Part shown: positions 1 to 34,015 of the stretch, one piece after another
Layout of the letters: each line of letters starts with the position of its first letter
How positions within the stretch are numbered: position 1 is the stretch's first letter
IMG/VR virus record: IMGVR_UViG_3300025387_000007
Location: 1 to 34,015 of that record
From: a virus
Taxonomy: Duplodnaviria; Caudoviricetes
Length of the DNA stretch: 34,015 bases
Strand: one strand, 5' to 3'
The notes under the pieces: generated by a model
Seen by the model: the letters and a program-made list of their open reading frames with translations, nothing else
Databases searched by the model: none
What the model was told of the DNA's origin: nothing
Translations under genes and position numbers: made by a program

Positions 1-33
1 CTGAAGCTGTGGCCGTTGTGGTCAGGCTGCCAA
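1..33. repeat. 33-nt terminal overlap (copy at 33983-34015), most likely an assembler k-mer overlap
   Basis: CTGAAGCTGTGGCCGTTGTGGTCAGGCTGCCAA at both ends; it lies inside the 75-bp tandem repeat. Confidence 0.9.
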
Positions 34-200
34 GAGTGAGCGTCAAGCCACCCGTGGTTGGCGTGGGTGCTGTGGCTGAAGCTGTGGCCGTTGTGGTCAG
101 GCTGCCAAGAGTGAGCGTCAAGCCACCCGTGGTTGGCGTGGGTGCTGCGCTGGCGGCGGTGCCAGTGAGCGACACCGGGCCCAAGGTGACGGTGAGCCTT
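1..200. repeat. 75-bp (25-aa) coding tandem repeat, left part
   Basis: Sequence at 1 recurs at 76; unit LTLTLGSLTTTATASATAPTPTTGG on the minus strand. Confidence 0.92.
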
Positions 201-319
201 GCCGTGCTGGTGGGTGTGGCCTGTGGCTGCACCGCACCGATGGACACAAAGCTCAGGCTGGTGCCCGGGGACGTGCCCGGCTTAACCGCACCAATCGAAA
301 GGTAGCCTTGACTCGCCAA
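1..319 (-). CDS. 5' part of the repeat-stalk/tail-terminator fusion protein (continues at the window end down to 33108; ~397 aa as assembled); missed by the ORF track
   Basis: TTG at 319 preceded by GAGGT; reads MASQGYLSIGAVKPGTSPGTSLSFVSIGAVQPQ...LTLTLGSLTTTATAS; same frame as ORF 33108..33953 across the junction. Confidence 0.85.
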   Translation of the reverse strand, partial: MASQGYLSIGAVKPGTSPGTSLSFVSIGAVQPQATPTSTARLTVTLGPVSLTGTAASAAPTPTTGGLTLTLGSLTTTATASATAPTPTTGGLTLTLGSLTTTATAS

Positions 320-1702
320 TTAGACCTCAAACTGGCCGGGGAAGCCAGCCTGCCGTGAGAGTGCGGTGGTCGTCAGGCTGAAATCGTGCGATGCCGCTGC
401 CGTGAACGGTGATGAGACTTCGGCAATCGTGCTGCCGAAAATCTGCTGAGCCGAGAAGCTATTGGTTTGGCCCGATGTGCAGTTTGCGAAAGCATTGTTC
501 AGCAAGGCCACGGTATGAGTTGCGCCGTTGCCGTTGATGCCGTAGCCGCTGCAATTCACGAACAGATTGTTGGCGATGATGCCGCCTGTTGTGCCGTATC
601 GTAGCCAGATGCCATCGGACGATGAGTTGTAAATCGTGTTGTTCACGATTGTGACAAAGGCATTTGTGTTTTGCATTGACAGCGAAACGCCGGCCGTTGA
701 GTCGAAGACGCTGTTTTGAATTGTGCCGCCATAAAAGATCAGATTGCTTGCACCTCGATAGGTGCAACCTTCCATGACGAGCGTACCGGAAATCTGTAAA
801 CCAGCGCCTGATGAAACGCCGAAGAATCCGCACCCGATGACCTCAAGCGTGCCGGACGATGTTGAAGCAATCGCAACGCGTAATGTGCTGGTGAACCTGC
901 ATCGGTACGCCTGGACTGTTCCCGCTCCGCTGAAAACCACGGCTGCCTGAGTGTTCGCCGGGCCGGTGCCCGGACCAGTAAATTCCAGATTCGAGAGTGT
1001 CGTATAGTTGGACAGGACGAACTGAGTACTGCTTGTGGTGGTGATCTGAGGTCTTGAGCCTGTGACCGTCGTTCCGCTGGTGTTGATCAGCGTGCCGCCC
1101 ACGTTGGCGCAATTGTCGATATCAGCCACGCCGCTGGTGATGGTGCTGTAGTAGCCACGCCACCAAATCGGTTTTGCTACCAGGCCCACGGGCAGCGTGA
1201 TGGTTGCGGCAGAGATCGCATACGTACCGGCAAGGATATTGACGCGGAGGCCGGTGTACGTGGAACCCGTCATCGCACCTGAGAGCGATGGCGTCGTCCC
1301 GTTCATCGCATAGCCGCTGTTCGTGATGGCGAACGATGAGCCCCAAGCACCACCGATTCGGCAGTTCACGGTTCCCGTCAGCGACGATGGCGAGCCTAGG
1401 CCGGTTGTACTGTAGTAAGGTGGGGTGGTACTGCACGATACCGTGATGATCGAGCTCGTACCGTCTACGGTCGCTACGGTGCCTGTCATGCGGGCGGCTG
1501 TGTCGCCCGTGTTGCTGAACGCTACCCATGCACCGACCGACGTACCTGAAAACGCGCCCGTGGTGCCCGCCGTGAAGGTGAACACCCCGGTCGTCGTATT
1601 CAGGCTGATTGTCCCTGAGATCGACGAAGACGGAGTGGTGGTATCCGTCCCCGCGTTGAGGTCCGATCCGGTCGTCTGCATGTACAGATCAAGGAGAGCC
1701 AT
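320..1702 (-). CDS. Thr/Ser/Gly-rich virion protein with a C-terminal right-handed parallel beta-helix (pectin-lyase-like)
   Basis: 460 aa; repeats such as IVNNTIYN..SDGI, IANNLFVNCSGYGI, LLNNAFAN, ending PFTAAASHDFSL..RQAGFPG; lies among virion genes. Confidence 0.75.
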   Translation of the reverse strand: MALLDLYMQTTGSDLNAGTDTTTPSSSISGTISLNTTTGVFTFTAGTTGAFSGTSVGAWVAFSNTGDTAARMTGTVATVDGTSSIITVSCSTTPPYYSTTGLGSPSSLTGTVNCRIGGAWGSSFAITNSGYAMNGTTPSLSGAMTGSTYTGLRVNILAGTYAISAATITLPVGLVAKPIWWRGYYSTITSGVADIDNCANVGGTLINTSGTTVTGSRPQITTTSSTQFVLSNYTTLSNLEFTGPGTGPANTQAAVVFSGAGTVQAYRCRFTSTLRVAIASTSSGTLEVIGCGFFGVSSGAGLQISGTLVMEGCTYRGASNLIFYGGTIQNSVFDSTAGVSLSMQNTNAFVTIVNNTIYNSSSDGIWLRYGTTGGIIANNLFVNCSGYGINGNGATHTVALLNNAFANCTSGQTNSFSAQQIFGSTIAEVSSPFTAAASHDFSLTTTALSRQAGFPGQFEV

Positions 1703-2028
1703 TACTGAGGATATCCGTTAACCTGAATGGCGTTAGCCTGCTGAACGGCGGTGGTTGTTGCGAGTGCCACGTTTGCGGCCTGGCATTCGGTAAGGAAGAC
1801 AACGACCTGCCCCACGTTGATGGGTGGGCGTCCATCGACGCTTGACCCGTCGTCAATGACCTGTGTCTGATCGGTGACGGCTTGAAGAATTGCCAAGATG
1901 CCTTGCCCAGTGCTTGTAGCCAGCACATGCTGAACGGCCAACGAGAGCCGAACGATATCATCGGCAAGCGGGCGAAGAGCCTCATTGCAGAACCGAGCGA
2001 CCTGAGGATTTGAGTAGAGCGTTGCCAT
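1702..2028 (-). CDS. Hypothetical virion-module protein (108 aa, MATLYSNPQV...)
   Basis: ATG at 2028 directly after the upstream stop; TAATG overlap with the next gene. Confidence 0.7.
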   Translation of the reverse strand: MATLYSNPQVARFCNEALRPLADDIVRLSLAVQHVLATSTGQGILAILQAVTDQTQVIDDGSSVDGRPPINVGQVVVFLTECQAANVALATTTAVQQANAIQVNGYPQ

Positions 2029-2029
2029 T

Positions 2030-2341
2030 CTATTTTGCCTCTTGGGTTGGTGTGGCTTGTGCGAGGGTGACGGCGAGGGCGTAATCAATAGCTTGGCGAA
2101 CATGCTCGGCAGTCGTGGCAAACTTGCTGGCCACTGCCACCGCGTCAGGCTGGAGAGCAAACGCTTCGGCAATCGCTGCCACGGTGGTGCCGTTGTCTTC
2201 GATCCTGATGCCCTTGCCGTGCTGCTCGGGTGCGAATGTGAGCAACGGGTAAGCGTCAAGCGAGATCGAACCAGGGCGTGCCACGCACTCGGCAGAGCCC
2301 ACAATCTGGATCGGTCCTGTTGGCAAAGTTGCGTCGGCCAT
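2030..2341 (-). CDS. DUF433-like HTH protein (103 aa, MADATLPTG...)
   Basis: PEQHGKGIRIEDNGTTVAAIAEAF...AVASKFATTAEHVRQAIDYA resembles the DUF433 pattern; ATG 2 nt after the upstream stop. Confidence 0.55.
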   Translation of the reverse strand: MADATLPTGPIQIVGSAECVARPGSISLDAYPLLTFAPEQHGKGIRIEDNGTTVAAIAEAFALQPDAVAVASKFATTAEHVRQAIDYALAVTLAQATPTQEAK

Positions 2342-2343
2342 GC

Positions 2344-2730
2344 TTAGACGTTCCCTTCGGTCAAGGTAAATTGCGTGACAGATACGGTGCCGCCCAAGCT
2401 GACGGTGGTGGTGAAGCTGAGCTCGCCACCGCTCACGCCTGCGGTCCCCTCGGCATAGATTGTGGCACCCGTGCTGTCGGTGATTCGCCAGTAGCCCGGT
2501 GTTCCCGATGCTGCTGCCGATGTGTCTTGCCATGTGCCACTGAGTGTAGCCACGCCGCTTGCCACCGTCCAGGCCGTGGAGGGGAGCGAGATGGTGCTTA
2601 AGAGCGTGCCGGTTGCCGCGTTGGCAACGCCCGGAGCGCTGCCCGTGTAGATCTTGAGTTTGGCCGTGCTGCCGATGTTGGTGGTTAGCGTGGTGATGCG
2701 GGCGGTGCGTTGTGTGGTCGAAAGCTGCAT
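2344..2730 (-). CDS. Small beta-rich virion structural protein (fibre/appendage-associated type)
   Basis: 128 aa; LKIYTGSAP..ATGTLL and AAASGTPGYWRI motifs typical of a widespread phage structural family; AGAGGGG RBS. Confidence 0.7.
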   Translation of the reverse strand: MQLSTTQRTARITTLTTNIGSTAKLKIYTGSAPGVANAATGTLLSTISLPSTAWTVASGVATLSGTWQDTSAAASGTPGYWRITDSTGATIYAEGTAGVSGGELSFTTTVSLGGTVSVTQFTLTEGNV

Positions 2731-2739
2731 TGGCCCCTC

Positions 2740-3093
2740 TTAGAGTTGGCTGCCTGGTGCGCCTTGAGAGGGCACCTCGGTACAGAGCAATTGATAAGTT
2801 CGGTTGCGTTCGTCGAGGTTCAACGCTTCGGCTACCTGGAAGGTTCGGCCGTCGATCTGCAAGTTATCGGAGGGGTAGATGGCCCCGAAGTAACGCATGG
2901 TGATCTGGTGAGAAATGTCTTCGCGTAACTGGCGAGCGATCTCCAGCGACTTGCCCCGCAGCGGTTTCAACTCGCACCAGTACGGGCCAAGTGTGATGTT
3001 TGAACCGCCCCCGCTGATCACCTGGCCAAAGCTGTCCACTGTGTCTACCGAGCGAAGCACGGTGACCCGTTTTCGCATGAGGCCGGCTCTCAT
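2740..3093 (-). CDS. Head closure protein (SPP1 gp16-like)
   Basis: MRAGLMRKRVTVLR..D.FGQ..W..LKPLRG...SHQITMRY...DGRTFQV...LLCTE. Confidence 0.9.
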   Translation of the reverse strand: MRAGLMRKRVTVLRSVDTVDSFGQVISGGGSNITLGPYWCELKPLRGKSLEIARQLREDISHQITMRYFGAIYPSDNLQIDGRTFQVAEALNLDERNRTYQLLCTEVPSQGAPGSQL

Positions 3094-3737
3094 GAGTAGC
3101 CTCCCCAGTCTTCAGTGGATAGCAAGGCGTCTACCGAGTTCGGAACCTCGGTGATGGTCGAGCCAACAATCACCTCTTCACGGTTCTCGTACCAGTTGCC
3201 AACCATTAACTTCATGGCCACTTTGATGGTTTCGGGCACGGCCGACGCATCGCCATAGCCAACCACAAGACGCACGCGAACAGCATCAATCGTGGGGCGA
3301 GCGATCGGCCAGACTTTGCCATAAACAGGCTGAATCCTGCCCGGTGTGCCAACGCTGTAGGTGTAGAGCGAGGGGTCGATAGTCTGATAGGTGCCGTTGT
3401 AATCGAGGTAATAAACGCCCGTGATGCTTTGCACAGGTGGTCTGGGCAGATCGAGGAGTCCGGTCGAGGTAGGCAGCCAGTAAGGAGACGGACCCATCTG
3501 GCGAATCATGCTGTTGTAGTAGCCGCCACCCCAGGGAAAATTATCGAAGTAGCAGTCGATGGTCTGTGTGCAGATGGCCCGCCGCAACCGAGTCTCACAC
3601 ACGGAACGGGCGGCCGTGATCAGGCTGGAGATCAAAGCGTCATCGTCTGAGATTGAAACTCGGAGATGGAGCTTGGCTTCATCCAGGGACACTGGCTCAA
3701 CAGATGGCGGTGTGACGATCTCGGTGCGCTGGGCCAC
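3090..3737 (-). CDS. Head-tail connector/adaptor (HK97 gp6/phiE125 gp8-like)
   Basis: EPVSLDEAKLHLRV..DDALISSLITAAR...VPETIKVAMKLMVGNWYENRE. Confidence 0.92.
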   Translation of the reverse strand: MAQRTEIVTPPSVEPVSLDEAKLHLRVSISDDDALISSLITAARSVCETRLRRAICTQTIDCYFDNFPWGGGYYNSMIRQMGPSPYWLPTSTGLLDLPRPPVQSITGVYYLDYNGTYQTIDPSLYTYSVGTPGRIQPVYGKVWPIARPTIDAVRVRLVVGYGDASAVPETIKVAMKLMVGNWYENREEVIVGSTITEVPNSVDALLSTEDWGGYS

Positions 3738-3740
3738 AGG

Positions 3741-3947
3741 TTACCCTCGGGTTTCTACCTTGCGGGCTTTGGTTGTAACCTCTCGCACTTTGGGAGAGGC
3801 CGCTTGTTTGGGTGTTGTTGGGGGTGCCTCGCACACTGCCCCAGATTGGAGCAGTGCACGGGTGGTTTCGGTGGGGATGTCCGCTGTTTCGTCGATCGCG
3901 TAAGAATGCGTACCAACAAAACAGGGGCGAAGAAACTGAACGATCAT
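3741..3947 (-). CDS. Small head-associated protein following the capsid gene
   Basis: 68 aa, tightly packed; ordered N-terminus and basic disordered tail, as is common at this position. Confidence 0.7.
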   Translation of the reverse strand: MIVQFLRPCFVGTHSYAIDETADIPTETTRALLQSGAVCEAPPTTPKQAASPKVREVTTKARKVETRG

Positions 3948-3949
3948 GA

Positions 3950-5290
3950 TCAGCTCGTCTTGCCGTCCACGATCACCGCGAAGGACTCAGGGTGACGCAG
4001 GTTGATGTCCAGATCCTGCAACGCCACGATTCGGATCGAGCCGATGGAAGATCCGGTGTAGGGGTCAACCAACAGGTCGATACCGCTCCACATCGGGATC
4101 ACCAGGTCTGCCCAGTTGCCGAACAGGATTGCCGAAAGAGCGGTGCCGGTTCCCTTGGTCAGGTTGGCAGGCACCAGGTTGGTGACGCCGCACTGGTAGC
4201 CGTTCAGCGGGGTCTGGGGCGCGTCTGGGTTCCAGATGTAGCTGGGGAAGTTGGGCACCTTGGTCGTACTCTTGAGGTAGCCCCTCATCGGTGCGTTGGT
4301 CAGGTAGCCCAGGTTCCCGAAGTCGGCGTTCGCCGTGGCTACTATCGCTTCCAGGGCAACGATGTTGGCCCAGGCGGGGTTAGCACCGTTGGTGCCGAGC
4401 GAGACCAGGCCAACGGCTGGCGTGTCGCCCGTTCGGGCCATGATGCCTTTTGGCTGGTTGCTGGAACCGCTGCCGTTGATGGCTGCGGTTTCAATGGCAC
4501 GGGCCAGGATGGCGGTGAGGTCTCGCTTGACGAAAGCCTCGGCGTCCTGGTTGGTCTGCTCCATGAACCGACGGGTGTAGTCGGTGTAAGCACCCACGGT
4601 TTTGGGCGAGAACGGCACCTGGTCAATCGTCTGGTTAGACGCTGTTGGCGCGGAGCCTTCAGCCACCCAGTACGACGTGCCGGACAGGTTTTGGCGGGGA
4701 ATGGCAAACAAGCCCTGCATGTCGGTCATCACTGTAGCGCCCATCGCCACGACCGAGAGTCGAGCGCGGAGCAGGTCGATCAGCGTGCCATCAAGGATGG
4801 TCGGGATCGAGCCAGTACCAGCGGTGGTATCGAGTGCCCGCTGTTCCGTTCCGCTGCGGATTGAAACGTCCCAGGGGATCATGATGCCCTGAGCAGCACC
4901 ACCCGACGCAGCCTTACGCTTGGCAAGTTCCTGGTGGACTTCCAGCTCAATGCCATCAAGGGCAGGAGCGCCGGGCAGGCGGGACCGGATGGCCCGCATG
5001 ATGCTGTACTGGTGGCGTCCGTTGGCGGTGTTGGCAGGGTCGTTGTGGGGCAGTTGGGCGGGAGCGCTGGAGCGCTTGGCGTCAACGGCTGCCCACAGCT
5101 TTTCTCGTGCTTCGATGGTCCCGGCCTCATCGAACAGCTTGTTCGCCTTGTCGAGGGCTGCGTCATAAGTCCGCAGTTCATCCTCGGTGAAGTCACGCCC
5201 GCTGGCGTCGTTCTTCACGGCTTCGTAAATGGCCTTTGCGGCTGCCTGCTGCGCGGCTGCCTCGGCCCTCAACTCTTGGGGCTTCTTCAA
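3950..5290 (-). CDS. Major capsid protein, HK97 fold, with N-terminal scaffold (delta) domain; 446 aa from TTG at 5290
   Basis: WVAEG, FSPKT, AINGSG..QPKGI, ILFGNW..L, VDPYT, RHPESF; AGGAG RBS and TTGA overlap with the protease stop. Confidence 0.95.
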   Translation of the reverse strand: MKKPQELRAEAAAQQAAAKAIYEAVKNDASGRDFTEDELRTYDAALDKANKLFDEAGTIEAREKLWAAVDAKRSSAPAQLPHNDPANTANGRHQYSIMRAIRSRLPGAPALDGIELEVHQELAKRKAASGGAAQGIMIPWDVSIRSGTEQRALDTTAGTGSIPTILDGTLIDLLRARLSVVAMGATVMTDMQGLFAIPRQNLSGTSYWVAEGSAPTASNQTIDQVPFSPKTVGAYTDYTRRFMEQTNQDAEAFVKRDLTAILARAIETAAINGSGSSNQPKGIMARTGDTPAVGLVSLGTNGANPAWANIVALEAIVATANADFGNLGYLTNAPMRGYLKSTTKVPNFPSYIWNPDAPQTPLNGYQCGVTNLVPANLTKGTGTALSAILFGNWADLVIPMWSGIDLLVDPYTGSSIGSIRIVALQDLDINLRHPESFAVIVDGKTS

Positions 5291-5907
5291 TTTACAAGAC
5301 TCCTGAGGAGGGATTCTGATAGCCGAATCCGCGCGGCTGCCAGGTTCAACCGCCTGGCTCGGTGTTCCTTCGATTGACTGGCGTGCCACTCGTTGAGAGA
5401 TCGCATGCCAACGGAGGTGTCTGGATAGGCGGGTTCTGTCACAACAGAAACGTCATGGAGGTTGGCGCGGTAGATTTCGCGGAGGTCGCCGGTTTCGCCT
5501 CGCATCCACTTTTGATCTGTCTTGGGGTTGGGCAAGGTGAAGGCGAAAGACATACCTTTGAGATCGCCCCGCTTCACAAGTTCCATCACGTCACGGCCGA
5601 CGGTGGTGTTGGGTGGCTTGATCTCCACCAGTAGCCCGGTGGTGTCTTCCGAGGCTGTCAGCGTATTACTGGATCGCCTGCCAAGCAGCATGGATGGGTC
5701 GTGGTTGTACAGGGCCACCACGTCATCACCGTTGGCGAGCGATCGAGCAAAGGCGCCGGGCATGATCATCTCCCGGAAGCCGCCCAAGTCTTGCGACCAG
5801 CTATTAAAGACGCTGGCGTAACCACGGATAACCGGCGTGTCGTTACCGTCGCCATCGTCCAGTACCCTGAATTCCAGCGGGATAAACCGCCGCTCAATAC
5901 TGTTCAT
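5287..5907 (-). CDS. HK97-family prohead protease
   Basis: IRGYASVFN..SQDLGGFREMI.PGAF, LYNHD, GMSFAF, DVSVVTEPAYPDT. Confidence 0.96.
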   Translation of the reverse strand: MNSIERRFIPLEFRVLDDGDGNDTPVIRGYASVFNSWSQDLGGFREMIMPGAFARSLANGDDVVALYNHDPSMLLGRRSSNTLTASEDTTGLLVEIKPPNTTVGRDVMELVKRGDLKGMSFAFTLPNPKTDQKWMRGETGDLREIYRANLHDVSVVTEPAYPDTSVGMRSLNEWHASQSKEHRARRLNLAAARIRLSESLLRSLVN

Positions 5908-7180
5908 CAGCGTCTTCCTCCCCTTCGTTAGTGGGGTCTGGCGGTTCGTTCGGCTCTTGTGATTCGGGAACGTCTTGGGGCTCGCCAGCCTCTTCCAGCG
6001 TGGTCATGTTGAGGGGCACAAGACGCTTGTCACCGCCCTGGTCAGCAGGAACGGGGTTGAGTCCTTCGATCTCGCACATCTGGTTAATAGACAACACACC
6101 CAAGCCAGCGAGCGTCTTGAGCCATTCAGCTCGGCTCTTCATGTCGCCACGCAAGAATGCGGACATATCGTGTTTGACGAAGTAGCCCTGTGCCCGTTCC
6201 TTCTCAGTGAAGAGCTTGAGATTGACTTCCTGCTCAATCTGTTCAAGCCACGGCATGAGCGTTGTGGTCAGGTAGTCGATGTTGCTTTCTTCGATGTTCG
6301 AGAGGTGGGCGTTGGTCAGGTCTGCGATCTTGTGCGGGGGCAGCCGGAACATCCGGCAGATTTCGATCACCTGAAACTGACGAGTAGCCAAGAACTGGGC
6401 GTCATCCGGGTTGATCGTGGAGTTCTGCCATTCCAAGCCCTCTTCAAGAACAGCCAAGCGGTGAGCGTTCTTGGTGCCCTGGTGGATGTTCTCAAACCGC
6501 TCACGGAGTCGCTGTGCCGCTTCCGCGGAGAGCTTCTTCGGGGTCTTCAGGTAGCCCCGTGGCTGGCTGCCGTTACCAAACAATGCCGCGCCAAACTCTT
6601 CGGCAGCGATGCCCAAGCCAATCGCTTGGCGAGCCATCGAAACAGGCGAGTAGCCAACCAGGCCGTCATACCCCAGGCCAGCCAGGTGCAGCACCCGACG
6701 AGGTGGCAATGAATCCTGGCTAGGGGCTGGCTCGTACCACAGTCGGCCAGCGTCAGACCGCCACGGCCTGGTGGTTGGTGCCATGAGCTTGAGAGCATCG
6801 GGGCGGCCTGCACCGTCAAACACGATTTCCCTGTACCCGTTACCCCAGCCCAACACATGGCCCATTAGCGCCTGTCGGTATCGCACGGCCGTTGTTTCGG
6901 CGTCTGGCGAGACGTTTAGCAGGCCGTGAACCGGGTGGTCATAGATACGATCTCGGCCACCGCTCTTGCGGTATCGGTACACGCACAGGGGCAAGCATGC
7001 CGTATCGGTTGCAATCACGTTAATGGCCGCAAAAACGGCCGTGAACTGCATCGCCGTATTGGGCGTGACCAGGATGCCAGAGAGTACCGGGTTGGTGAGA
7101 GACAGAGGCATGCCCAGGCCGGCGTTTGCCGGTTGTGCTGCGCGTCTCTCTAGTCCCCATCGCTGGCGCAGTGCAAGCAT
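5894..7180 (-). CDS. HK97-family portal protein
   Basis: AVFAAINVIA, GNGY, GYSPV, LEEGLEW, AQFLATRQF..EICRMFRLPP. Confidence 0.96.
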   Translation of the reverse strand: MLALRQRWGLERRAAQPANAGLGMPLSLTNPVLSGILVTPNTAMQFTAVFAAINVIATDTACLPLCVYRYRKSGGRDRIYDHPVHGLLNVSPDAETTAVRYRQALMGHVLGWGNGYREIVFDGAGRPDALKLMAPTTRPWRSDAGRLWYEPAPSQDSLPPRRVLHLAGLGYDGLVGYSPVSMARQAIGLGIAAEEFGAALFGNGSQPRGYLKTPKKLSAEAAQRLRERFENIHQGTKNAHRLAVLEEGLEWQNSTINPDDAQFLATRQFQVIEICRMFRLPPHKIADLTNAHLSNIEESNIDYLTTTLMPWLEQIEQEVNLKLFTEKERAQGYFVKHDMSAFLRGDMKSRAEWLKTLAGLGVLSINQMCEIEGLNPVPADQGGDKRLVPLNMTTLEEAGEPQDVPESQEPNEPPDPTNEGEEDADEQY

Positions 7181-7404
7181 TAAAGAGTCCTGGTTTGCTG
7201 GCGTGGGTAGACTGGCAGATCAGGTTGCGGGGTATCGTCCGGTTCATTGCTGGCCAGCGAATGCAGGCCAATCAAGACCTCAGACGCAGCAACGAGGGCA
7301 CGGCCAAAGGCCAGAGCGATCTCTGGTGGCACGGGGCTGTCATCAGCTTCCACAGCGATGGCTGGCCCGTCTTCCGCAGCGACGATGGATAGCCTGAGGC
7401 TCAT
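7180..7404 (-). CDS. Hypothetical 74-aa protein between terL and portal
   Basis: ATGA and TAATG overlaps with both neighbours. Confidence 0.6.
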   Translation of the reverse strand: MSLRLSIVAAEDGPAIAVEADDSPVPPEIALAFGRALVAASEVLIGLHSLASNEPDDTPQPDLPVYPRQQTRTL

Positions 7405-8954
7405 AAGATCAACAGGTCCTGATGTTCGTAACAGGAATCAGATTGCGGGCCACCCATGCCAACAGCCACACCCATCACGGCTGCCGCCACACCGTCAATG
7501 CGGCCAGAACTGTTGGATTTGCTTGGCAGTACCAGGCCGGTACGTTCTTTGAGGCTGGCGTTGGCGACACACATACGCATCACGGGGTGGCCGTTGTGTC
7601 GGATCTTGCCTTCCACAACCAGCCGCTCGAATTCGCGGGTGGGTGCGTTCAGCACAGTGAAGGTGTTTCGCACCTCGACCATCGGCAGCCCATCGCCATC
7701 TTGGTAGAGCTGGCTGGCCAGCATCTGGGCAAACTGCGGGTCGAAACCGATCGAGCGAAACTGGTACTCTTTGGCGAGGTCAAGGAGCTTGGCCTTGATG
7801 TACTCGTAGTCGATCCGCTTGCCACCTGTCTGTTCCAGGAACCCGTCCCGAGTCCAGACGGTGTACGGGGTGCGGTCGGCCTTCTCGCGTTCAATCGCTG
7901 TCTCACCGGGCAACCAGAACCAAGGGAGGATGTCGTACCCACCCAACTCGTTCGGGAACATCAGCACCAGGGCGGTGAGGTCCTTGGTACTGGAGAGGTC
8001 AAGGCCCGCCACACACTCACGGCCAGCGAAATCTTCAGGGGTGAAATCGGCCTTGCAGTTGTCCCAGGTCTCCAGCGAGATCCAGCGGTTTGCTTGCTCG
8101 GTCCACTGGTTGAGGAACAACTGCCGAAAGGTGTTTTCGTACGCTGGTAGCTTCTGGGCTCGGTTGCACTCTTCGCGGATGTAGTCGAGACTGCAAAAGT
8201 CGTCGAGGGCTGGCATGCACGCACGCCAAGTAGACTCGGCTCGCCAGTCAGCATCCGGTGCGGCCTCGTACAAAATCGGCAGGAAGTCGGGATCTTCGAC
8301 CAGGCCGTCCCTTACTCGCCTGGCGTACTCCCACAACTCCCAGCAGATTGACTGTCGATCCCACCCAGCGGTGGTGATGTAGATGGTGAGGGGTTCAAGA
8401 CGGGCACCGTAGCCGGTGGTGAGAACGTCGTGGAGTTCCCGGTCTGGCAACACGTGGACTTCATCGAACAGCACGGCCGAGGGACTGAGCCCGTGCTTGT
8501 ATCCAGCCTCTCGGCTAAGAGCCTCAAAAGTGTTGCCGAGGGGGCCATACTCAATCCGCTTGTAAGAGTCGTAAATCAGGCACCGTTCAGACAGGATCGG
8601 GTCTGACCGGATCATGCTGGCCAGCGTTTTAAAGATCAGTGACGCTTGCGCCCGGTCGCCTGAAGCCGAGTAAATCTGCTGCTGCTCTTTACCTTGACAC
8701 TCGCCCACAAGCAGGTAACCAGCGATGGCTGCCGTTAGTGTGGTCTTGGCCTGCTTACGGGGCAGCGCCAGGAACATCCGCTTGTATTGTCGCCGCCCAT
8801 TGGTGCGGAGTTTGCCGAATAGCTTGCGGAGGATGTCTTGCTGCCAGGGCCGGGGGTCAAACGGCTGGCCAGCGAAGTCTCCCACGAGTTTCAGCTTACT
8901 GACGAACTTGATCGCCAGTTCACCTCGATCAATCTGTTTGGCTTTAGCCGACAA
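7401..8954 (-). CDS. terL: Terminase large subunit
   Basis: Walker A variant LPRKQAKT, Walker B VLFDEVH, ITTAG, GLDLSSTKDLTA, RIDG. Confidence 0.96.
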   Translation of the reverse strand: MSAKAKQIDRGELAIKFVSKLKLVGDFAGQPFDPRPWQQDILRKLFGKLRTNGRRQYKRMFLALPRKQAKTTLTAAIAGYLLVGECQGKEQQQIYSASGDRAQASLIFKTLASMIRSDPILSERCLIYDSYKRIEYGPLGNTFEALSREAGYKHGLSPSAVLFDEVHVLPDRELHDVLTTGYGARLEPLTIYITTAGWDRQSICWELWEYARRVRDGLVEDPDFLPILYEAAPDADWRAESTWRACMPALDDFCSLDYIREECNRAQKLPAYENTFRQLFLNQWTEQANRWISLETWDNCKADFTPEDFAGRECVAGLDLSSTKDLTALVLMFPNELGGYDILPWFWLPGETAIEREKADRTPYTVWTRDGFLEQTGGKRIDYEYIKAKLLDLAKEYQFRSIGFDPQFAQMLASQLYQDGDGLPMVEVRNTFTVLNAPTREFERLVVEGKIRHNGHPVMRMCVANASLKERTGLVLPSKSNSSGRIDGVAAAVMGVAVGMGGPQSDSCYEHQDLLIL

Positions 8955-9378
8955 CGCCTAGTAGTCCGTCCCAGGGGTCTGATGTGCTGGAGGTGCCAGC
9001 CGTCTGGCCACCGTGCCGAGAATGCTTCGGGCTCATGCCCAGGTCGTTCAGGAGGCCACGCAAACGCGAAGAAGATCGGTTGACCATGCCTAGCAGCGGG
9101 TGAGGGATCAGCGTTCCATTGGCTGCCTCGATCGTCATGCCTTGCTCGGCAATGGCAGCCCTCATCAAGACCAACTCGCTTACCGCTGCTGCCACCTCTT
9201 CGATCATGCGGAGGTCGGTTTGCTCGAACGTGCCCCGAGCTGTCAGCAGCCCCATCAGCCGCTTGAATTCCTGCTTGCCAACAGCGTCCAGCGAGGCTGG
9301 CACTTGGTATTCGGCTTGGGCTTTTACCGGCTTCGCCTTGGTGTTCCGGCTTGTCTTCGGCTTTGGTCCCTTTGGCAC
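8944..9378 (-). CDS. terS: Terminase small subunit (P27-like)
   Basis: PKGPKPK..VPASLDAVG..F; HPLL...LGMSP..R; GTG start after AGGGGG; upstream of terL. Confidence 0.88.
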   Translation of the reverse strand: MPKGPKPKTSRNTKAKPVKAQAEYQVPASLDAVGKQEFKRLMGLLTARGTFEQTDLRMIEEVAAAVSELVLMRAAIAEQGMTIEAANGTLIPHPLLGMVNRSSSRLRGLLNDLGMSPKHSRHGGQTAGTSSTSDPWDGLLGVVG

Positions 9379-9394
9379 AGGTGACCCCCTACGA

Positions 9395-9480
9395 ATTTGC
9401 ATTTATTTTTGTGCAAGGCCCACCGCTCGGATAACACCGCCAGGTTGATAGGGGACATGCCCCCCTCCCCCCTGGGTGAG
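9395..9480 (-). other. Candidate cos (packaging) region
   Basis: Between HNH and terS; contains CCCAGGGGGGAGGGGGGC on the minus strand and an AT-rich tract, the usual arrangement in HK97-like cos phages. Confidence 0.5.
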
Positions 9481-9552
9481 TTTCCTTGTTTCACGAAGCG
9501 AAACTTCCATAAAACGCCATATAGGGACGGCGCCATATGTGGGCGAAACTGG

Positions 9553-9876
9553 TTACTCGCCTCGGCTGGTCCGCTTGCTATGGCACGATGCACAGAGCGC
9601 CATGCAGTTGTCTGCATCAAAGGCAAGGCTCATATCGTCCGCACGCTTCACGATGTGGTGAACTTGCTCGGCTGCCGTCACCATGCCATGCCGCTTGCAG
9701 TCAGCACACAGGGGGTGCTCTGCTAGGAAAGACTTTCTGAACTTGCGCCACAGTCGGCTAGACGCGAATGGCGAACCACCGATCTGGTCATGTTCTCGCC
9801 TGGGTCGATGTGGTTGGTAGCGTGGCAGGCCAGGGATAGGCGATGGTGGCCGATAGGTGGGTATGCGTTCTGCCAT
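9553..9876 (-). CDS. HNH endonuclease (terminase-associated, HK97 gp74-like)
   Basis: WRKFR..FLAEHPLCADC...VHHI...DNCMALCASCHSKRT. Confidence 0.93.
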   Translation of the reverse strand: MAERIPTYRPPSPIPGLPRYQPHRPRREHDQIGGSPFASSRLWRKFRKSFLAEHPLCADCKRHGMVTAAEQVHHIVKRADDMSLAFDADNCMALCASCHSKRTSRGE

Positions 9877-9878
9877 GC

Positions 9879-10094
9879 TCAATACCACACGTTCGTTCGC
9901 CAGTCGTAACAGTACCTTGGCCCCGTCATGACCGCATTTCTCTCACGCTCGATAGCCGGTGACTGGTGAATGCTATATACGATCATGGCGCAGGCCGTGT
10001 GCATGGGCTTGAGCGTGGCCGATCCTGGCAGGCGAAAGAATGAACGCGGTACTTTGCGAAACCTCTCACCACACAGCCAGCAGCAGGGCGTCAT
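9879..10094 (-). CDS. Hypothetical Cys/His-containing protein (71 aa)
   Basis: ATGA overlap at 10094; CWLC...HTAC possible Zn ligands. Confidence 0.5.
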   Translation of the reverse strand: MTPCCWLCGERFRKVPRSFFRLPGSATLKPMHTACAMIVYSIHQSPAIERERNAVMTGPRYCYDWRTNVWY

Positions 10095-10447
10095 GCAGGG
10101 GGGACCGGCTGGACTCCGGTGCTGGATGCGGGACGTAGGCAAGCGGGCTGGCCATTACCGTTGGGGTCGAGTGGGCAGTATCCAATGCTGGCCATCTTGC
10201 GGAGGTTAGCGGCTTCCATTTCTAACTGCGTGATCTTCGCGGCCAGGTCGTCGTGCTGTAGCTTCTCGCCTTGCAATGCGATCCACTGCCGCCCAAGTTC
10301 CTGGCCTGCACGCACAACGAGCGTGGCAAGCACGATCACAGATCCAGCGATTCCCAGCGTACCGGGCGTGGCTTGCGCGAACAGGCCACCCAGCGAGGCA
10401 AGGGCGATACCTGCACCGGCCAGCGTGTTGTCTGTGTGGTCGTTCAT
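10091..10447 (-). CDS. Holin-like membrane protein
   Basis: Two hydrophobic segments (LAGAGIALASLGGLFA; LGIAGSVIVLATLVV) then a coiled coil; upstream of HNH/terS. Confidence 0.5.
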   Translation of the reverse strand: MNDHTDNTLAGAGIALASLGGLFAQATPGTLGIAGSVIVLATLVVRAGQELGRQWIALQGEKLQHDDLAAKITQLEMEAANLRKMASIGYCPLDPNGNGQPACLRPASSTGVQPVPPA

Positions 10448-12792
10448 TACTTCGCCCCCAGGTCGGCTAGGAGTTGTTCGGCTGCTGCAATCTGCGCCCG
10501 TGCGTACCTTACCAACGGTTCAAACGCAATTGGGGGCAAGGGCTGTGGCGTTGGCGGTACCGGCTCAGGTGTGGGCGTTGGTGCTGGTGTGCGGTAGTCG
10601 GTTGCACCGTAGTAACCGCCGTCGTCTGCGATTGGCGGAGGCGTGGCAGGGGCTGGAAGTTCGATGCTGTGCGTTTCCATAATTGGTTGCCGGTGAAACT
10701 GCCAATCGCTGAAAGTCTGAAATGATTCTGTACCCCAAACGTAAGCATCGCGGCATGATGTCGCCGTATAACAGTTGTAATCCCACTCAAGCAAAGGCTG
10801 ATTCTTATTCCCCGGCTTCAGGCACACATTGCGAAGCGGGTTGCCCTGGTAGTCCTTACCCGTATTCTGGAGCAGGCTATGCGACACAATCAGGTGATGC
10901 GTAGGCAGCATGTTGCCAAGGCTAATCGCTCCACCGTTGTCGCTGGTTTCGTGGCGTACCACGATGCGAGAGGCTACATAGGTGCCGCCTGAATCATGGT
11001 GGAACGAGTTAATGCCGTCATAGTTGCAGGTGGTCGTACGGGTCTGATCAAAGCCAATCTGATTGTGCACCTCGTTGAAGTCGTGAACGACCTCTGGGTT
11101 CCAGCTTGGGGCCTGGCTCACGATGTGGTTGTAAAGGCCATTGCCAGAAAAAGTGCATCGGTAAAGGCTGTGCGTGTCCATCGCTGAAAAGCCAGAGACG
11201 TTGCCCTCGAATCCTGAATGAGCACACACGCCACCGCCGCGCATCTGTAAGCCGCTTTGGCCACCGTCCCGGAACTCGCTATCCACCACGATCACTTGTC
11301 GGGCCATACTGGCGCAGTAGATATTGTGACAAAAAATATCATTCGCATCTGGCTTAGGCGTATCGCCATCATATCGCCAGCCGTTGCGGTCGAATGTGCT
11401 GCCACTGATCAGGAAATCCCCGCAGTGAGCGATGAACATCCCCTGGACGTGGGCTGGGCTTGCTACGTTGGCGTGAACGTCCTTCACCGTGCAATTGATC
11501 AGGGCACAACCGATGGGGGCCCGCTGCTGGGCAGATCCGTACGAAGGCTGAAGCTGGCAGTTTGAAAAGTCACAGTCGATCAGAATTATGTGATCTTGTG
11601 GGCTCCCGACAGGCCAGATTGGGGGCAACGCCCCACGAGTCGGATCACCCAGAAATTGCAGTCCGCTGAAGAACTGATAGGGAGCTTCCCCGACTTGCCC
11701 AGTCGCAGGGTCGTACTGACGAAACCAGATTCGCTCGCCGTTCGGATCGGGTGTTGTGCTGGTGTCGCCGAGCAAGATAGGCTTGGTGCCGGGGTCAGGA
11801 CCATAAAGGGGGTTCCAGTAGCTTTCGTAAACCGTGGGCTCACTGATGCAATCACCGGGCGTCTGGATTAGCCACGGCTCAAATGGGAACGTGTCGCCAC
11901 GTAGGAGTTTGACGTGGACGTTATCGTGTGTTTTCAGCGATTCCAGTGCCTTGGCAATCGTCTTGAAAGGCTTATCCTGCGAGCCATCGCCGGTCGTGTC
12001 GCTGCCCTTGCTGCTGCTCGCATGCACTTCATCGGCAAATGTCATGTGCTCAACAGTCAGCTTGCCATCGGCATTAACCACGCTTTCGTTGTCGGCCGTG
12101 ATCGTAGCCGCCGCCGTAGAATTGCCGCGATTGTCAGCACACAAGCCAGCAGGCACCACCACGGGGCAGTCATGCCAAGGGGCTGGCGTTGGCAGCAGGC
12201 ATGTTACGGTGAGGGTCACGGATTGACGCACAAACTTACGGGCGTTGGCGTTTGGCTGGCCACTGGCCAGAATCGTGCTTGTGGTGGTCGACGTTCCCGC
12301 GATTAACTGCGTGAGGTTATCCAAAAGCGGCTTTTGCTGGGCCGCGTAGACGCGAGCCACGCCACCCTGTGGAGGTGTGTCTCGCCAATGGAGGTTGATT
12401 AGCTGTCCATCGCCAATCTGATGGCCACGTTCCCCGCTGTTGTCCGAGTTGCCAAAGATCGGCGGGCTGGTTTTGATCTCGTTGCCGTCTTTATCAGTCA
12501 GCGTAACCAGGAAAAAATACTCACCCGCCTCGAACTGGCCACCACTCTGTGGCGGGTCAATCCACGGCAATGGCATGTTCCAGTCTTCAGCTTGCACGCC
12601 GATCACTTCCGCGGCCAGGCCGCTGACCGTGACTACTGCGCCACGCCGTTGGGCTGGCATGTAGTCCATAAAGCCCACATCACGCAGGCGATCAATCGCA
12701 GGCTGGCCCACGGCTACACCCGCCTCGAACTGCAGGCGAACCGTGCGACCATCGGCCATGATCTTTGCGGAGGTCAGAATAAATTCAGGCAT
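10447..12792 (-). CDS. Large modular protein: Fn3/Ig-like segment, DUF1565-like motif, right-handed beta-helix, Pro/Thr linker; possible polysaccharide-binding or degrading enzyme
   Basis: YFFLVTLTDKDGNE..INLHW..RVY; GSDTTGDGSQDKPFKTIAKAL..LLRGDTF; ISGSTFDRNGW..HNIYC; PAPTPTPEPVPPTP. Confidence 0.7.
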   Translation of the reverse strand: MPEFILTSAKIMADGRTVRLQFEAGVAVGQPAIDRLRDVGFMDYMPAQRRGAVVTVSGLAAEVIGVQAEDWNMPLPWIDPPQSGGQFEAGEYFFLVTLTDKDGNEIKTSPPIFGNSDNSGERGHQIGDGQLINLHWRDTPPQGGVARVYAAQQKPLLDNLTQLIAGTSTTTSTILASGQPNANARKFVRQSVTLTVTCLLPTPAPWHDCPVVVPAGLCADNRGNSTAAATITADNESVVNADGKLTVEHMTFADEVHASSSKGSDTTGDGSQDKPFKTIAKALESLKTHDNVHVKLLRGDTFPFEPWLIQTPGDCISEPTVYESYWNPLYGPDPGTKPILLGDTSTTPDPNGERIWFRQYDPATGQVGEAPYQFFSGLQFLGDPTRGALPPIWPVGSPQDHIILIDCDFSNCQLQPSYGSAQQRAPIGCALINCTVKDVHANVASPAHVQGMFIAHCGDFLISGSTFDRNGWRYDGDTPKPDANDIFCHNIYCASMARQVIVVDSEFRDGGQSGLQMRGGGVCAHSGFEGNVSGFSAMDTHSLYRCTFSGNGLYNHIVSQAPSWNPEVVHDFNEVHNQIGFDQTRTTTCNYDGINSFHHDSGGTYVASRIVVRHETSDNGGAISLGNMLPTHHLIVSHSLLQNTGKDYQGNPLRNVCLKPGNKNQPLLEWDYNCYTATSCRDAYVWGTESFQTFSDWQFHRQPIMETHSIELPAPATPPPIADDGGYYGATDYRTPAPTPTPEPVPPTPQPLPPIAFEPLVRYARAQIAAAEQLLADLGAK

Positions 12793-12797
12793 GTTAT

Positions 12798-12829
12798 GGT
12801 TTTCAGGTGGCTAAATTAGCCACCTGGAT
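12798..12829. repeat. Dispersed palindromic element, copy 1 (core 12804-12826)
   Basis: CAGGTGGCTAA-A-TTAGCCACCTG; 32 bp identical to 16482-16513. Confidence 0.95.
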
Positions 12830-12903
12830 CGGGGTCAGTGCTGAATGATAATCTTGCCGGATTCGCCATGTTTTGCGGGGAACCAAAATACATTGGACTG
12901 CAC

Positions 12904-13140
12904 TTAGGGCTGGCCTACCTGATCGGAAATTCGCACGATTGCTGCTTCCAGTCTTTCCAGGGTTTTTACCACGCCGTCATCGCGTTCAGGCGAACGCGAG
13001 ATTAGACGCCACGACGATGCCAGCCAATGAGTCACCTTGGCCCGTTCCAGGTCGGCGTCAACCGATGCGGTCGCGTCGGAATAGCCAAGCTGATACTGGT
13101 CATCGGCGTCTTCAATGGTTTCGTCGACTTCGTCGCTCAT
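12904..13140 (-). CDS. Hypothetical acidic protein (78 aa)
   Basis: ATGA overlap with the upstream gene. Confidence 0.65.
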   Translation of the reverse strand: MSDEVDETIEDADDQYQLGYSDATASVDADLERAKVTHWLASSWRLISRSPERDDGVVKTLERLEAAIVRISDQVGQP

Positions 13141-13703
13141 GCGGCCTTGAGATTGAGGGCCTTTGCAAGAGTGTCGAGGGCTCGGCAGAAGTTGGCTCTG
13201 TCGCCATAGTTGCCAATGTGCATATCCACATCGTAAGGCCCGAATTCCAGCATCGGGTCTGTAGGAATTCCCGGCCGATCAATCCAGATGATGTGGTCAA
13301 TGATTTGCCGAGCCGCTTTCAGTTCGGGTAGCGCCCTGGTGCCATTCAGCAGCTTGGCGCCATGACTCAAACAAACCTTCAGCAGATGTGCGGGGTCGTC
13401 CGCTCGCAATTCGTCGCCAATCTCTCGCCATCGCTCTCGGTTGCCGTGCCGAGATCCCAACACCACTTCAAGCGGTGCCCCGGTTTGTCGGCTGATCTCA
13501 AGGGCGATCACCTGCGATGTGCTGCCCCAGAATTTCAAGCCAGTTCGACCGGCCAAATATGTGCATGCGAAGTCTTTGCCGCAGCCGCTTGGGCCAACGA
13601 AAAGGACGGTCTTGCAACCCCTGGCCTCGGCCGTGATCACCTCCCTCCCCGTCTCGCCAGATCCTGGCAGAGCGAACAATGTGCGGAGATAAAGAGCGCT
13701 CAT
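13137..13703 (-). CDS. P-loop kinase, deoxynucleoside-monophosphate-kinase-like
   Basis: VLFVGPSGCGKD Walker A; GTRALPE; IIWIDRPG; HIGN. Confidence 0.7.
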   Translation of the reverse strand: MSALYLRTLFALPGSGETGREVITAEARGCKTVLFVGPSGCGKDFACTYLAGRTGLKFWGSTSQVIALEISRQTGAPLEVVLGSRHGNRERWREIGDELRADDPAHLLKVCLSHGAKLLNGTRALPELKAARQIIDHIIWIDRPGIPTDPMLEFGPYDVDMHIGNYGDRANFCRALDTLAKALNLKAA

Positions 13704-14500
13704 ACAGTCACCGTCGGGGGTTCAGTGCCGATTGCCCACGTTGCCGCCTCGACATAATACGCTTCACGGCTGCCCTGGCTCTCCCAATGTTTGCGAGTCA
13801 GCCAGCAATATCCATCAATGCCCCATTTTGTGGACCAGCTATTTTGCATCTTGATCTGCCAATCGCCGTCTTTGCCGCGTCGCATTCCCCAGCCCACGGC
13901 TACCGCGTGATTGCCCTGGCCAACACAAACAGGCGCGGTGCCATCGCCAGCAACATTTCCCCAAGAGTTAGCCACTCGCACACTCAGATTGACGGGCCGC
14001 CGCAGCTGCACCGCGTTGCAAATGTCATCCCATTCAGTAAGCAGACCGCCCAGGCTGATCTTGTGGTTCGCTGCGTCCTTGTGTGCTTGGTCAGAAATCA
14101 GTCGCGGGTTAATCGTTGAGTATGGCACCAGCGATTCCAGGCAGGTGCCTTCACGTTGCAACAATTCCAGCGCGTCACTGATGCTCGATCCACGGTCCCA
14201 GCCGTTACACAAGGTAGCGTAGATGTACCAGGGGCTCAAGGCTTCGGCTTCCTGCGTTCCCAGCCCAATCCATCGGCACAATTCCAGCGTACTTGCTGCG
14301 GCGTGCCCATTGCAGGCGCCACGGTTGCCCTGGTCCTTCACCTTTGTGGAGGGGCGGTACTCAAACTCGGACCAGGCTTCTTTCGGCACCTGAACGAGTG
14401 GTCCGCCGCAAACCAGCGTTGCTCGCCGGGTTGGTGGCTCCCAGCCAAATGTGCGAAACTCGCCAGCGATTCGGACTGTAGATGCGGGTAGTACGCTCAC
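13700..14500 (-). CDS. Papain-like (C1) cysteine peptidase
   Basis: VKDQGNRGACNGHA (Gln, Cys), LSPWYIY, GNHAV (His), QNSWSTKWGIDGYCWL (Asn). Confidence 0.9.
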   Translation of the reverse strand: MSVLPASTVRIAGEFRTFGWEPPTRRATLVCGGPLVQVPKEAWSEFEYRPSTKVKDQGNRGACNGHAAASTLELCRWIGLGTQEAEALSPWYIYATLCNGWDRGSSISDALELLQREGTCLESLVPYSTINPRLISDQAHKDAANHKISLGGLLTEWDDICNAVQLRRPVNLSVRVANSWGNVAGDGTAPVCVGQGNHAVAVGWGMRRGKDGDWQIKMQNSWSTKWGIDGYCWLTRKHWESQGSREAYYVEAATWAIGTEPPTVTV

Positions 14501-14970
14501 GGCTTGTACTTCTTAACCTCGCTCACAATTCCCGCAGCATCGGCCGCCTTGCCGCTCGACAAGACTTTGCCGCCCTGGTCCTGAATCACAAGCGTGGGCA
14601 TTCCGTGCTGAGTCACGTAAGGCGCGAGCTTGACCGAGGCCAGGGCGGGGTCATCGTGCGAATACGTGCGCAAATTTACTGCGCCGGGTTTTGCCAACGA
14701 TCGAATTGAATCGTTCGTTCGCAGTGCAGCTTGCTTGGGGTCGCTGGCGTCTACAATCAACGAGGCCCAGAGTATACCCTCGACCGGCGTGGGCGTGGGT
14801 GGCTCGGGCGGCTTGGGTGCCGGTGGAGCAGGACCAGGGCCAACGAGAGGCGTGGTTGTGAGCGTGTACGCCGTGCCGTCCAGCACCACAACCACGGGCC
14901 GTGGATCGCCAGCCGCTAACACCGTGATAGGCGTCTGAAGCGTCAGCAGGAGCAAAAGGGATGTGATCAT
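14497..14970 (-). CDS. Exported/membrane-anchored protein with a Pro-rich linker and a small thioredoxin-like C-terminal fold lacking CxxC
   Basis: MITSLLLLLTL; PGPAPPAPKPPEPPTPTP; GMPTLVIQDQGGKVL. Confidence 0.6.
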   Translation of the reverse strand: MITSLLLLLTLQTPITVLAAGDPRPVVVVLDGTAYTLTTTPLVGPGPAPPAPKPPEPPTPTPVEGILWASLIVDASDPKQAALRTNDSIRSLAKPGAVNLRTYSHDDPALASVKLAPYVTQHGMPTLVIQDQGGKVLSSGKAADAAGIVSEVKKYKP

Positions 14971-14980
14971 GTGTGTTTAG

Positions 14981-15069
14981 AGGCGCGGAAGGGAGTTGCA
15001 CCCTCGTAAAACCACAGGGGCGCCAGGTTTACCTGGTCTCATTTGCTCTCGCTACTGAGCTACCGCGCC
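14981..15069 (-). ncRNA. tRNA-like element without a canonical anticodon arm
   Basis: Acceptor GGCGCGG/CCGCGCC, TA, D-arm GCTC-AGTAGCGA-GAGC, T-arm GAGGG-TGCAACT-CCCTT; 38-nt irregular middle; no encoded CCA. Confidence 0.8.
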
Positions 15070-15076
15070 AAGCGTG

Positions 15077-15364
15077 TTACTGAGCCGAGGGCGGTGCGAT
15101 GGCGTTGAGCTTGTCGATCTCAGCCTGCAATGCCGCAGCATCAGAGTCGGCCTGGGCCTTATCTGACGCTGCGGCCTGGATCGTGGCCTTGAGGTTTGCG
15201 ATCTCAGCACTTTGGGCCTGCACGAGGGCGGTCACGTTGGCGACAGACTGCTGAAGTGCGTTCAGCTTTTCGGAGACGGTCATGGGTTGCTCCAGATGAT
15301 CTATGTAAGCGGTTGCAAGAATGGCAAATAACGCCATTGCGCAAAGAATAAGGATATCTTTCAT
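15077..15364 (-). CDS. N-terminally anchored coiled-coil protein (spanin-like architecture possible)
   Basis: ILILCAMALFAILATAY then an Ala/Gln-rich heptad pattern; ATGA overlap. Confidence 0.55.
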   Translation of the reverse strand: MKDILILCAMALFAILATAYIDHLEQPMTVSEKLNALQQSVANVTALVQAQSAEIANLKATIQAAASDKAQADSDAAALQAEIDKLNAIAPPSAQ

Positions 15365-15744
15365 AGCAGGATCGGCACAATGATTTCGGCCGCCTTCAAG
15401 AGCCAGCCAGCCAGCTTCAGGGCCAGGGCCGGCGTGATCGGACAGGCAACCATGACGTGTGTGCCGTTTTCATCGCCATCGGAAGTTGTGAGCTGCTCAA
15501 GCAGGTCGTGGGCTTCGTCGTCGGTAAGCGATTCGTCGTCGGTGGCCGGTGCGAACATCTTCAAATTGCCACCAGCGCCGGCTCCGAAGTAACAGCCGAG
15601 CGCCCAGAGTTCAAGCTCGACCGCACAGTGAGCCAGAGTTTCGGCCTGGGCCTTATCGACCTTGCCAGCCTTCACGATTGCCAAAGCGTCTGCCAGCACG
15701 AAGGCGGGGAACGAGGCACGGAAAGCTGTATACGAATCGCTCAT
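15361..15744 (-). CDS. Hypothetical protein with a hydrophobic C-terminus (127 aa, MSDSYTAF...)
   Basis: Ends ALALKLAGWLLKAAEIIVPILL; start placed at ATG 15744. Confidence 0.6.
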   Translation of the reverse strand: MSDSYTAFRASFPAFVLADALAIVKAGKVDKAQAETLAHCAVELELWALGCYFGAGAGGNLKMFAPATDDESLTDDEAHDLLEQLTTSDGDENGTHVMVACPITPALALKLAGWLLKAAEIIVPILL

Positions 15745-15822
15745 GTTGCTTCTCTCAGGTGATCCTGTGGCGGGATCGGCAGTTTTCCGAGAGCCCCCCA
15801 CAATCCCCGTACGCGGGGTGAT

Positions 15823-16257
15823 TTATGGTGCCTTTTGGCCTTTTGGTACAAACTTGATCGGCTTGTGCTTGGCTGGCTTTTCTTCAACCTCGACCGCTGC
15901 CCCGTGCTTACTTGCGATTCGTTCGGCCCGCTCGTTGCCCTGGTTGCAGGCAAGGCAAATCCAGTTGTAGTCAGCATAGGCGGGGTGGATGTGTTCGCAT
16001 TGCCTGCCCTGGTCTACGTCCAGCCTGCTCCACGGCTGGCCACCAGTCAGGCATACTACGCCATGAGAGATGGCTTTGTCAGGGGCAACAAGAACGGTGC
16101 CCTTGCCACCGCCTCGAAAGTCAGCTGCATGCCGATCGGACCAGTGATTCACGAATGCGCCTCGGAATTTTGTGATAGCGATTGCGGGCGGATTCATGCG
16201 AAATTCGAACAAAATCGCCAATCTCTCGCCACGTCCAGCCCTGCTGACGAAGGCCAA
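15823..16257 (-). CDS. Hypothetical protein with a possible Zn ribbon; start uncertain
   Basis: CEH...WICLAC and a basic tail; the 5' part overlaps the HTH gene, so the true start is probably downstream. Confidence 0.4.
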   Translation of the reverse strand: MAFVSRAGRGERLAILFEFRMNPPAIAITKFRGAFVNHWSDRHAADFRGGGKGTVLVAPDKAISHGVVCLTGGQPWSRLDVDQGRQCEHIHPAYADYNWICLACNQGNERAERIASKHGAAVEVEEKPAKHKPIKFVPKGQKAP

Positions 16258-16366
16258 GAATGACCAGATCCTTGGTCTTATTCCGATCGGCTGCCCGTTT
16301 CTTGGACAGGCCCATCGGGCGTCGTGGTGATTCGACCGCCTGCCCGCTTGCGTCTGACCAGCTCAT
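16121..16366 (-). CDS. Stand-alone HTH protein (sigma70 region-4-like), first gene of the late leftward unit
   Basis: ILGLRQQGWTWREIGDFVRISHESARNRYHK; GAGGAG RBS. Confidence 0.75.
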   Translation of the reverse strand: MSWSDASGQAVESPRRPMGLSKKRAADRNKTKDLVILGLRQQGWTWREIGDFVRISHESARNRYHKIPRRIRESLVRSACS

Positions 16367-16453
16367 ATGCTCTCCTCATGGCGGAATTTCTACCTATAAG
16401 GGCATCTGACAAGGCGGTTTCTATATATTACTACCGCGTAAGGACTTGCGGCT

Positions 16454-16468
16454 TATATTATGTCAAGT
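16454..16468 (+). other. dif-like half site (spacer plus XerD arm)
   Basis: TATATTATGTCAAGT versus TATATTATGTTAAAT in E. coli dif; no adjacent XerC arm. Confidence 0.45.
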
Positions 16469-16481
16469 TTTATTTTTGGTC

Positions 16482-16513
16482 GGTTTTCAGGTGGCTAAAT
16501 TAGCCACCTGGAT
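16482..16513. repeat. Dispersed palindromic element, copy 2 (core 16488-16510)
   Basis: Identical 32-mer to 12798-12829. Confidence 0.95.
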
Positions 16514-16536
16514 TGGCAGGCTTCAGAAAAACACCG

Positions 16537-16729
16537 GGCAGGGAATTTGGCAGGCTAAAAACTGGACAAGAGTCAATTCCTGCATAAAAATACACAAGCT
16601 CAAACCCCTTAGAAAATAGCGTTTTGCCTGTTTTTCAGGGTGTTCTGCGGTCACTCGACATTATCGCGCATAATGTTGGGTGTGCTACAATTCAGACATG
16701 AACAGCACAATGGCAGGGAATTCGGCAGG
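16537..16729. other. Candidate attP: arm-type repeats flanking an inverted-repeat core
   Basis: GGCAGGGAATT(T/C)GGCAGG at 16537-16554 and 16712-16729; core ACATTA-TCGCGCA-TAATGT at 16658-16676; non-coding and directly upstream of int. Confidence 0.65.
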
Positions 16730-16744
16730 AATGAGGTTTTGACC

Positions 16745-17845
16745 ATGGCGCGTACACCTGGACCTTGGTACAGAAAGAGCCGTCGGGAATGGCGGGTCGA
16801 AATCGGGGGCGTTCAGCATTTGTTGCACAAGGGCGGCCCGGAAGATCGCGAGATAGCCCAAGAAGAGTTTCATAGGTTGATGGTGGAGCTGAATGAAGAG
16901 AAGAGAGCCCAGGAGAAAGCCGCAGCCACGCCGCCTGTTGTCGGGGCTGTTGCTTTGCGTTACCTGGATCTCTTGGAGCGTCGGCTCAATGATGGCGAGC
17001 TTACCGAGTCGCACTATTACTCGACAGTCTACATGGTCAAGCGGTTCGTGAAGGTGCTGGGCAATTGGCAGTTCAATGAAGTTCAAGCCGAAGACATTCT
17101 TGAGTGGCTCAACAAGGGCGGGAAAAAAGCACCCTGGAACGCGACAACGCGCAGGCTCGCGGTTGGTGTGATTCGCGGCCTTTGGCGATTCGCCAGCTCG
17201 GTGAAGATTCCCGCCGGCAATCCTTTTGAAGCCCTCAAGCTGGCCCCGGCCAAACGGCGTGAGGCTATCCCCACCCGTGAGCAGTTTGATGAGCTGCTTG
17301 GAGAGCTTGAGTTTGCCGAGGCGCGGGAAGTGCTGCGGTTTGTGGCTGCGGTCGGGTGCCGGCCTGGGGAGGCGTTCAAACTGGAAGCGTCAATGATTGA
17401 TTGGGATCGATCGGTCGCCGTCATGCACAGCAAGACCACCAACAAAACAGGCAAGCTCAGGGTGCTTTACCTGCCAGCCGAATGGATGCCCAGGCTAAAG
17501 GATCTGGCCCAACGACACCCCGAAGGGCCGATCTTTAGGGCGCCTCATGGTGGCATGTGGTCGCGTGACCTGATTAGCTACCACATTCGCAAAGTGGCCA
17601 AAAACCAGAACTGGCCCTGGGCGACCACGTATGCCCTTCGCCATTTATTTGTTACTGAAGCTTTGCGTGCCCAGGTGCCGATTGCCCACGTTGCCGCCCT
17701 GGTCGGACACACATCAACCGAGATGATATCCAAACACTATTCCCATTTAACGCGACATGACGAAGACTTGCATGCAGCTTTGCAGCAAGCCCTCGCCACG
17801 CGCGAAGATCGAAAAGCGATCCGGCAGGCCAGAAAGAAAGGCTAG
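16745..17845 (+). CDS. int: Tyrosine integrase (366 aa from MARTPGPW)
   Basis: GCRPGE (Arg), SKT (Lys), YALRH (H-x-x-R variant), VGH, KHY (Tyr); N-terminal arm-binding region. Confidence 0.95.
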   Translation: MARTPGPWYRKSRREWRVEIGGVQHLLHKGGPEDREIAQEEFHRLMVELNEEKRAQEKAAATPPVVGAVALRYLDLLERRLNDGELTESHYYSTVYMVKRFVKVLGNWQFNEVQAEDILEWLNKGGKKAPWNATTRRLAVGVIRGLWRFASSVKIPAGNPFEALKLAPAKRREAIPTREQFDELLGELEFAEAREVLRFVAAVGCRPGEAFKLEASMIDWDRSVAVMHSKTTNKTGKLRVLYLPAEWMPRLKDLAQRHPEGPIFRAPHGGMWSRDLISYHIRKVAKNQNWPWATTYALRHLFVTEALRAQVPIAHVAALVGHTSTEMISKHYSHLTRHDEDLHAALQQALATREDRKAIRQARKKG

Positions 17846-18108
17846 AGGTTGCCGTACTTCCGTTGAATCTCGGCTTCCCACGGTGGAATGATCGCGGCCG
17901 GTTGCGTTCGTTTTGGCTGACGGCGTACCGGCTGCGGTTTTTGTTTTCTTCGTGATGCGACCCAGGCTTCCAGGTCTTCTTGCCGAATCTTCCAACCTGC
18001 GATTTTGCTGGCATCCAACTCATGTCTATCAATTGCCCGTCGAATCGTGGCGTTTGAGCAATCACAACGAAAAGCCGCTTCCTTGATGCTCAGCAGGTTT
18101 CCGATCAT
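17842..18108 (-). CDS. xis: Excisionase-like HTH_17 protein
   Basis: LLSIKEAAFRCDCSNATIRRAI...L.ASKIAGWKIRQEDLEAW; convergent with int. Confidence 0.8.
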   Translation of the reverse strand: MIGNLLSIKEAAFRCDCSNATIRRAIDRHELDASKIAGWKIRQEDLEAWVASRRKQKPQPVRRQPKRTQPAAIIPPWEAEIQRKYGNL

Positions 18109-18395
18109 GCTGCCACCCTCTGCCTTGTTAAATGCCAGCACTTGCAGAACGGGCACTTGTATGGACGCATCACGAAAGGCGAGACTTTGCGGAGCAAGAG
18201 CCGCTTGGCATCGCGCTTGGCCTCAGACTTGGAACGGTAAACGATTTTCCAGCATTTCACGGGTATTCCTTGTAATTGTCGCGTGCGCTCATGTTTGGCA
18301 CGAAGTTGTTCCACCTCACACACAAAATCACATCGCTCACAATCGGGGTTAGGTTCGCGCGGGGGTAAACAACCGCAGATGCAACCTTCACGCAT
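18105..18395 (-). CDS. Hypothetical Zn-finger protein
   Basis: CICGC..CERC; YRSKSEA; RPYKCPFCKCWHLT. Confidence 0.7.
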   Translation of the reverse strand: MREGCICGCLPPREPNPDCERCDFVCEVEQLRAKHERTRQLQGIPVKCWKIVYRSKSEAKRDAKRLLLRKVSPFVMRPYKCPFCKCWHLTRQRVAA

Positions 18396-18443
18396 CGTCT
18401 CGCTCCTTGTGGGGCGTTCGTCCCGCCCCAGCGTTTGCTGGTG

Positions 18444-18911
18444 TTATTGGTGGGGGTTGAGGCTGAACACAGCACTGCCATCATCATCGGCATCAAGCCG
18501 CCATGTGCCGGTGCCAGCCACCTTGGACCACGCACCGGTGGTGCTGGTGGTGCTGGCGATCGTGTAGTTTCCCGCCTCTTCGTTGGCGAGCGACAGGCCG
18601 GATGCGGTGATGCTGTTGCCCTGGCCGTCGTCAATAGTCATCGTAAAGGACTGGTCATCGCTGATCGTGATCGTGATCGTAGCCTGCACTTGCTGGCCCC
18701 CGATCTTGACCAAGCCGGTGCCGGTGTACGTGTTGCTGGTGTCCTCGATGCCGTTGGTGGTGGCAGCGCCCACGGCTTCCAGCGTCACTTGCCCGCCGAT
18801 GATGGACCCGGTGTGCATGTTCCGGGAAAGTTGGTGCGGCAACGCGATGGCGGTGGTGAGCATTTCGCGGGGTTCAAGGCCGATAACGGAAGGGCGAAAA
18901 GAACGACGCAT
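18444..18911 (-). CDS. Beta-rich protein with a planctomycete LEPR-XLL-type N-terminal motif
   Basis: MRRSFRPSVIGLEPREMLT followed by a Thr/Gly-rich beta domain. Confidence 0.75.
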   Translation of the reverse strand: MRRSFRPSVIGLEPREMLTTAIALPHQLSRNMHTGSIIGGQVTLEAVGAATTNGIEDTSNTYTGTGLVKIGGQQVQATITITISDDQSFTMTIDDGQGNSITASGLSLANEEAGNYTIASTTSTTGAWSKVAGTGTWRLDADDDGSAVFSLNPHQ

Positions 18912-19107
18912 GGTTAGCTTTCTAAGCTAAGGGGAAAACGGACGTTAGACGGAAGTACCGAGCCAACAGCCTTGGCGTTGGTTCAGGGGTTTGCGGGGTG
19001 GCTTAGCCTCTTTGGCCGCCTCGACAACACGCACAACAATCGGGTCGTGCCTGCGTTTGACTGCGGCCTTGTACTCGGCTCGCCAGCGGGCAAATTGTTG
19101 GGCTTGC

Positions 19108-19461
19108 TCATGCTGCCCTCCAGTGATCGTGAATCAGGGCCACGTCAAACCGTTTGCCCTTGCTGGTGGCGCAGTAAATCGGCCACGGGTACAAGTCCGC
19201 CGCAATCTTGGTCTTTGCTTTGGCCTCGTCAGTCCAGTAGCCCTTCACTTCATGCAGTTCGAGCGAGCCATCCGCAAGCTGTATCAGGAAGTCAGGGCGG
19301 TAATACGTGTTGGGTGCAAGTCGCAGACTAAAGGGCTCGTACCAGATGCCGATCACTTCGCCCGCCGCTTTGCGAAGCATTAGCAGGTCGTGGTAACGCT
19401 GCTCGGTCGCATTCATCACGCCAGTCTTGGGCCTGGCACACGCTTTGGGGAATTTCACCAC
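19108..19461 (-). CDS. PD-(D/E)XK endonuclease (DUF1064-like, putative resolvase)
   Basis: MNATEQRY...YRPDF...ELHEVKG. Confidence 0.8.
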   Translation of the reverse strand: MVKFPKACARPKTGVMNATEQRYHDLLMLRKAAGEVIGIWYEPFSLRLAPNTYYRPDFLIQLADGSLELHEVKGYWTDEAKAKTKIAADLYPWPIYCATSKGKRFDVALIHDHWRAA

Positions 19462-20105
19462 TTCACCTCTGGCATGTCGCCCCTAACGGCCAGCACTTCA
19501 CGCATTGTCTTTACGCTGCAAGCCATGCCTTTCTTCCAGATCTTGTAACTAACCCTCGCGGGTGCTTTGCCGTTTCCGTTCAGAAATGCTTGAATGCGTT
19601 TCTGCTGCGATCTGTTCAAGTGCTGCATCGCATTGACGGTCTGACGAAGCTGATTGGTTTTTTCTTCCGCGTTTTCAAGGATGTCGTTGGGTTCGGCAAA
19701 CATCTTGTCAATGTCATTTAGCGTGCCGCCTGCCGCGCGTTTCCCTCGTACTGCGTTTGCCTGTGACCAACTGTCCGTACTGGTTTTGCAAACGTAGGGA
19801 ACGCGAATTGTTCCCAGTTCACTTCTCAGGAAGGACCGCACTTGGCGAATAATCCAAAATGTGGCGAACGTGGTAAACTGGCTTTGCGTTGGATCGTAAG
19901 TTTGCAGGGCACGCAAAATGCCCAGTCTAGCCTCTTGCAAAACGTCGTCGTTTAACGGGTCACGATGAGCTAAACCCATTCGTACAGCATTTCGTTTAGC
20001 AATGGCACGAATTAAGCCTTCATTTGCAGTTATCAATTCATTCCCTGATTCCCGATCGCCCGCTTTATAGCAAGCGATCAGGGCCGCGTTTCGTTCCTGA
20101 TTCAT
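19455..20105 (-). CDS. Phage sigma70-family factor (clear region 2, poorly conserved region 4)
   Basis: LITANEGLIRAIAKR..DDVLQEARLGILRALQTYDP..QFTTFATFWI..QV. Confidence 0.85.
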   Translation of the reverse strand: MNQERNAALIACYKAGDRESGNELITANEGLIRAIAKRNAVRMGLAHRDPLNDDVLQEARLGILRALQTYDPTQSQFTTFATFWIIRQVRSFLRSELGTIRVPYVCKTSTDSWSQANAVRGKRAAGGTLNDIDKMFAEPNDILENAEEKTNQLRQTVNAMQHLNRSQQKRIQAFLNGNGKAPARVSYKIWKKGMACSVKTMREVLAVRGDMPEVKW

Positions 20106-20296
20106 TATTGCCCACCCCCGTTCAGCCGCTTGGTGTTCCTGATGATGGCCTCGTACACCTCGCGGCGGTGAACGCCCACGCTGTCCGGTGCCGTGATCCC
20201 CAGACGTACCTTGTTGTGCCCGATCTCGATAACCTCAATCACGATGTCCTCGTTAATTACGATCTCTTCGCCGGGGTGTCTGCTCAGTACCAGCAT
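20105..20296 (-). CDS. csrA: Carbon storage regulator CsrA/RsmA (63 aa)
   Basis: MLVLSRHPGEEIVINEDIVIEVIEIGHNKVRLGITAPDSVGVHRREVYEAI; true start at 20296 within ORF 20105..20527. Confidence 0.95.
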   Translation of the reverse strand: MLVLSRHPGEEIVINEDIVIEVIEIGHNKVRLGITAPDSVGVHRREVYEAIIRNTKRLNGGGQ

Positions 20297-20483
20297 TGTG
20301 TGTCCGTTCGTGCTGTGTGTTGCGTGCTTCGATGTTGTTGAGTGTAGCTTTGAAGGCCAGTGCTTCGGCCTTGTCTCGTGACAGGCCACCATCAAATTCA
20401 TGGATGGCGGCCCGCTCCTCAAATGTTTCGCGGTCGCCCGGCCCCCAGTGCTTGACCAGGCGGGCGAAGATGTCACTTGGCAT
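20253..20483 (-). CDS. Hypothetical protein of the 'EERAAI.E.DGGL.R..AE' type
   Basis: FEERAAIHEFDGGLSRDKAEALA, a motif common in phage replication regions. Confidence 0.7.
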   Translation of the reverse strand: MPSDIFARLVKHWGPGDRETFEERAAIHEFDGGLSRDKAEALAFKATLNNIEARNTQHERTHNAGTEQTPRRRDRN

Positions 20484-20883
20484 CGGCTACACGCCAAGTG
20501 GTTTGCGTGGTGCCCTTGACGGTGCAAGTTCGGGAGGCGGTTTGCTTCACGTCTTCCATGTGCAACAGATCGGTGAGCCTCCGCCGCACCTCCTGCATCT
20601 CAGCGAGCAGGGCTTTTTCTTCCGGTGTCGCCAGTGACCAGAGTTCACACGCGGTTTTGGCGGGGTGCCTGATTACCAGGCCCAGCACCAGCACCCGGTG
20701 CCGGTCTCGCTTGCCGCTGGCACGGTGGTGCTCGTCGGCCTGGTGCGAGGCAACAGGATCGGATGTGTGCGTGGTGGGCACGTTGCGCCCGTGTTGGGCG
20801 TGGGGTGGTGTATCAAGTGCAAATAGGCTGAGTTGCATGTTGTGCCTCGGTGTGTGTGGTTGTAATGCGGAATCTTCAGTCAA
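20473..20883 (-). CDS. Winged-HTH-like DNA-binding protein
   Basis: SDPVASHQA...TACEL...VRRRLTDL...RTCTVKG...W. Confidence 0.65.
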   Translation of the reverse strand: MTEDSALQPHTPRHNMQLSLFALDTPPHAQHGRNVPTTHTSDPVASHQADEHHRASGKRDRHRVLVLGLVIRHPAKTACELWSLATPEEKALLAEMQEVRRRLTDLLHMEDVKQTASRTCTVKGTTQTTWRVADAK

Positions 20884-21277
20884 AGCTATTCACTCTCTGC
20901 CAGATGGCGTAATACTGCGACTCGGGCAGAAGTTGCTTCGCGGCCAAAATAAAACGCCTTTCGCGGGTCTCAGCTCTTGCGGCCAGCTTTGCCCTTTTGT
21001 CAGCGCCCAGTTCCCTTTGAAGTTGCAGAATCCTCTGGTTAATCCATTTCAAACGACTTGCATTGTGCACCTTGGCGTCACTTGCACGCCTAAACAACAC
21101 AGAGTCGGCATACTGGCCGCCACGGTAAACAGAGCTTCTGGCGGATGAGAGTTGGCGTTCAATTTCAGCCACGCATTGCGTTAACTCGATTTTTTCTTCC
21201 TCTAGTACTGTCAATTCTTCCTGTGGCGTTGCAAAAGCCTGATCCTCAGTCTCTAACTCTTGTGCTTCGCGGCTCAT
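20876..21277 (-). CDS. Hypothetical coiled-coil protein
   Basis: 133 aa; GAGGA RBS; heptad pattern. Confidence 0.65.
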   Translation of the reverse strand: MSREAQELETEDQAFATPQEELTVLEEEKIELTQCVAEIERQLSSARSSVYRGGQYADSVLFRRASDAKVHNASRLKWINQRILQLQRELGADKRAKLAARAETRERRFILAAKQLLPESQYYAIWQRVNSFD

Positions 21278-21314
21278 CTCTCATTGTTCCTCGTTGCGTG
21301 TGTGTAAATGCGTG

Positions 21315-21980
21315 TCAGTTGGTTGACGGGGAGGCGTCGGCTAACGCCCGGAACAACTTGGGCCGTGGTGGCACATGCTCCACGGGCAGTTTGCTTCGCT
21401 TGGCGATGGCCTCACGCCATGCCGCAAACGAGCCCCACTTGCTGTCTTCCACGGGTGCCCCGATTAGCTCGGAATGCCGAATCTTTACTTCGGCCTGGTA
21501 GAGAGCCAGGTCTAACCAGGGTGGCTTGCTGTGCTTGCTCAAGAGCCATCGCCCGTGCTGGCAGACGCAAGCCATCACTGCTTCGGGCTTCTGAATTTGA
21601 ATGCCGGTTGGCGTGACAATTGCGAATGACTCGCGGTCCCGCCTCACGACCACGGCAAGGCCGGAGCCGCTGCACCAGTCGCACCCCTGGCTGGCCAGAA
21701 TCACATCCTCACGGCTGAGCATGCTGGCGTTGCCAGTCTCCAGCCGGATGCTCTTCAGGATCGCCAGGAACGCCTTTAGCTGGCCGTCAAGATACGGATG
21801 ACGCTCAAGGGCCATCTGATCGCTGGCAGCGTTGCAGGCAGGCTGAGAGGCTTTGGCCGCAATAAGCGACCGGAACCATGGGTTCCAATACTCAGACTCC
21901 AAGGCTGGCCAATCATGGCGATGGACCACCTCAATGTGCCGCCGCTTCCAGACGGCAAACCACTCTTTCACAAGACTCAT
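21315..21980 (-). CDS. Replication-associated protein (possible helicase loader) with a CxxCxGxG...CxC Zn motif
   Basis: ATGA-coupled to the initiator; CDWCSGSG, CVC. Confidence 0.55.
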   Translation of the reverse strand: MSLVKEWFAVWKRRHIEVVHRHDWPALESEYWNPWFRSLIAAKASQPACNAASDQMALERHPYLDGQLKAFLAILKSIRLETGNASMLSREDVILASQGCDWCSGSGLAVVVRRDRESFAIVTPTGIQIQKPEAVMACVCQHGRWLLSKHSKPPWLDLALYQAEVKIRHSELIGAPVEDSKWGSFAAWREAIAKRSKLPVEHVPPRPKLFRALADASPSTN

Positions 21981-22825
21981 CCCGATCTCCCCAGTTGTGC
22001 GAGAATTTGCCGCTCCATAACCTCAAGCCGTGCTTTCTCTGCTTCCTCCTCCTCGGGTGTGGGAGGCGGTGCTTTTCCCTTGGTGTGCGTGGTTGGTTTG
22101 GCCACCGGTGGAATACCGCCCGGCCAGGACTCGATAATCTTGGCCGCGTAGTTCCAGGGCTTGTTCGGCAGCCGATCCAGTGCAGCCACAATCCCCCAGG
22201 CCGCCCGCCATGCGTCTACCGTGTGTGTGCCTGATCGGACCCTCTGGGCAGCCTGGCTACCCCAGGAGCCGCCCGTGACCTGGTCGATGTAGAGAGAGAG
22301 CTGGCGAATTTCTTCGGGGTCGGTCTCTCTCGCTTTTTCCGAGAGTGAGAGATCCGATAGGATCTCGAACTCTTCTGATCTGATCTGATCTTTATCTGAT
22401 CTGATCTGATCTAAACCGTTACCGTAACGTTTCGGTAACGTTTCAGTAACGTTACATGCCGTTACATCCTCTGGTGGCGTAACATTACATGGTTGTTTCG
22501 TTGCCTTCTTGGATGTCCGATGCCTGCGGACCCGCTCGGCTGAACTGTCGGAGTTGGGTTGCCAATGCTCCCAATCGTGGACCTTGTACCCGTTCCCGAT
22601 GTCATCAACCAGCTTTTCCGAGATCAGGTTGACCATGTGGCCGCCAAGTTCCACCTCGGTCATGCGGAGCCAGAAAGCAAGGGTTTTGAATGGGGGCAAG
22701 ATGCCCCCGCAGTCGTAACGGGTGGCCGAGCAAAGGATGAGCACCCAGGATCGAAAGGTAGCTGGGGGCAATCCGTGCACCTTCGGCGAATCCAGAACGG
22801 CTTCCCAGAGTCTCAACCACTGCAC
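21977..22825 (-). CDS. Replication initiator / replisome organiser
   Basis: WLRLW...SPKV..L; VHDWEHWQ..SSAERVRRHR; central low-complexity region encoded by iterons. Confidence 0.85.
   Translation of the reverse strand: MQWLRLWEAVLDSPKVHGLPPATFRSWVLILCSATRYDCGGILPPFKTLAFWLRMTEVELGGHMVNLISEKLVDDIGNGYKVHDWEHWQPNSDSSAERVRRHRTSKKATKQPCNVTPPEDVTACNVTETLPKRYGNGLDQIRSDKDQIRSEEFEILSDLSLSEKARETDPEEIRQLSLYIDQVTGGSWGSQAAQRVRSGTHTVDAWRAAWGIVAALDRLPNKPWNYAAKIIESWPGGIPPVAKPTTHTKGKAPPPTPEEEEAEKARLEVMERQILAQLGRSG
22374..22489. repeat. Iterons, candidate replication origin inside the initiator gene
   Basis: TCTGATCTGATCTGATCT x2 (22374, 22395); GTAACGTT(T/A)C(G/A) x3 at 11-bp period (22424-22456) plus GTAACATTACA (22479). 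Confidence 0.75.
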
Positions 22826-22837
22826 GGGCTTTACCTC

Positions 22838-23641
22838 TCACTCAAAGTCAGGGTCGGCGTCTTCGTCGGTGGTCGCAGTGCTACTGGCTTGCCGACGCCT
22901 CAAGGCTGCACAGGCCGCACCAGTAGCAGCCTTGAGGCGTCGGCAAGCCAGGCGGAAACCGCCCTCGGCTGACTGCCACAATTCAGGGTGTGCCAGTGCC
23001 AGCTCGTGAACCGTGGCCTCGCTGGCGTCCATGTTCTCCGCGGCCCAGAGTTCCAACGCCAATTCCAGGTCGCTGGGGGATAGCCCCAGGTTGTGGGCAG
23101 CATTGGCCAGCCATTCGGCGTAGCGAGCTTCCATGCTTTTCTGCTGGCGTGTGGGTGCTGCGATTGCCTTGGTTGTGGTGGGCGTAACCTCGATGTCTTC
23201 GCCCTGGTCCCACATCTCTTCACGGGCACACAGGCTCACGTCAAACGCTCGCCTCAATGCCATCACCTCAGCACACTTGACTGCCATTTCCCGGCCATAG
23301 AGCTTGTTACTGCCACCGATTGGATACCGGCCCACGTAAGTAAATGGGTGGGTCATATCCTTGCGGTACACGCTCACCGTGGCCGTGTAGTGCGTGGCGT
23401 CTTTGCCTTGCGCCTGTACCACAATGCCATCGAGCTTGCCGGATCGGTGGGCGACCGAGAGCAGGCCGTCGCGGGTCACGTAGATCGAGCCCTGGATCAG
23501 CACGACGTGCTTCAACAGCGGGTCGAAACCGTATTTTTGGCACACCAACACAGCGGCTTGTGCCTTGGGGTCTCGGTCGTTAATCCCAATGGCTTTTAGA
23601 ATCTCAGAACTATAGGTTTGGTCAATCGTTGCAAGGCTCAT
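22838..23641 (-). CDS. Bet/RecT-like single-strand annealing protein
   Basis: CQKYGFDPLLKHV, YVTRDGLLSVAHRSGKLDG, ATVSVYRKD, MAVKCAEVMALRRAF. Confidence 0.85.
   Translation of the reverse strand: MSLATIDQTYSSEILKAIGINDRDPKAQAAVLVCQKYGFDPLLKHVVLIQGSIYVTRDGLLSVAHRSGKLDGIVVQAQGKDATHYTATVSVYRKDMTHPFTYVGRYPIGGSNKLYGREMAVKCAEVMALRRAFDVSLCAREEMWDQGEDIEVTPTTTKAIAAPTRQQKSMEARYAEWLANAAHNLGLSPSDLELALELWAAENMDASEATVHELALAHPELWQSAEGGFRLACRRLKAATGAACAALRRRQASSTATTDEDADPDFE
22884..22951. repeat. Perfect 26-bp inverted repeat with a 16-nt loop
   Basis: CTGGCTTGCCGACGCCTCAAGGCTGC (22884-22909) / GCAGCCTTGAGGCGTCGGCAAGCCAG (22926-22951). Confidence 0.95.
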
Positions 23642-23661
23642 CTCTTGCTCCGTGCGGGATG

Positions 23662-23943
23662 TCAGTAAGGAAGGGGGTCAACCTTGGGGCGGTAGATTTT
23701 TTCGCCAATTGCCCATGCTGGAATCGGGTCGTTTTGATAGACGGGCAGCACCAACCAGTGCCAGTGCTGCCGCACAATCCGATTGCCGATAAATGGTCCA
23801 CGGGGATTTTCGGTTTTAGGTTTCACCGCCTGTGGTTTTGGCATCGGCGCGGTAAGCCGCATCTCGCCTATGCCACCACACACACGGCAGCGACCGCCGT
23901 ATACGTCATCTTCACCGCTGCCCACGCAATCACGGCAGATCAT
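23662..23943 (-). CDS. Small protein with a pair of DnaJ-like CxxCxGxG motifs
   Basis: MICRDCVGSG...CRVCGGIG. Confidence 0.6.
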   Translation of the reverse strand: MICRDCVGSGEDDVYGGRCRVCGGIGEMRLTAPMPKPQAVKPKTENPRGPFIGNRIVRQHWHWLVLPVYQNDPIPAWAIGEKIYRPKVDPLPY

Positions 23944-24124
23944 CGCGTTTCCACTCCCGCCCGCTGAAGGGGTGCAGTGTGTCCAGGTCGTACGTGATCG
24001 TGTCGTCGTCGTCACCGTCGCGGATGTCGCAGAAAATCGAGTAAGCCATAGCGATTAATGCGACCAACAACACGCCAAGCAACAACGGAATCAGCTCGAA
24101 AGCTATGGGATCATGTGGTTCCAT
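23930..24124 (-). CDS. Small single-pass membrane protein (64 aa)
   Basis: LIPLLLGVLLVALIAMAYSIF then an acidic tail; TGATG overlap. Confidence 0.6.
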   Translation of the reverse strand: MEPHDPIAFELIPLLLGVLLVALIAMAYSIFCDIRDGDDDDTITYDLDTLHPFSGREWKRDDLP

Positions 24125-24441
24125 CAGCTCACCGCCTGTGTTGAGCAATGGTAGCAAGTGGCGTCCTCGATGGCGGGAATCACAGCCCCGCAAGTGTTGC
24201 AGTGGGTAGGCTCATCGTCTCGCCATTCATCGAATGAGCCCAAACCAAGGGGCGGTTCAAGCGTTTCAAACGTGGCAATCAGTTCACGCTGTGTGCGTTC
24301 CAGTCGCAGCACAAAACCACAACCCGGTACGGGAACCAAGAGCGTGCGAACGGTGCCCTTGCCACCACGCCATAGATGGTAAAGGTCAATAACGAGTTGT
24401 TCGGTTGTTACCTTCACTTCGTGTGCTCCCTCGGCGCGCAC
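24124..24441 (-). CDS. Hypothetical protein with a C-terminal Zn ribbon
   Basis: CNTC...CYHC. Confidence 0.55.
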   Translation of the reverse strand: MRAEGAHEVKVTTEQLVIDLYHLWRGGKGTVRTLLVPVPGCGFVLRLERTQRELIATFETLEPPLGLGSFDEWRDDEPTHCNTCGAVIPAIEDATCYHCSTQAVS

Positions 24442-24515
24442 CTTTTACGGCACGCTTAAACGCGTGTTAATTAACGTAATCATTAGCTTGTGTTACAGGG
24501 TGCCCGTCCTATGAT

Positions 24516-24701
24516 TCAACTGGTGCAAGCCTGCGCCTTTGGCTTGGCAAGACCGGACTCGACAAATCGCACAACTAGATAGCTCAGCGAACGGTCTTCC
24601 TCGTCTGCTTTCTGCACGAGCGACTGGTACACAGGTGTTGGCAAGCCAATCGTGATCCTGTGCAGTCGCTCGCCATCTTTCGGAATCACTCGTTTGGCCA
24701 C
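24516..24701 (-). CDS. Ribbon-helix-helix (Arc/CopG-like) regulator
   Basis: RITIGLPTPVYQSLVQKADEEDRSLSYLVVRFVESGL. Confidence 0.8.
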   Translation of the reverse strand: MAKRVIPKDGERLHRITIGLPTPVYQSLVQKADEEDRSLSYLVVRFVESGLAKPKAQACTS

Positions 24702-24889
24702 GTGTAATGAACCCTCCCAAATGCCATGAGCTGATAAGCGATGAGCTGCTGCCCCCTGGGGTAGCGGCGAGAGATGCGGAGCAGGCCAGCCCGAATCGTC
24801 CGACGTGCGTCACGGCCACGGCAGGAAATGGACTGTTCCATCAACCACCGGAACTCGATCAGGTCTTTCGGGTTAATCGTGACTTCCAT
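24686..24889 (-). CDS. Hypothetical first early gene (cro position)
   Basis: GGGAG RBS; directly downstream of the leftward promoter; no clear HTH. Confidence 0.5.
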   Translation of the reverse strand: MEVTINPKDLIEFRWLMEQSISCRGRDARRTIRAGLLRISRRYPRGQQLIAYQLMAFGRVHYTWPNE

Positions 24890-24932
24890 CGCTTCGCATC
24901 TCCCGGTGATGTCGTCCGCATCACTGAGAACA

Positions 24933-24976
24933 AGGATAGCCGCTTTTTCCGTCTCGTCAACGCTTTTTCCGTTGAT
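24933..24976 (-). promoter_or_regulatory. Early leftward sigma70-type promoter with operator-like repeats
   Basis: TTGACG (24960-24955), 16 nt, TATCCT (24938-24933); CGCTTTTTCCGT x2 at 24941 and 24961 flanking the -35. Confidence 0.65.
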
Positions 24977-25034
24977 TTAAAGGATTAGTCGTATGTTGTT
25001 GACTTGCAACGGCTTACAATGCGATTATTTTGTA

Positions 25035-25547
25035 ATGGGTTGGTCACAGAAGCTAAAATCGGCCGCCGGTGCCAAAAAGTTATCGGGCGCAGCGATAGGC
25101 CGCGCTCTAGGGTACTCTGCAACTTCTGCGAACGAATGGCTTCGGGGCGAAACCGAACCCGAATTTGCTATTTTGCAGCCGCTTTGCGATCTTTTAGGTA
25201 TTCAGGTTGCCTGGCTATTTGACGACTCAATGACCGATGACTTAACCGGCCCTGGCCTTTTAGCTTGCAACCTCTTTGCCGAGGTCATGAAAGAAAAGGG
25301 GCCATATGGGGCAGTAGCGCTTCTCGGCGGTTCCACGCAGCCCGGCCGGGTTGGCACTGGTTACACGTCAGCCAATAACCCGATAGGCTACGACAAAGCC
25401 AGCGACCCGGAAGACCCCCCAGGTTCCATCGTGGGTGCCGTTGCGGGACCACGAACTGGCGGTAGTCCAGACCAGGGTCAACTCGATAACCCGGCCACCA
25501 GCAAGAGTGATGTTATTGGCATGCCGAAGAAAAAGCGGAAACTTTGA
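25035..25547 (+). CDS. XRE-family HTH immunity repressor (CI-like), no S24 peptidase domain
   Basis: KLKSA..AKKLSGAAIGRALGYSATSANEWLRGETEP..L..LCDLLGI.VAWL; divergent from the early operon. Confidence 0.82.
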   Translation: MGWSQKLKSAAGAKKLSGAAIGRALGYSATSANEWLRGETEPEFAILQPLCDLLGIQVAWLFDDSMTDDLTGPGLLACNLFAEVMKEKGPYGAVALLGGSTQPGRVGTGYTSANNPIGYDKASDPEDPPGSIVGAVAGPRTGGSPDQGQLDNPATSKSDVIGMPKKKRKL

Positions 25548-25719
25548 TGCCGGTTTGACTTCGGTGACATGCCCCGCCTTGATGTCGATTCGCATCGGTT
25601 TGACCCTGCTCTAGCCGCCTACTTGTTCAGTGGTCTGTACAGTATGAGAACAGGTTGACGGCTGATCAATACGTGGACGGCAGATTTTTTTGAAGGGCTG
25701 AAAACGTGGGCAATCTCGA

Positions 25720-25913
25720 TTGAGCAAACCAGCGAATACTGAAAAAAATGGAAAGTCTTTAACTGGCTAACGATTATCATTGGAATTTTAATCGAATGCC
25801 TTGGCGTTCAATTTGAAAGCGGAATCATTCTTGCCCTTGGACTTCTCGCTCTTGTTATTGGGGTCATAGGAATCATTGTCGTAAACTTTGGGATCTGGTG
25901 GTCCCACGGATGA
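25720..25913 (+). CDS. Two-TM small membrane protein interrupted at an A7 tract (frameshifted or pseudogene)
   Basis: WKVFNWLTIIIGILIECLGVQFESGIILALGLLALVIGVIGIIVVNFGIWWSHG has an in-frame TGA at 25740 and no standard start; a -1 shift joins it to TTG 25720. Confidence 0.5.
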
Positions 25914-26068
25914 CCGAGCGTATCATTCGCGCCCTGATTGCGATTTGGTTCGCCCTGGCCGTGCTTGGCTGCCTGCTCAAGGTTGTGCTGCCGGTGGTCG
26001 AATGGTTCTGCGATGCCAAAGATGATTTCCATCGCAGGTGGCTAAATTCGCCACCTGACCGAGACTGA
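25910..26068 (+). CDS. Small membrane protein (52 aa), below the ORF-track cutoff
   Basis: MTERIIRALIAIWFALAVLGCLLKVVLPVVEWF...; ATGA overlap with the previous ORF; ends before the terminator. Confidence 0.55.
   Translation: MTERIIRALIAIWFALAVLGCLLKVVLPVVEWFCDAKDDFHRRWLNSPPDRD
26035..26057. repeat. Dispersed palindromic element, copy 3 (one mismatch)
   Basis: CAGGTGGCTAAATTCGCCACCTG, 22/23 identical to copies 1 and 2. Confidence 0.9.
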
Positions 26069-26075
26069 CGCGCAT

Positions 26076-26115
26076 AAAAAAAGGCCGGACACCCCGCCCT
26101 TGGTGTCCGGCCTTT
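26076..26115. terminator. Bidirectional intrinsic terminator between the late and immunity units
   Basis: AAAGGCCGGACACC-8 nt-GGTGTCCGGCCTTT; U7 on the minus strand. Confidence 0.88.
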
Positions 26116-26192
26116 CTCTGAGTACTTCACGGCTATAGTGTACGCTTAGCCTTCTGTCAGATCAAGCCAGCTGTCAAGGATTACTTGACAGC

Positions 26193-26711
26193 TCACGCCC
26201 CGGCAACCAGCAAATACACGGTCACGCTGGCCATGCTGTTGGTGGTCAGGACGACCCGCTTGTTGGTACTGCTGACCACGATGCCGGTCGTGTTGGGGGC
26301 AGCCAGCGACAGCCAGGCGTTGTTGTTGGGACTGCTGGCAGGAATCGGAATCCCGCCCGTGCTGATCAGGTTTGTGCATCCATTGGTGGCATCGGCTGCG
26401 AATGTCACAATCGAGCCATCGGTGCCGGCATTGGTTACCACCGAAATCATCCAGTGTCGGATGCGGGCGAAGTTCACGGACGCCCCTGAACCGTCCACAA
26501 GGTCCGTGGTGAGGTCCACGACCTGCGAGCCACTAGCGGCCAGGGTCCATTGGCCAATGCCCACCAGGTCAATCTGATCGGCTGCCGTGCCGTTGGTAAA
26601 CTGGGCCTGGTTGGAGATGGCCAGCGATCGGGTTGAGCCAGCGAAAAACCCCGAGGCAATGGTCTGCTTGAAAATGCTGCTTGCCTTGGCAGACCCGGAA
26701 ACAACGGCCAT
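26193..26711 (-). CDS. Beta-rich putative virion protein (172 aa), last late gene
   Basis: Ala/Thr/Ser-rich beta pattern; follows the tail-tip genes. Confidence 0.65.
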   Translation of the reverse strand: MAVVSGSAKASSIFKQTIASGFFAGSTRSLAISNQAQFTNGTAADQIDLVGIGQWTLAASGSQVVDLTTDLVDGSGASVNFARIRHWMISVVTNAGTDGSIVTFAADATNGCTNLISTGGIPIPASSPNNNAWLSLAAPNTTGIVVSSTNKRVVLTTNSMASVTVYLLVAGA

Positions 26712-26714
26712 AGA

Positions 26715-27065
26715 TCACCACTTCCCTTCAGGACAGGCTGAGAGTTGCCAGGTTGTCTTGATCGCCATGTTGCAGCCACACGAGCCACATCGGCCCGAGT
26801 CTGCCAGGTATCGGGGGCAGGCTTTGCAGGTCGCCATACGCTGGCGTGCCAGCCTTTTGCGGGCCATCGGTAGCCCGGCCTTGATGTGCTGAGCCATGGC
26901 ACGGGCGAAGGTGACAGCTTGCCGCCAGAGTGGAGGGGGCTTGAGAATTGCCGATGGCTGGCGTGGCCCCTCGATGAGCTGGCGCTCATGCTCGAGCAAA
27001 GCTGCCCCCCACTTGGCCGGGTCGGCTGCTGCCAATGTGCGGAGGTGTGCGAGGGGGTCACTCAT
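26715..27065 (-). CDS. Small Cys-rich protein (DUF6171-like), 116 aa from MSDPLAH
   Basis: RMATCKACP...RCGSCGC...K...CPEGKW; ATGA overlap. Confidence 0.7.
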   Translation of the reverse strand: MSDPLAHLRTLAAADPAKWGAALLEHERQLIEGPRQPSAILKPPPLWRQAVTFARAMAQHIKAGLPMARKRLARQRMATCKACPRYLADSGRCGSCGCNMAIKTTWQLSACPEGKW

Positions 27066-28297
27066 TCGGTAATTGTGATTGTGCGAGCTGGCAGATAGAC
27101 CACTGTGCCATTCCTTACGAGAGGGATGGCTGGCGTTGTGAATGTGGCCGAGAATGGGTTGCACGTCCAACTGGTGGCGGTGATTGCATAGTTGAGATAG
27201 CAGATCGTCGCCCAATAGCTGCCGAATGAGTTGGTAATATATTGGGCTGTAAACGCACAGCATCCCGGCCCGCTCGGTGGCTGGCAGGCGCAAAAATACG
27301 GGTTACTGCCGTACCATGTCTGGCAGGCCGTTGTGCTGCAATTGTAGAAAACTTGCAGGTTCAGGACTGGCGTGCCGTTGGACAGGTCAAGGTTATAGCT
27401 TGATTGTGGCCTGCGACCGTTTGACGCTGATGAATCTAACTGCGTCCACAAGCATAGATTACCGATCAGGGTAGCCGTGCCAGACACAGGGGTCAGGGTG
27501 AACCCGCCCGTGGCATCGTTGCAAGTTTTGTCGATGTTCATCGACGGGTCGGACACATACAGCAAAGGGGGCATCGTCACCCCGCTGCATGCCACCGTGC
27601 AGCATGTGCGGACATAGGTTGAACTGCTGCCACTGCTGTAGGTGATCGCATCCTGTGGCGTGGTGCATGGCAAGCTAATTGATGTTGCCATTCGCATGAT
27701 CACTGACGCCGCACAATTGGTGGCGGTCAGTATGATGTTGCTGCCGGTCACGCTGCCTGTGGCATCGGTCACCAGGAACCGATAGTAATCGTAGGCACCG
27801 CCGTACGTCAGACCTGCGACCGTGCTTTTCGCTGTAGTGGCGTCGGTGGTTCCGGTGGTGTAGGTAGACCAGCCATCAGCGCTGGCCTTCTGGAGTGTCC
27901 AGGCTTTTGAGCCTAGCAGGGTGGTGCCGTCGCACCTGGTCGTTGTGATCGAGATTGAACCGCATGCCGTGCCATAGGTGAAGGTCTTGGGTGCAAGCTG
28001 GTAAGCGTACCGCCGCGCGCAGAAGTTACCGAGCAAGACCCCGTTGGCTGTTTCAAAGTACGTCGTGTTGTGCGTGACTGTGACGTAGAGGGTCTGGCCT
28101 ACATAGCCAGCCAGATTCAACGAGACATCGCCAGACGAGTTGGTGGTACCGCTGGCCACGGTTGTGCCGCTGCCGGTCTTTACCACGACGGTGGCACCCG
28201 CGGAAGCCGAGCCGCATTCATCGACGTGGAAGTCTGTGGTGCAGACCGCTGGAGTGCAGCAGGGGCAGCCGGGTTGATTACGCTTCCTGAATGCCAT
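27062..28297 (-). CDS. Cys-rich putative tail fibre/receptor-binding protein (411 aa from MAFRKRNQPGCPCC)
   Basis: 23 Cys; Ig/Cna-B-like segment GATVVV...SGTTNSSG.VSL; position at the tail tip; TGATG overlap. Confidence 0.6.
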   Translation of the reverse strand: MAFRKRNQPGCPCCTPAVCTTDFHVDECGSASAGATVVVKTGSGTTVASGTTNSSGDVSLNLAGYVGQTLYVTVTHNTTYFETANGVLLGNFCARRYAYQLAPKTFTYGTACGSISITTTRCDGTTLLGSKAWTLQKASADGWSTYTTGTTDATTAKSTVAGLTYGGAYDYYRFLVTDATGSVTGSNIILTATNCAASVIMRMATSISLPCTTPQDAITYSSGSSSTYVRTCCTVACSGVTMPPLLYVSDPSMNIDKTCNDATGGFTLTPVSGTATLIGNLCLWTQLDSSASNGRRPQSSYNLDLSNGTPVLNLQVFYNCSTTACQTWYGSNPYFCACQPPSGPGCCAFTAQYITNSFGSYWATICYLNYAITATSWTCNPFSATFTTPAIPLVRNGTVVYLPARTITITE

Positions 28298-28626
28298 CAG
28301 CAGGGTTCCAGAATCACTTCCCACCGTCCACTCACCCAGGCGATGGTTACCCAGGTGTTACCGCTCACGGCTTGCGTGGTGGAGGGGTTCCACACGGTAA
28401 ACGAGTTGGTGGTGGTCGTGTATGCCGAGCCGGTCCAATTACCTTCGGTGCAACCTTGCGAGGTTCCTGCGGCAATGCCCCCCGCTGGGGTCTGAGCTTT
28501 GGCGACCCAGGCGAACCCTCGGGCGTTGCCAGCGTCGGGGGGAAGCTGTGGGCGGGGCTGATTGCCAAACGCCTTGACGACCGTGCGAAGCTGGTTGACG
28601 GCACCCTCACCTAGTCTTATCCCCAT
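28297..28626 (-). CDS. Putative tail-tip protein (109 aa)
   Basis: Packed in the tail module; ends GRWEVILEPC. Confidence 0.6.
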   Translation of the reverse strand: MGIRLGEGAVNQLRTVVKAFGNQPRPQLPPDAGNARGFAWVAKAQTPAGGIAAGTSQGCTEGNWTGSAYTTTTNSFTVWNPSTTQAVSGNTWVTIAWVSGRWEVILEPC

Positions 28627-29603
28627 CCAAGATCCCCCTGTGGAAATCCGAGTTGATTGAAATCCATCTCTTTATAGAAACGGAACCCTTTGGTGGGCAG
28701 GGCTGTGGCTGAACTGAGAGGGTAGGAGATCGCAGATCCGCTGCTACTCAACGGCCTGGGCTCGCTCACGTACTGGCCTTTAGCGTCAGTGATCGGCACC
28801 AGCGAACCACTGACCTTTTGATTGAATCCCACGTTGGCGAGCAGATCGTCCCAGCCCTGGTAGGTGGTGCCTGTCACATCGGTCCATGCTGGCCAGGGGC
28901 GAATCACGAACTCGTATTGCACCTGGTAGTACAGGCCAATGTCCTGATGCCCCATCATTGGACCGGGGTTAATTGTCACGCACTTGGCGAACCGTGGCGG
29001 GTAGGTCACGCCAGCCACTGTCCAGGCTACGCTGTTCACGCTGTCGCAATAAGCGGCCATGCCGAAGTCATCAAACGCACGTTCGCGGCGCATGATGCGG
29101 AACAGCGGGTAATGGCGTTCTCGCTCGGGCACCTCGCCGAATGGCTCGCCAGCCGTGTTGGCGTAGATGTTGCCCGCGTTATCGAATGGGTAAACGTAGC
29201 GCTCCACCCACTGGCCACGTTCCAGTTTGATGGGTGCCAGTGACGGGTCTTCAGGGATGGTCTGTTCTACCGGGCCTACCCAGTTGGGGTCGGTTGGTTC
29301 AAACTGAGCCGAGATAATCCACTCACGGCAGAGCACACCATTGAGTGTGATCTGGCTGCCCTCGGCCGCTTCCAGCGTGGTCAGGTAGATGTTGAGCTTT
29401 TCGTAACTTGCAGTAAACTGCGTGCCAGTGATCCACTGGTAACCGGGCTGAATTCCGGTCAGGCTCATGAAGTCACGCAGTACACTGCCCTGGTGGTACT
29501 GATCACCAGGTGCCAGCACACGCCAGGACTTGGTGAAGCCAAACGCACCGACCGAGCTAACCGAACCACGTCGGTTGTCGAGTTGTTCAATACTCACAAG
29601 CAT
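28617..29603 (-). CDS. Putative distal tail/hub protein (328 aa)
   Basis: Immediately after the TMP; NTAGEPF, DSVNS..W motifs. Confidence 0.6.
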   Translation of the reverse strand: MLVSIEQLDNRRGSVSSVGAFGFTKSWRVLAPGDQYHQGSVLRDFMSLTGIQPGYQWITGTQFTASYEKLNIYLTTLEAAEGSQITLNGVLCREWIISAQFEPTDPNWVGPVEQTIPEDPSLAPIKLERGQWVERYVYPFDNAGNIYANTAGEPFGEVPERERHYPLFRIMRRERAFDDFGMAAYCDSVNSVAWTVAGVTYPPRFAKCVTINPGPMMGHQDIGLYYQVQYEFVIRPWPAWTDVTGTTYQGWDDLLANVGFNQKVSGSLVPITDAKGQYVSEPRPLSSSGSAISYPLSSATALPTKGFRFYKEMDFNQLGFPQGDLGWG

Positions 29604-29604
29604 T

Positions 29605-31047
29605 TTAGAAACTCGCTAGTTCGGGGGTAGCTTTGCCGCCGTCAATGGCTTTCAGCATCTTGTCGAGCGTTTCGGCCATCTTGCTGGTGTTCTTGGCTGT
29701 GTCCTTCTCGGGTGTGCGGTCGTAGCCCTGAGCAGACAAAGCGAGCTTGTAGAACTGCTGTGTGCCTGCTTCGGCCATCGTGGCAGACCGATTGCGGAAC
29801 GCCTCGGGCTCAATGCGGTTGTCTTTGGCCTTGTTCACGGCGTCCATCTGTTTGGCGAGGTCCATCACGGCCCCATTGCCAAGTTGCTTGCGAAGTTCGA
29901 GGAGTTGCATCACCTCGTCACTTGCGCCGTACTGCTTGGCGATGGATTCCTTTTGCAGGCCCTTGAGGATGTCTGACCGCTCACTCATGGCCTTGACGAA
30001 TTTCTCAGTTTCAGCCTGCTGGATTTTTTCTTTCAAGTCTTGGGCTTTTCGCTGGGCTGCAACGATTGCCGCTTGTACGTCTTTTTCTTGCTTGACTCGT
30101 GGGTCAACTTCGGCCGGACCTTTGACATTTGGGCCGTCCCAGGTGTCCTTGCCGTGATCCATCTCATACAGGCTTTTCATCACGTACTTAGCGGCTTTTG
30201 CAATCTTGTCAAACAGCATCACCCAGCCAGACAGAGACTTGGCCACAAACGCAACGGCAGGACCGAACACCTCGCCAATTGTGGTGGAGAAGTCGCTAAA
30301 CGTACTTGAGAGTTTGGCCAATGCACCTGATGCCGTGTTAGCTCCAGACGCTGCTGCCCCGTTGTATTTGTTGGTCTGCTGGAGCAACAGGTTAATCGTG
30401 GTAAGCGTCTTGGCTTCCACGCTGAATTCACCATTGATTTTCTTGACGCCCTGGCGAAGGAGTTCGGCTTCAACGGCTGCGGCTTTGACGTTTACGCCAA
30501 ACTTCTCGATCGGGTCGTATTCGCCACGCAAGGCGCTGGCGATGGCTTCAACAGCTTCGCCTGCACCGTAGCCGGTTGCCGCTGCCATATCGGCGGCCCG
30601 CTTGAGAAGAATGCTGGTCTTCTCGGCTGCATTGCTGGCACTCACGCCAGCGTTTGTCAGGTTGGCACCGATTTGTACAGCCGCCTGAGCCGTCTCAATG
30701 CGGGCCATGCCGAGCCCCTTGGCAAGCCCGTCAATGGTGCCCTTCACCTTGTCGCTCGATTGACCGAAGATTACGTCGATGGTGCGGCCGGATGCTTTCA
30801 GCCTGTCGGCCTGTACGGCAGCGTCCTTGATGGCGCTACCGAGCTTCATCACCGCCGCAATGCCAACAGTGATACCCAGGCCAGCAGCCAGGCCGCTCAT
30901 GCCAGAGAACGCGTTTGTGAATCCGCTGCCTGCCTGCTGTGCTTTGTTGCCGAGGCCATCAAGCACTTTCTTAGCCCGTTCGGCCCCGGCTTCCAGGCCG
31001 GAAACATCGGCAGAAAAAAGGGCTTTGACTGATCCTACTACAGCCAT
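29605..31047 (-). CDS. Tape measure protein (480 aa)
   Basis: N-terminal V.A...AD.SGL, Ala-rich helices, RAADMAA..AIASALRGEYDPIEKFGV. Confidence 0.9.
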   Translation of the reverse strand: MAVVGSVKALFSADVSGLEAGAERAKKVLDGLGNKAQQAGSGFTNAFSGMSGLAAGLGITVGIAAVMKLGSAIKDAAVQADRLKASGRTIDVIFGQSSDKVKGTIDGLAKGLGMARIETAQAAVQIGANLTNAGVSASNAAEKTSILLKRAADMAAATGYGAGEAVEAIASALRGEYDPIEKFGVNVKAAAVEAELLRQGVKKINGEFSVEAKTLTTINLLLQQTNKYNGAAASGANTASGALAKLSSTFSDFSTTIGEVFGPAVAFVAKSLSGWVMLFDKIAKAAKYVMKSLYEMDHGKDTWDGPNVKGPAEVDPRVKQEKDVQAAIVAAQRKAQDLKEKIQQAETEKFVKAMSERSDILKGLQKESIAKQYGASDEVMQLLELRKQLGNGAVMDLAKQMDAVNKAKDNRIEPEAFRNRSATMAEAGTQQFYKLALSAQGYDRTPEKDTAKNTSKMAETLDKMLKAIDGGKATPELASF

Positions 31048-31050
31048 GTG

Positions 31051-31575
31051 TTACCCCTTCAGGTAGCTGGATCGCTTGAAGGCTTTGCCCTTGGATGCGG
31101 CCAGACGTTGGCCTTTCACAATGTCATTGCAGGCCATCGCAAGACCACGCACCAGCTCGGTTTGCATTGTCGCCAGTGCGTCGGCAGATGTGGCGGTGAG
31201 TGCGTCTTTCATGAAATGCTTGCCGGGCACCTTGCCGCCGGCGTTTTTGTTCTTGGCACCTAATCGGGTTTTTCGGCTGCCGGGAGTCCAGCCGTACTCC
31301 TGAAAGCCACCGTAAAACTGATCGCCCTGAAACATGCCACCACCGTCACCGAACGTACCCACGCTGAACGCTGACGCCACGGCCTTCTTGCGAACCCTGG
31401 ACTCACGCACAGCCAGAGCGCCAAGCAATGCGCCAGACCGAACGGGTACACTGTTGAACGCTCTGGGGAACGTCACGAGGGCAGACGCTTTCACAGCCTT
31501 CTTCAGGTACTTGCGGGCCAGCCGGTTGGATAGCTCGCCGTATGCCTTACGAACGGCCTGGTCATCCCAGATCAT
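31051..31575 (-). CDS. HK97 gp10-like tail completion protein
   Basis: LKKAVKASA..VPVRSGAL...FYGGFQEYG...PGKHFMKDA. Confidence 0.85.
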   Translation of the reverse strand: MIWDDQAVRKAYGELSNRLARKYLKKAVKASALVTFPRAFNSVPVRSGALLGALAVRESRVRKKAVASAFSVGTFGDGGGMFQGDQFYGGFQEYGWTPGSRKTRLGAKNKNAGGKVPGKHFMKDALTATSADALATMQTELVRGLAMACNDIVKGQRLAASKGKAFKRSSYLKG

Positions 31576-31922
31576 GTTGAGCGTGGCGATATTCGTGCTC
31601 CTGCAAAGGCTGCCTTGAATGCCGCAAACGCTGCGGTCTGGTCTTCGCCCTGGTTGCTTGCCACGGGATCAGGATTACCGGGCGTGAAGTCGGTGGGCTT
31701 CATCACCCGCGAGTGCTTGCCACGGTTCACATTGGCGATGGTGGCCGCAATTGTGCCCGATGCCAGCCACGGGTCGGGGAGTGGGTCGTACTGTTGCAAC
31801 CAGACCCATTCGAAAAACTCGGCAGACGACATGCGACTACCGAGTTCCCCGACGGTCATACCCAGATGACCAGCGAGCCGGAAAGCGAATCGTCTCAGGC
31901 TTCCGGCTCGGTTGGTTTTTTT
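31572..31922 (-). CDS. Tail assembly chaperone, -1 frameshift extension (gpT-like)
   Basis: The -1 frame reads KKTNRAGSLRRFAFRLAGHLGMTVGELGSRMSSAEFFEW... Confidence 0.88.
   Translation of the reverse strand, partial: KKTNRAGSLRRFAFRLAGHLGMTVGELGSRMSSAEFFEWVWLQQYDPLPDPWLASGTIAATIANVNRGKHSRVMKPTDFTPGNPDPVASNQGEDQTAAFAAFKAAFAGARISPRST
31874..31922 (-). promoter_or_regulatory. Programmed -1 frameshift signal
   Basis: A_AAA_AAA (31922-31916), 5-nt spacer, 10-bp stem CGAGCCGGAA/TTCCGGCTCG. Confidence 0.88.
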
Positions 31923-32248
31923 AGCTCGTCGTTCGCCTCCTGCGTGAGGCCAGATAAGCGGTTGATGGCCTGCACCAGCCTCATCAAGGGAACGCTATTC
32001 TTGGCCTTGAGGGCTTCGATATCGTCCTTGGTGAAGACTGGCGTACCATCGTCACCGATCACGCACGCCACCAGGGCGGTGGTGTTCAGGTCGATCGTGC
32101 TTCCACCGCCGCTGGTGAGCTGCGAGAGTTCACCCAAAGTGAGCCCTCGCACCAACACCGAGCCGCCCCACTCGGGGCAATCGACCTCTTCGCGTGGGAG
32201 GTCGTTGGCGTTAAGGATGTCGTGCCGCGTCAGACGTTTCATGATCAA
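31895..32248 (-). CDS. Tail assembly chaperone (gpG-like)
   Basis: LTRHDIL...EEV.CPEWGGSVLVRGLT..E; ends ELKK at the slippery site. Confidence 0.9.
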   Translation of the reverse strand: MIMKRLTRHDILNANDLPREEVDCPEWGGSVLVRGLTLGELSQLTSGGGSTIDLNTTALVACVIGDDGTPVFTKDDIEALKAKNSVPLMRLVQAINRLSGLTQEANDELKKPTEPEA

Positions 32249-32688
32249 GCCCAGGTAGGAATGGCGTTGAGTACAAGGCCGTACTCTTTGGTGATGTTCG
32301 AATCCAGCTCGATGCCCTCGAGCGGGATCGACTCGATGTAAGCGGGAAAGCTGGCCGTGGCACCCGTCTTGACCAAGCCGGTGGTGGGGTCAAGCAGAGC
32401 AAGTTTGAAGTACAACAGCGTGCCAGCGGTGCAGGCTGCATCAAGCGCCATGTGTCCGGTGTCGGTTGGGTCGTAATACACCTGAAACGAAGCGGTAGGC
32501 GATTCAGGAACACCGGGGCGCTTGGGGTGGATGGTGGCCGTGAGGTACGGCTGGTCAATCATGGTCTGAGTGATCTCAGGCCCATTGACGCTGACAGCCT
32601 GGGCAATGACGTTATACGTGCCACCCGAGGATGTGCTGTAAGACAGAGTGGCGCCTTTGCCGAGAAGGATCTGCGTAGCCATTGGCAA
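32245..32688 (-). CDS. Major tail tube protein
   Basis: GKGATL..IAQAVSVNGPEIT...YYDPTDTGH..L; between the terminator and chaperone genes. Confidence 0.8.
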   Translation of the reverse strand: MPMATQILLGKGATLSYSTSSGGTYNVIAQAVSVNGPEITQTMIDQPYLTATIHPKRPGVPESPTASFQVYYDPTDTGHMALDAACTAGTLLYFKLALLDPTTGLVKTGATASFPAYIESIPLEGIELDSNITKEYGLVLNAIPTWA

Positions 32689-32694
32689 GCCTTT

Positions 32695-33111
32695 CTAAGG
32701 TCGGGAGTAACGCATGGTGAAAGAAACCGTGGCCACCCGAACGGCCCGGTCAGAGCCGTCATTGAGTCGCATGTATTGGGAGTCAACGCTTTGGGGCGTG
32801 GTCTCCAGGACCGTCACACCGCCGCCGAGAACGCCTCGAAAATCAGCCCGGAAGAAATGGGCTTGGATGCGGTCGAGGATGATGCGGGTGGTGGCTTTGT
32901 TGTTCGTGATCACATCGAGGCCGACGCTCTCGGTGCGGACCTTGCCACGGCCAGCCAGGTGAACCGGCTGGTCTTCGGTGGTGGTGTGGTAGACAATGGC
33001 GGGGATGCTGGCTTTTTGCGGAAGCGTGGACTCGTAGACCCGGTTGCCAATGAGGCCGGGCAGGTCTTGAATCGTGAGGATTTCCGCAACAAGCGACTCT
33101 TCAAAAGTCAC
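32695..33111 (-). CDS. Tail terminator (DUF3168-like), stand-alone copy
   Basis: EESLVAEI...LIGNRVY..LPQ...PAIVY; directly upstream of the tube gene. Confidence 0.85.
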   Translation of the reverse strand: MTFEESLVAEILTIQDLPGLIGNRVYESTLPQKASIPAIVYHTTTEDQPVHLAGRGKVRTESVGLDVITNNKATTRIILDRIQAHFFRADFRGVLGGGVTVLETTPQSVDSQYMRLNDGSDRAVRVATVSFTMRYSRP

Positions 33112-34015
33112 TGGATGGCGTACCGCATTTTAAGGGTAACGGTGGCAAGTCTGACCGCTCGGTCAGTGCCATCGGCTAAACGCACGTAACTGGTATCCAC
33201 GCTGTCGAGGATCGTTTCCGCGACGTACACACCACCACCGAGATTGCCCCGGTAATCGGCCATGACGAAATGGTCTTCAATCGCGTCTTGGATGGCTCGC
33301 GTTGTGGACTTGCTCAGGCTCAGGAGGTCGAAAGTCACGGTTTCCGCTCGGATCGAGCTTTGACCCGTGAGCCAAATTGGCCCAATCTCCTGCCCGGTGT
33401 GATACACCAGGGCGGGGAGTGCAGACTTCTGGGGCAAGATGCTCTCATAGATGCGATTGCCTACCAGCGAGGTCAGGGCGGGGATTGTCGCCAGTTCGGC
33501 CACCAGCGATTGCTCAAAGCTGATATGGTTGCCAATGCCAGCCCCAGCCAGTGATACACCGCCAAGGGTGGTGGTCAGGCTGGCCGTTGTTGGTGCTGGT
33601 GCGGTGCTCGACGCCGTTGCCGATGTGGACAGGCTTCCAAGTGTGAGCGACAAGCCACCCGACGTTGGCGTGGGTGCTGCTGCTGTGGCCGTGCCTGCTG
33701 CTCCCAGGCTGCCAAGTGTGAGCGACAAGCCACCCGACGTTGGCGTGGGTGCTGCTGCTGTGGCCGTGCCGGATGCACCCAGGCTGCCAAGAGTGAGCGT
33801 CAAGCCACCCGTGGTTGGCGTGGGTGCTGTGGCTGAAGCTGTGGCCGTTGTGGTCAGGCTGCCAAGAGTGAGCGTCAAGCCACCCGTGGTTGGCGTGGGT
33901 GCTGCTGCTGTGGCCGTGCCGGATGCACCCAGGCTGCCAAGAGTGAGCGTCAAGCCACCCGTGGTTGGCGTGGGTGCTGTGGCTGAAGCTGTGGCCGTTG
34001 TGGTCAGGCTGCCAA
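33108..34015 (-). CDS. 3' part of the repeat-stalk protein, ending in a second DUF3168-like domain
   Basis: 25-aa repeats then 138 aa aligning without gaps to 32695..33111 (75/138 identical by hand count). Confidence 0.88.
   Translation of the reverse strand, partial: GSLTTTATASATAPTPTTGGLTLTLGSLGASGTATAAAPTPTTGGLTLTLGSLTTTATASATAPTPTTGGLTLTLGSLGASGTATAAAPTPTSGGLSLTLGSLGAAGTATAAAPTPTSGGLSLTLGSLSTSATASSTAPAPTTASLTTTLGGVSLAGAGIGNHISFEQSLVAELATIPALTSLVGNRIYESILPQKSALPALVYHTGQEIGPIWLTGQSSIRAETVTFDLLSLSKSTTRAIQDAIEDHFVMADYRGNLGGGVYVAETILDSVDTSYVRLADGTDRAVRLATVTLKMRYAIQ
33575..34015. repeat. 75-bp coding tandem repeat, right part (alternating variants LGASGTATAAA / LTTTATASATA)
   Basis: Units identical at 150-bp period near the end, diverging towards 33575. 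Confidence 0.92.

What the first reader, a model, noticed from the sequence alone, without database searches (positions are those of the whole stretch)
220..420. Beta-helix protein's terminal motif is on the other side of a single in-frame stop: split domain or readthrough
Seen: the 460-aa beta-helix ORF ends ...RQAGFPGQFEV-TAA and the very next codon (TTG, 319) opens the stalk gene in the same frame: LASQGYLSIGAVKP...FVSIGAVQP. Known: such beta-helices commonly end DF.L....AG...(D/S)IGA(V/Y)(Q/E) in one chain. Here that motif lies after the stop and is present twice. A GAGGT SD precedes the TTG, which favours separate translation. Inference: the stalk protein may donate the missing strand in trans (donor-strand docking of one or two beta-helix heads); alternatives are TAA readthrough giving an ~860-aa fusion, or a recent nonsense mutation.
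Basis: partly seen in the sequence, partly recalled or inferred. Interest (0 to 1): 0.8.

Follow-up and report, generated by a model that had tools for sequence, protein, structure and literature searches.

The report
Split beta-helix cap docks phage heads
In this freshwater phage and many relatives, a beta-helix protein is encoded without its last ten-residue segment and the next gene carries that segment twice, so the second protein, a likely fibre stalk, likely plugs into and holds the beta-helix heads; stop-codon readthrough does not explain it.

Summary
TAA at 322-320 is followed in frame by TTG-319, with GAGGT 4 nt upstream, and no run covering the codon shows a sense codon. Readthrough and recent nonsense are rejected: all 16 aligned near relatives end at the same point, and only 5 of 17 distinct split junctions are in frame. 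Most distant relatives (96 of 151 by a strict pattern) carry a Y-x-D-I-G-A-V-Q-type cap segment in the same chain; in a model it maps onto the last ~10 residues of pectate lyase Pel9A, which the window's head lacks. In 17 of 17 split loci the next gene carries this segment as a tandem pair, at its start or up to 370 residues inside. The split arose more than once (AU test p = 7e-8). Here the pair sits on a Thr/Gly-rich stalk ending in a tail-terminator domain. Best reading: the stalk completes the heads' cap in trans and tethers probably two heads at the neck. The segment is a cap loop, not a donor beta-strand. An unchecked earlier scan note describes the same arrangement in another genome.

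The parts
320..1702 (-). Head: 460-aa right-handed beta-helix protein of Pel9A-like fold that lacks the last ~10-residue cap segment
   Evidence: Beta_helix E 5e-9; pLDDT 92; Z 25.6, rmsd 2.8, 303 aligned, to 1ru4 37-415
320..322 (-). TAA stop (context TAAT); a stop at this point is conserved in relatives
324..328 (-). GAGGT Shine-Dalgarno-like site inside the head's final Glu-Val codons; present 4-9 nt before the next start in 14 of 16 split-locus records
1..319 (-). 5' part of the stalk gene (TTG start): peptide pair, then Thr/Gly/Pro-rich 25-aa repeats; continues across the contig ends
278..307 (-). Cap peptide copy 1, GYLSIGAVKP
224..253 (-). Cap peptide copy 2, SFVSIGAVQP, 18 aa after copy 1
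33630..34015 (-). Continuation of the stalk's 75-bp (25-aa) repeat array; 7 PTPT(T/S)GGL units in the joined frame
33108..33510 (-). C-terminal tail-terminator (gp17-like) domain of the stalk protein, the likely virion anchor
   Evidence: PF11367, 25.8 bits vs cut-off 24.5; phrog_347, E 5e-4
32695..33111 (-). Second, stand-alone tail-terminator paralogue, directly followed by tail tube and tail chaperone genes
   Evidence: (phrog_347, phrog_78)
1702..2028 (-). 108-aa gene overlapping the head start (TAATG); homologues lie upstream of the head in all 14 window-clade split-locus records searched that have upstream DNA, and in the distant split locus L055
2344..2730 (-). 128-aa small virion structural protein (phrog_3758), part of the recurring cassette

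Best explanation
The head gene ends at a real stop about ten residues short of the family's usual C-terminal cap segment, and the separately translated stalk protein carries that segment twice, likely inserting each copy into the vacant cap site of a head and so likely tethering two beta-helix heads to a stalk that is predicted to be anchored at the head-tail neck. Shown by sequence and calls: the stop; a ribosome-binding site inside the head's last codons; the missing segment is the one that 96 of 151 relatives carry in cis; the pair sits on the next gene in 17 of 17 split loci; the window's stalk ends in a tail-terminator domain. Inferred: physical binding of peptide to head; two heads per pair (one head engaging both copies, or a head dimer, is the sub-alternative); place on the virion; a role in binding host surface glycans (the helix body is the variable part, 29% identity against 52-57% in the flanks, and has no conserved Lys or Asp, so adhesin is likelier than lyase). 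Because the socket is the head's own conserved cap, heads and stalks can be exchanged at this junction.
For: Conserved truncation: 16 of 16 near relatives aligned. Segment in cis in 96 of 151 proteins that have the cap region; 27 more extend with variant or no motif. The cis relative P0138 models the segment with pLDDT about 80-93 and aligns to Pel9A up to its last residue 425, while the window head aligns only to 415. Head-first loci: pair on the next gene in 16 of 16 records, 12 distinct. Peptide-first or junction scans: strict pattern 6 of 6 viral and 1 of 1 genome hits lie beside a truncated head; D-type pair pattern 3 of 3; a junction pattern blind to copy number gave 9 single-chain, 3 split and 1 chance hit, and all 3 split ones have two copies. 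Single-chain heads have no pair on the next gene (7 of 7 loci; 7 of 7 next ORFs called). The pair moves to residues 99-407 of unrelated stalks, and L006 has two pairs. Head end and peptide diverge together in L007. Independent origins: AU p = 7e-8, and the L055 head nests among single-chain heads with support 98. Swapping: L010 has a 98%-identical head on a different stalk; L004 has a nearly identical stalk and capsid genes with a 41%-identical head.
Against: The truncated head is modelled confidently on its own (mean pLDDT 92, last block 87), so the model shows no need for the peptide. A looser pair pattern gave 17 viral hits, 10 of them with no head within 3 kb; these lack the Y/F-x-S/D-I context, but they show the short core alone is not specific. 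A virion anchor is recognised by Pfam only in the window and L004 (above cut-off) and weakly in L005; 6 of 11 other-locus stalks scanned had no Pfam hit and 2 end in weak fn3 hits. In the window the start is a weak TTG only 4 nt from the GAGGT, and copy 1 has K for Q. Six other truncated proteins (P0024, P0035, P0058, P0067, P0104, P0135) have no genomic context. No expression or virion data.
Confidence: 0.77

Rival explanations
1. Programmed TAA readthrough makes an ~860-aa head-stalk fusion in which copy 1 completes the cap in cis.
For: In the window the frame is continuous across the stop, and the joined length is 858 codons. In-frame junctions also occur in L007, L010, L012/L018 and L053. 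Low-level leakage in those phages cannot be excluded.
Against: 12 of 17 distinct junctions are out of frame (offsets 1, 2, 5, 11, 124), about what chance gives. The stop is TAA or TAG in the window's clade and TGA in L007. In-frame L012 has the motif at residue 370. TAA ends 7 of 15 genes checked in this genome. TAAT is a strong terminator (recalled, not from a call). A ribosome-binding site is kept in the head's last codons.
Confidence: 0.03
2. Recent nonsense mutation or assembly error in a normally fused gene.
For: Most distant relatives are single-chain, and the linker length across the stop resembles theirs (8-10 aa in 36 measured).
Against: The stop is present in 5 of 5 runs whose contigs bridge it and at the same point in relatives down to 35% identity.
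Confidence: 0.005
3. The heads no longer need the cap and attach by another route (for example through the conserved 108-aa upstream protein or their N-terminal domain); the pair binds some other partner or only helps folding transiently.
For: Confident stand-alone model of the truncated head. The 108-aa gene accompanies heads in all split loci searched, and look-alikes precede several single-chain heads.
Against: The pair occurs beside truncated heads in every well-formed case and never beside single-chain heads; it is kept when moved hundreds of residues; it co-diverges with the head end in L007; the same outcome arose independently.
Confidence: 0.12
4. Head and peptide do bind, but the complex is not a virion appendage (for example a soluble product released at lysis or displayed on the infected cell).
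For: The C-terminal ends of the stalks vary and many have no recognised virion domain; L056 has only a 57-aa carrier.
Against: The cassette lies between head-closure and tail-terminator/tail-tube genes; the window's stalk ends in a tail-terminator domain and the cassette includes a phrog_3758 virion structural gene.
Confidence: 0.07

Closest known systems
Pectate lyase Pel9A (PDB 1ru4) and related PL9-type beta-helices (5olq/5olr, 5mqp)
   Same: Best fold match for both models (Z 25.6 and 25.2), including the C-terminal cap; the single-chain relative covers Pel9A to residue 425.
   Different: 13-18% identity; no conserved Lys or Asp in the helix body; the last ~10 residues are encoded on another gene, twice.
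Branched receptor-binding-protein systems of Klebsiella/Escherichia podophages (KP32, KP34, K1-5): conserved docking peptide plus T4gp10-like branching domain (PMC13352976, abstract; PMC6872550, passages)
   Same: A short conserved peptide (7-11 residues in some) attaches a separately encoded beta-helix protein to an anchored partner, allowing exchange of host-recognition parts.
   Different: Polarity is reversed: there the peptide is the N-terminus of the attached protein and the socket is a dedicated domain on the anchor; here the peptide is on the scaffold, is tandem, can be internal, and is homologous to the attached protein's own missing C-terminus.
Donor-strand complementation/exchange (TasA, PMC9674648, abstract; Tafi pili, 10.64898/2026.09.13.751334, passages; chaperone-usher pili, recalled)
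   Same: One chain completes the incomplete fold of another.
   Different: There the donor is a beta-strand completing a beta-sheet fold in a linear polymer; here it is a cap segment with no strand assigned on a beta-helix, displayed in pairs on a scaffold.
Neck passage structures of 936-group lactococcal siphophages (PMC6669499, passages)
   Same: Neck-anchored fibres ending in variable carbohydrate-binding modules, some pectin- or alginate-enzyme-like.
   Different: Single-chain trimeric fibres on a collar; no split cap, no tail-terminator fusion in the passages read.

Membership tests
Polysaccharide lyase family 9 (Pel9A) | Right-handed beta-helix with Pel9A topology | tested here: met
   Z 25.6, rmsd 2.8, 303 aligned
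Polysaccharide lyase family 9 (Pel9A) | Complete C-terminal cap in the same chain | tested here: not met
   Window head aligns to 415 of 425; cis relative to 425
Polysaccharide lyase family 9 (Pel9A) | Catalytic Lys and Ca-binding Asp cluster (feature recalled) | tested here: inconclusive
   No Lys above 6% and no Asp above 41% conservation at positions 220-425 in 17 clade members; residue-level structural mapping was not available
Branched RBP with conserved peptide (KP32/K1-5 type) | Docking peptide at the N-terminus of the attached RBP | tested here: not met
   The shared peptide is on the scaffold gene and matches the head's missing C-terminus
Branched RBP with conserved peptide (KP32/K1-5 type) | T4gp10-like branching domain on the anchored protein | tested here: inconclusive
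   No such Pfam or PHROG hit on the stalk; the stalk was not folded
Branched RBP with conserved peptide (KP32/K1-5 type) | Trimeric tailspike | not tested
   Best fold matches are non-phage enzymes; oligomeric state unknown
Donor-strand complementation | Donor is a beta-strand completing a beta-sheet fold | tested here: not met
   No strand assigned over residues 435-445 of the cis model; this is a prediction
Donor-strand complementation | The missing element of one chain is bound in trans from another chain | not testable with these tools
Programmed stop-codon readthrough | Conserved in-frame stop between the two parts | tested here: not met
   5 of 17 distinct junctions in frame
Tail completion/terminator gp17 (PF11367), stalk C-terminal domain | Score above the curated cut-off and position before the tail tube gene | tested here: met
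   25.8 vs 24.5 bits; gene order terminator, terminator, tail tube, chaperone
'Choice-of-anchor Q' C-terminal domain (name and motif recalled) | NCBIfam model match | tested here: inconclusive
   Not listed for 17 clade members or 20 single-chain relatives; no paper holds the term

The most novel reading that the evidence does not exclude
Phages have repeatedly turned the C-terminal cap of Pel9A-like beta-helices into a natural plug-and-socket pair: the head is cut before its last ten residues, the peptide is duplicated and placed anywhere on a carrier (long stalk, tail-terminator fusion or 57-aa adaptor), and each pair holds two exchangeable host-binding heads on the virion. This would be a widespread, undescribed way to build branched, swappable appendages, and a ready-made split-protein tag.
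Probability: 0.55. Interest if true: 0.85.

Novelty: new variant of a known kind. Interest (0 to 1): 0.68.

Why it matters
It gives a testable rule for how uncultured phages attach and swap beta-helix host-recognition proteins without the known N-terminal anchors or branching domains. It shows gene fission at one linker recurring in separate lineages, with a duplicated peptide in every split locus seen. It warns annotators that such in-frame stops are neither readthrough sites nor pseudogenes. The test is cheap: a recombinant head and a 10-residue peptide. If the pair binds tightly it is also a natural split-protein tag.

Tried and rejected
No RNA holder was listed for the region. No match in the GenBank phage collection by tblastn. 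The profile of six distant truncated heads found nothing in GTDB genomes, and in IMG/VR returned only single-chain loci; a DNA pattern for their ends found 0, so those six proteins lack context and are not counted as split loci. Sequence searches of the PDB gave only generic beta-helix hits or designed repeat proteins and none covering the motif. The Atlas search of the 108-aa protein gave only unnamed viral clusters. Loci dropped before counting: L008, L020, L021 (match only the N-terminal part and end in another domain), L017 (contig holds the N-terminal part only), L011 (contig ends 3 nt after the stop); L009, L015, L016 and L018 are copies or near-copies of L001, L005, L004 and L012. P0017 was left out of alignment A1 as partial; it ends at the same point. 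P0156, one of the 28 truncated proteins, ends differently and may be a fragment. One query was translated in the wrong frame and was ignored. The idea that stalk repeat type tracks the small 'bead' protein type holds only partly: L006 and L010 share a bead type but differ in repeats. Eight paper searches listed no description of this arrangement; the library lacks most subscription papers and no supplements were read.

Full report
Setting. The window is a whole 34,015-bp contig held in freshwater metagenome runs. It encodes an HK97-type capsid, head-tail adaptor, head closure, tail terminator, tail tube, chaperone and tape measure, that is, a siphovirus-like phage. Its ends overlap by 33 nt inside a 75-bp tandem array, so it is circular and is cut inside the gene in question.

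Observation. The head ORF (1702..320, 460 aa, Pfam Beta_helix) ends RQAGFPGQFEV-TAA and TTG follows at 319, with GAGGT 4 nt upstream. The downstream frame carries GYLSIGAVKP (307-278) and SFVSIGAVQP (253-224), then 25-aa repeats, and across the contig ends a tail-terminator domain; 397 aa in all. The only other in-frame starts in its first 130 nt lie at 247 and 232 and lack a ribosome-binding site. Of 8 runs laid, 5 have contigs bridging the stop and all keep TAA; two of these may be the source sample, and the contigs of X4 and X5 are relatives with 2 and 3 extra bases behind the stop.

The split is old and conserved. All 16 near-full-length relatives aligned (35-98% identity) end within one residue of the same point. 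In 16 locus records with downstream DNA (12 distinct) the next gene starts 0, 2, 3, 5 or 11 nt after the stop, and 14 keep GAGG inside the head's last codons. With five loci found from the peptide or junction side (L052-L056) there are 17 distinct junctions, 5 of them in frame. Readthrough and recent nonsense are therefore rejected as explanations.

What is missing from the head. Of 156 proteins retrieved (17, 139 further from the best 150 of 155), 5 lack the cap region. Of the other 151, 96 continue with a strict (D/S/E)-x-G-(A/G)-x-(Q/R/P) motif, 27 continue with a variant or none, and 28 stop within 3 residues of the window's end. A profile of the 96 single-chain segments ranks the two stalk copies 1st and 2nd among 51,908 ten-mers of the window, and picks the stalk copies first in 12 of 12 other split loci scanned. 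In a model of the single-chain relative P0138 the segment is ordered (pLDDT 93 for 431-440, 80 for 441-450) with no strand assigned. That model aligns to Pel9A residues 37-425, whereas the window head aligns to 37-415. So the head lacks the part equivalent to the last ~10 residues of a Pel9A-type cap, and the stalk carries it. Against a strict need for it, the truncated head alone is modelled at pLDDT 92.

The peptide travels with the truncation. The pair is on the next gene in 16 of 16 head-first records, at residue 9-10 or internally at 181-407, 18 aa apart in all but one pair (17 in L019); L006 has two pairs. A strict pair pattern hit 6 stretches in IMG/VR, all on contigs with a truncated head, and 1 in GTDB genomes, a Planctomycetales MAG contig where a truncated head lies 124 nt upstream; this is a host lead only. 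A looser pattern hit 17, of which 7 have a head and 10 do not. A D-type pair pattern hit 3, each directly behind a distant head cut before the motif, with spacings of 20, 14 and 19 aa counted from the printed sequences. A junction pattern blind to copy number gave 13 hits: 9 single-chain, 1 chance, 3 split; all 3 split have two copies (two of them were already known), and L056 has them on a 57-aa gene behind a 604-aa protein that shares the cap-like end but does not match the head profile. Single-chain heads have no pair on the next gene.

Origins. The window's clade of 17 truncated heads has support 97 (FastTree, trait columns left out). Holding this clade together with the L053 and L055 heads is rejected (p-AU 7e-8, 44 rows, quick tree), and L055 nests among single-chain heads. 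Six further proteins end at the same linker and also reject one origin (p-AU 0.0005), but their contigs could not be read.

Mechanism. Shown: two genes, the second with its own ribosome-binding site hidden in the first. Inferred: the peptide enters the vacant cap site, and two copies hold two heads, or one head or a head dimer with added avidity. In the window the stalk's terminator domain would place the appendage at the neck; a second plain terminator gene follows, so the ring may be mixed (speculation). The helix body is the variable part (29% identity against 52% and 57%) and has no conserved Lys or Asp, which suits an exchangeable glycan-binding head more than a lyase. Exchange is visible: L010 has a 98%-identical head on a different stalk, and L004 has nearly the same stalk and capsid genes with a 41%-identical head.

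Comparison with what is known. It works like peptide docking in branched receptor-binding systems (PMC13352976, abstract; PMC6872550, passages) and like fold complementation in donor-strand fibres (PMC9674648, abstract; 10.64898/2026.09.13.751334, passages), but it fails a defining feature of each: the peptide is on the scaffold, and it is the head's own cap loop. Neck fibres with variable binding modules are known (PMC6669499, passages). Passages of PMC13252515 gave nothing relevant. Eight searches (listings only) showed no description of this arrangement; supplements were not read. One unchecked note of this scan (e1-5935704) reaches the same reading in another genome; it is not independent support, and it means the arrangement is not unique to this window.

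Verdict. A real, conserved, repeatedly evolved split with strong genomic and structural-homology support for docking by cap completion (0.77); a new variant of a known kind; interest 0.68, limited by the lack of any direct binding or virion evidence.

Noticed in passing
window 2730-320 (-) and loci L002-L018, L052, L055: Recurring cassette: small structural gene (phrog_3758 here; phrog_8123 or phrog_644 types elsewhere), optional DUF433-like gene (2341-2030, E 0.006, below cut-off), 108-aa gene, head, stalk. It sits in phages with different capsid and tail modules.
   Followed up: partly
window 2730-2344 and stalk repeats; L005, L006, L010, L012, L052, L053: Stalk repeat type partly tracks the type of the small structural protein (LTLTLGSL-type with phrog_3758; SGG(I/L)-type with phrog_8123), which would fit beads threaded on the repeats; L006 and L010 share a bead type but differ in repeats.
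   Followed up: partly
window 2028-1702; L022/L023 3697-3996, L026 3646-3996, L027 3609-3995, L055 1680-1997: A ~100-130-aa gene lies directly upstream of both split and several single-chain heads; homology was shown for L055 (29%, E 5e-9) and only by eye for the single-chain loci. Candidate chaperone or head dimeriser.
   Followed up: partly
window 33510-33108 and 33111-32695: Two tail-terminator paralogues in tandem, one fused to the stalk and one plain.
   Followed up: no
proteins P0019-P0155, C-termini: Single-chain heads end, after the cap motif and a Gly linker, in short recurring tails (for example LLxHPGMxGG, IGTY, FHPL, VIVIED) that may themselves be anchoring peptides.
   Followed up: no
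L056 2532-2705 (reverse-complement coordinates): 57-aa gene made of two cap peptides and a short tail, behind a 604-aa protein with a cap-like end that does not match the head profile: a minimal adaptor.
   Followed up: partly
L040, L041, L044, L050: Four contigs share a ~340-aa ORF with a GIGAFQP...GAGAIQ stretch and no head within 3 kb; probably unrelated to this system.
   Followed up: no
window 22361-22453: Short tandem repeats with periods 5, 11 and 26.
   Followed up: no
window 16640-17845 (+): A 401-aa plus-strand ORF, the longest on that strand, in a genome whose recognised genes lie on the minus strand; may be a shadow frame.
   Followed up: no
window 318-352: The last ~35 nt of the head gene are shared at high identity by relatives that differ on both sides (runs X2 and X3): a possible recombination point for head/stalk exchange.
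   Followed up: no
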